Shown: positions 1 through 51,835 of the stretch, piece by piece
How positions within the stretch are numbered: the first letter of the stretch is position 1
How the letters are laid out: each line of letters begins with the position of its first letter
IMG/VR virus record: IMGVR_UViG_3300042196_000315
Span: 1 to 51,835 of that record
From: a virus
Taxonomy: Duplodnaviria > Caudoviricetes
Length of the DNA stretch: 51,835 nucleotides
Direction: 5' to 3' (one strand)
Program-made: the position numbers and the translations under genes
The notes under the pieces: model-generated
Databases searched by the model: none
The model's input: only the letters and a program-made list of their open reading frames with translations
Told to the model about the DNA's origin: nothing

Positions 1-127
1 GTTTCAGCCTGATCGGGCTGGGCAGCCCCGTGCCGGCCGTGCTGCCCAGCCCGGACGGGGGATTTGGCTCCATTGATGATCGTTACATGCTGCTGTGGCT
101 CTATTTCGGCCTTCTGGCTCCGCCCCC
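1..127 (+). repeat. Terminal direct repeat, copy 1 (assembly circularisation overlap)
   Basis: Identical to 51709-51835; 127 nt matches a common assembler k-mer; an ORF reads through the junction. Confidence 0.95.
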
Positions 128-1367
128 ACCCCCTCCCCCGCCGCCACCTCCCTACCTGGCCTATGGCAGCCTGCTCTACCGGGTGGATTTTGAGGACACG
201 GCCGGCCAGACGGTAGAGAGCTTTGGCGATTTCCTGGCCCTGGACTTTGAGATTGTGGCCAGCGGCAAGGGCAGCTACCGGCTGGATCTGTCCGGCTACG
301 ATGACCGGATTGGGGAGATTGGCGACGATTACATCATGCGGGTGTGGCACCAGGACCCGGCCTTTGGCATCCCCTGGACGGAGGTCTTTACCGGCATCCA
401 CAAGACCTTTGTAGACGGCATCGCCGAGAGCGGCCGTCTCTCTTGGGAATCGTACGGCCCGTCGCTGGAGGAGCTGCCGGATAAGGAATTCATCAGCTAC
501 CCTTCGGGCACAGCGCAGGCGGCCAAAGCCGGGCCGGCCTCCACAGTCATGTATGCTTACGTGCGCGAGAATATTGGCGATTTGGCCACAGAGGCAAACG
601 GCCGTGACTATGATGGGGTAAATCCGGTGCTGTTGGGGGCAGATCTGGGCGTAGGCGGCCTATGGGCCGGCAGCCGGGCACGGAAGCACCTGCTGGCGGT
701 TTTGCAGGAAATACAGCAGTTCTCTGTGGCCGGGGGTGACCAGATAGATTTCCGGGTGCGCTACGCTGGGGGCTACCAGTTCCTCTTTGAGGCGGGCTAT
801 CTGGGGGCCGACCGCACAGCACCAGCCGCCAGCGGTGGTCTGAATGCGGCCGGGAATGCGCCGGTGGTGCTCTCGCCCAAATTCGGCAATGTCCGGGCCT
901 ACAGTCGCAGCCGCAGCCGCTACAACGAGGCTAATCTGGCTATCGCCCTGGGCCAGGGGGACGCGGCCGCCCGCCAGTTCCGGGTTGCACGTGACGATGC
1001 TGGCATCGCCGCCTCACCCATTGCCCAACGGGTAGCAGCCGCCAGTGCCGGTGCCGAGACGACACCAGCCGGGCTGCTGGCCTCTGCCCAGAGCAAGCTA
1101 AATGAGAGTGCGGCACGGGACACCTTCATGGTGTGGCCCTACAAAAGCCTGGCCAGCCGCGCCCTGCTCCGGGCCTTTCCGGGGCTGGATGAGGCCAACT
1201 TCACGGGGGAGGTGCTGTGGCGCGATTACTTCCCCGCCGATTTTGTGACGGTGGAGGATTTCCGCACCAGCGTGCGCCAAAACGTGCAGCTTGTGCGCGT
1301 CAAGGTGCAGGTACGGCCGTCTGAGAGCCGGGTAGAGACGATTACCTACGAGGTGAAGAATGTTTGA
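30..1367 (+). CDS. Minor tail protein (siphovirus Gp37/ReqiPepy6-like baseplate hub); true start at 51684 across the junction
   Basis: Follows tail-fibre genes; ANLAIALGQGDAAAR and WRDYFPADFVTV resemble Gp37-like motifs; N-terminal poly-Pro linker. Confidence 0.65.
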   Translation: MPAVLPSPDGGFGSIDDRYMLLWLYFGLLAPPPPPPPPPPPYLAYGSLLYRVDFEDTAGQTVESFGDFLALDFEIVASGKGSYRLDLSGYDDRIGEIGDDYIMRVWHQDPAFGIPWTEVFTGIHKTFVDGIAESGRLSWESYGPSLEELPDKEFISYPSGTAQAAKAGPASTVMYAYVRENIGDLATEANGRDYDGVNPVLLGADLGVGGLWAGSRARKHLLAVLQEIQQFSVAGGDQIDFRVRYAGGYQFLFEAGYLGADRTAPAASGGLNAAGNAPVVLSPKFGNVRAYSRSRSRYNEANLAIALGQGDAAARQFRVARDDAGIAASPIAQRVAAASAGAETTPAGLLASAQSKLNESAARDTFMVWPYKSLASRALLRAFPGLDEANFTGEVLWRDYFPADFVTVEDFRTSVRQNVQLVRVKVQVRPSESRVETITYEVKNV

Positions 1368-1617
1368 CGAATTCCTAAGAGCCTCTGCCAGGCGGGGCAT
1401 GGGTCGTATGGCCAGCGACCTGGTGGACTTGCGCACGGACGAGACAGGCCCCCGCCATAACCTGGTGGCCACTGCTGCCCCCGGCGCGGGCGATGACATC
1501 ACGGCCGGTTACTCCATCGGCAGCCTGTGGGCCGATGTGGCTCCACTGCCGGCAACAATCTATATTTGCCGTGACAATACGGAGGGGGCGGCCACCTGGA
1601 CGCAGATAGCGCCATGA
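1360..1617 (+). CDS. Small tail-associated protein
   Basis: Overlaps upstream stop; APGAGDDITAGYSIGSLW...YICRDNTEGAATW resembles a phage tail-fibre module. Confidence 0.6.
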   Translation: MFDEFLRASARRGMGRMASDLVDLRTDETGPRHNLVATAAPGAGDDITAGYSIGSLWADVAPLPATIYICRDNTEGAATWTQIAP

Positions 1618-2120
1618 ACCGCAATCAATTTGAGCTTCGATTCGCCGCTATCCTGGCCCTGTCCATCCTGGCGGCCGTCCTCATCTATACGGCCGTGTCC
1701 TGTCTGGCCCGCCATGAGCCAGCACCGGCCATCACCCCGACGCTGGCGATTAGTGAGACTCCGAGTATCACGCCCATGCCGCTGACTGCCACCCCCACTC
1801 CCACAAAGGTTGCTCCGGCTGCGGTTCCATCCCGCACCGCCACGGCGACGGAGACGGCCGTTCCTTCCTCATCTCCTCCGACGGCCGTCTCCTCGCCAAC
1901 GCCTACACTGACAGCGGCACCAACCTTGACACCGCCACCTACGCCCGCGGAACGGCCGTCCACGTGGCTGGTCCGGCCGAATGACAACCTATCAGACATC
2001 AGCGAGTACCTGTGCGGCTTTGAGCAGCCTGGCTGGCTGCTGGAGGAGAATCGAGACATTATCCGCAATCCTGATTTTATTTTTGCTGGTCAGGAGCTAT
2101 CAATTCCCTGGCCGTGCTGA
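1614..2120 (+). CDS. Membrane-anchored LysM protein with Pro/Thr linker
   Basis: N-terminal TM helix, PT-rich linker, C-terminal WLVRPNDNLSDIS...IRNPDFIFAGQELSIP (LysM). Confidence 0.85.
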   Translation: MNRNQFELRFAAILALSILAAVLIYTAVSCLARHEPAPAITPTLAISETPSITPMPLTATPTPTKVAPAAVPSRTATATETAVPSSSPPTAVSSPTPTLTAAPTLTPPPTPAERPSTWLVRPNDNLSDISEYLCGFEQPGWLLEENRDIIRNPDFIFAGQELSIPWPC

Positions 2121-2141
2121 CTTGGCGACAAAGGAGCTATC

Positions 2142-2471
2142 ATGGCTGACGAAAGACAATCATTGGCAAGACGGCTGTTTACTGGCAACATCTTCAGCCA
2201 GGGGACAATTGAGCAAATCGTACAGGACTTCTTGGCGCACCCGCGCCGGCATAATGCCATGTTTGAGAGGTTGTTGTTTCTTCTCACCAATGCCTTCCTG
2301 AGAGCGGCGCAAAAGCACGAACGCGGCTGGTTTGTGAAATTGCTGGAAGAGCAGTCGGAGACGGCCGAATCTGAGGAGACCCAGGAGATGCTGGCTAATC
2401 TGATCCTGGCCGTCAACAGCCGGGAATACATCTACAGCGACTTCCGGCGAAAATCTGACGATGACGGATGA
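2142..2471 (+). CDS. Hypothetical protein
   Basis: AAGGAG RBS; overlaps next gene. Confidence 0.65.
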   Translation: MADERQSLARRLFTGNIFSQGTIEQIVQDFLAHPRRHNAMFERLLFLLTNAFLRAAQKHERGWFVKLLEEQSETAESEETQEMLANLILAVNSREYIYSDFRRKSDDDG

Positions 2472-2930
2472 TAATGGCGTTCTGGCCCAGGAGGTGCATA
2501 ACCTGGCCTCGTTGGTTGAGGAGCTAAACGAGACGGTAACGGTCGCCATGAAGGAATTCAGGATGGTAGCCACGTACCTGGAAAAAAAAACCGGCAGCAG
2601 GCAGATGAGATCAGAAAGCTCGCCCTTCGCGTCGCTGCCCTGGAATCTCCCAAGCCGGTTACAAAACCCATCTCGTACCCAAAACGGTCAAGACGAACGG
2701 CCGTCAGGGTTTGGCGGCTGATCGCTCAACATTTCGACGAGGAGGAATTGGGCCTGCTGGCGTTCGAGTATGGGGTAGATGATGAGGAGATCGCCGGGGA
2801 AACCAAGTTGAGCAAAGCCAGAGCACTTGTTGAACACGTTTGGCGACGGGGAGATCTGCAAGGGTTAATTTTTCTAGCCCAGGACCAGCGGCCGAATGTG
2901 ACAGATTGGCCAGTTATTCCGGAGCGGTGA
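2461..2930 (+). CDS. Coiled-coil + effector-associated-domain (EAD7-like) protein, split by a -1 frameshift at the A9 run 2582-2590
   Basis: -1 frame after A9 reads NRQQADEIRKLALRVAALE...LIAQHFDEEELGLLAFEYGVDDEEIAGETKLSKARALVEHVWRRG. Confidence 0.6.
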
Positions 2931-2933
2931 TCG

Positions 2934-3552
2934 CCTCATCATTTCTAACGCTGTCGGCCGCCAGCCCGGGCACCCCTCATCAAATCTAATGAGGTCGGCC
3001 GCCGAGCTTGACAACCTCATCAAAATTGACGATAATGCCGGCAGATGGCTAACCTGGTTAGCACCGCCTCGCCGAAAATGACGAGGGGATCCGGAAAACA
3101 TCGTCAAATCTAATGAGGAGGTCCCGAGATGGACTTAAACAGCTACGACGGCGGCAAGGGCCTGGTATTCAGGACAATCATCAACGAAATTCCCCCACAC
3201 GACATTTTCATAAGCGGCTTCGCCGGGGCCTGTGCGGTCGCCAGAAACAAGCGGCCGGCAAAGCTCAATATTTTGATTGATGCTGATGAGCGGGTAATTG
3301 ACGGTTGGCGCTCGATGCTCGTCAACTCTGACGAGGTCTCCGGGGACATCGCCGGAAATGACGAGGCGGCCGTTTCCTCGACGACATCACCGGAAATGAT
3401 GAGGGGCGCGGCCATCGTCAAAAGCGACGAGGCGATCACCTCATCAGAATTGACGAGGTATGCCCGGGCTGGTGATCGCCTCATCAGAATTGACGCTGCT
3501 GCAGCCACGTCGGAATTGATGAGGCTGGCCAGCATCACCGAAAGTGACGAGG
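2934..3552. repeat. Array of 13 degenerate 20-bp palindromes, consensus C(C/A)TC(A/G)(T/C)C(A/G)-N4-TGA(C/T)GAGG
   Basis: Copies start at 2934, 2975, 3015, 3067, 3099, 3317, 3347, 3385, 3413, 3439, 3479, 3505, 3533. Confidence 0.9.
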
Positions 3553-4043
3553 CTACCAGGTGGATTTTGGTACATGGCGATTTCCTGGAAGTGTTGCCGT
3601 ATTTGCCAGTGACCAGGCGCACGGTAATGTATTTGGATCCGCCATACCTCATGGAAACGCGCAGCAGCCAACGGCCGCTTTACCGCCATGAGTTTGGCAG
3701 CCAGGAAGAGCATGAGGAGCTATTGACGGCCGTTTCCCGGCTCAACTGCCGGGCGCTTCTCTCAGGCTACCAGAGCGAGCTATACGGCCGTCTGCTGGCC
3801 GATTGGCGCAGACTGGACTATTGGACGGTGAACCGGGCCGGGACGCGGGTATGTGAATCATTGTGGCTCAATTATGATGAGCCGTTGAGGTTGCATGATT
3901 ACAGGTGGTTGGGCGACGGGTGGAGGGAGCGCGACCGCATAAAGCAAAAGGCCAAGAGATGGGTCAATAGATTCGATTCTTTGCCGGTGCTGGAACGGCG
4001 CTTCATTTTGCAGGCGCTGGATGAAGTTGGGTTGTTGGACTAA
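3129..4043 (+). CDS. DNA adenine methyltransferase (Dam/D12-like) with ~80-aa repeat-derived insertion
   Basis: YDGGKG...IPPHDIFISGFAG (motifs X/I), YLDPPY (motif IV), LLSGY, ESLWLNY; GAGGAGG RBS. Confidence 0.9.
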   Translation: MDLNSYDGGKGLVFRTIINEIPPHDIFISGFAGACAVARNKRPAKLNILIDADERVIDGWRSMLVNSDEVSGDIAGNDEAAVSSTTSPEMMRGAAIVKSDEAITSSELTRYARAGDRLIRIDAAAATSELMRLASITESDEATRWILVHGDFLEVLPYLPVTRRTVMYLDPPYLMETRSSQRPLYRHEFGSQEEHEELLTAVSRLNCRALLSGYQSELYGRLLADWRRLDYWTVNRAGTRVCESLWLNYDEPLRLHDYRWLGDGWRERDRIKQKAKRWVNRFDSLPVLERRFILQALDEVGLLD

Positions 4044-4047
4044 AACC

Positions 4048-4089
4048 GAAACGGCCGATACTCAGGAGGGGGCGAGTATCGGCCGTTTC
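4048..4089. terminator. Hairpin between convergent operons (probable bidirectional terminator)
   Basis: 16-bp perfect IR GAAACGGCCGATACTC / GAGTATCGGCCGTTTC. Confidence 0.65.
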
Positions 4090-4128
4090 ATGCCATGGGT
4101 TGGGTGTAATTCGATTATATCCTACGTG

Positions 4129-4320
4129 TCAATCGCTCTTGTTGGCTTTCACGCGCCGGATAATGGCCCTCCGGTGTTTCTTGTAATACCGTTTGTTGCC
4201 GGCCGCCCTCAAACACGCCTGAGAGCAATACCTGATTTGTGCAATCGCACCGGGGGCGGCCGTTGGGCTGGCGCGGTCGGCGAGGTCAAATTCTCGTTTG
4301 CAATGCTTGCAGGTTTTCAT
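4129..4320 (-). CDS. Small Cys-motif (zinc-binding) basic protein
   Basis: CKHC...YCSQAC; overlaps upstream stop. Confidence 0.6.
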   Translation of the reverse strand: MKTCKHCKREFDLADRASPTAAPGAIAQIRYCSQACLRAAGNKRYYKKHRRAIIRRVKANKSD

Positions 4321-4616
4321 GTCTTATCCACCATGTAATCGCCGGAATTGGCTGAGCGATACGGATCGCGCCACAGGCCAATGACCAGGCCGAATAAAAC
4401 CAGGTACACGCGGCCGCCTTCGTAGCCGCCACGCCTGGCACTGAAACGACGGCCGAAGCCGAAACCAATCAGGCGGAATTCGCCAGCGGATAGGCCAACT
4501 GTCCACTCGGCAGCGGGTAGCAAATTGGCGGCATTCTCGGTGTACGGTCGCCAGCCAAGCCGCCAGAGGATGGTGGCGAGGATTAGGGCGATGATGAAAT
4601 ATGGTATACTTTGCAT
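4317..4616 (-). CDS. Small membrane protein
   Basis: AAGGAG RBS; two hydrophobic segments. Confidence 0.6.
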   Translation of the reverse strand: MQSIPYFIIALILATILWRLGWRPYTENAANLLPAAEWTVGLSAGEFRLIGFGFGRRFSARRGGYEGGRVYLVLFGLVIGLWRDPYRSANSGDYMVDKT

Positions 4617-4672
4617 GAGTTTACTCCTTTTGAGTGACGGCCGTTTTCCCGACAGAAAACGGCCGTCTTGCT

Positions 4673-4882
4673 TTAATCCGGCCCTTCCTGTTCCGGCGTA
4701 TCCCGCAACGTCCAGAACCCGCCCGCCCCCTTCTTCCGAGCTACGCGCATAGTTTTACCCTTGCTGCCATCCGGCCTCTCAATTTCTATTTCGCCAAAAT
4801 CGGCGTAGTCATTACCGCCCGTCACCCGGACTTCGCCAGTTACCCACAATCCGCCATCTTTTGATATTGCCTTTTCGCTCAC
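4673..4882 (-). CDS. Hypothetical protein
   Basis: AAGGAG RBS upstream of GTG start. Confidence 0.55.
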   Translation of the reverse strand: MSEKAISKDGGLWVTGEVRVTGGNDYADFGEIEIERPDGSKGKTMRVARKKGAGGFWTLRDTPEQEGPD

Positions 4883-4978
4883 GGTCTAACTCCTTTTGAT
4901 TTTTGACTATTCTATCAGATAGGCCTACTGAAAATGGAAACACATCATACCATAAGTACCCCCAAGATAACGTGACAT

Positions 4979-5229
4979 TCAGCCCCCGGCTGCCACATAC
5001 CCCCGCCTGATTTTCTGCTCAATAATCCTGGCCGCCAGCTCCCCGGCCGCCTCAGCATCCTCTGCCGGAAAAATCCTGGCCCGCTGGTAGGCGGTCTCTC
5101 TATTACCCCAGGCGACTATCACGGCCGCCTTATCCAACAGTGACGGCGTCCCAACTCCTGTTGGGCGACCAGCACCAGATACCAGCGGTTCATATGCTGC
5201 TCAGGGTCAACTTTGATGAGCAGCGTCAT
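4979..5229 (-). pseudogene. WGR-domain-like gene frameshifted by insertion of a CCAAC-AGGA-GTTGG element
   Basis: MTLLIKVDPEQHMNRWYLVLV // TPSLLDKAAVIVAWGNRETAYQRAR...IIEQKIRRGYV in two frames; ATGA overlap with upstream gene. Confidence 0.75.
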
Positions 5230-6113
5230 TTGTCCCCCAGGTCAATGAGATAGTCCTTGCTAATCTTCCCCTGCCCCCTGCCCCGCTCATGCTGGCCAAT
5301 CCAGACCATGCCAGAGTACCGGCCGAAAAGCGGCCGTTCCGGGCTGTAATAGCGAAAATGACCTCTAACCACGTGCTCCCGGCGCGCCCGTCTGCCCGTG
5401 CCCGAAGCGACACCCACGCCGGCAAATGAGCCGGGTGATTGACGGGACCCCGGCGAGCGAACTTTCAACACATAGTAATCGGCCAGCTTGCGGCCGGCGT
5501 GCTTACGGCCGTGCTGTCGCTGCTGCTGGCGTGTGGGTGTGACATGCTCTGCCTCTATGCGCTGGTGCAGGGCACTGATAGCCTTAAGCGCAAAGGGTAT
5601 GAAGGTGACTGCCTGGCGGATGTGGGCATCAGTTTGGGGACTGCTGTCATGGGCGGCCGTGTGTACCCGGCTCATGTCATCCAGCAGGTGGCCGGCCGCG
5701 TCCAGGTGGAGGAAGAGACGGCCGTTGGCCGACTGGGGCACATTGTCTTCTACCAAATTTCCCGTTGCCAATCGCCGCTGTCGCCATTGGTAGGGTGTGA
5801 TGCTGTAAATCCAGTGGGTGCCCTCATAGAGCGGTTGCGCCTTCTCCCAGAGGTGCGCGTTAGCTACCTCGAAATGGAGGCCGCGCTCTATGGTCCAAAT
5901 TTCCTCATCTACCACCACCTCTGTACGGGCTTCGATGAAGAAGTCATGAAAGGGTGGGGCCACGCAGCCGTATTCACCGGCCGCCGGGCTGCGATCACTA
6001 TCAGGCAGCGCGTCAATTTGGGCCGCGATCTGGTCGGCGATGATGGCCGGGCAGGCGGCGGCCGGGGGGAAGCCCCGGCCGAGAGCCAGGCGGATGCGGT
6101 CTACCAGGCGCAT
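5226..6113 (-). CDS. Conserved phage hypothetical protein (C-terminal HxVRGHFR motif)
   Basis: 295-aa ORF; RREHVVRGHFRYY...VWIGQHERG. Confidence 0.75.
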   Translation of the reverse strand: MRLVDRIRLALGRGFPPAAACPAIIADQIAAQIDALPDSDRSPAAGEYGCVAPPFHDFFIEARTEVVVDEEIWTIERGLHFEVANAHLWEKAQPLYEGTHWIYSITPYQWRQRRLATGNLVEDNVPQSANGRLFLHLDAAGHLLDDMSRVHTAAHDSSPQTDAHIRQAVTFIPFALKAISALHQRIEAEHVTPTRQQQRQHGRKHAGRKLADYYVLKVRSPGSRQSPGSFAGVGVASGTGRRARREHVVRGHFRYYSPERPLFGRYSGMVWIGQHERGRGQGKISKDYLIDLGDK

Positions 6114-6114
6114 T

Positions 6115-6849
6115 TTACAAGGTCACCTCTTTAACCAGGTGCAGATGCAGACTCATGGAAATTTCCACAGGAATGCCGGCATCTTTCATGTCATCCCGGA
6201 AGGCGGCCAGGCGGCTTCTGAGGTCATCGGGGATGAATTCGGCCGAACTGGCCACCAGGTCTGGGGCTAAGGGTGCGGGATCTGCGAGGGCTATGGCCGT
6301 CTCAGGGTGTCTGAGATAGCGACTCGTACCTTGCCCAGCTAGGGGCAAGCCAAGTTTCTGCCATCGCTTGCGCAGCGCGGACTCTGACACGTTCCACCGC
6401 TTGCAGACAACCTTGAGCGTGTCCAGGCTGTGCCAATATTCAGTATGAGCTTGCCGTACCTGGTCATCGGTGAGGCGCACCTGTTTTTTACGCTTCCGCT
6501 TTTTCGCTGCCTGTTCGATATCGTCCACAATCTCACCGGTACTGGGGGGGGTATCAATTAATTGCTGGCTTCTCGCCACTGGTTCATTTGTCACTGGTTT
6601 CTCCTTTGCCTTAGCGGCCTTAAGTTTCTTGGCTATCTTCTCGGCTTCTGAGGGCGGCTTGTCTGCGTGCCCCGCACAGGCGGGCTTGGGTTTCTGCTGC
6701 TGGCTGATAATCCTCTTAAAGTGGGCAACGGCCGTCGCCGGCGGAGTGCGCACGGGGCCGCCAACGGCCGTATCACGCAAGTCATCACCCCACATCCTGT
6801 CATCTTTGCCTATTCTATTGCCGTGAACAGATCCGCTCTTGATGCTCAT
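6115..6849 (-). CDS. Putative DNA-binding protein (HTH in C-terminal half)
   Basis: TLKVVCKRWNVSESALRKRW is HTH-like; tight operon packing. Confidence 0.6.
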   Translation of the reverse strand: MSIKSGSVHGNRIGKDDRMWGDDLRDTAVGGPVRTPPATAVAHFKRIISQQQKPKPACAGHADKPPSEAEKIAKKLKAAKAKEKPVTNEPVARSQQLIDTPPSTGEIVDDIEQAAKKRKRKKQVRLTDDQVRQAHTEYWHSLDTLKVVCKRWNVSESALRKRWQKLGLPLAGQGTSRYLRHPETAIALADPAPLAPDLVASSAEFIPDDLRSRLAAFRDDMKDAGIPVEISMSLHLHLVKEVTL

Positions 6850-6850
6850 G

Positions 6851-7594
6851 TTACTCGCTCCGCCTACAGTAGACGCAAAGCCCGGAGGTGTGGCCGGTCA
6901 GCATCTTGCAGCCGGCACACGGCCGCCCCTCCCTCTCCCTATTGGCTGGCAGGTTGCCCGCGTGCGCCCAGGTATGGCCCACGACGGCCGAATAGAGCGT
7001 GCTGTAGTTAAGTCCCATCTCATCGGCCAATTGGCTGATTTGCTCCCCATCCTCATAATGTCGCCGGCGGGCATAGCGAACCTGGCCGGCCGACAGCCGC
7101 AGCCGGTAGCCCGGCTTCACCTCGTACCCATCCTGGTGAAAGCGGCGGCGCAAAGTTTCGGCCGAAAAGGGTTGGCCTTCTGCCACCTTCTCAATACAGC
7201 CGGCCTCCAGGTATCGCTGGTAGAGCGCAGCCACCTGGGAGCGGGATAGCCTGGTGTGCGGATGCTTGTGCAAATCGCGCCCGTTGCGCTCCTTACCGTA
7301 TTTGCGGCGGAAGGTGTAGCAGGCCCCGCAGCGGTCCTGGTGATAAGCGCGGTAGACACGGCCGCAGTTGCCACAGGTGCGCCTCAGCCGTCGCCGGCGC
7401 AACGTTTCAAGCTCCCCGGCCGTCAGCGGCGGCGGGTTGGCCACAGATGACCAGGTATGGCCCAGGATGGCCATGCGGATCGGGCCGTAGCCCATGCCCA
7501 TTTCACGCGCTATCTGTTTCATGCTCTGCCCGCGCCCTGCTCGCCTCCGGGCCTCCTTTACCTGCTGTAGGGTGATTCGTTGGTACATAGCCAA
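6851..7594 (-). CDS. Multi-HTH / zinc-finger DNA-binding protein
   Basis: Repeated HTH units (MKQIAREMGMGYGPIR...GHTW; ISQLADEMGLNYSTLY...GHTW) and two CxxC...CxxC clusters. Confidence 0.7.
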   Translation of the reverse strand: MAMYQRITLQQVKEARRRAGRGQSMKQIAREMGMGYGPIRMAILGHTWSSVANPPPLTAGELETLRRRRLRRTCGNCGRVYRAYHQDRCGACYTFRRKYGKERNGRDLHKHPHTRLSRSQVAALYQRYLEAGCIEKVAEGQPFSAETLRRRFHQDGYEVKPGYRLRLSAGQVRYARRRHYEDGEQISQLADEMGLNYSTLYSAVVGHTWAHAGNLPANREREGRPCAGCKMLTGHTSGLCVYCRRSE

Positions 7595-7612
7595 GCCACT
7601 CCTGTTGGCCCA

Positions 7613-7843
7613 TTATACAGCTTCCGGCTCGACCTCGACCTGCCATGTCCAGTTGTGGGCCTGGCCGGTATCGAATTTGCCGGGGCCGCCAACTCCTGTT
7701 GGGCTGAAACGGCCGTTCTTGTGCTCAGCCACCACGTCCATAGCGTGCTCGCGGTTGGTGGGAAATGTCACCTCACCATCATCGGCGCGGGCGATAGTTT
7801 GTTGGTAACGGTGGCCGGTCCGGGTGATGGTGATGGCGATCAC
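7613..7843 (-). CDS. Hypothetical protein
   Basis: GTG start overlapping upstream stop; GGAGG RBS. Confidence 0.5.
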   Translation of the reverse strand: MIAITITRTGHRYQQTIARADDGEVTFPTNREHAMDVVAEHKNGRFSPTGVGGPGKFDTGQAHNWTWQVEVEPEAV

Positions 7844-8412
7844 GCTCCCCTCCAATTGGCCAGGGCCGTCTTCAGTTCGGCCAGCAATTCCTGGTCCCGT
7901 CGCATGGCGGCCACGATTTCTTCATGCGAGGGTATCGGTATTTCCCTGAAAGACCGGGTGATTTCCGCCTGCAATGCCATCCAGTCTATTGGCGGCAACT
8001 CCTCGCCGGCTGGCAACTCCCCTTCGTCAATGGCTACCAGTTCCGGCCACTGCAAACGCAAGAAAAAGGAAGCCTCTTCCGGGCTGACCAGCCAGGCCAT
8101 ATGTTCCTGGTACTGGCGATCTATGACAATCCAGTATTTGGCCGGCTCCTCGCTGCTACCAGTCTCGAATTGAAACTGCCAGGCATAATCCAGGCGGCCG
8201 CTTTCCTGGAAGCCCAGAAGCGTCTGGTAAGCCGTCCAGTTGGCACCGCAAAGGTTCACGCGGCCATCATCGTAGCTGGCCTCATCCCCGGCCGGCTCCC
8301 AGTAGATGGCCACATACCGGGCTTCCCCTTCATAGCCCAGGGCGGGCCAGAACTCGGCCGGGCAGACAAAGCCGGTCAACTTCAAGAATGTTTCGGGTAT
8401 CTGTAGTTTCAT
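7840..8412 (-). CDS. Hypothetical protein
   Basis: AAGGAG RBS before MKLQIPETF; acidic globular ORF. Confidence 0.7.
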   Translation of the reverse strand: MKLQIPETFLKLTGFVCPAEFWPALGYEGEARYVAIYWEPAGDEASYDDGRVNLCGANWTAYQTLLGFQESGRLDYAWQFQFETGSSEEPAKYWIVIDRQYQEHMAWLVSPEEASFFLRLQWPELVAIDEGELPAGEELPPIDWMALQAEITRSFREIPIPSHEEIVAAMRRDQELLAELKTALANWRGA

Positions 8413-8422
8413 GATGTTCTCC

Positions 8423-8758
8423 TTAGTACCACGAATCCGGGAACTCCTGCTCGGATTCAGGCTGTATATCACAGCGGCCATTACGATGGGCCGGGTGTGG
8501 CCCTGGGTCGGGGAATTGAAACAGCCAGCCGCCTTCCCTGGCCGCCGCGTCCTGGGCATGTTGGCCAGCCTTGGCCAGCCAGGCGTTAGCGGCCGCCGGA
8601 TTGCCATCGAAGTGCTTGCGCACCATTGCCCAATAGCCTTGGATGGCAATCGCCTTACGCCGCCAGGCGGGCAGCTTTTTGGCCCGCGCCTTGCCGCCTT
8701 TGCTGGCAAATGGGTGTCCGGGTAGAAAACGGCCGTTCCCGTCGCGCCCGGTGCTCAT
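8423..8758 (-). CDS. Hypothetical protein (GRFxPG/KGG motif)
   Basis: ATGA overlap with upstream gene; GRFLPGHPFASKGGKARA. Confidence 0.55.
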   Translation of the reverse strand: MSTGRDGNGRFLPGHPFASKGGKARAKKLPAWRRKAIAIQGYWAMVRKHFDGNPAAANAWLAKAGQHAQDAAAREGGWLFQFPDPGPHPAHRNGRCDIQPESEQEFPDSWY

Positions 8759-9252
8759 CTCTCCAAGCCGTTCTGACGGCCCGAGTCGTTCCGACGGCCC
8801 CCCTCTAATTGGGCTACCTCGACACAGGACAGGCATCTATCACGATGTTCGCCAGGGTAGCGCAGTATCAGGCCGATGATTTGGCCGGCCTCATCACGCC
8901 AATAGCCGTTCCACTCAGCGGCAACGGCCGGCACCTCTGCCAGTTCCGGGTGTCTCAGGTGCCGGTAGACAATCACCCGGCCGTCACCATTGCTGCCGCT
9001 GACTGTCACCTCTACCCGTGCCGTCCAGGAAAATTCAAACTCGCCAGGATCGAAGCGGGTTTTGCCCGTGCGCCAGACGGTGCTTTCCTTGTTGGCTGTG
9101 ATGATGCTTTGGGCATCGACCGCGCTGATGGGCCGGCCGTCTACCAGGTAGTTATTGCCCTCGCGCTCTGAGTAGAAGAAGTTATCGTTGTGCCGGACAA
9201 TTTCCCGGTAGATGCGAGTGTGTGATTTCGTAGTAGTATATTCGTTACTCAT
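8755..9252 (-). CDS. Hypothetical protein
   Basis: GGAG RBS, 165 aa, operon context. Confidence 0.65.
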   Translation of the reverse strand: MSNEYTTTKSHTRIYREIVRHNDNFFYSEREGNNYLVDGRPISAVDAQSIITANKESTVWRTGKTRFDPGEFEFSWTARVEVTVSGSNGDGRVIVYRHLRHPELAEVPAVAAEWNGYWRDEAGQIIGLILRYPGEHRDRCLSCVEVAQLEGGRRNDSGRQNGLER

Positions 9253-9318
9253 GATGGGTTCTCCATTGTGATAGGCCGCCTCCCGGCATTGTGAGAGATG
9301 GGCGGGAAGCGGCCGTTT

Positions 9319-9570
9319 TCAGTGTAAATAATCGGCGGCCGGCATAATCCAGTTGATGATGTCGGCGGCCCCCTCCTGGTAAAGGTCGGCCAGGGCATAT
9401 GTGGCATTACAGCGGCCGCAGACGGCCGTCTCCACCACCGTGTCGGCAATGTCATCCATGCCGAAATTTGTACCGACCTGGGGGTCTATCGGGACCTCAC
9501 GGGGGGCAAAGACGGCATGGACTTCCATGAGGAAGAGTTGGCCGCCGCAGGTGCAAGTTGTTTGATACAT
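9319..9570 (-). CDS. Small zinc-ribbon protein
   Basis: CTCG...CGRC; GAGGAG RBS. Confidence 0.6.
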   Translation of the reverse strand: MYQTTCTCGGQLFLMEVHAVFAPREVPIDPQVGTNFGMDDIADTVVETAVCGRCNATYALADLYQEGAADIINWIMPAADYLH

Positions 9571-9572
9571 AG

Positions 9573-9899
9573 TTACTCCTCGCCCTTGACGCGGCCGATG
9601 GCTTCCCGCTCCAACTGCAACAGGTAAGCTCCGGTGCTGAGGCCGGCCGCTTGTGCCTGCCCTTGAAAATCCACTGCGAGCGGGTGCTCGCTGGCGATTT
9701 CCCGCCAGTCCCGGCCGACCCCTAGCTTTTGGTAAAAATCATGAAGCGCGACGCGGATCTCCGACAGGTAGAGGAGATTTGGCGCGGCGGCAATCAGCCG
9801 GGCATTATCCTCGCGCTCCGGCCTGTCGGTGATGGCTGCCACGTGGCGGCCGTCCTGATCATAGATATTTGCGTAGAGTTTGCTGTGTGTCCATTTCAT
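9573..9899 (-). CDS. Phage hypothetical protein (NARLIAAAP motif)
   Basis: NARLIAAAPNLL is common in phage early proteins. Confidence 0.7.
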   Translation of the reverse strand: MKWTHSKLYANIYDQDGRHVAAITDRPEREDNARLIAAAPNLLYLSEIRVALHDFYQKLGVGRDWREIASEHPLAVDFQGQAQAAGLSTGAYLLQLEREAIGRVKGEE

Positions 9900-9923
9900 A
9901 GTTGATGCTCCAAATACGGCCGT

Positions 9924-10202
9924 CTAAAACGGGATAATCAGATCCCCGCCTACGCGGGGACCCACACCGGCCGCTTCCGGCTCGGCCGTCCCGTCAGCCT
10001 CTACATAATCGGGCCAGTAGGTGGCATAGATTTTGATGTTGGTCAGGCCGGTGACGACGTTTGCGCTGAAGGTGTCAGGGTCAACGGTGATGAGCGGCCG
10101 TGTCCAGGGGAAGCGGGCTACTACCTCGCGCTGGTCCAGGAAGAGCATTTCGGATGCGTCCGGGTCATCGGCTACGGTGATGTCTACTTGATAGATGTTC
10201 AT
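9924..10202 (-). CDS. Hypothetical protein
   Basis: AAAGGA RBS before MNIYQVDIT. Confidence 0.6.
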   Translation of the reverse strand: MNIYQVDITVADDPDASEMLFLDQREVVARFPWTRPLITVDPDTFSANVVTGLTNIKIYATYWPDYVEADGTAEPEAAGVGPRVGGDLIIPF

Positions 10203-10248
10203 AGTTTGTTCCTTTGGGTTACGATGGTGACACGGCCGTTTGCCTAGG

Positions 10249-10264
10249 TGTTTGCGCGCAAACA
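10249..10264. promoter_or_regulatory. parS-like palindrome 1 (TGTTTGCGCGCAAACA)
   Basis: Perfect 16-bp palindrome, intergenic. Confidence 0.6.
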
Positions 10265-10279
10265 AACGGCCGTGATAAC

Positions 10280-11068
10280 CTAAAACAGATCGCCGTTGAT
10301 GTCGTCAACGATTTGCCGGGATTTTGCGACGGTCGCCAGCCAGTCAAAAATCGTCACGGCCGTGCCGGTCTTGATGCTCTTGCTAGATGTCACGGCTATC
10401 CCGGCCGGTAAATCAGGCCAGGACTTGACGGCCCGCAGTGCCTCCTGTGCATTGGCGTAGAGTCCGGCCTGGGCTGCCTTCTCAACCACAAAGCCCAATT
10501 TGGTGCTTTTGCCCTGGCCTTCGATGGCTGCCCGGAAGTCGGCTAGTTTTTTGTTGGCAACTGAGCCAGCCTCAACATGATCCCATGTGCCCGGCTCGGC
10601 TTTTGGCTCCGAACGTCCTCGCTGAACGGGATGGGTCTGGGACTTGCGGCGAACGCGGACGGTCGCGCCGTTTCCATTCGCTTGTCGCGGCTCGGCTTGA
10701 ACCCGCCGGCCGGCCAATGCCTGGGTCACCTTGCTATCCAGGGCTTCTACCGGCTTTTGCTCCTTGAAGGAGATGAGGTTAAGCCAGTTCACGCCGTCCT
10801 CGCCCATGCCGTCCGGCCGGGTGAAGCCAACGACTAAGCCGTATTTTTGCGGCCAGCTTCGCCGCTTCCAGGTGTGGCCGTTCCAGGTAACAACAGTCGC
10901 GCCATATTCATCGGCGGCCGTTACTGTTGCGGCAATGCGCGACCAGTCGAAGGTTGCATATTCCTCAAAGGGGAATTGGTAGTTGGGCGCGGCCGGGGCC
11001 GATGCCTGGGCGATTGCTTCCAGGGCATTAGCTATACGGGTAAGAATTTTTAATTCATCTTCATTCAT
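10280..11068 (-). CDS. Hypothetical protein, possibly ssDNA-binding
   Basis: APNYQFPFEEYATFDWS...WNGHTWKRRS N-domain; acidic C-terminal DDINGDLF tail reminiscent of SSBs. Confidence 0.5.
   Translation of the reverse strand: MNEDELKILTRIANALEAIAQASAPAAPNYQFPFEEYATFDWSRIAATVTAADEYGATVVTWNGHTWKRRSWPQKYGLVVGFTRPDGMGEDGVNWLNLISFKEQKPVEALDSKVTQALAGRRVQAEPRQANGNGATVRVRRKSQTHPVQRGRSEPKAEPGTWDHVEAGSVANKKLADFRAAIEGQGKSTKLGFVVEKAAQAGLYANAQEALRAVKSWPDLPAGIAVTSSKSIKTGTAVTIFDWLATVAKSRQIVDDINGDLF
10648..10668 (+). repeat. 21-bp dispersed element GGCGAACGCGGACGGTCGCGC, copy 1
   Basis: Identical copies at 15344-15364 and 24371-24391. Confidence 0.85.
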
Positions 11069-11354
11069 TGTTCGTTCCTCGAAGTTGCGTCACCCTGTCC
11101 CGTTCCAGGTTGCCCATCCGGGAGAAGGCCACGCTTAATCTACAGTGATCGCATACAAGCATATCGGCGAACTCACCACCCACCTCTATGGTGATAGTGC
11201 TGCAAACGGCCGTTGCCTCGCACATTTCGCAGGTGTCCAGGTTATCGGCGCGGCGGACCGTCTTACTGGTAGCTGCCCCGCGCTCTACGGCCGTCCTCAG
11301 TTCGCCGTTGGTCTTGATGTTGCCATTGATTGATAGTTGCTTTACCGCGCCCAT
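11061..11354 (-). CDS. Small zinc-binding protein
   Basis: CEMC...CDHC; start overlaps upstream stop. Confidence 0.55.
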   Translation of the reverse strand: MGAVKQLSINGNIKTNGELRTAVERGAATSKTVRRADNLDTCEMCEATAVCSTITIEVGGEFADMLVCDHCRLSVAFSRMGNLERDRVTQLRGTNNE

Positions 11355-11593
11355 CAGGCCACCCCCACATTGAACACGTGGCCCGTTACCATGCAGTGAC
11401 CCTGACGGCCGCCAACTTTTCGGGCATTGGTGTTGTTGATAAGGTTCAGTTCGCATTTGGCCACCTGCACCAGCTTGCCACATTTGACAGTCCAGGCCGT
11501 TTGGCCGATGGTCAAGTCTTCAAAGAGGCCGGTGTCAGTGATGGTTAGGCCGAGGTCTTGGATTAGTTCGGTTAGCCAGGTGGGTGTGTTCAT
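11354..11593 (-). CDS. Hypothetical protein
   Basis: Operon packing with overlapping start/stop codons. Confidence 0.55.
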   Translation of the reverse strand: MNTPTWLTELIQDLGLTITDTGLFEDLTIGQTAWTVKCGKLVQVAKCELNLINNTNARKVGGRQGHCMVTGHVFNVGVA

Positions 11594-11805
11594 CGCTTCA
11601 CCGCCTTCGTGTACGCTTCCCAGGCCAGTGTCACGGCCTTGACGCTGCTGTCGCTGTAGTTAGCCAGGGCGGCGGCTTTTTTGGCGGCCGCGACGGGGGC
11701 GTAGGGGTCGGTTTGTTTGGTGTTCTGTGGTAAAGTTGTCATAAGTGCTTGCTCCTTTGTGAGTGCTTGAAGATCCCCCGGTTGGTTTGGACGCTGGCCG
11801 GGGGG

Positions 11806-12006
11806 TTATGATTTCAGTGATGCTTTCAGTTTCAAAAACCGGCGCGTTACGCGCTGTTGGGCCAGATACTCCAGATGGTGAATGCGATGGAATCTATCAC
11901 CAGCCGGGGTCATCACGGCCGGGTAGCCAGGGTGTGCGGCCTTACGCGCCTGGGCCAATTTGGTCTTGAGTGCTATTGCTTCGTGAATTAGGTCTCTGAT
12001 GTCCAT
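11806..12006 (-). CDS. First gene of leftward early operon, hypothetical
   Basis: AAAGGA RBS; directly downstream of a consensus promoter. Confidence 0.6.
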   Translation of the reverse strand: MDIRDLIHEAIALKTKLAQARKAAHPGYPAVMTPAGDRFHRIHHLEYLAQQRVTRRFLKLKASLKS

Positions 12007-12056
12007 GCCGTTTCCTTTGCCCTGGTGGGGGCGTTTTGTGTTTAAGTTACTCCTGG

Positions 12057-12086
12057 ATTATAACATATTCGCTTGACACATGTCAA
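12057..12086 (-). promoter_or_regulatory. Leftward sigma70-type promoter overlapped by an operator-like palindrome
   Basis: TTGACA(12086-12081)-18 bp-TATAAT(12062-12057); IR GCTTGACA-CA-TGTCAAGC at 12071-12088. Confidence 0.75.
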
Positions 12087-12145
12087 GCCATTAGACAAGA
12101 TTACTTGTACCAATATTCACAAAGATACCAATTTCGTCAAATGTC

Positions 12146-12175
12146 TTGACATCGGGCAAGGGGATCGTGTATCAT
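12146..12175 (+). promoter_or_regulatory. Rightward promoter for HTH gene
   Basis: TTGACA-18 bp-TATCAT, ATG 7 nt downstream. Confidence 0.6.
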
Positions 12176-12182
12176 CCCTGGC

Positions 12183-12443
12183 ATGGTCAAATACACTTTA
12201 TCAACGGAGGCAGAAATGCAAGAGAAATTGTACACTGTCGCCGAACTCGCCAAGCTGTTTCAGGTAAGCCGCCAAACAATTCACAATTGGAATAGTGACG
12301 GCCGCTTCCCCAATAGCATCGCGGTCGGTGACAAAAACACCCTTCTCGTTCCTGCTTCTGACGTAGAGTCCGCAAAGGAGGCAGAGGCGAAGCGGCTCCT
12401 AGAAGAGCTTAATCGCCTGGGCTTTCGAGTACACCCTGCGTAG
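12183..12443 (+). CDS. Excisionase/AlpA-like HTH protein
   Basis: LYTVAELAKLFQVSRQTIHNWNSDGRFP (HTH_17/Xis pattern); alternative start 12216 with GGAGG RBS; near attP. Confidence 0.8.
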   Translation: MVKYTLSTEAEMQEKLYTVAELAKLFQVSRQTIHNWNSDGRFPNSIAVGDKNTLLVPASDVESAKEAEAKRLLEELNRLGFRVHPA

Positions 12444-12580
12444 GAAGTCGGAATAAAAAAAGACCTCCTACGCAAAGCGCAAGAAGCCTTCTCTTTGTTT
12501 CCCCATTCCCGCCAAGCTATCAACTAACCGGGAAGGGGATTTACCAAACGGCCGATCGGCCGTATTAGCACCTTAATAAT

Positions 12581-13132
12581 TTACGGCAAACTCTCACAGG
12601 CATTGCCATCATTGTCCTGGTCCAGGCCATAAATATCGCCCGCGCCCTGCTGCACGCAGAAGTTAAAGCAGCTCTGGGCCTCGCTGTGTGTGTCGAAGTC
12701 ACCGCAATTGAGGGTATCGGCCTGACAGGTGCAGCCTGGGAAAATGGCCCCGGTTGCCGTCGCTGCCGGCGGCGGTGGGGGCGTGGCCAGCGGCGCAGAT
12801 GTAGGAGTCGCCGCCGGCGCGGCCGTCCTGGTTGGTAGGGGAGCGGCCGTCGGCCTCGGAGTCCGCGAGGGCTTAGGGGTTGGCGTGCGCGTGGCCGAAG
12901 GGGACGGCGTAGGGGTTGGTGTGGGCGTTGCGGTGTGTGTTGCCGTCGGTTCCATCGTTGCCGTTTCCGTCGCCAATTCGGCCGTTGCCCTGGGTGCGGT
13001 GGTTGGTTCACTTCCGGCCGGCGGCACCCCGTTGAGTTGCAAGGCGGCGATAGCGCAGCCGCCAAAGACGAGTATGCCAATCACTAGCCACTTAAAAAAC
13101 TTGTATTTCAGGCTACCCTTGTCGTAAGACAT
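12581..13132 (-). CDS. Membrane-anchored Excalibur calcium-binding protein (moron)
   Basis: TM helix, PT-rich linker, LNCGDFDTHSEAQ...DIYGLDQDNDGNACE. Confidence 0.85.
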   Translation of the reverse strand: MSYDKGSLKYKFFKWLVIGILVFGGCAIAALQLNGVPPAGSEPTTAPRATAELATETATMEPTATHTATPTPTPTPSPSATRTPTPKPSRTPRPTAAPLPTRTAAPAATPTSAPLATPPPPPAATATGAIFPGCTCQADTLNCGDFDTHSEAQSCFNFCVQQGAGDIYGLDQDNDGNACESLP

Positions 13133-13210
13133 TGCAAGGAAACGGCCGTTTCTTCAAGGTCTATGTTGCGAAACGGCCGTCTAACACAGAACCTTACCAA
13201 TCTTAAGATT

Positions 13211-13274
<64 letters not shown>

Positions 13275-13303
13275 AACAGGCCGTCAGGGTACACGATTAT
13301 TAG

Positions 13304-14299
13304 TCATGTATCCCGGCGGCGGCTGAAGAATAGCTGCAAAATCGCCCGGTGGGTCTCCTCATCTTCCGGCCTTGAGGCCATAGTAGAGAGGGCCTTGGAA
13401 GCATCCCCCTCATCGGGGTGATGGTAATAAGCCAGGGCCGTCGCCCCGGTTTCCTGGTCAGCGTGATTAAGCACAATGGCCGTCACCTTGGCACCAAAGC
13501 GGCGGGTTGTCTCATCCCCCCGGCGATGGCGCAGGGCATGAGAAAGCACCGCCCTCTCCACCCCAGCAGCGGCCGCCAGCCTTTGGTAAATCTTGGTGGC
13601 CCCGGACCGGGAAAGCGGCCGGTAGCGAAGCTCCTTGTCTTTCCTGGTGGTGGTCTGGCGAGTGCCGACAAAGCAAATGTCAATCGGCGCATCCGGCCGG
13701 ACTGCCAGCCAGCGGCGGAAGCCGGAAGCCAGGCGGCCATCAAAGCGGATCGTAATCTCCCCCGTCTTGCCCCTGCTAGTAGCTCTGTAGATCCCCTCTG
13801 CATCCGGCCCGCGCCAAAGAGCGGCCTCAACCTCGCTCTTCCTGAGTTCCCTTATTTCTCTCAGGCGCGGGCCGGAAAACTCCGACAGAAGCCAGATCAG
13901 GCCGTCCCTTACCTGGTCTGGCTTCTCGGAGGCCAGCCAATCACGGGCCAGGGCAGAGAGGCGGGAAACGGCCGTCTCCGGGGGAACCTTGGAGCGTTTG
14001 GAGATGAAGCTGCCCACCTTGATGTGCCGGGCCGGCGAGCTAATACCGGCCCGCTCCGCACACCAGGACAGAAACGACTTGATTGCCTGCTTGTACCCGG
14101 CCATCGTCGCTTCAGCGTAACCTCTCTCTTCGAGGGCCGCGATATAGGCGTTGACGTCGGCGCGGGTGATTTCCCGAATGGCCAAATCGCCATAGGCGGC
14201 CAGGAACGGCCGTATGCGCCGCTCATAGTTGGTGCGGTTGGCAGCAGACTGGCCGGCCAGCCCTTCCAGGAACTCTAGCAGGGAACTTTCTAATGTCAT
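13304..14299 (-). CDS. int: Tyrosine integrase
   Basis: SAM-like N-domain; catalytic R (GPRLREI), K (RGK), HALR, H (LNH), Y (LAYYHH). Confidence 0.92.
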   Translation of the reverse strand: MTLESSLLEFLEGLAGQSAANRTNYERRIRPFLAAYGDLAIREITRADVNAYIAALEERGYAEATMAGYKQAIKSFLSWCAERAGISSPARHIKVGSFISKRSKVPPETAVSRLSALARDWLASEKPDQVRDGLIWLLSEFSGPRLREIRELRKSEVEAALWRGPDAEGIYRATSRGKTGEITIRFDGRLASGFRRWLAVRPDAPIDICFVGTRQTTTRKDKELRYRPLSRSGATKIYQRLAAAAGVERAVLSHALRHRRGDETTRRFGAKVTAIVLNHADQETGATALAYYHHPDEGDASKALSTMASRPEDEETHRAILQLFFSRRRDT

Positions 14300-14428
14300 G
14301 TTTTCCTCCGGTGGATACGAGATTTTCGACAGGCGAAAATTCTACACCACAGGGGGAGCTTTAACAGGGCTTGTTCTATCAGTCACCAATCAGCATAGCA
14401 CAGGCCGCCTGATTTGTGACTTAATTCT

Positions 14429-14797
14429 ATGATTCTGGGATACATCATTTCGGTAGTTGCCACGAGCATCCTCGCCCACTTTGCGCTGGGGGAATACGGC
14501 CTTTGGCGGCGGCGGTGGTCGCTGAGGATGGCAACGGCCTTTGTCATCGTTTGCGGCTGGGCATTTATTTGGGGGTTTGATGTGGCAACGGTCTTTGCGA
14601 TGACGGCAGGGGCAGCGACAACGGGCGCAATCCTTCACGCCATTGATGCCACGCTTGAGGAGCTGGGGAAGAACGAGAAAGCAAACGAGTTAATAGGGCG
14701 AATCAATCGCCTGATAGGGGTAGTGGATGGCACGGCCGGAGGATCAGGACACACTGAGACTGGAAACGATGCAGGTAATGATAAACCGCATCGCTGA
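14429..14797 (+). CDS. Multi-TM membrane protein
   Basis: 2-3 hydrophobic helices. Confidence 0.55.
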   Translation: MILGYIISVVATSILAHFALGEYGLWRRRWSLRMATAFVIVCGWAFIWGFDVATVFAMTAGAATTGAILHAIDATLEELGKNEKANELIGRINRLIGVVDGTAGGSGHTETGNDAGNDKPHR

Positions 14798-14969
14798 GGC
14801 GCAAAAGCGGATCATGTATTGGGCGAATAAGGATGTGGACATTCTCGAAAACGTGGCGCTGACCTTGGAGGCGCTGGCGAAATTAGATCGCCTGCTGCTG
14901 CAAGAAAAAGATGCGCTCTACGGATACAAGAAAAGGGCCGGGACTGGCGATTCCCGGCCGGGTGACTGA
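14727..14969 (+). CDS. Hypothetical helical protein
   Basis: Plausible amphipathic ORF; overlaps previous ORF by 71 nt. Confidence 0.5.
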   Translation: MARPEDQDTLRLETMQVMINRIAEAQKRIMYWANKDVDILENVALTLEALAKLDRLLLQEKDALYGYKKRAGTGDSRPGD

Positions 14970-15205
14970 TAGGGGAAGAGGGCTTCCCGGCTAAAGTATA
15001 ACACACCTTGACATGTATTTTCTGAAATCAAGACTTTCCCCTATAGGTTGCGTTAACACAAATTATCAGTCTCTATGGGGCAGGCTAACATCAAACATCG
15101 GAGCAAACATCATGACACTTTTAATAATCGGTATGGTTTGCGGCGGCTCCCTGGCAGCACTGGCGGTCATAGCGGCCGTGATTTACGAGAAGCGGGATTA
15201 TTGAA

Positions 15206-15748
15206 ATGAGCTGCCTATGTGAGCGCGACAACCTCGACCACGTGGAAACGGCCGATCTCGGAGGCGGCGTCAAGTTGGACAGCTACCATTGCCCGGTGTG
15301 CGGTACCTGGTTTTATGTCGAGTTCGACGTGAACCAGGCAGACGGCGAACGCGGACGGTCGCGCGAAACGGGCGACGCGCTGACACTGCGTACCTGGTGG
15401 TACATATCCCGGACTATTACCATGAATTTTTGGCCACCGGAGGCGGAGAGAGTATTGATGAGTGAGTACACCACATCAGAGTACTATACGGGCGAGGGCA
15501 GGCAGATAATCAGGGTAGAGGCCATCGAACCGATCCCCGGCACGAACCTCTACCGCCGATGGGAAAATGGCGAGGAGGTATCGCCAGAATACCGCGGGCC
15601 TGACACCTGGGAATTTAGCGCACAGGAGCAGGCTGGTGAACACGGCTACCGCTCTGTCGCCATCGGGCGCATGGCCTGGGCACGATTCCCGGATGGCTGG
15701 TACTTCTGGGGATACGAGCAGGCCGCCGCAACGAATAACCAGGCATGA
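15206..15748 (+). CDS. Hypothetical protein with N-terminal zinc ribbon
   Basis: CLC...CPVC; carries an in-frame 21-bp element. Confidence 0.6.
   Translation: MSCLCERDNLDHVETADLGGGVKLDSYHCPVCGTWFYVEFDVNQADGERGRSRETGDALTLRTWWYISRTITMNFWPPEAERVLMSEYTTSEYYTGEGRQIIRVEAIEPIPGTNLYRRWENGEEVSPEYRGPDTWEFSAQEQAGEHGYRSVAIGRMAWARFPDGWYFWGYEQAAATNNQA
15344..15364 (+). repeat. 21-bp dispersed element, copy 2
   Basis: Identical to 10648-10668. Confidence 0.85.
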
Positions 15749-15954
15749 ACAAATACGCTGACCAGGCCCAGGCCGCCCGCGAGTGGCGCAAGCTCCAACG
15801 AATGTGTACCAGCAAACGAGCCTACCCGACGGCCGAAGCTGCCAGCCACAGGAGCCAGCGGGTGTATCAGTGCCCGGTTTGTGGCAAGTTTCACCGGAGC
15901 GGCAAGTTCGGCCGTTTCGTGAAGCATTTGAAACGCATTAACAACACGGCTTGA
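15745..15954 (+). CDS. Small zinc-finger phage protein
   Basis: CTSKRAYPT...VYQCPVCGKFH; ATGA overlap. Confidence 0.7.
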   Translation: MNKYADQAQAAREWRKLQRMCTSKRAYPTAEAASHRSQRVYQCPVCGKFHRSGKFGRFVKHLKRINNTA

Positions 15955-16012
15955 TTCAGGTGAGGCCGGGCAGAAAAAAGCCCGGCTGCGGGTTCAATCC
16001 CCGCACGAGCCA
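15948..16012 (+). ncRNA. tRNA-like structured element (acceptor-like stem + hairpin + T-arm)
   Basis: GGCTTG/CGAGCC stem, GCCGGGC/GCCCGGC hairpin, TGCGGG-TTCAATC-CCCGCA T-arm. Confidence 0.5.
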
Positions 16013-16273
16013 CTGGCCGATTTACCCCACCTTGGGTAATCAAGTAACTGTAGAGGCCCAACAGGAGTTGGGAGACATTTAGGGGCAAATCGGCTTTTTA
16101 ACAAACGACTTCCTGCGCCGGCGGTGCTATGGCATGAGACGCCAGCCGGCGCGGTTGGTCTATCGGCCGATTTGTCCCAATGCTCGTTTTTTTGCTTGGA
16201 ACAAACACCCTCCCTAAAACCCTATTTTCGTTATGGCGGGGCAAATCGGCCGTTTTTAATCGTCGAGGCAAGC

Positions 16274-16459
16274 ATGACAAGAACACCGAACCAGCAGCAA
16301 AAAACAGAGACCAGCTTCCTGAAATGCCAGGAGGAAACGGCCGCCTCTACACGCGAGCAACTAATGGCCGAGCTTGAGGATCAATTGGCAACGGCCGATG
16401 ACACAATCGCCAATCAGGTGCAGAGAATTTACGGCCGTTTCCAGGAGAAGGCGCGGTGA
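16274..16459 (+). CDS. Small coiled-coil protein
   Basis: GAGG RBS; GTGA overlap with rep. Confidence 0.55.
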   Translation: MTRTPNQQQKTETSFLKCQEETAASTREQLMAELEDQLATADDTIANQVQRIYGRFQEKAR

Positions 16460-17355
16460 ACAATCCGGCCCTCGACGATCCCAGAACAGTGCTGCATGTA
16501 CTCAATTACAAAGCAGCCCTACCCATCATCCTGGCTATGCTCATGCCTGACTGCCCACGTCCATGCAGTGTTAAATGGCTTTGCCGCCGCGCCGGCGTTC
16601 AAAGCGTCCAGACGGCGCGAGAAAGTTTGAAGTACCTGGCCGAGTTGGGCGTGGCCGCCATGTCTTTAGTTCAAAATAAAGGCTGGTGGCAGCTAACCGA
16701 CCGGGCCTACCAATTACCATTACCGGCCGCTTCATTAGATGCGAGTTCACAATCGCAATTACCGGAGAGTTCACAATCTCCGGCCGGGGCAAGTTCACAA
16801 TTGCCCATATGGGAGAGTTCACAATCTCCCGATACAGAGGTAGGTAAATTTTCACCCACTGTAGGGGTAGGTAAATTTTCACCACCTCTGCATGATGATC
16901 ATGATGATGATGTTGTTATTACTGTGGATCTTAAACAACATCATCATCATACAGACAAACATGAGGTGGCAGAGGTGGGTAAATTTTCACCCACTCCCAC
17001 CAGCCACCTCCTGGAGCGGCTAGGATGCGATCCGCCCATGCCGGAAAAGTTCGCCCACATCGAAGCGGCCGTTATCCTGGCTTTTTACTGGTCGGCGCTG
17101 CCCTGGGCGCATACCCCCGTCGGGTTTTTGCGGCGGCGATTGGAGCAAGGTCACGAGCCACCTGGTGAGCACTTGGAGTTAGCAAGGTTTTGGCTGGCCC
17201 TGGATGAGGACGGCCGTGACAATTTTCGCAGCCAATTTGACCACGCGATGCTACCAGTCCACCGAATCAGCGACCTGGTAAACGAGTTCGATTTGTCCCA
17301 GGCGGCGGCAAAGTTGACCCTGTCCCTGCGGGAACTGAAGGTGTTTGATGAGTAG
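16456..17355 (+). CDS. Replication initiator (lambda O-like architecture)
   Basis: N-terminal wHTH-like region, central iteron-derived low-complexity linker, helical C-domain. Confidence 0.7.
   Translation: MNNPALDDPRTVLHVLNYKAALPIILAMLMPDCPRPCSVKWLCRRAGVQSVQTARESLKYLAELGVAAMSLVQNKGWWQLTDRAYQLPLPAASLDASSQSQLPESSQSPAGASSQLPIWESSQSPDTEVGKFSPTVGVGKFSPPLHDDHDDDVVITVDLKQHHHHTDKHEVAEVGKFSPTPTSHLLERLGCDPPMPEKFAHIEAAVILAFYWSALPWAHTPVGFLRRRLEQGHEPPGEHLELARFWLALDEDGRDNFRSQFDHAMLPVHRISDLVNEFDLSQAAAKLTLSLRELKVFDE
16740..16995. repeat. Putative replication origin within rep
   Basis: AGTTCACAAT x4 at 24-bp period (16744, 16768, 16792, 16816); GGTAAATTTTCACC x3; 17-bp perfect IR 16901-16917 / 16934-16950. 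Confidence 0.75.
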
Positions 17356-17707
17356 AAAACTAACCAACATCCTCTCCGACCTCATAGCCGACCGAACCGC
17401 CAAAGACGAAGTAACCGGCGGCCTCATGTTCCAATTCCAGGCCGGTGACCATGACATGCCATTTAACCGCCTGTTGTGCTACCGCAGGGAGAAGCCGGTG
17501 GGCACCAACGAACTGGTCACACTGCGCCGGCACCTGGAGAAGCTGCTGCCAAATACGGAAATCTTCTTAGGGCCGGAGTTTGAATATACCGGCAGCGACA
17601 AGATAGTCAGGAAATGCCGGGCATTTAGCTGGCCGGCGGCCGCGGCAGTCAGTGAGCCAGGCCAGCAAGTGGCAATGGATTTCGACGCGCCCAAAGCGGC
17701 CGTCTAA
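17348..17707 (+). CDS. Hypothetical protein
   Basis: Overlaps rep stop. Confidence 0.65.
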   Translation: MSRKLTNILSDLIADRTAKDEVTGGLMFQFQAGDHDMPFNRLLCYRREKPVGTNELVTLRRHLEKLLPNTEIFLGPEFEYTGSDKIVRKCRAFSWPAAAAVSEPGQQVAMDFDAPKAAV

Positions 17708-17744
17708 GACCCGACTCCTGTCGGGCGTAATCAAGGAGATAGAA

Positions 17745-18485
17745 ATGAAAATTGAATCAATTACGGTCAGCTACGCAAGAACCCAATCACTCTCTAATTA
17801 TTCCAACGTGAAACCTCATATCTCACTGACGGCCGTCATCGAGGAGGATGATGACTTCGAGGAGGTGCAGCGCTCCCTCCTGGCCGAGTGCAAGGCCGTT
17901 GTGGAAGGCGAGATTGACAATGCCCTGGAGTTTGACGGCGAGTCACCCAAGTTCTTTGACGGCCCGCTCTTCCAGGCGCTACGCAACCCCCAGCGCAACT
18001 GTGTCCTGATTCTGCCATCGGCCGTCAGCGAGCCGCGTGAACGAAACTGGAAAACGGCCGATGAATGGTATCGCGTTACCGGTAGCCCAATGCGATTTGA
18101 GACGGCGTATAAGGCGGCCGTCCGGGCCAGCATCGAAGGCGACCTGATCCTGGTCAACGGCGCGACCTGGGACGGCTCGGATTGGAGCCGGCTGCCACCC
18201 CTGCCCGACCCCGGGCCGGAGCCAACCTGGCACGCCAAGAGCCTGAATTTCAATCAACTGCGCCTGAAAGATGAATCGGTCTGGGAGGAATTGGCGCAGT
18301 TAGAGCACGTGACGGCCGATTATCTGCGCCGCCTCTACAACAACGATGCAGAACGCAAACTGAGCCAGGAGGATCTGATCGCCCTCATCCGGGAAAACCA
18401 GCCCTGGCCGCCTAAAGGCCGAAAGGCCGTTGTTGCTCATGATGAAGATTACGAGGAAGAAGAGGATTGGGACGACGATGATTAA
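17745..18485 (+). CDS. Hypothetical protein with acidic tail
   Basis: AAGGAG RBS; MKIESITVSYARTQSLSNYSNVKP N-domain; DEDYEEEEDWDDDD tail. Confidence 0.75.
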   Translation: MKIESITVSYARTQSLSNYSNVKPHISLTAVIEEDDDFEEVQRSLLAECKAVVEGEIDNALEFDGESPKFFDGPLFQALRNPQRNCVLILPSAVSEPRERNWKTADEWYRVTGSPMRFETAYKAAVRASIEGDLILVNGATWDGSDWSRLPPLPDPGPEPTWHAKSLNFNQLRLKDESVWEELAQLEHVTADYLRRLYNNDAERKLSQEDLIALIRENQPWPPKGRKAVVAHDEDYEEEEDWDDDD

Positions 18486-18630
18486 ACGGGAAGGCCGCTG
18501 ATTATGCCAGCAGCCTTCCCGAATTGATTGCCCTGGCGACTGCCTTCGCACAGCCCCAGGGCATGAGGCCGACTAACCCGGCCTGCGGGGATTCTATTCC
18601 TTGCCAGGCCAGACGGCAAAGGATAGATCC

Positions 18631-19833
18631 ATGGATCCGACAAAGGAAATTAAACGCTTAAAAGAGTTGGAACGGGCAAATGGCAGTATGGCAGCCCCAC
18701 ATAACCTGAAAGAGAGCAATTCCGGCCTCATCGCCAGCCTGGCTATCATTTTCGTTACCGGCCTGGCTGTCCTGGTTGGTATGATGTGGTCGGCCGCCGT
18801 GCCCAGCGAGCAGCCCACAGCCATCGCCACTTCGTCGCTGTTTGCGACCAGGCAGCTTCTGCCCACACCCACGCTGGCCCCCAGTAGGGAGTGGGTATTG
18901 GCAACGGCCGTGCCCCCGACCGGTACGCCCGTGCCCACGTGGACGGTTGCGCCGTTGCCGACTCCCGTTCCCACGTGGACGATGGTGCCCACCCAGACGC
19001 CTTACCCTACGTTGACTGCCCCGCCCACCCAGACGCCGCTCCCGACCCACACACCCTACCCAACGGCCGTGCCGCCGACATGGACACCACAGCCTACCTG
19101 GACGCCTACGGCCGTGCCTGTCACTGCCACCCCCACCCCTTCCACTATCATGTTGCCCGTGCCGCCAACGGCCGATACCACTACTATCAATCTATTGGCT
19201 GACCAGATCGCCAGCCAGCGCCGGCAGTTGTGGGTCGGCGGCGGGCTGATAGCTACCCTATTTGCCGCCTCGCTGCTCCTCCTGGCCTGGCTGCTAATTG
19301 GCTCCAACCGCCCTGCCCTGGCGGCCGCTCTTCGTGGTCTGCGGCGGGAATTGGCAGCCATACGGGAAATGTTGGCGGTTTGGGTTGGTCCTGACGGCAG
19401 CCCCTCTTCCCCCACCACGCCCCCCTCCCCCACACGCCAACAGCTTCCCCCACCCGTGCGGCCGCCAATCCGAGAGGCGCGGCGCGTAGTCGAGAGTTCA
19501 GAGAGTTCAAGGAGAGTTGAACCGGTTGAACCGGTTCAACTCGAACCAGTTGGCGAAGTTCAGCTACCGCTGAGCAAGGAGCGGGCACCGAACGCCGAAG
19601 AGCGGGCCTATATCCGCCGCCGTTATGCGGAGACGGGGAATCTAACGGCCGTTTGTATGGAATGTTATGACAGCAAAGGCGGCAAGGTTTGGGCCTGGGT
19701 TAAATCGGCCGTTGAGAGGCAAGAGGCGGGGCAACGGCCCCAACAGGAAGTTGGGCAGCAACAAGAACAGGTGGCCCGGCCGCCACGCCGACCGCTCATC
19801 ATCAACACCAGCCGGGGCAGGGAGGTGCTGTGA
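18631..19833 (+). CDS. Two-TM membrane protein with TP(Y/W)PT repeats
   Basis: TM, Pro/Thr repeat region, TM, C-terminal helical (HTH-like) region. Confidence 0.7.
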   Translation: MDPTKEIKRLKELERANGSMAAPHNLKESNSGLIASLAIIFVTGLAVLVGMMWSAAVPSEQPTAIATSSLFATRQLLPTPTLAPSREWVLATAVPPTGTPVPTWTVAPLPTPVPTWTMVPTQTPYPTLTAPPTQTPLPTHTPYPTAVPPTWTPQPTWTPTAVPVTATPTPSTIMLPVPPTADTTTINLLADQIASQRRQLWVGGGLIATLFAASLLLLAWLLIGSNRPALAAALRGLRRELAAIREMLAVWVGPDGSPSSPTTPPSPTRQQLPPPVRPPIREARRVVESSESSRRVEPVEPVQLEPVGEVQLPLSKERAPNAEERAYIRRRYAETGNLTAVCMECYDSKGGKVWAWVKSAVERQEAGQRPQQEVGQQQEQVARPPRRPLIINTSRGREVL

Positions 19834-20081
19834 TGGCTATCTTGGGCACAATGTTGGAGATCGCCGCCGGCATGATGGCAGCGACGGCCGAAAATGGCTA
19901 CGGCGTGTTTACGGAAGGCAAATTAGATGTAGTGGTCCCGACCGTGCCGGGCCACCCCGACCAAGTGGACGCTACTCAATTAATTGATGTGCATCAAATG
20001 ATCAACGGCACGGCCGATAATACGATAGAGGTCGAGCCGGACGGTAGCTGGCAGTGGTTTAATAGGAGGCGAGATGGCTGA
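19830..20081 (+). CDS. Hypothetical protein
   Basis: GGAGG RBS; overlaps upstream stop. Confidence 0.6.
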   Translation: MMAILGTMLEIAAGMMAATAENGYGVFTEGKLDVVVPTVPGHPDQVDATQLIDVHQMINGTADNTIEVEPDGSWQWFNRRRDG

Positions 20082-20277
20082 AGTAATGATTTTCCTGTTT
20101 GTGCTCAATGCCATTACGGGCGTTTGTGTTTTTGCATTGGAGCGGAAGGTGCAACGCCTCCAAAAAGAGATAGCCGCACTTAAGCGGCGGACCGCTGTTC
20201 CTGCTGCCAGGAAAAAGGGGCGGGCGCGATCTAGCGTCAAGAGCAGGATTTTGAGAGAGCTTGATAAGATAATATGA
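20074..20277 (+). CDS. Small TM + coiled-coil protein
   Basis: AGGAGG RBS; N-terminal TM. Confidence 0.6.
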   Translation: MAEVMIFLFVLNAITGVCVFALERKVQRLQKEIAALKRRTAVPAARKKGRARSSVKSRILRELDKII

Positions 20278-20295
20278 ATCAAGAGCCAGGAGGTA

Positions 20296-20523
20296 ATGAT
20301 GAAAAAGAAAACATACAGACCCGTTTCTAAGGAGAGGAAGGCGGAGTTGGGCATAAGGGAATTTAGAGTACCCGGCATCTTCCTCTTTCGTTGGACGTGG
20401 CATCCCGATCTGCCGCTCTATTTCACATTAAAATTCCTGGGACTAACGATAATGACACACAACTGGCACGGGTGGGACGCCCGGCTGATCGTCAAGTTTT
20501 TGGGTAAGGTGATCAGGAGATGA
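20296..20523 (+). CDS. Hypothetical protein
   Basis: AGGAGG RBS. Confidence 0.55.
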   Translation: MMKKKTYRPVSKERKAELGIREFRVPGIFLFRWTWHPDLPLYFTLKFLGLTIMTHNWHGWDARLIVKFLGKVIRR

Positions 20524-20524
20524 A

Positions 20525-21328
20525 ATGATGATGAAGCGAGGACAACAACTATTTGACCAACTATTTTCGACCATCGCCGCAATTCTCATGTCATTCATCG
20601 GCCATCTTTCCAAGTTCCTGGTGCCGGTGGCCCCGGCCTGGTACTGGGGCGATATTATCAACCAATCATCGGACAACCTGATTGTTGGCATCGCAGCGGC
20701 CGTTGTCCTGGAAATAGGCGGGATGCTCTCGGCCCACTATGCTGTCGTCTACTACGGGACAGCCAGGGGCCATTTGGCGGCCGCCATGACCGGCCTCTAC
20801 CTGGCCATTGGCATTGGTGTCATGTGGCTGATGGAAGCGGCCAATGTAGATACCAAGCTGGTGATCACGGCGGTCTTCGCTATCGCCGGCATGGTCTACT
20901 TGCTGGCCGCTATTTCCGAGTTGGAGCAGCGAGAGGAAGCGGCCAGGGAAGCGGCCGAGGCTGAGCGGGCAGCCAAAGAAGAAGCGGCCGAGGCTACCAG
21001 GAAGGAGCAGGAGGAAGCTGATCGCAAGCGCCAACAAGAGATAGAGGATAGGGAAATGGAACACCAGCAAAGGATGGATGCAGAAAAACTCAGGCTGGTA
21101 CACGAGGAAAAGATGGCCCGGATTGAGGCGAAGTCGGCCACTTCCAGGCGTTCAGATAGCGGGCACTTGCCGGTTACTTTGCCATCAGATTTTCGCTTAC
21201 TTGATGAGCGACAAAAGCACATGGTAAACGAGCTTTCCTCTGGCGAACTTCAAGATATGGCCGGTATTAGCGCGTCAACTGCCCGCCGGTGGAAGCGGCA
21301 AGTGAGCGCAAACGGAGCGGTTAATTAA
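20525..21328 (+). CDS. Multi-TM / coiled-coil / C-terminal HTH protein (SpdA/DUF2637-like architecture)
   Basis: About 4 TM helices, E/A/R coiled coil, ELQDMAGISASTARRWK. Confidence 0.6.
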   Translation: MMMKRGQQLFDQLFSTIAAILMSFIGHLSKFLVPVAPAWYWGDIINQSSDNLIVGIAAAVVLEIGGMLSAHYAVVYYGTARGHLAAAMTGLYLAIGIGVMWLMEAANVDTKLVITAVFAIAGMVYLLAAISELEQREEAAREAAEAERAAKEEAAEATRKEQEEADRKRQQEIEDREMEHQQRMDAEKLRLVHEEKMARIEAKSATSRRSDSGHLPVTLPSDFRLLDERQKHMVNELSSGELQDMAGISASTARRWKRQVSANGAVN

Positions 21329-21813
21329 TGCCAACCTACGCCAAACAGACCAACGTCCCGGTAGAGAAAACCCGCACCGAAATAGAGCGCACCCTCATGC
21401 GCTACGGGGCCACCGGCTTCATGTATGGCTACGATGGCAGCCGGGCCATGATCGCCTTCCAGATGACCGGCCGCCGCGTGCGCCTCAACCTGGGGCTGCC
21501 CGGCAGGGGCGAGCGTGAATTTATGTACAAGAAGGTGAACCAGTACAACTACGGCAAGCGACGAACGGCCGCCGAGCAGGAAGCCGCCTGGGAGCAAGCC
21601 TGCCGGCAGAAGTGGCGGGCGCTGCTGCTGGTGATTAAGGCCAAGCTGGAGGCAGTGGAGGCCGGCATTACCACGCTGGATGATGAATTCTTGGCCGGGG
21701 TGATGCTGCCTGATGGCCGTACTGTCGGGGATTGGGCACGGCCGCAAATTGAGCAGGTTTACCAGACCGGTGACATGCCGCCCTTGCTGCCCGGTCCGCG
21801 GAGTGAGGAATGA
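21328..21813 (+). CDS. Conserved phage hypothetical protein
   Basis: YAKQTNVPVEKTRTEIE...WRALLLVIKAKLEAVEAGI...EFLA, a widespread phage family. Confidence 0.8.
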   Translation: MPTYAKQTNVPVEKTRTEIERTLMRYGATGFMYGYDGSRAMIAFQMTGRRVRLNLGLPGRGEREFMYKKVNQYNYGKRRTAAEQEAAWEQACRQKWRALLLVIKAKLEAVEAGITTLDDEFLAGVMLPDGRTVGDWARPQIEQVYQTGDMPPLLPGPRSEE

Positions 21814-21940
21814 TGACACAACCTGAATTTTTGGACGGCGAGCCAATTTATCATGAAACACCCAGGCCGCCCGCATATGGCGCTGTGGCGATATTAGACC
21901 CTGTACATCCTGAATTATTAGATGAGGAGGAATAACCAAC

Positions 21941-22438
21941 ATGAACAAATACAAACTACCAAAAGAAGTCATTCCCGGCGCGGCCGCCCGCCTGCGGGAT
22001 GCCCTGGCCAGGCGCATCGTTCTCCGCCAGGCCGGGCTTGATACCTACACCTACGGCATGAAGTCAGGCGGCCGGGCCATTGTCTGTTTGTGCTGCGGAT
22101 TAGGCAGCAGTCACCCACAGGACATCGAGCGGCTGTATTGTGGCTTTTGCCAATGGTTTCATGAGGACACGCCCGAAAGCCCCCACCGGCTGCGCCAGGC
22201 GGCCGAAATCCAGCGCGCTCACGACATCCTAACGGCCGTCATCACAGGAGATGTGGACATAGAAATGGAAGACGATCAGTTGTGGCGAGCGGCCGCCGAC
22301 GTGCTTTGTTGGGTATTACAGCACGATCATAACGATGCCTTCGCCCGCAACCTGGCCAATTTAGAGGAAACGATTGCTGAGGCCGGCTATGAATTGGAAG
22401 ATCGCGGCCGGCCGATACCCCCTGAAGAACAACATTAG
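21941..22438 (+). CDS. Hypothetical protein with zinc-binding motif
   Basis: GAGGAGG RBS; CLCC...YCGFCQWFH. Confidence 0.7.
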   Translation: MNKYKLPKEVIPGAAARLRDALARRIVLRQAGLDTYTYGMKSGGRAIVCLCCGLGSSHPQDIERLYCGFCQWFHEDTPESPHRLRQAAEIQRAHDILTAVITGDVDIEMEDDQLWRAAADVLCWVLQHDHNDAFARNLANLEETIAEAGYELEDRGRPIPPEEQH

Positions 22439-22454
22439 TGTTTGCGCGCAAACA
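22439..22454. promoter_or_regulatory. parS-like palindrome 2, abutting the parB RBS
   Basis: GTGTTTGCGCGCAAACAC (18-bp perfect) followed by AAGGAG and parB ATG at 22470. Confidence 0.7.
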
Positions 22455-22469
22455 CAAGGAGAATCAACC

Positions 22470-24410
22470 ATGCTGCTCATTAACTTTCCCATTAATCGCA
22501 TACACCCCAATCCCTGGCAAACTCGCCAGGGCCTCGACCCGGCCTACATTGCAGATCTGGCCGCTGACATCAAGCGTAACGGCCTGATGCAGCCGCCGGC
22601 CGGCCGGCTGGTGGTTGACGCGGGTGATCGCCTGGCGGCCGTAGAGGCGGGTGGCTTTAGCACCGTTGCGGCCGTGCCCGATTTGCTAATCAGTGATGAC
22701 ATTTACTCCGTCCAATTGGCCATCGGTCACAACCGCCTGGCCGCTTACCGGCTGCTGGCTGAGCAGGAGCTGCACTGGTCGGACACCATACCCCTCCAGC
22801 TTGGCTGCCACGATGACCAGGCTATGGCCAAGATGGCCTGGTCGGAGAACGCCCAACGCAAGGATTTGACGCCGCTTGAGGAGGCCCAGGCTATTGGGAA
22901 AGCCATGGACGACTTCGGCTGGTCACAAGAGCAGGCCGGGGAGCATTTTGGCCTGAACCGTTCCACCGTCGCCAACAAACTCCGCCTGTTGCAACTGCCT
23001 GACGATGTTAAGCAGCAGCTTCACGGCCGTATCATCAGCGAGCGCCAGGCGGCCGCCCTATTGCCAATCTATCAGCTACCGGAACCGGCCCAGAAAAGAG
23101 CCGAGAAGCCAACAGATTACTGGACAAAGAGTCCGGCCGAGCTATTGGAGTTAGCTGGCAAGGGCGCCAGCTCTGACGATCTGCGGCAGCAGGTAGACAA
23201 AGCCGTCGCCTACGCAACGGCCGATCTCTCCCGCGCCGTCTTCCCGCTGGATCACGATTTCCTTGCCCGGCAAAACCGGCCATTTGGCGGCCTGCAAAGC
23301 GGCAAGTGCATCGGCTGCCCAATGAGATTAAAGGGCGACCGCTGCGGCGACGAGGGCTGTTTTGAGGCCAAAGAGGAGGTCTGGAAGAGCGACATACTGG
23401 CGGCCGCCAACAGCCAGACGGGATTGGCACTGCTGCCAAAGGACGTGATGGGCTATTACTGCGAGAGCTTCACCTACGATGAAGCGGCCGGTCACCACAT
23501 CATCGCCACCGGCTGCAAGCACAACCGCCTGCACCTGGAATTCCGTCCCGGCAGCAAGGGTATTTTTGTCGAGGGCTGCCCGGACGTGCGGATTGTGTGC
23601 AACAAGAGCGGCCGTGCCTGCTACTGTCTGGCCGCCTATGAGAAGGCCAATGCCGGGCCGGATCCGGCCGCCGAGCGGGAAAAGCGCATTAAGCAGCGAC
23701 ATAAGAAGCTGGTGGTGGAGCCGGCGCGGGAGGCATTGGCGGCCAGGCTACAAGAAAATGACCAGGCCGCCTGGCGTATGGCTATCAAGGCCATTAGCTA
23801 CGGCTTCCGGCATGAGGAGATTTTGGAAGGCGACTGGGAGAAGCTGCTGGCTAAATTTGCACTCAAGGCCGTTGGGGATGGTGCCGGCTATTACTGGGGC
23901 GAGTGGGAGGACGTGGCGGCCTCCCGCGAGAAGATGAATAAGTACCTGGAATTCGTGGGCCTTGTGCCCGACTACCCGGAGATCCCCGATGCGCCGCCGG
24001 ATAGCAAGCACGAGCGCATTATCTGGAAGATTGGCAAGGTTGCGGCCTGGATGGAAGGGGAGGCGGATCCGGACCCGGCGGCCGTGCGTGGCAATATCAC
24101 CAATTTGGAGAAGTACCGCAAACAGATTCAGGAGATACCCGTGCCGCAGATGACACCGGAGCTTGAGGCGGCCTTTGCGCAGTCGGCCGAACTGTTGAAG
24201 CGGTTGGACGGGATGCTCGCCGGTTCCGGTAATAGCGGTAATTCCGGCAATAGCGGCAATGATGAGGCTGGGCAGGAAACGGCCGTATCTGGCGACTATC
24301 ACTACACCGAAGAACTGGAAACGTACATCGGCCTGAAGGAGCATGAAATTAGCCAGATAAAGCAGCAGTTGGCGAACGCGGACGGTCGCGCTGAGACGGC
24401 CGCCAAATAG
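22470..24410 (+). CDS. parB: ParB/RepB/Spo0J-family protein with long C-terminal extension
   Basis: IHPNPWQTR, LAADIKRNGLMQP, GHNRLAA, ENAQRKDLTPLEEA, HTH WSQEQAGEHFGLNRSTVANKLRLL; Cys cluster. Confidence 0.9.
   Translation: MLLINFPINRIHPNPWQTRQGLDPAYIADLAADIKRNGLMQPPAGRLVVDAGDRLAAVEAGGFSTVAAVPDLLISDDIYSVQLAIGHNRLAAYRLLAEQELHWSDTIPLQLGCHDDQAMAKMAWSENAQRKDLTPLEEAQAIGKAMDDFGWSQEQAGEHFGLNRSTVANKLRLLQLPDDVKQQLHGRIISERQAAALLPIYQLPEPAQKRAEKPTDYWTKSPAELLELAGKGASSDDLRQQVDKAVAYATADLSRAVFPLDHDFLARQNRPFGGLQSGKCIGCPMRLKGDRCGDEGCFEAKEEVWKSDILAAANSQTGLALLPKDVMGYYCESFTYDEAAGHHIIATGCKHNRLHLEFRPGSKGIFVEGCPDVRIVCNKSGRACYCLAAYEKANAGPDPAAEREKRIKQRHKKLVVEPAREALAARLQENDQAAWRMAIKAISYGFRHEEILEGDWEKLLAKFALKAVGDGAGYYWGEWEDVAASREKMNKYLEFVGLVPDYPEIPDAPPDSKHERIIWKIGKVAAWMEGEADPDPAAVRGNITNLEKYRKQIQEIPVPQMTPELEAAFAQSAELLKRLDGMLAGSGNSGNSGNSGNDEAGQETAVSGDYHYTEELETYIGLKEHEISQIKQQLANADGRAETAAK
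24371..24391 (+). repeat. 21-bp dispersed element, copy 3
   Basis: Identical to 10648-10668. Confidence 0.85.
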
Positions 24411-24454
24411 CAGGCTAATATAATGAATCCTCATAGGCATTATAATGAATCCTT

Positions 24455-24754
24455 ATGAACGCACTCTCGATTGATCACCTCCTTGCCCAGGAGGTGATCG
24501 TCACCGACAAGCGCCGCCCCCTGGCCGCCTGGCCTCGTTATCGCGGCTCCCTGTTTTGGGACATAGAGGCCCTCAAGTATACAGTAGGGGTCTACGGCCT
24601 GGATTTCATCTCCTTCCGCCCGGACCAGGTGACGGCCGTAGATGGCCACATCATCACCATTGGCGGAAAAGGGGGCGCGTCGTATAGTGATAAGCAAGAT
24701 TCAGCCCCGCTTACGCGGGGGTCAGAAGAGACAGGAGGTAATATTAAAACATGA
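24455..24754 (+). CDS. Hypothetical protein
   Basis: 99-aa ORF in operon direction. Confidence 0.5.
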   Translation: MNALSIDHLLAQEVIVTDKRRPLAAWPRYRGSLFWDIEALKYTVGVYGLDFISFRPDQVTAVDGHIITIGGKGGASYSDKQDSAPLTRGSEETGGNIKT

Positions 24755-24773
24755 CAACGGAGGACTCCCAGAT

Positions 24774-25329
24774 ATGACAACCCTTTACATCTTCGACGTT
24801 GACGGCACGATTGCCGATAGAGATTCAGTCGGCATCTACCTGCACTTTATTGCCTGGCTCAAAGAGCAGCGAGCACGAGACGTAGTTGTTGCCCTGGCCA
24901 CCAACCAGGGCGGCGCGGGCCTACGGTATTGGATGGAATCGGCCGGCTTCGGCCGGCTTCGGTGACCCCGAAAAATACCCAAGTGAAGCAGAGATTATCG
25001 TGCGCCTGGAAACCATAGCCAATCAAATAGAGTACTGGCTCGGCCGCCCGCCCATTGTGCAGATGTGCTTTGCCTACCAGTCCAAGAAAAGCGGGCAGTG
25101 GGGGCCGGTTCCTCCCGGCTGGGAGAATGATCCCGCCTGGCAGCAAAACGGCCGTAAGCCGGACATCGGCATGATCCGCCGCATTGAAGACGAGATGTTG
25201 GGCAGGGGTTACGGTGACTTCCGGGTTATCCTCATTGGCGACAGTGACGAGGACAGGCAGGCGGCGAACGCGGCCGTTTGCGGATACGAGCACCCCGATA
25301 CATTTTTCGCCAGCGACAAATCATCATGA
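24774..25329 (+). pseudogene. HAD-IIIA phosphatase (PNK-3'-phosphatase/GmhB-like) frameshifted by a 10-bp tandem duplication
   Basis: FDVDGT and ATNQGG in one frame; RKPDIGM and IGDSDED in another; GGCCGGCTTC x2 at 24941-24960. Confidence 0.82.
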
Positions 25330-26729
25330 CTGAGCAACAAATCACGGCCGCCGATTTCCCACCTGTTCGCACGCAAACAATCCCCCTGGCCCTGGTAGAG
25401 GATCACCCTGACAATCCCCGCCTGCACCCCGACAGCCAGAAAGAGGCCCTCTCCGCCAGCCTGGAGACCTATACCTATGTGCGCCTGGCAGTGGTGCAGG
25501 CCCTCGAGGGCGGCCGCTTCCGCTGGGTGGCCGGGCATGGGGTGGGCAATGCGGCCAAGGCCGAGGGCTACGCAGAACTGGAGGTGCGCGTTATCCCGGC
25601 CGAATGGCCCGATTGGCTGGTCCAGGAGTACATGGTGGCCGACAACGGCACGGCCGCCCTGGGCCAGGATGACAGCGCGAGGCTGGCCGCTATCCTGGAG
25701 CGGGCCATAGAGCGAAAGCGGGAAGTGCTGGCGATGGGCTACGACCGCGGCAGGCTGGCCGGTGTCCTGGCCGAGACACGCCACCGGGGAGGCTATGCAG
25801 GTATTAAGGGCACGGCCGAGGGGGCCGATACTGCCCGGGCACTGGCTGAGGAGTGGTCAGTGGTGCCCGGGCAGGTGTGGAAATTGGGGGAGCACCGGCT
25901 CATTTGCGGAGACGCTGCGGACCCGGGCGCGTGGGAGCGTCTGGCCGCCCAACGGGAGGGTGGGGTAGAGGGCATCTTCACCTCGCCGCCCTACGCCCAG
26001 CAGCGCAAGGGCAGTTATGGGGGAATAGCCGAGGCTGATTACCTCCATTGGTTTGAGCCGGCCCAGGCCAATGCCAGAACCCACCTGGCGGCCGGCGGCA
26101 GCTTCTTCCTCAATATCAAGGCCCACTCCGAAGACGGCCGTCGCTCCCTCTATGTCCTCGATTTGGTGCTGGCCATGGCACGAAGATGGGGCTGGTCATT
26201 CATTGATGAATTCTGCTGGACGCGCCAGGGACTTCCCGGCCGCTGGCCTAACCGGTTTAAGAACGCCTTTGAGCCAATCTTTCACTTCGCCCGCTCGCCT
26301 GACATCCGCTTCTTCCCGGAGGCGGTCATACGGCCGTTCTCCCCGGCTACTATCATCGGCAGCCGTCACTATGTCGGCCGCAACACCGACCACAGCTACC
26401 ACATCTCCAACAATGTCACGGCCGCCGGCCTGGATGGTGCCCTGCCTTCCAATGTGCTGACAATCCCTACCGGCCAGACGGCCGAAACGATAGGGGCCTA
26501 TCACGGCGCTGCCTTCCCCCCGGCGCTGGCCGAGTTTTTCATTAAGGCGTTTTCTCAGCCGGGAGATACCTGGTGTGATCCATTTCTTGGTTCCGGAACG
26601 ACACTGATAGCCTGCGAGACCCTGGGCCGGCGCTGTGTGGGCATTGAGATACGGCCGGAATATGTGGCCGTCGCCCTGGCCAGGTGGCAGCACAAGACCG
26701 GCCGGCTGCCAAGGCTAATTGCCAATTGA
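25326..26729 (+). CDS. ParB-like N-domain fused to amino-methyltransferase (N4-C/N6-A, beta class)
   Basis: HPDNPRLH...AGHG...ADN; HRLICGD; FTSPPY; DPFLGSGTT. Confidence 0.9.
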   Translation: MTEQQITAADFPPVRTQTIPLALVEDHPDNPRLHPDSQKEALSASLETYTYVRLAVVQALEGGRFRWVAGHGVGNAAKAEGYAELEVRVIPAEWPDWLVQEYMVADNGTAALGQDDSARLAAILERAIERKREVLAMGYDRGRLAGVLAETRHRGGYAGIKGTAEGADTARALAEEWSVVPGQVWKLGEHRLICGDAADPGAWERLAAQREGGVEGIFTSPPYAQQRKGSYGGIAEADYLHWFEPAQANARTHLAAGGSFFLNIKAHSEDGRRSLYVLDLVLAMARRWGWSFIDEFCWTRQGLPGRWPNRFKNAFEPIFHFARSPDIRFFPEAVIRPFSPATIIGSRHYVGRNTDHSYHISNNVTAAGLDGALPSNVLTIPTGQTAETIGAYHGAAFPPALAEFFIKAFSQPGDTWCDPFLGSGTTLIACETLGRRCVGIEIRPEYVAVALARWQHKTGRLPRLIAN

Positions 26730-26760
26730 TCCCCCGCCCCCAGATATGGTATACTTAGGC

Positions 26761-26952
26761 ATGGCATCACAGCAGCAGTATCCACCTGAACCCACCCCCA
26801 AACGCCCCCCAAAACCCCCTGACTGCACCTGTGGTTACCCTATTGCTGTTGCCCGCAATCTCACCCTCCACGCGCCAAATTGTCCGGCTTACAAGCGGAT
26901 TTGGGCAGAGATGACCAGGGCCAGTGAGGCCGAAAGCGAGCCTCAGCAATGA
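26761..26952 (+). CDS. Small Cys/His protein, probably leaderless
   Basis: TGGTATACT extended -10 just upstream of ATG; CTCG...HAPNC. Confidence 0.5.
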   Translation: MASQQQYPPEPTPKRPPKPPDCTCGYPIAVARNLTLHAPNCPAYKRIWAEMTRASEAESEPQQ

Positions 26953-26994
26953 TCGCCGCCGCCCCTTACTCGCTCACCTCCTCTTCCTCTCCCC

Positions 26995-27029
26995 AAACGG
27001 CCGTCACAAATCTTGTGACGGCCGTTTTT
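26995..27029 (+). terminator. Intrinsic terminator
   Basis: 15-bp IR AAACGGCCGTCACAA / TTGTGACGGCCGTTT plus T-tract. Confidence 0.75.
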
Positions 27030-27132
27030 GTTTGTGCGCCAGGTGGCCGGCCGTGCTGCTGTCATGTGCCCTTTGGCCTCCCTCGCTGGTAAAGAATCCT
27101 TATCACTATCCGAACCCCCCAAAGCAACAGAC

Positions 27133-27160
27133 TTGACAGCGGCAATCTCCCACTTACAAT
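27133..27160 (+). promoter_or_regulatory. Promoter upstream of packaging operon
   Basis: TTGACA-16 bp-TACAAT. Confidence 0.6.
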
Positions 27161-27168
27161 GAAGAGTG

Positions 27169-27333
27169 ATGCTTAAGAGATTTATAGGCTGGATTAAACG
27201 CAAAACGGGGTACTACAGAACCGAAACGGGCACAACTTACTACCAATTTCGCCTCGGCCGTCGAGTGGTGTCAATTTCCATCAATGACGGCCGTCCGCCG
27301 GTTGGGGCAATTGAGGAAGTAGAGCATGACTAA
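27169..27333 (+). CDS. 54-aa ORF below track cutoff
   Basis: MLKRFIGWIKRKTGYYRTETG...; starts just after promoter and overlaps the terS start. Confidence 0.5.
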   Translation: MLKRFIGWIKRKTGYYRTETGTTYYQFRLGRRVVSISINDGRPPVGAIEEVEHD

Positions 27334-28081
27334 CACTCCTTCCTATGCCCCCGTCCCCCAACTGAGAAGACGGCCGGTGGAAACGGCCGAAAATTTCGAC
27401 GATTACCAGCAGGAGCTTGCCGATTACCAACAGGCCATTGCTGATACTCTGGCCTGGGAGCGGCTTGGAGCCGATATTGGGGCCGAGCTAGACCGCCTGG
27501 CCGAACTGGGGAAGAGAGAGTACCAAAAGCGGCGAGATACAGTGGCGGCCATCGCCTGGGCCGCCGTCACACCGGGCATGTCGGTGGAGGATGCCCTCAG
27601 AGAGCCGGGAACGGTGTCCAGGGGCATTTATTACAATCCCCAAAAGGATTGGGCACACAACCCACTCTTTGCCGACGTGCTGGAGCGAGTAACGGCAATG
27701 GTGCGTGTCTATGTGGAGAATCGGAACGGCCGTCTGAGAGCCTACCGTAAGCATCAGCTCGACGAGCAGCTCTACGGCCTCTCCCTGGCTATCCTGGAGG
27801 ATGTGCGCGTGATGGCCGCCTGGCCGCTGGAAATGGAACGTCGCGAGCAGATGAGGCGGGAAGAACGCGACGGCGAGCCGGTCATTGTCCATGAGACGGT
27901 CATTTACGAGCCGGCCGGCTGGAACAAAAGCACGGCCGCGCTCAACCTACAGCGGGCGTCCAAGGTGGCTTATATGTCCCTGGGGGTTGACCCCGGTAAT
28001 GACGAGGAAGAGGAGGAGGAGGGGAAGAAGACGGCCCAGCCGGTAGTTATAGTCCGGGCGGAGGAATGGAATGCGCTATGA
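27326..28081 (+). CDS. Probable terminase small subunit
   Basis: Immediately precedes and overlaps terL; helical with C-terminal PVVIVRAEEW tail. Confidence 0.6.
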   Translation: MTNTPSYAPVPQLRRRPVETAENFDDYQQELADYQQAIADTLAWERLGADIGAELDRLAELGKREYQKRRDTVAAIAWAAVTPGMSVEDALREPGTVSRGIYYNPQKDWAHNPLFADVLERVTAMVRVYVENRNGRLRAYRKHQLDEQLYGLSLAILEDVRVMAAWPLEMERREQMRREERDGEPVIVHETVIYEPAGWNKSTAALNLQRASKVAYMSLGVDPGNDEEEEEEGKKTAQPVVIVRAEEWNAL

Positions 28082-29409
28082 TGGTGGCCCACGTGGAGCG
28101 GCCAGACTTCCCCTTGCAAGGAGCGCACGCCACCTTTTGGTACGCCAGAGACCCTGAAATCATCCTCTCAGGGCCGTTCGAGACTGGAAAAACCATAACA
28201 GCCCTACGCAAGCTAAACGCCCTCCTGGTCAAATATCCGGGGTCTCACGCCCTGATGGCCCGCAAGACCAACGTGTCTCTCATGGCCTCGACGGTCAAGA
28301 CCTGGGAAGAGAAGATCCACCGCAACCAGGTTGATCAGACGGGTTACGGGGTGCGCAAATACGGCGGGGAGCGGCCGGAGTTCTACCAATACGAAAACGG
28401 CAGCCGCGTGGTGTTGGGCGGGCTAGATCGTCCCGAAAAGTTTCTGTCATCCGAATTTGATTTCGTCTACGTCAACCAGGCCGAGGAGCTGGCCCGAAAA
28501 GAGTGGGAGCTTCTAACGGGCCGGGCAACGGGCCGGGCCGGACATGCCCCCTACTCCCAGGTAATGGGCGACGTCAATCCGGGGCCGCCGGGCCACTGGA
28601 TTCTGAATCGCGCGGGCCTGCGCCTTATTGAAACGCGCCACGAGGACAACCCGGCGCTTTATGACGCGGGGCGGGGCGAGTGGACAGAGCAGGGTAAGCG
28701 CACCATCGGGGTGCTGGACAAACTCACTGGCGTGCTCTACCAGCGCGGCCGCAAGGGCTTGTGGACATCGGCCGAGGGCACGGTCTATGATGTATGGCTG
28801 GACCTCTACGAGGCGGCCGGTACTGCCGCGGCCGAGCGGGATCCGGGCAATGTGACGGAAGCGGCCGAGTATGATCCCGACGGCGGCCCGGTCTATTGGG
28901 CGGTGGATGATGGCTACAGCGCGGGCACGGCCGTTGCCACTCGCGGCATTGACCCTGATACCGGCACCTATGTAGAATCGGCTCACCCTCGCGTCTTCCT
29001 GCTGTGCCAACTGCGGGGGGATGGGATCTTGAATGTGTTCTATGAATCCTACGCCTGTCTGAAGCTCTCCGATGCCCACCTGGAGGAGGTGCTGAAGCTG
29101 CCCTACCCTCGCCCGCGCTTTGCCGGGGTGGATAAGGCGGCGGCCGAACTGCGCGGCCGTATCCAGACGCGGGGCATTGCGGCGCTGAAGGGGGGCAGCA
29201 GCATTGCTGAGCATATTAAGGAGCTGCGGGGCTGGGTAGGGCCGGATGAGAACCTGGTGCGCAAGGTGAAGGTACACCCGCGCTGTAAGCATTTCCGGGC
29301 GGAGATAGTCAGCTACCGTTACGGGGATGATGGCAAGCCGGTAGATGCTTTCAATCACGGCCCAAAGGCATTAGAATACCTGGTGTGGAGATTGAGGCAT
29401 AGGCGATAA
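28078..29409 (+). CDS. terL: Terminase large subunit
   Basis: Walker A GPFETGKT, Walker B-like FVYVNQAEE, GDVNP motif C, nuclease AVDDGY, DAFNHGPKALEY. Confidence 0.92.
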   Translation: MMVAHVERPDFPLQGAHATFWYARDPEIILSGPFETGKTITALRKLNALLVKYPGSHALMARKTNVSLMASTVKTWEEKIHRNQVDQTGYGVRKYGGERPEFYQYENGSRVVLGGLDRPEKFLSSEFDFVYVNQAEELARKEWELLTGRATGRAGHAPYSQVMGDVNPGPPGHWILNRAGLRLIETRHEDNPALYDAGRGEWTEQGKRTIGVLDKLTGVLYQRGRKGLWTSAEGTVYDVWLDLYEAAGTAAAERDPGNVTEAAEYDPDGGPVYWAVDDGYSAGTAVATRGIDPDTGTYVESAHPRVFLLCQLRGDGILNVFYESYACLKLSDAHLEEVLKLPYPRPRFAGVDKAAAELRGRIQTRGIAALKGGSSIAEHIKELRGWVGPDENLVRKVKVHPRCKHFRAEIVSYRYGDDGKPVDAFNHGPKALEYLVWRLRHRR

Positions 29410-29427
29410 ATTTAGAGAGGTGCAAAG

Positions 29428-29670
29428 ATGAACGATAAATTCCTGATTATTGCTTTTGGTAACGCCGCCCGCGGCGGCCGGATCGAGTTCCGCATACCGG
29501 TAGAGCACCAACCCAGGCTGGCCGAAGTGCTAAGTGATACGTTGCACGCCCTCCTGGAAAGGCATGAAATAAAATTCGAGCGTGTCCAAACAGAGGGGGA
29601 TCCGAAGTATGCCCATTTTATCTATATAGAATGGCCAGGCCCGCCGTTCCCCCTGGGAGGCGATAAATGA
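29428..29670 (+). CDS. Hypothetical protein
   Basis: GAGG RBS. Confidence 0.6.
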   Translation: MNDKFLIIAFGNAARGGRIEFRIPVEHQPRLAEVLSDTLHALLERHEIKFERVQTEGDPKYAHFIYIEWPGPPFPLGGDK

Positions 29671-29688
29671 TGTCTGTGAGGTTTATAA

Positions 29689-30126
29689 ATGGAAAAAAGA
29701 GACCCGCTTTTTAGTTTCATGTACCCTAATGTCGAATTAGAACCGGGCCAGCCTTGTGATCATCCCGGCTGCGCTGCCCATGTATCCCATCCCTGCGAGG
29801 GTTGCGGCCGGTATGCCGCCGGCACGAGAAACGGGCCAGACTTAGGGGCGGCGTGGGAGAAGCTGCTGGAAAACAGGAGCCAGCCCTTATACAACCTGAT
29901 TACCCGCTCCCTGGAACGGGGATTGACGCGGGAGGAAACTCTCGTTGAGCTGGTAAGGTTGCTGCAAATAGCCAATAGTGATCTAGTGGAGATTGTCAAC
30001 AAGTGGGCCAGGAGGATAGGTGTTCCCAAAACGTGGGAGGACGGCACGCCGGCAGCGGAGATCCTTGACAAGCACGTGTTCCCGGAACTCGGCCTACGCG
30101 ACGACTGGGGCCGTTTCAGATCGTGA
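29689..30126 (+). CDS. Hypothetical protein with Cys/His motif
   Basis: PCDHPGCAAHVSHPCEGCGR. Confidence 0.65.
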   Translation: MEKRDPLFSFMYPNVELEPGQPCDHPGCAAHVSHPCEGCGRYAAGTRNGPDLGAAWEKLLENRSQPLYNLITRSLERGLTREETLVELVRLLQIANSDLVEIVNKWARRIGVPKTWEDGTPAAEILDKHVFPELGLRDDWGRFRS

Positions 30127-30159
30127 CAATTGGTCGCTGCACGCTTTTTGGAGGATAAT

Positions 30160-30393
30160 ATGATCATGAAGCAACTAACGAAAAAACTCATACGAAAAAT
30201 TCGTACTACCTGGTGGAGGCCCTGGCTATTCCCGGCCAATCCGTTCTACGATCCGGCACTGGTTCGACAAATCATAAACGAGGAGATCGGATACACCCCT
30301 TTGGAGAAGGAGCCGGAATCCTGGATTGCGGCCGTTGGTTGCGTACATGACGAGTCGTTTATTGATTGCCGCCCCGAGCGGCCAGTTGATTAA
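30160..30393 (+). CDS. Hypothetical protein
   Basis: GGAGG RBS. Confidence 0.5.
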   Translation: MIMKQLTKKLIRKIRTTWWRPWLFPANPFYDPALVRQIINEEIGYTPLEKEPESWIAAVGCVHDESFIDCRPERPVD

Positions 30394-30483
30394 CCCTTCC
30401 CTTATCTGCTACAATACCCCCCAAACCTACACAACTTTAGCCAAAAGCGGCTGTCCTACCAACGAGCAGGCCAGCCGCTTTTT
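30386..30483 (+). promoter_or_regulatory. Promoter + leader hairpin A (before portal block)
   Basis: TTGATT-18 bp-TACAAT with extended -10; AGCCAAAAGCGGCTG...ACCAACGAG...CAGCCGCTTTTT. Confidence 0.65.
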
Positions 30484-30487
30484 GATT

Positions 30488-30811
30488 ATGTCCAGCATCA
30501 AGCGAACTTTGAGACGGCGTAAAGCACGCCAAAATCTTAAGCGGGCCCACGAGCACGTGGGGAAACAGCGGCCGCTTACCCCCCGTGACATCCAGCTAAT
30601 GGTCAGCCGCAATCGCCTGACGGCCGGCCGCCTGAAGTCAATGACCATCCCGGAGCTAAACATGACGGCCAATGTCCTGAAGGCCATCTACGATGCCAGC
30701 CAAAAAGTAGACGAGCGGGAAGCCATCAAAACAACAGTGGGCTATATCTTCCAGGTAGCGCGGGATAAGGCCGGCGCAGCGGGCGCAAGCGAGGCAGCCA
30801 GTGGCGACTAG
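30488..30811 (+). CDS. Small basic protein
   Basis: MSSIKRTLRRRKARQ...; overlaps portal start. Confidence 0.55.
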   Translation: MSSIKRTLRRRKARQNLKRAHEHVGKQRPLTPRDIQLMVSRNRLTAGRLKSMTIPELNMTANVLKAIYDASQKVDEREAIKTTVGYIFQVARDKAGAAGASEAASGD

Positions 30812-32288
30812 CAACGGCCGTGCGCCGGCCGAAAGGCAGCTTAAGCGGTCCGTCAAACGTGGGGATGACCCGCGCTCGATTCATATCTACCTCAACTCCC
30901 CCTATCGCTATACAGCCCTGCCGCCCCAGTTGCCCATAGATTGGGGCGAGAAGATTTGGTACAACGGCCGCTACTCCGCCCGCCAGCAGCTTCTCCTTTC
31001 TACTCCCTACCATAGCGCCATGTGGGCCACCGGCCTCTCTATCGCCATTAAGAAAAAGGCATCGCTGGCCTGGTCGGTAGAGGGTGATGTGAAGCTGCGC
31101 TACAAACGCGCCCAGCAGTGGCTACTGGGTGCCGGGGCCGGAGCCGGGATATTTGGCTGGGTGCCGTTCCTGACGGCCGGCCTGGGCAGCTACTACCTGA
31201 CGGGCTTCCAATTCATTGAAATTGAACGCGCCGCCAAAGGCCCCTCCTCGCGGGTCATCAACGTCCACCACCTGGACCCGGATAAGTGCCAGCTCACCGG
31301 CAACCCCAATGCGCCGGTGGATTACACCAGCGATGACGGCCAGATACGGCCGCTCCGCTGGCATGATGTCATTATCATTTCCGACCAACTGGCCCCCGAC
31401 GCTCGCGGCCGGGTGATGCCAGCGGCCGAGCGGAGCTACCAGCGCATCATCACCGACGAGGCGCTGGAGAAGTATGTCTACGAGGAGCTGACCGGCCGCA
31501 ACCCCAAGGCCGTCCACTTCATCGGCGGCGGCGTGTCCAGTGTGCAAATTGAGGATGTGTTGGAGGGCGGCCAGGCCAAGGCTGACCAATTGGGCTACCA
31601 GGTGTACATGGGTCACCTGTTTGTAGAGGTGATGGGCGATACGCCCCTCCAGGTTCACACCGTCCCCTTCGTGGGCCTGCCTGACAAGACCGATGTAGAA
31701 CGCGAGCGGGAACGGTCAGATCTCATTTACGCCCATAACCTGGACATTGACCCCCAGGACATCAACCCGGGCCTCATCGGCCGGCAAGGATTGGGCAGCA
31801 CGGGGAATCAATCGGTGGTGCTGGCCAACAAAGCCAAAGGGTTTAAGAGTTGGGAGCAGCAGATCACCCACCAGCTCAACGAACTGGCTCTGGATGACAA
31901 GACCGCTTTCGCCTTCTCCGAGCGGGATCTGGATGATGAGGAGAAGCGGGAACGCATCCGGCAAACGGCCGTCGAAACCGAGAAGGTAGAGATTGAGGCC
32001 GGCATTGTCTCCTCTGATGAGGCGCGCAATAACCTGGTAGACGCCGGCTACCTGCCCCAGGAGTATCTGAAGTTAGACATCACCGGGGGTGGCCATGTGA
32101 CTGACAGCGAGAAGGTGGCAGAGCCGGAGGAAGCGGAGGAGCAGAGGGGCGGAGGGGAAGGGGAGAGAGGAGAGAGGGGGGAGGGGGCCGAGGTTGCGGG
32201 CGAAGAAGAGATGGAGACGGCCGAAAAGGCGTATTGGGCGGCCGTGCAGGCATGGGAGGCTGCCCAACAAGAGTTGGGACGCCAATAG
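30801..32288 (+). CDS. Portal protein
   Basis: Size and position after terL; FIEIER...VHHLDPDKC; GIVSSDEARNNL C-terminal portal motif. Confidence 0.85.
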   Translation: MATSNGRAPAERQLKRSVKRGDDPRSIHIYLNSPYRYTALPPQLPIDWGEKIWYNGRYSARQQLLLSTPYHSAMWATGLSIAIKKKASLAWSVEGDVKLRYKRAQQWLLGAGAGAGIFGWVPFLTAGLGSYYLTGFQFIEIERAAKGPSSRVINVHHLDPDKCQLTGNPNAPVDYTSDDGQIRPLRWHDVIIISDQLAPDARGRVMPAAERSYQRIITDEALEKYVYEELTGRNPKAVHFIGGGVSSVQIEDVLEGGQAKADQLGYQVYMGHLFVEVMGDTPLQVHTVPFVGLPDKTDVERERERSDLIYAHNLDIDPQDINPGLIGRQGLGSTGNQSVVLANKAKGFKSWEQQITHQLNELALDDKTAFAFSERDLDDEEKRERIRQTAVETEKVEIEAGIVSSDEARNNLVDAGYLPQEYLKLDITGGGHVTDSEKVAEPEEAEEQRGGGEGERGERGEGAEVAGEEEMETAEKAYWAAVQAWEAAQQELGRQ

Positions 32289-32301
32289 GAGTTGGGACAA
32301 T

Positions 32302-32625
32302 ATGGCATTTAACGAAATAGTCAGCCTGAATGACGCTGTTGATTTCCTAAACAACCTCATCAAGATAGATGGTGAGGCGATTGGCCTTATTGTGGGCATG
32401 TACGCTGCATGTAATGAGCGGCTGGCAGATCACCCGACTGTACAAGTTGTCGAGTTGGCAGACGGCCGTTTCGAGGTCGGCTTCCTGGGCATCCTAAACG
32501 GGCTGTTCGGCATCGAGAGCGGCCGGGGGCCTATTACCCTGATTTTTGGTGAGGGCGGCAGGCCGATAAGAGCTGTGCGCACCGATATGCGCCACCTGTA
32601 CGGTATTGTGGAGGCCGCCCAATAA
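32302..32625 (+). CDS. Conserved phage hypothetical protein
   Basis: CNERLADHPTVQV...VGFLGILNGLFG; AGGAG RBS supplied by a repeat element. Confidence 0.7.
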   Translation: MAFNEIVSLNDAVDFLNNLIKIDGEAIGLIVGMYAACNERLADHPTVQVVELADGRFEVGFLGILNGLFGIESGRGPITLIFGEGGRPIRAVRTDMRHLYGIVEAAQ

Positions 32626-32627
32626 AT

Positions 32628-33107
32628 ATGCCGGCAATGTTACAAGTGATTAGACCCCCTGAGAACCTTCTTAATCGGGCGATTGTCGAGAAGATTGTCC
32701 TCGATGCCCTGGACGGCGCGGCCGCCGGCATGGTGGATGATTACGCCACTACGGTCGCCACCTTTGACCAGAAGCCCCACTTTAGCCTCTACCAAAACGG
32801 CCGTTTTGACGTGGCCGTCGGCACGGATGATGAGAACTACCAACGCATCGTCGAGGGCGTGGGGCCGCATGAGATAGAGGCAAAGGGCGGCGGGATGCTG
32901 GCCTTTGATGCCAGCTATGTGCGCAAATCCATTGTGGGGCGGATTGCCAGCCGGCCGGGTGGCTCCAGCGGGGAGAAGGTATTCAGAAAGCGGGTGCTGC
33001 ACCCCGGCTTCGAAGGCACCCATGTGGATGTCCTTATTACCGAGAAGGGCGGCAAGAAGTATTTGGAGCTTTTGAACAAAGGGATCAACAAGCTGTTACC
33101 GAGGTGA
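32628..33107 (+). CDS. Putative neck/tail-completion protein (HK97 gp10-like)
   Basis: IVEGVGPHEIEAKGGGMLAF...VFRKRVLHPG. Confidence 0.6.
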   Translation: MPAMLQVIRPPENLLNRAIVEKIVLDALDGAAAGMVDDYATTVATFDQKPHFSLYQNGRFDVAVGTDDENYQRIVEGVGPHEIEAKGGGMLAFDASYVRKSIVGRIASRPGGSSGEKVFRKRVLHPGFEGTHVDVLITEKGGKKYLELLNKGINKLLPR

Positions 33108-33424
33108 CTATGAACACAGTAAGCGGAGCGAGATTTGCAGGCACGGGCGATGTGGCGGTGGCGCTGGAACTTCGGGGGGCGTGTGATCGCCTGGCGGTCT
33201 ACTTTGCCTCCAATGCGGCCGTCACAGCTAACGTGATGGCAGTTGACCGGGTGAACCAGGCCGGCGAGCGATACCGGCTCTTCAGCCACGACTTTGCCAC
33301 CGCCAACCAGCAGTATGTTTCATTTAATGGTTTTGCGGTGCTGCTAAAGGGAGACACAGTAGAGGTGGCCCTGACGGCCGGCGGTACGTGGACGCTGGAA
33401 ATTGTCGGCGGCAACGAGCAGTAA
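33104..33424 (+). CDS. Hypothetical beta-rich protein
   Basis: GTGA overlap; all-beta pattern. Confidence 0.6.
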   Translation: MTMNTVSGARFAGTGDVAVALELRGACDRLAVYFASNAAVTANVMAVDRVNQAGERYRLFSHDFATANQQYVSFNGFAVLLKGDTVEVALTAGGTWTLEIVGGNEQ

Positions 33425-33454
33425 TTTGCCGGCCGGATATGTTATACTACATCT

Positions 33455-33664
33455 ATGCTGAAACCTCACGACAAGGCAGAAATCGTTAAAGCAGTTGAGC
33501 AGGGCATGAACGGCCGTTGCGTGAAGGCAGTCACCCTCACTCTCGTTTTTGACCAGGATGATAACCTTATCGCCAAGACGGATGTGAGTGTGCAAAAATT
33601 CTTCCCGGCCGAGGGCATCCTCCGCTTTTTTGGCTACCTGGAGGGGCGCAGATTGACACCCTGA
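33455..33664 (+). CDS. Small protein, probably leaderless
   Basis: TGTTATACT extended -10 six nt before ATG. Confidence 0.55.
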   Translation: MLKPHDKAEIVKAVEQGMNGRCVKAVTLTLVFDQDDNLIAKTDVSVQKFFPAEGILRFFGYLEGRRLTP

Positions 33665-33781
33665 CCCAAAACGGCTAATATATTCACACGCCACTCCTAT
33701 GGCGTCCCAACTCTTGTTGGGCAATCTATATACCGGCAGCCAAAAGCGGCTGATCACCAATGAGTGATCAGCCGCTTTTTT
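33653..33781 (+). promoter_or_regulatory. Promoter + leader hairpin B (before head/tail operon)
   Basis: TTGACA-17 bp-TAATAT; AGCCAAAAGCGGCTGATC-ACCAATGAG-TGATCAGCCGCTTTTTT. Confidence 0.7.
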
Positions 33782-33798
33782 GTTTCCTGGTTCAAGTT

Positions 33799-35685
33799 AT
33801 GCTCATTACCCTTAAACGCAAAATCCCCACTGACACCCTCAAGCGTCTGGATGCTGGTGATTTTGTGGTGCCTGAAACCCGCTCCTTTCCCATCGTCAAG
33901 GCGGCCGATGTCAAGGCGGCCGTTTCTGCCTGGGGCCGGGGCACGGCGGCAAGAGCGGCCGGAGTGACGTTTGAGAAGTTCAAGGCCCGGCTGATTAGAT
34001 TGGCCAGGCGCAAGGGGCCGGCCTTCGTCGCGGCCCTGCCGGCAGAATGGGGGGCACAGAAGAAGGAACGGGCCCAAAAGGATCACAGCTACGCCAGCAC
34101 CCAATTTAATATGCCCGTTGGGGTGATGGCCAAAGCCCTGACCTTTGCTGTCGGCATTGATGAGGCTGACCTGGCGGCCGGTGGCGTAGAGACCCAGTGC
34201 CACGTCACCATCAAGTACGGTCTGCGGGATGATGCCCTGCCCCAGATTGTGGACATTGCCCAGGACTATGCCCCCATCCGCCTTAAATTTGGGGCTGTGA
34301 CCCTGTTTGAGCGGGAAGAGTTTGATGTGGTCAAGGTGGATGTAGAGAGCGAGGAACTCCGCCGCCTGCACAGCCAGCTTGCCGCCCTACTGCCCAACAA
34401 TGAAGATTGGCCCCAGTATGACCCCCACCTGACCATTGCTTATGTGAAGCCCGGCCTGGGCCAGAAGTACGCCGGCGATGGCCGCGGCGATGGGCCGCTC
34501 ATGGGCGAGAGTGCTGTCGTGGACACCATTTGTTTTACCACCAGCGACGACCGTAAAGTAGACATAAGCCTACGGGAGATGGCCGTCTCTCCTGCGTACA
34601 AAGAAAATAGTTTGCGCGCAAACACCCACTTCGCCACCTACAAGGACAAAGACGGCCGTTGGCGCTGGCTGATGATCTCCTCCAACAGCTACCAGGATAG
34701 GGACGGCCATTGGGTGACCCAGAAGGCCCAGGAAGCCGACGTGAACCGCATGAATGAGAGCGGCGACTTCGGCACGCTGGACTGGTGGCACACGAAGCTG
34801 AAGATCCCCGCCTACGCGGGGAAGGACGGCCGTATCGCGGCCCTGGAGCTTGGCGACTGCGACCATGCCGTCATGCTCGGCCGCTTCCGCCTGGAGAGCG
34901 GCACCTACCGGGACGAGGCCACCGGCGCGGCCTTTGCCGCCACCGACAAAACGCTCAAGGGCAGCCTGGAATATTTTCACCCCAAGAGCGAACCGGTGGG
35001 GGGTGAGTTTCACCATATTTACACCATCAGGCGCAGTGTATTACCGTCCGGGCGACCGGCTAATTTATTAACTGGCTTTGCAACAAGCCAAAAGGAGCTA
35101 GAGATGAATACGTTTGACAGACTCAAGGCAATGGCGGGAACGGCCGGTGTAGATGCCACCTTAAAGGCCATCGCCGAGGCGCTGGAACTGGAAGGCGCAG
35201 CCAAGGGGCTGGGCCTGACGGCCAAGGGCGATGTAAGCCTGCAAAAGGCCGACCTGGAGAGCCTGGAGGCCCAGATAGCGGCCGAGAAGGAACGCCGGGC
35301 CAAAACCCCGGCCGAGTCAGAAACGACCGCAGAGGTAGACGGGGCCGAGCTGGCCAGCATGATCGGCACGGCCGTCAAAGAGGCTGTGGACGGCCTGGGC
35401 GACCGGCTGGAAGCTGTGCTGACCAAGCGCACCAAAGAGCAGGTGGAAACTGATCGCCAGGCGGCCGCCCTTGAGACCAAAATCAAGGAACTCCAGGCCC
35501 AATATGAGGACCTGGTCAATCCGTCCAGGGCCATCAACCGCGCCAAGGAGCAGCCAGGCGGCTACCGGCCGACCCAGCAAAACCCGGCAACCACCCAAAA
35601 GGGCGCGGCCGAGACCAATGGCAGCGGCGACTTCTCGGCCATCCAGGAAACGGTCGGCTTCCTGTCGGGCAAGGCCGATACATAG
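33799..35685 (+). CDS. Head-maturation polyprotein: N-domain + 2H phosphoesterase (Acb1-like) + prohead protease + scaffold
   Basis: HVTIKYG and PHLTIAYV HxT motifs; FATYKDKDGRWRW...YQDRDG...WWH protease-like domain; C-terminal coiled coil; precedes capsid gene. Confidence 0.78.
   Translation: MLITLKRKIPTDTLKRLDAGDFVVPETRSFPIVKAADVKAAVSAWGRGTAARAAGVTFEKFKARLIRLARRKGPAFVAALPAEWGAQKKERAQKDHSYASTQFNMPVGVMAKALTFAVGIDEADLAAGGVETQCHVTIKYGLRDDALPQIVDIAQDYAPIRLKFGAVTLFEREEFDVVKVDVESEELRRLHSQLAALLPNNEDWPQYDPHLTIAYVKPGLGQKYAGDGRGDGPLMGESAVVDTICFTTSDDRKVDISLREMAVSPAYKENSLRANTHFATYKDKDGRWRWLMISSNSYQDRDGHWVTQKAQEADVNRMNESGDFGTLDWWHTKLKIPAYAGKDGRIAALELGDCDHAVMLGRFRLESGTYRDEATGAAFAATDKTLKGSLEYFHPKSEPVGGEFHHIYTIRRSVLPSGRPANLLTGFATSQKELEMNTFDRLKAMAGTAGVDATLKAIAEALELEGAAKGLGLTAKGDVSLQKADLESLEAQIAAEKERRAKTPAESETTAEVDGAELASMIGTAVKEAVDGLGDRLEAVLTKRTKEQVETDRQAAALETKIKELQAQYEDLVNPSRAINRAKEQPGGYRPTQQNPATTQKGAAETNGSGDFSAIQETVGFLSGKADT
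34609..34624. promoter_or_regulatory. parS-like palindrome 3 (AGTTTGCGCGCAAACA)
   Basis: 15/16 match; lies in an inter-domain linker. Confidence 0.55.
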
Positions 35686-35696
35686 GAGAGAGAACC

Positions 35697-37454
35697 ATGC
35701 TCAACATCACCCGACAAACGACTCTGAAAGAGGCAACTGACGGCGGCGTGACTGTCGCCGATGTCCTGGCCCTGGCCGCCCGTACCGGCCTGACCACCAT
35801 GAAAAACTTCGCCACCTCCCCGCCCTCGGCCGTCCACACACACGGCGCGGGCGGCCTTTTCCGGCCGGTGGCCGAGCAGCAGATGTTCTCTGCCCTGGTC
35901 GGCCTCCAGCGCGGCTTTGAATCCACCCTGCCCCTGCGTCCCAGCCGGTTCGTGGAGCCAACGGTGCGCATTATCACCGGCATGGAAGAGGTCAGCGCGA
36001 CGGGTATCAATCCCGGCGAGGACTGCGGCAACTGGCCCAGGGCCGGCAAACTCAAGACCTGCGTTATTGGCAACTGGCCCTATGGTCACTACGGCATGGC
36101 CTCAGACACCCTCAATATTGCCGAGGCCGGCCAGCTCTACGACCGGGCCGACTTCACCGACTACTCTATCCTGGGCAGTCCTTTCTCCGGGATGCCTGAG
36201 GAGCGCAACATCCCGGCCATGTTTGGTCTAAAGGATATTAGCGATGTGGCCAACAATGACGCGGTTAAGATCCTCTTTGAGCTGGCCCAAAGCCTGCAAC
36301 TCTTCTACGGCCGTGAAGCCCTCTATGGCAACCCGGCCGACAACGACCCGGCCATCAATGGTGTCCGTCACGCTCGCGGCCTCTACCTGCTGATTAACGA
36401 CAGCTACAGCGACCTGGTCAGCGGCGAGGACTGCGACCGGGTGGACTCCCTTGTCCTGGATTTCGAGACCATCACCAGCACCTCGCCGGCCACCATCGAG
36501 GCCAATGCGGTAGCCATCGTGCGCACCATCATCGAGACCCTGGCCCGCCTGGACCGCCGTTCCCGCCTGATGTTTGGGGTGCCCTGGGAAGGCTACATTC
36601 ACATGCACTACAACCTCTTCCGCCAACTGGTCTTCATCTGGGCGGCCATCTACTACACCTATCGCCTGGAAACCACCGGCGATGATTCCCGGCGCAACCT
36701 GGATGCCATGCGGCTGGTGGACATGATGACCGATATGCTCAATGGCGAGTACCTGCTGGGGGACGGCGGCCGTATCCCGGTGGTGTGCGATGTGGCCGTT
36801 GAGGAAACGATAGATGAGGGCACGCACACCAGCACCATTTCCTTTGTCAACAACCGCGTTCGCGGCACTGTCACGGCTTACCAGGATTTCTTCCCCTTCA
36901 ACCTGGACCAGACAGCCCAGGGGATGATCCGCCGCCTGGGGAATGGCGAACTGTTCCACCGCGTTGTGGACAACGGCCGTTTCCTGGTCCATTACCTGCC
37001 GCCGACCGGCTCTTGTTACGGCCTGGAAGTGGAGTGGAAAACACGGCCGCGCCTGAACTGCCCCTGGCTGTGCGCCCGGATTGACCTGGTCAGCTACGTG
37101 CCTGATCCCTTCGCCATTGACGAGACACCATTCCCCGGTGACGCCGGCTACCTAAACGGCGGCACAACCGGCCCGCTGCCCGGCGCGCCTGGCACTGAGG
37201 CTGCGGTGACGGCCTGTGCTGACGATGCCCCCGGCAGTGTGGTGTTGACGCTGGCGACGGTGCTTAACTGCACCCTGGGTGCCAATGTGCTGGTCATCAT
37301 TGGTAGTACACAAGTTCCGGCCGTTATCAGCGACGGCAACAACACGGCCGAAGTGACCCTGGACTTCACCACCGCCGCCACGCCGGTGCCGCTGCAAGCG
37401 GTAGAGTGTGCCGACCTGACCTTCGTCGGGGCGACGGTGCGCTGCAACTTCTAA
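35697..37454 (+). CDS. Major capsid protein with C-terminal extension
   Basis: AGGAG RBS, follows scaffold; PGEDCGNWPRAGKLKTC, ALYGNP, RLNCPWLCARID. Confidence 0.8.
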   Translation: MLNITRQTTLKEATDGGVTVADVLALAARTGLTTMKNFATSPPSAVHTHGAGGLFRPVAEQQMFSALVGLQRGFESTLPLRPSRFVEPTVRIITGMEEVSATGINPGEDCGNWPRAGKLKTCVIGNWPYGHYGMASDTLNIAEAGQLYDRADFTDYSILGSPFSGMPEERNIPAMFGLKDISDVANNDAVKILFELAQSLQLFYGREALYGNPADNDPAINGVRHARGLYLLINDSYSDLVSGEDCDRVDSLVLDFETITSTSPATIEANAVAIVRTIIETLARLDRRSRLMFGVPWEGYIHMHYNLFRQLVFIWAAIYYTYRLETTGDDSRRNLDAMRLVDMMTDMLNGEYLLGDGGRIPVVCDVAVEETIDEGTHTSTISFVNNRVRGTVTAYQDFFPFNLDQTAQGMIRRLGNGELFHRVVDNGRFLVHYLPPTGSCYGLEVEWKTRPRLNCPWLCARIDLVSYVPDPFAIDETPFPGDAGYLNGGTTGPLPGAPGTEAAVTACADDAPGSVVLTLATVLNCTLGANVLVIIGSTQVPAVISDGNNTAEVTLDFTTAATPVPLQAVECADLTFVGATVRCNF

Positions 37455-37541
37455 AAGAGAATTATGAATTAGGAAGGATGAAGTGCCAACCAGGTTGGCC
37501 TGAAGGAACTCCCCTTTCATAATTCCTAATTCATCCTTTTT
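37455..37541. repeat. Heptamer-repeat hairpin cassette 1
   Basis: (AATTATG/AATTAGG/AAGGATG)n ... (TTCATAA/TTCCTAA/TTCATCC)n. Confidence 0.85.
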
Positions 37542-37545
37542 CGCT

Positions 37546-37995
37546 ATGGGCTGCGATTGCACGCAAGGAGCAAGCAATATGAGTGAAGATGTTGATTATG
37601 TAGAGCTGGCCTACCAGGGCCAGAATAATGCCCTATTTCCCTACGGGGGCTATATGAACCGCCGTTACCAGGCCAAAAAGGGGAGCGTTATCCCTGTGCA
37701 TCCGGAGGACGTGCCCAAGCTGCTGAAGCTGACTGATAAGGGCGGCCGTCTGTTTGCTCGCCGGGAGGAGGTCGAGCCTTCTTCATCTGAAGACGATGGT
37801 GAGGAAACGGCCGGCGGCGGTGAGGACGGTGACAAAACGAACGGCGAGCCGCCAGTCGCTATTGACGCGACCGATGGTGCCCAGGAACTCGCGGCCGAAT
37901 TTGGCCTCGACCTCTCTTTGGTGACAGGCACGGGCAAAGACGGCCGGATTCTCAAAGCCGACGTGGAGAGTTACCTTAATGCCCAGAGTGATTAA
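37546..37995 (+). CDS. Virion-associated protein with E3-binding (PSBD) domain
   Basis: ATDGAQELAAEFGLDLSLVTGTGKDGRILKADV. Confidence 0.82.
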   Translation: MGCDCTQGASNMSEDVDYVELAYQGQNNALFPYGGYMNRRYQAKKGSVIPVHPEDVPKLLKLTDKGGRLFARREEVEPSSSEDDGEETAGGGEDGDKTNGEPPVAIDATDGAQELAAEFGLDLSLVTGTGKDGRILKADVESYLNAQSD

Positions 37996-38272
37996 GGTAG
38001 CACTGGCGGCGGCACGGCTGGCTTACCTGGTGACCAAAGAGGACGGGCCGTTTGGGGTGGCTGATGCGCTGCGCCAAACGGTAATTGCCCGCTTTGGCAC
38101 GGATAGCTGGCAAGCGGCCGGCATTACCTGCCCTGTCTGTGTCTCGTTTTGGCTGGCGGCCGTCGCCTGGCTGTTCCCCGACTGGCTGCTGACCTGGCTC
38201 TCTACGGCCGAAATAGCCCGGCAGTTGGTGAGCGGCGGGCGGGGGGGCCAACCCGGTTGGCGCGGACAATGA
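37979..38272 (+). CDS. DUF1360-like membrane protein
   Basis: RLAYLVTKEDGPF...ITCPVCVSFW. Confidence 0.75.
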   Translation: MPRVIKVALAAARLAYLVTKEDGPFGVADALRQTVIARFGTDSWQAAGITCPVCVSFWLAAVAWLFPDWLLTWLSTAEIARQLVSGGRGGQPGWRGQ

Positions 38273-39585
38273 GCGGACTACCCCTGGACACCTGGCGGCA
38301 GCTTGTAGGCTACCATCCCTTCCACTTCTGGCAGCAGTCCAGCCAGCACGTGCCCCTGCCCCCCGGCGGCTGCAACCAACTGGTATTTGAGTATCCTTAC
38401 CAGGCGGCCGGCCGTGTCAGCCGCCATGACATACGCCGGGCCATTGCCAGCGCAGAAGGGAAGCTGCTTGACTATCTACATTTCCGGGTAGGGGATTCTT
38501 ACGTCGAGAAGGAAGTGCTCTTTCCCCGACCCCACGACCGGCGCATGTCCTACGCCCGCCCGGCCGATAGCAGCGGGCGCTGGCTGGCAGTGGAGGCCGG
38601 CGAGGGTTTCCTGCGGGAGACCGGCCGGGAGGCCCTGACCCTCATAGACAGCCCGGCCGTGACCTACCAGGACAGCACCGGTGACAATATCAAAGACCAG
38701 TTTTCCCTGACGGCCGATGTCTCGGCATTAGGTATCACTGACCCGGAGCAAATTGCCGTCTTCTTTGTGGCGGCCGATCGCGCCGGTGCCCCACCTGGCC
38801 AGGCTTGGGAGATACGGCCGGTGCAGGTGAGCATCAGCGGCGGCATTGCCACCATTACCGGCCCCGCCTGGCTGCTGGTCAAGCCTATCACCTACCAGCG
38901 TCTTGATGATTACAGCCTCACACCTGGCTACGATGCGGACGACCCCCAACCGACCGGCCTGTTTGCGGCCAGCCTGGACGTTTACTGGCGGCGCACTGAC
39001 TCTGACGGCGCAAGCCAGGATACCGCTGCGGCCGTCCTGATTTGGGAATCCTATCCCCCCCCTTGGGCTAACTGGGGGCTGGATATGGCCTGCTGCTCCG
39101 CCCTGACCTACGACACCAACCGCCTCGACCCGGCCGGGCTGGCCTACGTGGTAGCCCGGGCACAGATTAGGGATAAGCGGCGAGGCACTATTTATGTGGG
39201 AGAGGCAACCTTGAGCCAGGCCGGCGAGTGGGTGGGTCGCAATTGGAGCGGCTGCCGGCAGCCGGATAGGGTAATTGTCCGCTACCGGGCCGGGGCAACT
39301 GTCGCCGAGACAGAGAGCGGGCTGAAGTACGGGAGCGACTGGACAAATACCCTCTTTGCCTTCGCCTGTGCCGAGCTTGAGGGCTGTTTCTGCGAGGAGA
39401 ACCGGAGCAACCAGGTGCTAACCCACTGGCAGCAGGATTTAGCCAAAATCCCCAATGCCAGCGACCGCGAGTTTTACCGCATGTCTGACGAAAACTTAAA
39501 CAATCCCTTCGGCACGCGCCGGGGGCACATTTACGCCTGGAAACAGGTCAAACATATGAGGCTGGGCCAGGGCGTGCTGGCCTAA
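38269..39585 (+). CDS. Putative head-tail adaptor/connector protein
   Basis: Position; IRRAIASAEGKL...VIVRYRAG; NPFGTRRG C-terminus. Confidence 0.6.
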   Translation: MSGLPLDTWRQLVGYHPFHFWQQSSQHVPLPPGGCNQLVFEYPYQAAGRVSRHDIRRAIASAEGKLLDYLHFRVGDSYVEKEVLFPRPHDRRMSYARPADSSGRWLAVEAGEGFLRETGREALTLIDSPAVTYQDSTGDNIKDQFSLTADVSALGITDPEQIAVFFVAADRAGAPPGQAWEIRPVQVSISGGIATITGPAWLLVKPITYQRLDDYSLTPGYDADDPQPTGLFAASLDVYWRRTDSDGASQDTAAAVLIWESYPPPWANWGLDMACCSALTYDTNRLDPAGLAYVVARAQIRDKRRGTIYVGEATLSQAGEWVGRNWSGCRQPDRVIVRYRAGATVAETESGLKYGSDWTNTLFAFACAELEGCFCEENRSNQVLTHWQQDLAKIPNASDREFYRMSDENLNNPFGTRRGHIYAWKQVKHMRLGQGVLA

Positions 39586-39662
39586 AAAGAAAATTATGAA
39601 TTATGAAGGATGAATTATGAAGGAACTCCGCTTCATAATTCCTAATTCTTAATTCCTAATTG
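39586..39662. repeat. Heptamer-repeat hairpin cassette 2
   Basis: Same architecture as 37455-37541. Confidence 0.85.
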
Positions 39663-39678
39663 GACTAAGGAGACAATT

Positions 39679-41229
39679 ATGCCAACATCAGTCGGCGAAC
39701 AAGTTCACAATGAAGGCCAGTTCCGGCACTTCTTTATACCAGGCGAAGCAACCCCATCGGCCGAGTTCCTCTATGCCGGGGTGCAGGCGGATTATATGTA
39801 CATCCCGTCTGTGACCATTCCCTCGGCAAAGGGAGACATCAGCCCCATCAATATCCAGTCACCTTTTGCCACCAATACCTGGCTGCCAATCGGCGAGGAA
39901 AGCAGTGCCCCGGACTTCCCCTCCTTCACGGCCACCTTCATGCCCCGCAAGGGGGGTGTGCCCAGGGAACTCTACGGGATCCTCTCCCAGTGTGATCCGG
40001 TTTTTTTTCAATCGGTAACCGAGTGCAGCGACCCCTCCCTATTCCTGGAGACGCCGGCCGATTATGTGGTCGTTCTGGCCGCCAGCCATCACGTGACCAC
40101 CACCCAGGGGGGAGGCGGCGGCCAATCCTCGGCGGCCGTCAACCACCAACTGCAATTCAAGCCGCGCCGGGTGTACCTGCTGGGTGAGATTTCCTTTGCC
40201 CAGCCCTTTGGGGCCATTCCCCGCGAGGTGGTGGCCGTTGCTTACGGTAACACCGTAGACTGCGGCGACTGCGGCCTCCTGAGTGATGGCAGCGTGGCCA
40301 AGTACGCGGTGGTCATCAATGTCACCGACACCACCCCGCCCGACGTGCGCTACAAAATCGGGAATAATGCCCCGGTGATGGCGGCCATCACCGGGGCCGA
40401 CAACAACGATGTGCCCACCGGCATTGCAGTGATTGGGAAGTATTTGGTCGTATCTTATAAGAACGCCAGCCCGGAAGTGGGCTACTACTACGCCGAGATT
40501 GACCAGTTTACGGGCATCCCTGGGGCCTTCACCAAAGTGACGGCCGGCTTTGATACGGCCGCCGGCCCCAATGACATCTATGTCTTCAATGCCCGTGAGG
40601 TTTTCTTTGCCGGAGACGGGGGATTTATCTACAAATCCACCAACATCCCGGCCGGAGTGGAGGCCATCGAGAGCGGGGGCACCACCGCTGAGAACCTGAC
40701 GCGCATTAAGGGACTGAATAAGGTTATCCTAGCCGTTGGAGCCACTGATGCCTTGCTTGTCTCCACCAATCGCGGCCGCTCCTTTGCCGCCGCTGCGACC
40801 GCGCCGGGCATTGCCAACGGGACGGCCGTTGAGGCCCAAACCGAGAATGTGTGGTGGGTTGGCGACAGCGCCGGCCTGGTGCGCTACTCGGAGAACGCCG
40901 GCCGCTCCTGGGCTACAAAGCTGCTGGATCTAACGGTGGCCACCATCGCCGATATTACCTTCATTAACCGCGAGGTGGGCTTTATTGCCGGAGCAACGGC
41001 CACCCCTGTGGGCCACATCTTCACCACCCCCAACGGCGGGATTACCTGGGCCAACGACACCTCCAACTCCTGGCGGCTGAAGAACTGGCTGGCCATTGAC
41101 CGGATAAACCGGATTGTCTATCCCCGTGTAGCCAACGAGAGCGTGGCCGTCAACAACATCCTGGCCGGCGGCCTGGCTGATGACGGCACGGCCGGTGTTA
41201 TCCTGGGCGGCATTACCAATTTAGTTTAA
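39679..41229 (+). CDS. Major tail tube protein with C-terminal BNR/YCF48-like beta-propeller
   Basis: Upstream of chaperone and TMP; Asp-box-like STNRGRSF, SENAGRSW, TPNGGITW. Confidence 0.7.
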   Translation: MPTSVGEQVHNEGQFRHFFIPGEATPSAEFLYAGVQADYMYIPSVTIPSAKGDISPINIQSPFATNTWLPIGEESSAPDFPSFTATFMPRKGGVPRELYGILSQCDPVFFQSVTECSDPSLFLETPADYVVVLAASHHVTTTQGGGGGQSSAAVNHQLQFKPRRVYLLGEISFAQPFGAIPREVVAVAYGNTVDCGDCGLLSDGSVAKYAVVINVTDTTPPDVRYKIGNNAPVMAAITGADNNDVPTGIAVIGKYLVVSYKNASPEVGYYYAEIDQFTGIPGAFTKVTAGFDTAAGPNDIYVFNAREVFFAGDGGFIYKSTNIPAGVEAIESGGTTAENLTRIKGLNKVILAVGATDALLVSTNRGRSFAAAATAPGIANGTAVEAQTENVWWVGDSAGLVRYSENAGRSWATKLLDLTVATIADITFINREVGFIAGATATPVGHIFTTPNGGITWANDTSNSWRLKNWLAIDRINRIVYPRVANESVAVNNILAGGLADDGTAGVILGGITNLV

Positions 41230-41326
41230 GGATGAATTATGAAGGATGAATTATGAAGGGGGAGGGCCAACTCCTGTTGGGCGGTCTCTTCATTCATAAT
41301 TCATAATTCCTAATTCCTAATTTGAT
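41228..41326. repeat. Heptamer-repeat hairpin cassette 3
   Basis: Same architecture; CCAACTCCTGTTGG in the loop. Confidence 0.85.
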
Positions 41327-41329
41327 TCC

Positions 41330-41878
41330 ATGACTACCAAAATTCACATTTACCCCGTCGAAGAGACGGGCGAGAAGATCCGCCACCGCTTCTATGATGC
41401 CATGCACATGCGCCGGCAGATGATCCGCAAGATGGCCGAGGGTGGGGATCCCGAGCCACAGCCGCCGGTGATAGAGGTGATCATCGGCAAGAAGGGGAAG
41501 GGCACTGAGCCGGACCGGTACGACCCCAACTACCTGCGTACTCTAAATGCCTGGTATGAGCGGCTGGGCGACAAGCTGGTTGAATTTGTCCTGATTGACA
41601 CGGCCCGGCTGCAAGAGATGGATGAGGCAAGGCAGAAACAGGTTGAGGAGTTCAAGGAAACTTATGCCGACTATTTCGTCTTTGACAAGGATGACCGGGT
41701 CAACTGGCTGATTCACTTTGGCCTGGGCAGCCAGTCGGACAAGATTCTCTCCTATTTTATGGGTAAGGCACGGCCGGAGGAGGGGCGGATCCTGGCCGAG
41801 ATGGACAACTTTCCAGGTGAAATTTCGAGCAACGGCCATTCAGAAGTGGCCGCTGAAGCCATCGGGGATAACGATTGA
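41330..41878 (+). CDS. Tail assembly chaperone (gpG-like)
   Basis: Lies between tail tube and tape measure genes. Confidence 0.7.
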   Translation: MTTKIHIYPVEETGEKIRHRFYDAMHMRRQMIRKMAEGGDPEPQPPVIEVIIGKKGKGTEPDRYDPNYLRTLNAWYERLGDKLVEFVLIDTARLQEMDEARQKQVEEFKETYADYFVFDKDDRVNWLIHFGLGSQSDKILSYFMGKARPEEGRILAEMDNFPGEISSNGHSEVAAEAIGDND

Positions 41879-42032
41879 GAACCCGGAGCATGAGTGGGTT
41901 GATGCAGCCCATTATGACCACAGCAGCTATGAAGATTTCAGGGAGCGGCCGGTAGAGTACCAGGAGATGATTCTAGCGCATATGCGCCTGGATAGATTGA
42001 AATCGGCCGTTTCATTGGAGTATAGGGATTAA
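41811..42032 (+). CDS. Frameshift extension of tail chaperone (gpT-like, +1 frame)
   Basis: Overlapping +1 ORF without clear RBS, ending just before TMP; candidate shift site TTT-C at 41810-41813. Confidence 0.6.
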   Translation, partial: FQVKFRATAIQKWPLKPSGITIENPEHEWVDAAHYDHSSYEDFRERPVEYQEMILAHMRLDRLKSAVSLEYRD

Positions 42033-42058
42033 GGCTGCACCTTAATCCCTTTTAGATT

Positions 42059-45000
42059 ATGTCACTACCCCTTACAGGCTCGCGGCTCATTGCCCAGGAC
42101 GCTGACCGTTACATCCGGGAGATGGCCCAGGCCGGCCGTGTCACAGTCCAGTTCGGCGATGACAGCGGCCGGGCCGGTGTCAAGACGATTGCCCTGGGCA
42201 ATGCCATCAGCGACATAGCCACCGGTGCCCTGCGCACGGTGGGTAATCTGCTGCACGACGCGGGCCGGGCGGCGGCAGAGTTTGTGGGGGACAGTATCGG
42301 CGGGGCGCGGGACCTGCAGGCGCAAATGTCGGGGGTGACGGCCGTTTTGGGGGGGACCAATAAGGAGCTTGAGCAGCTAAACGACCTGGTCATTGATTTG
42401 GGCATTGACCCGACGCTGAAGGTGAGCAGCCTGGAAGCGGCCGAGGCTATCGAAGTGCTGGCCAAGAACGGCCTGGATATGCAGACGATTATGGACGGGG
42501 CAGCCAGGGCCACCGTCTTCCTCTCCAATGCCACCGGTGGTAACTTTGCCCGCAGCGCTGACATCATGACCGATGCGGCCGCTATCTTTAATTTCAAGGG
42601 CAATGAGATGATCTCCGTGGTGGACGGCATTACGGCCGTGACCAACAACAGCAAGTTTGCCATTGACGATTACGCCCTCTTCCTGGCCAACGCCGGCAAA
42701 ACGGCCGATAACGCCGAGATTTCTTTTGATGACTTCAACACCACCGCCGCCCTGCTGGCACCCAGTTTTTCTTCCGGCATGACGGCCGGAACGGGCTTTG
42801 CCAACTTTATCCTGCGCCTGATTCCCAACACCGAGAAGGCCAAGGGCGTGATGGCCGACCTTAACCTGATTGCCGAAGATGGTTCCAACGCCTTCTTTGA
42901 TGCCCAGGGCAACATGCGCTCAATGGCTGACGTGGCCCAGATTTTGCAGGATTCCATCAGCGGCCTCACGGCCGAGCAGCGGCAGCAGGCCCTCATCACC
43001 ATTTTCGGCCGGGATGCGCTGGACGCGGCCCTGGCTATCGCCGAGCAAGGGGCGGTCGGCTTCCGAGATTTGGGGGCGGCTATGGCCGAGGTGGACGCCG
43101 AGCAGTCGGCCGCCACCCGTGTGGATAACCTGGCCGGGGCCATGGATATTTTGGCCGGGGTGATTGAGGCCGTGAAGCTGCGGATTGGTGGTGATTATTT
43201 GCCGGCCTTAGCCGACCTGGCACGAGTCACCACTTCTTTTATAGAGGGCAATGCCGACCGCTTCATTGATTTCTTTGCCCAGGGTGCCGATTTCATCGAA
43301 ACCTTCGCCGGCCACCTGGAACGGGGCAAGACCCCGGTAGAGGCATTCCGGGCCACATTGGCCACGATGGTCAGCCCGGAGACGCTGGAACTGTTTGACC
43401 AGGCAGTGGCAACGGGTACGGACCTGGTGGTTACGGCCGTAGATTTGGGCAAGTGGGCGGTAACGCACGGGCCGGAAATCATCAGGACCCTGGAATTTAT
43501 CGGCAAGGCCCTGCTAACCTTCAAAGTTATCACCACCGTCAACAGTGGGGTTACCGGCTTCCTGGCCACAATGGGCCGGGCCTCTACCGTCTTTACGGCC
43601 GCCGGGGGTGGCCTGTCGGGGGTGACGGCCGCTTTGGGTGGGCCGCTGGTAGTGGCGGCCGGCTTGGCGGCAGTGGCCATCGTGGGCGTGGCGATGGCCT
43701 GGGGAAAATTCAATGAGGCCCGCCAGGAGGGGCAGGATCAGGTAAGGGAGGGCATTGCCGAACTGGAAGCGACGGCCGAGGCGACGGGAAACTACGAAGA
43801 CCAGGCGCGGCGGCTGGCTGAGGCTCTGGAGCTATCGACGACCGGCCTGGGCCGTCTAACGGGGACGTTCGGGGATATACGGGACTCTATCTTAGATTTA
43901 ATCATCAAGACGGGCGATTTTAGCGGGTCCAATCATTTGCTAGAAGACAGCTTGCAGGAGGTGTTTGGCGCGGGCCTGAAGGTCCAAAACGGGGTCATTC
44001 AACTGGACAACCATATTATCGGTTACATCGACACGGTAAGGGAGGCAGCGGCAGCGGCCCAAGAAGAAGCCGCCGCCCACAACCGTCAGGTCGAGGCTTA
44101 CGCGGTCGGCAATGAGATTTTGCGCGAGAGCGTGCTGGCCCGCCAGGCGGAGATTGAGGCCCAGAGGGAGCAGGCAGCGGCCGCGGCAGCCACTCATGAA
44201 TTTAGATTGGCCGAGATTGCCGCGGCCGAGGACAGTGCCGCCGCTTACGGCCGGCAGCGGGAAGCCATACAGGAGATTGTCGAGTTATCCGAATTTGAAA
44301 TAGAGCGGCGCAAGGCGGTGGCCGAGGCGACCCAGGACGCGGCCCATGATCAGGCGGCCAGTATACATAATATCATCACGGCCACAATGGATTTGTCCGT
44401 AGCCCAAAAGGCGCTGGCTGAGGAGCCATGGAACCAGGCGATGATTGCCCAGGCGCAGGAAGCCGAAGGTGCAATGGCCGCCGAATTTGAGGCTATCAAG
44501 CAGTCTCACCGGCTGATGGTGCAGGAGATATTCATCCAAAACGCCCAACTCGGCGGCGGCTTCAATGAGAGTGCGGCTAATGTAGCGGTAGCTCTGGGGC
44601 TGATGACCCAGGCTGAGGCAGATTTGCGCCTGGAAAATGAGCGGCTGAACACGGAGATTTCCAGGGTGGGCGATAGCCTACTTCAAACGTTCCTACAAGA
44701 TGGCGTTGTTTCGCGGGAAGAGGCGGTGCTGCTAGAGCAAGCCATCCAGGGAATCGAGTCCGGGGCCTTTACGGCCGACGAGGCCCTGCGTGCCCTATCT
44801 TCCGGCGGCCTGGCCTCATTTGTCGAGAGCGGCGGCAAGGTCAAGGAATCCACCAAGACGGCGGCCGATGGCTTTAAGGAAATACCGGAAAAGGCAACCG
44901 ATGCCATCAACGAGGTGCTCAATGTTTTCGGCCGTCCCGATTGGCGCGATGCTGGCTATGACATTCCCGACGATGTGGCCATCGGGATCGCTGTGGGCAG

Positions 45001-46162
45001 CAAGCTGCCGGCTAACGAGGCGGCTACAGTTGTGGGCGGGGTGGTGGATGAATTCGACGCTGAGGATTGGGGCGGTGTTGGTTACAACATCTCCTCCGGT
45101 ATCGCCGGGGGCATCACGGCCGGGTCCGGGGCCATTTCTGACGCGGCAACGGCGGCCGTAGCTGCGGCCGTAGCTGCGGCCCAGGACGCGGCCGGGATAG
45201 CCTCGCCGTCGGCGGTGGCCGCCACGAGCATTGGGCTACCCTGGTCGCAGGGCATCGCCGCCGGCATTGTGGCTGGCGTTCCCTTTGTGACAACGGCCGT
45301 CTCTGACCTGATTGGCGCTCTGCAAGAGACGACCGAGACAGAGATGGGTGACTGGCCCGCCTCGCTCTTTGATTTTGGCAGCGAGCTGGCCGGCTTCGGC
45401 AGCGACCTGGTACGCCGCTTCCAGGCTGAGACATTGCGGCCGCTGCAAGATAACGCTGATGCCATCGCCGACAGAATCCGCCTGGCCCAACAGCGGATTG
45501 CTGAGGGCCTGGGGGCAACCTCCTTTGAGGCGGCCGGCCTGGATTTGGGCGAACTAATTCAGTTGGGCCGGAACGCACCCGATGCCCAGACCGCTCGTGA
45601 GGCCCGGCTGCTGCTGGACCTCTACCGCGAGCAAAGCGCGGCCAGCCGGGAAATCCGGGAGGAACAAGAGCGTATTGCTGCCATCCAGAAGCAACAGGCG
45701 GACTTCCAATTCCTCCAGCAACAGTTTGAATTCCTGGCCTTCCTGCGGGAGAACGGGCTAGACGCGGCCGATATTCTGGGCGGCCTGACACTGGGGCTGG
45801 ATGCCAATCTGCCCGATTTACTCGCCGCCATGAGCAGCGCCATGCAGCAGGTGGTAGAGCAGGCCGAGGAGGAGTTGGGCATCGCCAGCGCCTCAAGGCG
45901 ATTTATGGAAATTGGGCACCAGATTAAGGAGGGCCTGGTGCTGGAGCTTAATGACAGGGACAGGCGGGTACAGACGGCCGTTGCCGCCCTCCTCTCTCCG
46001 CCGCAGGCCAACATCTCCCTACCCCAGACCCCGCAGCAGTACTTCTCTACCACTACCAATAACCAGGTAGACCGCTCCAACAGCGTCCAGATCGTCAACA
46101 ACGGCGTGCGTGATGTGAGCACGGCGGCGCAGTTGGATTATGTCCTGGCGAGCTACAACTGA
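42059..46162 (+). CDS. Tape measure protein (TP901 family)
   Basis: 1367 aa, Ala-rich helical; EAAEAIEVLAKNG, AFFDAQGNMRSM, GIASPS. Confidence 0.93.
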   Translation: MSLPLTGSRLIAQDADRYIREMAQAGRVTVQFGDDSGRAGVKTIALGNAISDIATGALRTVGNLLHDAGRAAAEFVGDSIGGARDLQAQMSGVTAVLGGTNKELEQLNDLVIDLGIDPTLKVSSLEAAEAIEVLAKNGLDMQTIMDGAARATVFLSNATGGNFARSADIMTDAAAIFNFKGNEMISVVDGITAVTNNSKFAIDDYALFLANAGKTADNAEISFDDFNTTAALLAPSFSSGMTAGTGFANFILRLIPNTEKAKGVMADLNLIAEDGSNAFFDAQGNMRSMADVAQILQDSISGLTAEQRQQALITIFGRDALDAALAIAEQGAVGFRDLGAAMAEVDAEQSAATRVDNLAGAMDILAGVIEAVKLRIGGDYLPALADLARVTTSFIEGNADRFIDFFAQGADFIETFAGHLERGKTPVEAFRATLATMVSPETLELFDQAVATGTDLVVTAVDLGKWAVTHGPEIIRTLEFIGKALLTFKVITTVNSGVTGFLATMGRASTVFTAAGGGLSGVTAALGGPLVVAAGLAAVAIVGVAMAWGKFNEARQEGQDQVREGIAELEATAEATGNYEDQARRLAEALELSTTGLGRLTGTFGDIRDSILDLIIKTGDFSGSNHLLEDSLQEVFGAGLKVQNGVIQLDNHIIGYIDTVREAAAAAQEEAAAHNRQVEAYAVGNEILRESVLARQAEIEAQREQAAAAAATHEFRLAEIAAAEDSAAAYGRQREAIQEIVELSEFEIERRKAVAEATQDAAHDQAASIHNIITATMDLSVAQKALAEEPWNQAMIAQAQEAEGAMAAEFEAIKQSHRLMVQEIFIQNAQLGGGFNESAANVAVALGLMTQAEADLRLENERLNTEISRVGDSLLQTFLQDGVVSREEAVLLEQAIQGIESGAFTADEALRALSSGGLASFVESGGKVKESTKTAADGFKEIPEKATDAINEVLNVFGRPDWRDAGYDIPDDVAIGIAVGSKLPANEAATVVGGVVDEFDAEDWGGVGYNISSGIAGGITAGSGAISDAATAAVAAAVAAAQDAAGIASPSAVAATSIGLPWSQGIAAGIVAGVPFVTTAVSDLIGALQETTETEMGDWPASLFDFGSELAGFGSDLVRRFQAETLRPLQDNADAIADRIRLAQQRIAEGLGATSFEAAGLDLGELIQLGRNAPDAQTAREARLLLDLYREQSAASREIREEQERIAAIQKQQADFQFLQQQFEFLAFLRENGLDAADILGGLTLGLDANLPDLLAAMSSAMQQVVEQAEEELGIASASRRFMEIGHQIKEGLVLELNDRDRRVQTAVAALLSPPQANISLPQTPQQYFSTTTNNQVDRSNSVQIVNNGVRDVSTAAQLDYVLASYN

Positions 46163-46280
46163 GGAGAATTATGAAGGATGAATTATGAATTATGAAGCAA
46201 GAGGCCGCCCAACGGGACTTCCCCCTCCCCCTTCATAATTCCTAATTCAGGCCAACCGGGTTGGCACTTCCTAATTTGAT
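46163..46280. repeat. Heptamer-repeat hairpin cassette 4
   Basis: Same architecture; 18-bp palindrome inserted in right arm. Confidence 0.85.
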
Positions 46281-46285
46281 TAAAA

Positions 46286-47218
46286 GTGGATTTTTTAGAA
46301 CTGGCTTACTACATCTCCCCTGATGGCATCGAGTACCCCGTCTTTGGCGGCGGCCGGGCAGCCATCTCTGTGCGCGGCATTGGGCCGTCTGAACTGACCT
46401 GGATTACTGATAAGGGGCCGTTCCAGCACGGGGAGACGGTCAGGGATTACCGCTACCAGGCGCAGGTGGTGACACTGGATATTTACGAGCGGGGGGCCTG
46501 CCGCCAGGATTGGTACTGCGCTGAGGGCGAGCTGATTGACATCACTCGGCCCAATAGAGGCGGGGATGCCAGCGACAGCGGCCGCCTGCTGATTATGCGG
46601 CAAGACTGGCAGGAGTTCGAGATACCGGCCCGTCTCCTGCGCGGGCCGCTGGGAGACTGGGACGGCCAGGGCCGCACCAGGCAGAGCGATCTACGGGAAC
46701 GGGTGCAGTTCTTCTGCGCCGATCCCTTCTGGCACAACCCCGCCCCAACCACCCAGGCGGTAGAACTGGAGCCGGCCGATAGCTGCCTGCCCCTCTGCCT
46801 GCCCCTGTGCCTGGGCAGCGGCAACATCAATGAGGATGTGACTATTCTCTACGGGGGCACGTGGTTTGGCGACACGATGACGCTGCAATTTATCGGCCCC
46901 TGGACAGGCCCGGCCATCCGCAATGAGACGGCCGGCAAGGAAATACGCCTCAACTATGGTGTGGCCGCCGGGGAGGTGGTGACCGTTACCATCACGCCCA
47001 ATGTGGTAACGGCGGTTAACAACTTTGGCCAAAAGCTCAAAGGGGTGGTTAATAATCTGAGTGACCTGATGACCTTCCGGCTCATCCCACGTGGGGCACT
47101 GACGGCCGATGGCACAAATGTGATCAATGTCAGCGGCGCAGGTGGGGAGGCTGGTGGCAGCGGCTTCTCTATTAGCTACCTGACAAGGTACATCGGTATT
47201 TTTCCGCCGTGTACGTAG
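46286..47218 (+). CDS. Distal tail protein (Dit)
   Basis: Follows TMP; GPFQHGE, FFCADPFW, GPWTGPAIRNET. Confidence 0.8.
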   Translation: MDFLELAYYISPDGIEYPVFGGGRAAISVRGIGPSELTWITDKGPFQHGETVRDYRYQAQVVTLDIYERGACRQDWYCAEGELIDITRPNRGGDASDSGRLLIMRQDWQEFEIPARLLRGPLGDWDGQGRTRQSDLRERVQFFCADPFWHNPAPTTQAVELEPADSCLPLCLPLCLGSGNINEDVTILYGGTWFGDTMTLQFIGPWTGPAIRNETAGKEIRLNYGVAAGEVVTVTITPNVVTAVNNFGQKLKGVVNNLSDLMTFRLIPRGALTADGTNVINVSGAGGEAGGSGFSISYLTRYIGIFPPCT

Positions 47219-47312
47219 GAAGAAATTATGAAGGATGAAGGATGAATTATGAAGAAGAGGCCGCCCAACGGGACTTCCCCCTTCATAATTCCTAATTCCT
47301 AATTCCTAATTG
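47219..47312. repeat. Heptamer-repeat hairpin cassette 5
   Basis: Same architecture; shares loop GAGGCCGCCCAACGGGACTTCCCC with cassette 4. Confidence 0.85.
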
Positions 47313-47321
47313 GATTAAGAG

Positions 47322-48392
47322 ATGACACAATTTTCTTGGAACTTTGCTTGTGTGCCGGCGGCCGGGGATGCCAACCCGCTGACGGCCGAAAACCTGGCGG
47401 CCGCCCGCCTGTTTATGGGCAATTTTGACCCGGTGGGGGCCGGGGTGATCTACTGGACGGCCAGTACGCCGGCCAACGTGCTGTTTCCCGGCTCCCCTCC
47501 CGGCCTGGGAGCGGGATCACTCGCGGGCCTGTTGGCCATCTCCAACCCCTCGGCCGGGGTGGTGCGGATTGCGGCCGGGGTGGGCATGGCCCTGGGTTAT
47601 TTGTTTATCAGCGACGGCAATGTGGACTTCAACATCAACGGGGATCCCGGCCAGGCCAATGCCACCGACCTCATTGTCCTGCGCCGCGACGGCCTGGCCA
47701 CCACGCCGCAAATACGCCTGGCACGGGTGAAGGCCACCAGCCCCGCTTCAACGGCGGCCGTGACCCAAAACGCGACAACGTGGGAAGTGGCCCTGGCCGA
47801 GGTGCTGCTGGATGGGGGCGGTCAATTTTCGGCGGTGACGGATGTGCGGACACTGGTGCGGGCCGGGCTGGGCACGGCCGTATTAATTTCAGTAGCGGTC
47901 GGCACGGGCGCAAGCGGCACGATCAGCTTTCAAAACATACCGCCGTTTTTTCGTCAATTAAAGGTTGTGGGTGCTGCTCGCAGTGACGGCGCGGGAACGG
48001 TTGGCAACTTGACGATGCTCATTAACAACGATAGTGGCAATAATTACAGCCAATCGAGGATAACTGGCCAGAACGGCGCGGTTGCTAACACGGTTGCGGC
48101 CGCCACATCAGCGATTACGCTAGGCTCCATTTCTGCAAGCGGCGGTGTTGCGGGCAGTCGGGATGGGTTGGATTTAATCATAGAGGATGTGCAAAACGCG
48201 GCCGCCTTCAAGACACTAAACAGCCGGATGTCATCAATGGGCGACGGCACCACCGGCGCATTTGGTGTGGCCCTGGAGGCCGTTGATGCCTGGTGGCACA
48301 GCGCGAGCCGGGTCAGCAGGTTGGACTTGATTATCACACCAAGCGGCAATTTCACGGCCGATTCTGTGATTTATCTATATGGATTGTTTTAA
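47322..48392 (+). CDS. Baseplate/tail fibre (receptor-binding) protein
   Basis: DLIVLR...WEVALAEV...TDVR N-domain; GTISFQNIP...IYLYGL C-domain. Confidence 0.75.
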   Translation: MTQFSWNFACVPAAGDANPLTAENLAAARLFMGNFDPVGAGVIYWTASTPANVLFPGSPPGLGAGSLAGLLAISNPSAGVVRIAAGVGMALGYLFISDGNVDFNINGDPGQANATDLIVLRRDGLATTPQIRLARVKATSPASTAAVTQNATTWEVALAEVLLDGGGQFSAVTDVRTLVRAGLGTAVLISVAVGTGASGTISFQNIPPFFRQLKVVGAARSDGAGTVGNLTMLINNDSGNNYSQSRITGQNGAVANTVAAATSAITLGSISASGGVAGSRDGLDLIIEDVQNAAAFKTLNSRMSSMGDGTTGAFGVALEAVDAWWHSASRVSRLDLIITPSGNFTADSVIYLYGLF

Positions 48393-48637
48393 TGACACGA
48401 GGAAAATTCATGACCAGGCGACAGTTTTTAATTAGCTTGGGGCTAACGGCCGCCTGGCTGCGATTGCGCCCAACAAGAGTTGGGGGGCCAACAGGAGCTG
48501 GTGTCCTGTTTGCGCGCAAACAAAGCGCGGCCGCTCCCCATGTTTTCGGCTGCCTGCCTCTTTGCCTGGCGGCCCCTGGGGCGGATGAGCAATATTACTT
48601 CCCGGCCGTTTGGGCGAAAGTGAGGAACGGCCGGTGA
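48392..48637 (+). CDS. Small protein with twin-arginine-like N-terminus
   Basis: TRRQFLISLGLTAAWL; TAATG and GTGA overlaps; alternative start 48410. Confidence 0.5.
   Translation: MTRGKFMTRRQFLISLGLTAAWLRLRPTRVGGPTGAGVLFARKQSAAAPHVFGCLPLCLAAPGADEQYYFPAVWAKVRNGR
48507..48522. promoter_or_regulatory. parS-like palindrome 4 (TGTTTGCGCGCAAACA)
   Basis: Perfect 16-bp palindrome. Confidence 0.6.
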
Positions 48638-49494
48638 CATTAATTTATCCGATTGCGCTGGGGCGGACGGGGATGATCGGCCGTCCGACATCGTTTCCTA
48701 TTTTGCCGGTGGGGGGCGCGGCCTTCGTCGGCGCGTTCGATGCCATTGCCAATTTGGTGCATGTCTGGTGCATCGCCAGGAGATGGCTATCCAGCTACAC
48801 CGGCCGTCTGGTGAGATTTCGGCGGAGCAGCGACAATGCCGAGCTAGATTTCACCTATGACGCTGACGGCAACCTAGACGTGGCGGCCGTTGCAGCCTGG
48901 GCGGGGGGTAGCGCATTCGTCGTTGTGGTAGCTGACCAGGTATCGGCCGACGATGTGAGCCAGGGCACGGCTGGGAATCAGCCGCTATTTGTGGCATCGG
49001 GGCAGAACGGGCACGCGGTTGGGAGAGGCGGTGGCGCACTTGGGAATAGATTTTTAGTTGCCACATTCTCAGCAGCGCTATCTCAGCCATTTAATGTATA
49101 CACTGCGGCAAAAGCGAGCGGCCTGGCCAGTACTACGCAATGGTTACTTAGCGACCTTGCTCCGAGTGATAATTTATATTTTGCTATGTTTTCTAGCTTG
49201 TTCCGGTTTTACGCCAACAGCAATTTATTGTCTGGAACGGCAAACACTAATTGGAATATATGGACGGGTTTGGCAAATGGCGTATCGGGCGAGTTCTGGA
49301 TTAATGGTGTAAGCCAACAGGCCGGCAATGCCGGAGCATTCAATCCAGCCGGAATAACAATTGGCGCATCGGCTGGTGGAACATCCGGCTGGATTGGCGA
49401 CATCGCCACCATAGCCATAGCCGAAAATCACGACACAACGGCGCGGCAGGCGGTTGAGGCGGCATTAGATGATTATTGGAGCATTGTACCATGA
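48634..49494 (+). CDS. ConA/LamG-like lectin-fold tail protein
   Basis: RRWLSSYTGRLVRFRRSSDNAELDF; ITIGA...WIGDIA; VEAALDDYW. Confidence 0.7.
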   Translation: MTLIYPIALGRTGMIGRPTSFPILPVGGAAFVGAFDAIANLVHVWCIARRWLSSYTGRLVRFRRSSDNAELDFTYDADGNLDVAAVAAWAGGSAFVVVVADQVSADDVSQGTAGNQPLFVASGQNGHAVGRGGGALGNRFLVATFSAALSQPFNVYTAAKASGLASTTQWLLSDLAPSDNLYFAMFSSLFRFYANSNLLSGTANTNWNIWTGLANGVSGEFWINGVSQQAGNAGAFNPAGITIGASAGGTSGWIGDIATIAIAENHDTTARQAVEAALDDYWSIVP

Positions 49495-49757
49495 CGGAAT
49501 ATCTACCTCTCACAGAAGAAACGGCCGATTCCCGCAGCCGCTCCGAGGCAATGAATCGGGCGGCGGGGCTGCAACAAGGCGCAATTACGACGCATTGGCA
49601 TGGCTGGATTACACACCCGATTACGGGCCAGGAGGCTTTGATTGTAGCCAGTGAAGATGACAAGGAATTTTTCACAGTGGACGAATTGGCGGCACTGCTG
49701 ACACAAGAGCAGGCGGAGGCGGCCGATTGGCTTCTGGATTTTCAGGAGGAACAATAA
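49491..49757 (+). CDS. Small tail-associated protein
   Basis: ATGA overlap. Confidence 0.6.
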   Translation: MTEYLPLTEETADSRSRSEAMNRAAGLQQGAITTHWHGWITHPITGQEALIVASEDDKEFFTVDELAALLTQEQAEAADWLLDFQEEQ

Positions 49758-49759
49758 TT

Positions 49760-50236
49760 ATGGCCTGGACACAAGAGCAGCCACGAACGCCTACGACAAT
49801 AGGCAAAATTGACCACTTCCTTGATGACCTGGATGGCACGAATCCCAACCGGTCATTACGATTTTTTCTACAGGTGCTTGACCAAAATGGCGCAATCATG
49901 CGTACCCTGTCGGGCGACGAAGTGCCACACCTGACGCAGACGCAGATTAATCAGCTATTGTCATTCATGGCAACGAGGCGGACGGCACTGCCTGTTGATT
50001 TGTCATTTGAGGCGGGCAATGTGGTCGGCCGTGTCACATGGCGATTCCGGGACGGTGATGGCACTGTCGGCAGTCGGTCATTACACGCCAGAGTGATTGA
50101 GCTAGATGCTCAGGGCGGTTTCGTTACCAGGCATCAGATTAACGACCAGGGCAACCTGACACCGACGCAGGTCACGGCCGCACTTACATTTTTGGACACA
50201 CAGAGAGCAAAGGCGGAGGTAGAAATACTACCATGA
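49760..50236 (+). CDS. Two-repeat protein, tail region
   Basis: AGGAGG RBS; internal duplication of a ~70-aa unit. Confidence 0.65.
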   Translation: MAWTQEQPRTPTTIGKIDHFLDDLDGTNPNRSLRFFLQVLDQNGAIMRTLSGDEVPHLTQTQINQLLSFMATRRTALPVDLSFEAGNVVGRVTWRFRDGDGTVGSRSLHARVIELDAQGGFVTRHQINDQGNLTPTQVTAALTFLDTQRAKAEVEILP

Positions 50237-51684
50237 GCAACGAAATTATTTTTCCACACGACACGCCGGCCTTAACCAGCCTCTACGCGGTCATTTTGAA
50301 TAATGTGGGGCAGGCATTCAATACGGTCACACCTGGCTTTGAAGCCATCACCGATGCGAATTGGGATGACTACGCCATCAGCCTGACGGAAGGCGGCACG
50401 GCCAGCCAGATTTATCTAGGCGATTTCCCGGCCGTAGCGGCTGGGGTCTACACCGTGCTGGTCTACGACGGCGCGGCTCCGTCCGTGGGCGATACCCTGC
50501 TCGGCGCTGGCAAAATGGACTGGTCGGGAACGGCCGAGAGATACCTCTCGGCCGTGAAACTGGGGAATGAGGCGCAGGCGGGCGATGCGGCCGTACTCAC
50601 GCTTGAGCGTATGGTCGTGATCTCCATCACCACTGACCAGCCGGCCGTATTACTGACCGGCATGGACAGCGGGGCCGGGCTGCATTCCATTGGCGGCTCC
50701 TCCGGTCATGGCGCACATTTCCAGGCCGGGGGGGACGGCGACGGAGTGCGGGCTACTGGCGGCTCCTCCGAGGGGCACGGCCTTTCGGCGCGGGCGGCGG
50801 CCGATGGCAGCGGTATCCAGGCCATCGGGATAGGGACCGCTGCCAATGGCATATCAGGCGCGGGCGGCGCGGGCGGGGCTGGCATCCGGGGCGCGGGCGG
50901 AACGAATGGCAACGGCATTACCGGTCTCGGCAACGGGACAGGGCACGGCATGGCCCTGGACGGCGGCGCGACCGGGCACGGATTACGGTCGCATGGCGGG
51001 GCTACCTCTGGCGACGGGATACACGCTGAGGCCGCAACCGACGGCGAGGGTGTAGACGCTGTGGGCAAAGGTTCTGGCGACGGCATCCGGGCTACCGGCG
51101 GGGCCACCTCCGGCGCGGGTATCGAGGCGGCCGGGCAAGGCGGCGGGCCGGGGATCCGTGGCACGGGCGGCGCAACGGGCAATGGTGTCATCGGCCAGGG
51201 CGGAGCCAGCGCCGGGAAAGGCATGGCCCTGATTGGCACTGGTGGGGGCGAGGGCCTGCAGGCAACCGGGTCCGGTGATGGCGCGGGCATCCGGGCCGAT
51301 GGCGGCAGTACTGATGGATCGGCTGGAATCAGAGCTACCAGCAACGCCACCAATGGCGACGGCATGGAACTTATTGGCACGGGCACGGGGCTGGACTTGG
51401 ACGCGACCACAACCGATAACTTGGAGGTGGCGTTGGATGTGGCGGCGGCTAATGACATCGCTGATGCGGTACTGGATAGGCCCATTACCGAACCGGGCAG
51501 TGTCTTTGCCTGGGGCAGCGCGACGCTGCGGAATATTATCGGCTGGCTAGGTGCTCTCTCCCGTAACCGGATCACGCAGACGACTACTACTCAGGCCCTG
51601 CGCAATGATGCGGATTCGGGAGATATTGCCACAGCAACTGTCTCAGATGATGGCACAACGGCCAGCAGGGGAGAGTTCTCCTAA
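50233..51684 (+). CDS. Gly-rich repeat tail fibre/spike protein
   Basis: Many ~12-13-aa GxG(I/M)xxxGG repeats; DIADAVLDRP...TLRNIIG C-terminal module. Confidence 0.75.
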   Translation: MSNEIIFPHDTPALTSLYAVILNNVGQAFNTVTPGFEAITDANWDDYAISLTEGGTASQIYLGDFPAVAAGVYTVLVYDGAAPSVGDTLLGAGKMDWSGTAERYLSAVKLGNEAQAGDAAVLTLERMVVISITTDQPAVLLTGMDSGAGLHSIGGSSGHGAHFQAGGDGDGVRATGGSSEGHGLSARAAADGSGIQAIGIGTAANGISGAGGAGGAGIRGAGGTNGNGITGLGNGTGHGMALDGGATGHGLRSHGGATSGDGIHAEAATDGEGVDAVGKGSGDGIRATGGATSGAGIEAAGQGGGPGIRGTGGATGNGVIGQGGASAGKGMALIGTGGGEGLQATGSGDGAGIRADGGSTDGSAGIRATSNATNGDGMELIGTGTGLDLDATTTDNLEVALDVAAANDIADAVLDRPITEPGSVFAWGSATLRNIIGWLGALSRNRITQTTTTQALRNDADSGDIATATVSDDGTTASRGEFS

Positions 51685-51835
51685 TGGCGGTTGACACCCG
51701 CAATAAGCGTTTCAGCCTGATCGGGCTGGGCAGCCCCGTGCCGGCCGTGCTGCCCAGCCCGGACGGGGGATTTGGCTCCATTGATGATCGTTACATGCTG
51801 CTGTGGCTCTATTTCGGCCTTCTGGCTCCGCCCCC
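51684..51835 (+). CDS. 5' part of the tail protein continuing at 128-1367
   Basis: TAATG overlap; MAVDTRNKRFSLIGLGSPVPAVLPS is in frame with ORF 30..1367. Confidence 0.85.
   Translation, partial: MAVDTRNKRFSLIGLGSPVPAVLPSPDGGFGSIDDRYMLLWLYFGLLAPP
51709..51835 (+). repeat. Terminal direct repeat, copy 2
   Basis: Identical to 1-127. Confidence 0.95.

Follow-up and report, generated by a model that had tools for sequence, protein, structure and literature searches.

What purpose is served by thirteen copies of a 20-bp inverted repeat, placed before and inside a methyltransferase gene of a phage, was the question raised by this locus. The window, i.e., the whole stretch of DNA that was analysed, is a record of 51,835 bases with direct terminal repeats of 127 bp. 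It encodes an integrase, a terminase, a tape measure protein and two ParB-like proteins, and the phage is temperate and tailed.

Table 1. Features of the repeat locus, numbered by window position.
Feature	Position	Strand	Description
Repeat flanks	2924..3562	.	Restriction/methylation target words, methylatable base at +5 from repeat edge
Leader array	2934..3118	.	Five 20-bp dyad repeats (2934, 2975, 3015, 3067, 3099); likely operators
Sigma70-type promoter-like site	3008..3036	+	TTGACA-17-GATAAT; 11/12 matches; sole such match in 2700-4400
Ribosome-binding site	3115..3121	+	GAGGAGG; overlapped by copy 5 (sequence)
Upf31-type gene P0001	3129..4043	+	304 aa; D12-class methyltransferase fold lacking the target-recognition domain; helical domain at the C-terminus
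Intragenic array	3317..3552	.	Eight repeats (3317, 3347, 3385, 3413, 3439, 3479, 3505, 3533)
DPPY amino-methyltransferase motif	3636..3647	+	aa 170-173; invariant in 128/128 non-redundant homolog loci
C-terminal helical domain	3876..4040	+	~aa 250-304; predicted dimer interface
Terminator-like hairpin	4047..4090	.	16-bp perfect arms, directly 3' of gene, between convergent gene arms

The repeat array and the gene that it accompanies

The first-pass annotation had placed thirteen copies here with spacers of 6–32 bp, the last leader copy overlapping the ribosome-binding site, and these coordinates were confirmed (Table 1). It had also spoken of palindromes in different reading frames. The intragenic copies occupy two of the three frames. 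Symmetry, however, was seen only in the consensus, individual copies being imperfect dyads (4–8 of 10 pairs). With a degenerate repeat pattern, 32 matches were counted over the two strands, compared with 1.95 ± 1.88 in 100 shuffles (maximum 12). A matrix derived from the 13 copies scored these at 20.9–28.8 and the next-best site in the 51.8-kb genome at 13.8. Strong copies of the repeat are confined to this locus within the phage genome. Contigs from three other sediment runs covered pieces of the array, and no copy-number joint was seen in them. In runs X2 and X3, low-depth contigs were near-identical over the array and carried 21–38 differences in the C-terminal half of the gene (window 3690–3890), a pattern that suggests a recombinant allele. 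A small ORF ahead of the array (2748–2930, + strand) encodes an EAD7 effector-associated domain (E 2.7e-11), and its stop lies three bases before the first repeat.

Locus searches with the single protein gave no match, and homologs were reached through alignments. From 160 loci, 15 that did not have both anchors or scored low and 17 that were redundant were removed, leaving 128; the same filters removed 20 of 80 metagenome loci, leaving a held-out set of 60. The family comprised 1,699 clusters at E ≤ 1e-30, with loci in Chloroflexota, Acidobacteriota, Pseudomonadota, Bacteroidota, Verrucomicrobiota, Planctomycetota and others. The best genome matches of the gene were in Chloroflexota (~39% identity), and named phage records gave distant methylases only (≤29% identity among the best 40 of 100). 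When the 128 homolog loci were scanned with the window-only matrix (threshold 11), values of 3.19 upstream of the gene, 2.57 in the linker and 2.33 downstream were obtained as opposed to 0.11 per kb farther away. The consensus repeat of these loci was CATCGCCA-N4-TGGCGATG. With the refined repeat, at least one site was present in 100 of the 128 loci and at least three in 73, while 28 had none; among the held-out loci, 48 of 60 had a site and 42 had three or more. The array accompanies the methylase gene on plasmids and P2-like prophages as well. Other window proteins recurred in at most 2/128 homolog loci, an antisense shadow frame excepted, and no conserved neighbouring regulator was found, the largest ORF clusters among the 160 loci comprising 26, 24 and 21 loci (judged by sequence and context).

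Across 447 repeat sites, arm pairing was near independent expectation and lacked G-U bias, findings that point to a double-stranded protein site and do not favour a hairpin. Structured RNA or hairpin repeats of the CRISPR or REP-like kind were rejected given no arm covariation, no G-U bias and no Rfam match. Half-site identity was 5.24 within loci and 5.06 between them; locus-specific operator variants are thus too slight to demonstrate protein-operator co-evolution. The expectation that the insertion always consists of palindrome arrays failed, since at a strict threshold at least one copy was found in 18/34 long linkers and 32/94 short ones, and linker length was weakly related to copy number (rho 0.17, p 0.05). 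The view that selection acts on DNA rather than protein was supported by the repeat geometry and flank rule of the homolog loci.

Certain loci differed in arrangement. In L041 (3176–3228), L044 (2698–2750) and L055 (3496–3515), judged to be P2-like prophages, few sites occur at the gene and single or paired sites occur 0.5–1.3 kb upstream, these too with restriction/methylation words as flanks. One Chloroflexia chromosome carries three related cassettes (L090, L106 and L114), each with a promoter operator and leader array. A diverged repeat with CAGCGGCG-type arms occurs upstream and in the linker of L004 and L012, where the promoter geometry is kept and linkers of 373–388 bases are filled.

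The gene product, P0001, matched PF02086 (E 1.9e-8) and scored 37.2 bits against TIGR00571, below the curated cut-off of 114.85. Its AlphaFold2 model (mean pLDDT 84.9) consisted of a confident Dam-like core and two C-terminal helices, had EcoDam and DpnM as best fold matches, and showed the linker at low confidence (pLDDT <50 for residues 80–101). With the Dam/DpnM enzymes (PF02086, TIGR00571), P0001 shares the catalytic fold and, with the departures near the SAM pocket given below, the GGK and DPPY motifs. It differs from them by an extra C-terminal domain and by the lack of a target-recognition domain, which appeared as a deletion of ~88 residues when a 40-relative profile was aligned to DpnM (also Mcbe1). 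At that point lies the intragenic array, which encodes an in-frame linker of ~79 aa. Thus, the earlier description of a Dam-like methyltransferase holds for the fold but not for target recognition, and the in-frame insertion reported to separate the SAM-binding part from DPPY is real, with a length of ~79 codons. Linkers of the three closest proteins (P0002–P0004) are shorter. Both gene halves were in one frame in 125/128 homolog loci. Like DPPY, G33 was invariant (128/128) and D53 is kept in P0001, which near the SAM pocket nevertheless departs from the family at S29 (E in 116/128) and C35 (G in 102/128).

A search of the Atlas with the C-terminal domain returned this Upf31-type family alone. 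The proposal of a binding platform for a dimeric protein gained support from a homodimer prediction on the short-linker homolog P0004, which scored 0.69 compared with 0.00 for the best control; the mark for a dimer was reached by 20/30 solved pairs and 1/23 single chains. The predicted interface comprised residues 200–251 with 100% contact agreement and pLDDT of at least 83. A basic helix of the C-terminal domain may read the repeat. Residues that differed between 73 array-rich and 28 array-less loci were mostly in the C-terminal helix, a comparison confounded by kinship in a weakly resolved quick tree.

The promoter under copy 3 and the relationship to Upf31

Two features overlooked in the first reading were the content of the spacers and a promoter under copy 3. 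This copy (3015–3034) occupies the promoter spacer and provides four bases of the −10 hexamer. Shuffled sequences yielded 0.9 promoter-like matches, so that the weight of this assignment rests on conserved promoter-repeat geometry: TTGAC was at offset −7 from a repeat in 40/44 cases in homolog loci and 17/19 held-out cases. The start codon of homologs often followed 6–10 bases past the −10 hexamer. When genomes were searched with the promoter-operator pattern alone, 49 of the 54 matches stood immediately ahead of a homolog, with near-identical copies of plasmids making up many of these. In L180, L196, L198, L199 and L202, the exact pattern preceded the start codon of another gene with no homolog within 1.5 kb; judged by this pattern, these are possible further members of the regulon.

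P0001 was 42% identical over 155 aa (E 6e-37) and 43% over 67 aa (E 3e-14) to the Upf31 homolog in L148, the gene DNA of which is ~99% identical to annotated upf31.0 of IncP-1beta plasmids. In E. coli, Upf31 represses its own 68-bp promoter, which has one operator, from 4.76 to 0.09 XylE units, and repression depends on the C-terminal-domain aromatics Y180, F185 and W198 (PMC11997246), with which W260, W265 and W278 of P0001 align. Upf31 has been proposed to bind four groups of inverted repeats on IncP-1beta plasmids, published in 1998 without an explanation of their purpose (PMC11997246). DNA binding was assigned there to a predicted N-terminal helix-turn-helix, which counts against reading of the repeat by the C-terminal helix. 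As reported in the same source, no GATC methylation, SMRT signal or methylase activity of Upf31 was found, a further difference from Dam, contact with the ParB-family protein KorB was predicted, and the presence of Upf31 raised Kor-repressed operons (PMC11997246), including klcA, the product of which is described as anti-restriction (PMC7314908). Clustered restriction sites on IncP-1beta plasmids have been noted as possible integration hotspots (PMC3590792).

The likeness between the systems thus includes the methylase fold with a C-terminal dimer domain, the three repression aromatics in aligned positions, an inverted repeat on the gene's own promoter and the repeat itself, the plasmid arm CAGCATCG being the outer five consensus bases and three flank bases. 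Plasmid pAKD14 carries 18 repeat sites in four clusters and one single, and the plasmid promoter operator is followed by TGGCCA. The first-pass annotation knew of no description of a methylase gene coupled to such an array; upf31 and clustered inverted repeats have, however, been published for IncP-1beta plasmids (PMC11997246), so that gene-repeat coupling and autorepression are already known there, and the window gene, by its sequence, belongs to the Upf31 family as a member from a phage, in which an array of probable operators lies inside the gene. It differs in belonging to a temperate tailed phage, in having eight copies inside the gene and in representing a family far wider than IncP-1beta. 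The window is not an IncP-1beta backbone with korB, and this backbone is a trait of the plasmid members rather than of the family.

Certain phage modification genes are comparable in part. Hia5, Hin1523, Nma1821 and the control of Mu mom (PMC3299994) resemble the present case as orphan modification genes that end a phage gene arm and are under tight control. However, Hia5 has a target-recognition region of ~90 residues and a com gene upstream, neither of which is present in the window, where the upstream gene is the EAD7 ORF, and the passages of PMC3299994 on these genes describe no operator array.

Flanking words and the +5 position

The flanks of the window repeats contain the words CGGCCG, GCCGGC, GGATCC, GGWCC, GATC, TCGA, CCGG, GCGC, CTGCAG, TGGCCA and CCWGG. 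Counted outward from the repeat edge, 25 of the 26 flanks in the window have A or C at +5. The same was noted for 91% of the 715 flanks from homolog loci (0.87 when each locus contributed a single flank) compared with 33–61% at other positions, promoter-side left flanks and flanks shorter than 5 nt being excluded, and for 565/608 flanks of the 60 held-out metagenome loci. On pAKD14, 29/36 flanks conformed; by side (L215, L296), 18/18 right-hand but 11/18 left-hand flanks obeyed the rule.

The base at +5 is usually the base modified by known host methylases (CTGCAG, TGGCCA, CCWGG, GANTC, GATC and CTGAAG). With methyl positions taken from a subset of the supplement rows of PMC4752239, a documented methyl base was at +5 in 20/26 window flanks compared with a background of 8.9%, and in 474/715 homolog flanks compared with 57–134 at other positions and a background of 7.8%. 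The modal register coincided with the methylated base listed in those rows for 19 of 26 words. Four of these 19 matches, and with further rows GATC as a fifth, are trivial, every A or C in the word being a documented position. For CTGAAG two registers tie, and since some words contain others the 19 matches are not independent. Among the seven words missed, RGATCY, TGATCA and GGCGCC fit other documented types, CATG is a tie, and the register of CGCG may reflect GCGC; those of GATATC and GTAC fit none of the documented methyl types in the PMC4752239 rows. GATATC placed its second A at +5 in 14/14 flanks and then in 28/28 held-out flanks, whereas the rows give methylation of the first A, and a methyl type not yet documented, or another word, may lie behind its register. 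Each word generally kept to one register, while those for which two methyl types are known (GATC, GGATCC, CTCGAG, CCGG and GCCGGC) showed both. Registers were repeated in the held-out loci for CTGCAG (27/27), TGGCCA (36/36), CTTCAG (11/11) and CCWGG (30/32).

Spacers between repeats contained a palindrome with arms of at least 3 bases in 132/171 cases compared with 61 after shuffling and 33 for the locus background. Such sites also adjoined free operator ends, where 271 of 481 were centred 2–7 nt from the edge as opposed to 81 at 10–15 nt. The asymmetric words CTGAAG and CTGGAG were enriched (12 each, with 1.6 and 1.9 expected, respectively), while their neighbour CTGTAG was absent.

The notion that flank words are simply those avoided by the phage was rejected, in that CTGCAG, CCCGGG, TCCGGA and GATC are avoided but CGGCCG, TGGCCA, GCCGGC and CCWGG are over-represented. 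The rest of the genome has 2 copies of CTGCAG, 3 of TCCGGA and 6 of CCCGGG. Outside 2900–3600, CGGCCG occurs in 347 copies, ~10-fold the base-composition expectation, and GCCGGC, TGGCCA and CCWGG at 2.6–3.3-fold; 13 six-base palindromes are absent from this part and many others nearly so.

The association of flank content with host lineage varied. GANTC was present in 11/42 flanks of 8 alphaproteobacterial loci and 1/364 flanks of 47 other genome loci, taxa being assigned by hand from record titles, and the 5 alphaproteobacterial loci that bear it are at several places in a weak tree. In alphaproteobacterial rows of PMC4752239, GANTC is methylated with no nuclease listed. Chloroflexus aggregans methylates GANTC and has TGGCCA and CGGCCG as m4C motifs (PMC4752239); Chloroflexota flanks had GANTC in 0/172. 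Desulfospira joergensenii methylates GGCC and CTAG (PMC4752239), and among the listed flanks of its two loci, counted by eye, GGCC was in register in 4/24 and CTAG in 0, while many words there are outside the strain's measured methylome as given in that source. Host tuning thus looks partial, the flank catalogue appearing lineage-biased and not strain-specific.

Among the results listed in literature searches, no report of the +5 register or of phage members of the family was found; older IncP-1beta work may detail the association with restriction sites. In the parts of PMC11997246 and PMC3590792 consulted, the +5 register and host tuning are absent.

Proposed reading of host methylation and alternative explanations

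It is highly probable that the 13 repeats are operators of the gene's own product. That an operator-anchored dimer of Upf31 type reads host methylation at +5 and so gates its own promoter is given a probability of about 0.52. In such a mechanism, the dimer would repress the promoter under copy 3, with C-terminal domains that dimerise on the 20-bp dyad and so place one methylase fold over each flank, where the DPPY pocket would accept the amino base at +5. A methyl group left there by a host enzyme would change binding, most likely weakening it. The flanks would constitute a catalogue of common host methylation sites and the array would sum the types of methylation into a protein level, copies away from the promoter acting as sinks or roadblocks and short spacers centring one site between two operators such that both strands are read. 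Which way methylation would act is guesswork. TGGCCA is presumably not methylated by E. coli, and repression there of the plasmid promoter, in which this word follows the operator, indicates that unmethylated flanks allow repression. Reading is favoured over writing, steric effects and array growth by the register, which stays with the methylated base whether the word carries m6A, m4C or m5C and includes words without a nuclease.

Operators gated by methylation are familiar from pap (Lrp/Dam), agn43 and Mu mom (OxyR/Dam), and from self-regulating methylases of restriction-modification systems, e.g., M.SsoII. As in these systems, regulator sites are here interleaved with methylation sites at a promoter; there, however, one methylase word is combined with a separate regulator, whereas in this array a single register is common to many words, and the fold of a methylase belongs to the regulator itself. 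Of the autoregulatory epigenetic switch considered in the first pass, the autoregulatory part is supported by autorepression by Upf31 (PMC11997246) and the promoter geometry, and the epigenetic part may hold.

The repeat-bound protein might itself methylate A or C at +5 (m6A/m4C), shielding restriction sites or timing its own release with no sensing of host methylases. Amino-methyltransferases act on A or C, the two bases used at +5, which would suit such an activity, as would the invariance or near-invariance of DPPY and the SAM-pocket residues. Methylation confined to flanks was possibly missed for Upf31, the SMRT experiment having used a methylase-free strain, an expression vector and motif finding (PMC11997246). 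Nevertheless, CTGCAG, TCCGGA and CCCGGG, avoided elsewhere, are kept here, the GANTC flanks of alphaproteobacterial loci have no cognate nuclease in the PMC4752239 rows, methylase activity was not detected in the work on Upf31 (PMC11997246), and P0001 has substitutions near its SAM pocket; self-methylation is thus considered unlikely. A lower probability is given to autorepression alone, with flanks reflecting an extended preference or growth by duplication and methylation irrelevant. Such a role would agree with the autorepression of Upf31 through one operator in E. coli (PMC11997246), and fold-back duplication may account for centred palindromes in short spacers (77/100 compared with 14 shuffled), but it does not explain why sites adjoin free operator ends, why asymmetric sites are enriched or why words hold the register of the methylated base and not that of their centre.

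Still less probable is that the flanks serve to draw in the host's restriction enzymes or methylases themselves, for displacement, as decoys or for recombination-promoting cleavage in gene uptake, the mark itself being unread. Sites 2–7 bp from the operator edge are near enough for mutual exclusion, and the suggestion of integration hotspots on IncP-1beta plasmids (PMC3590792) is in the same direction; steric competition, however, needs no single-base register on the methylated position, and several words are targets of methylases without a nuclease listed in the PMC4752239 rows. The centromere-like or pac-like packaging site proposed in the first pass is hardly credible. Although genes for two ParB-like proteins and a terminase are present in the phage, and contact between Upf31 and KorB is predicted (PMC11997246), the array travels with the methylase gene and not with genes for ParB or terminase, is also present on conjugative plasmids and overlaps a promoter. 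In flanks of up to 4 kb searched with window queries only, the ParB-like protein was matched in 1/128 homolog loci and the terminase in 0, and in the window the ParB-like and terminase genes are ~19–24 kb from the array, the terminase gene at ~24 kb. One ParB-like protein is encoded at 22374–24410 (+ strand), while at 25278–26729 (+ strand) a ParB-like domain is fused to a second DNA methyltransferase, relatives of which are mostly in Acidobacteriota (33–39% over most of the length). By analogy with the predicted Upf31-KorB contact, the two proteins are possible partners of P0001.

Beyond this locus, methylation-reading operators may extend to a widespread family in which a methylase fold that has lost its target-recognition domain, held in place by its own operator and directed at a catalogue of host methylation sites encoded in the DNA, serves as a sequence-independent reader of methyl marks and, for phages and plasmids, a multi-input sensor of the restriction-modification and methylation repertoire of the host, a proposal that we rate at somewhat less than an even chance. 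Through the +5 rule, a single testable prediction covers the IncP-1beta repeats, the clustering of restriction sites and the conservation of the catalytic pocket, so that a feature left unexplained in a plasmid group that has been studied at length is made testable and is extended to phages of many phyla. If true, the reader model would account both for the inverted repeats and for the grouped restriction sites on IncP-1beta plasmids, and its architecture would amount to a compact methylation-responsive switch. Mobile elements across many phyla would then read the methylation repertoire of their hosts via one protein, with a bearing on host range and on the detection of restriction barriers.
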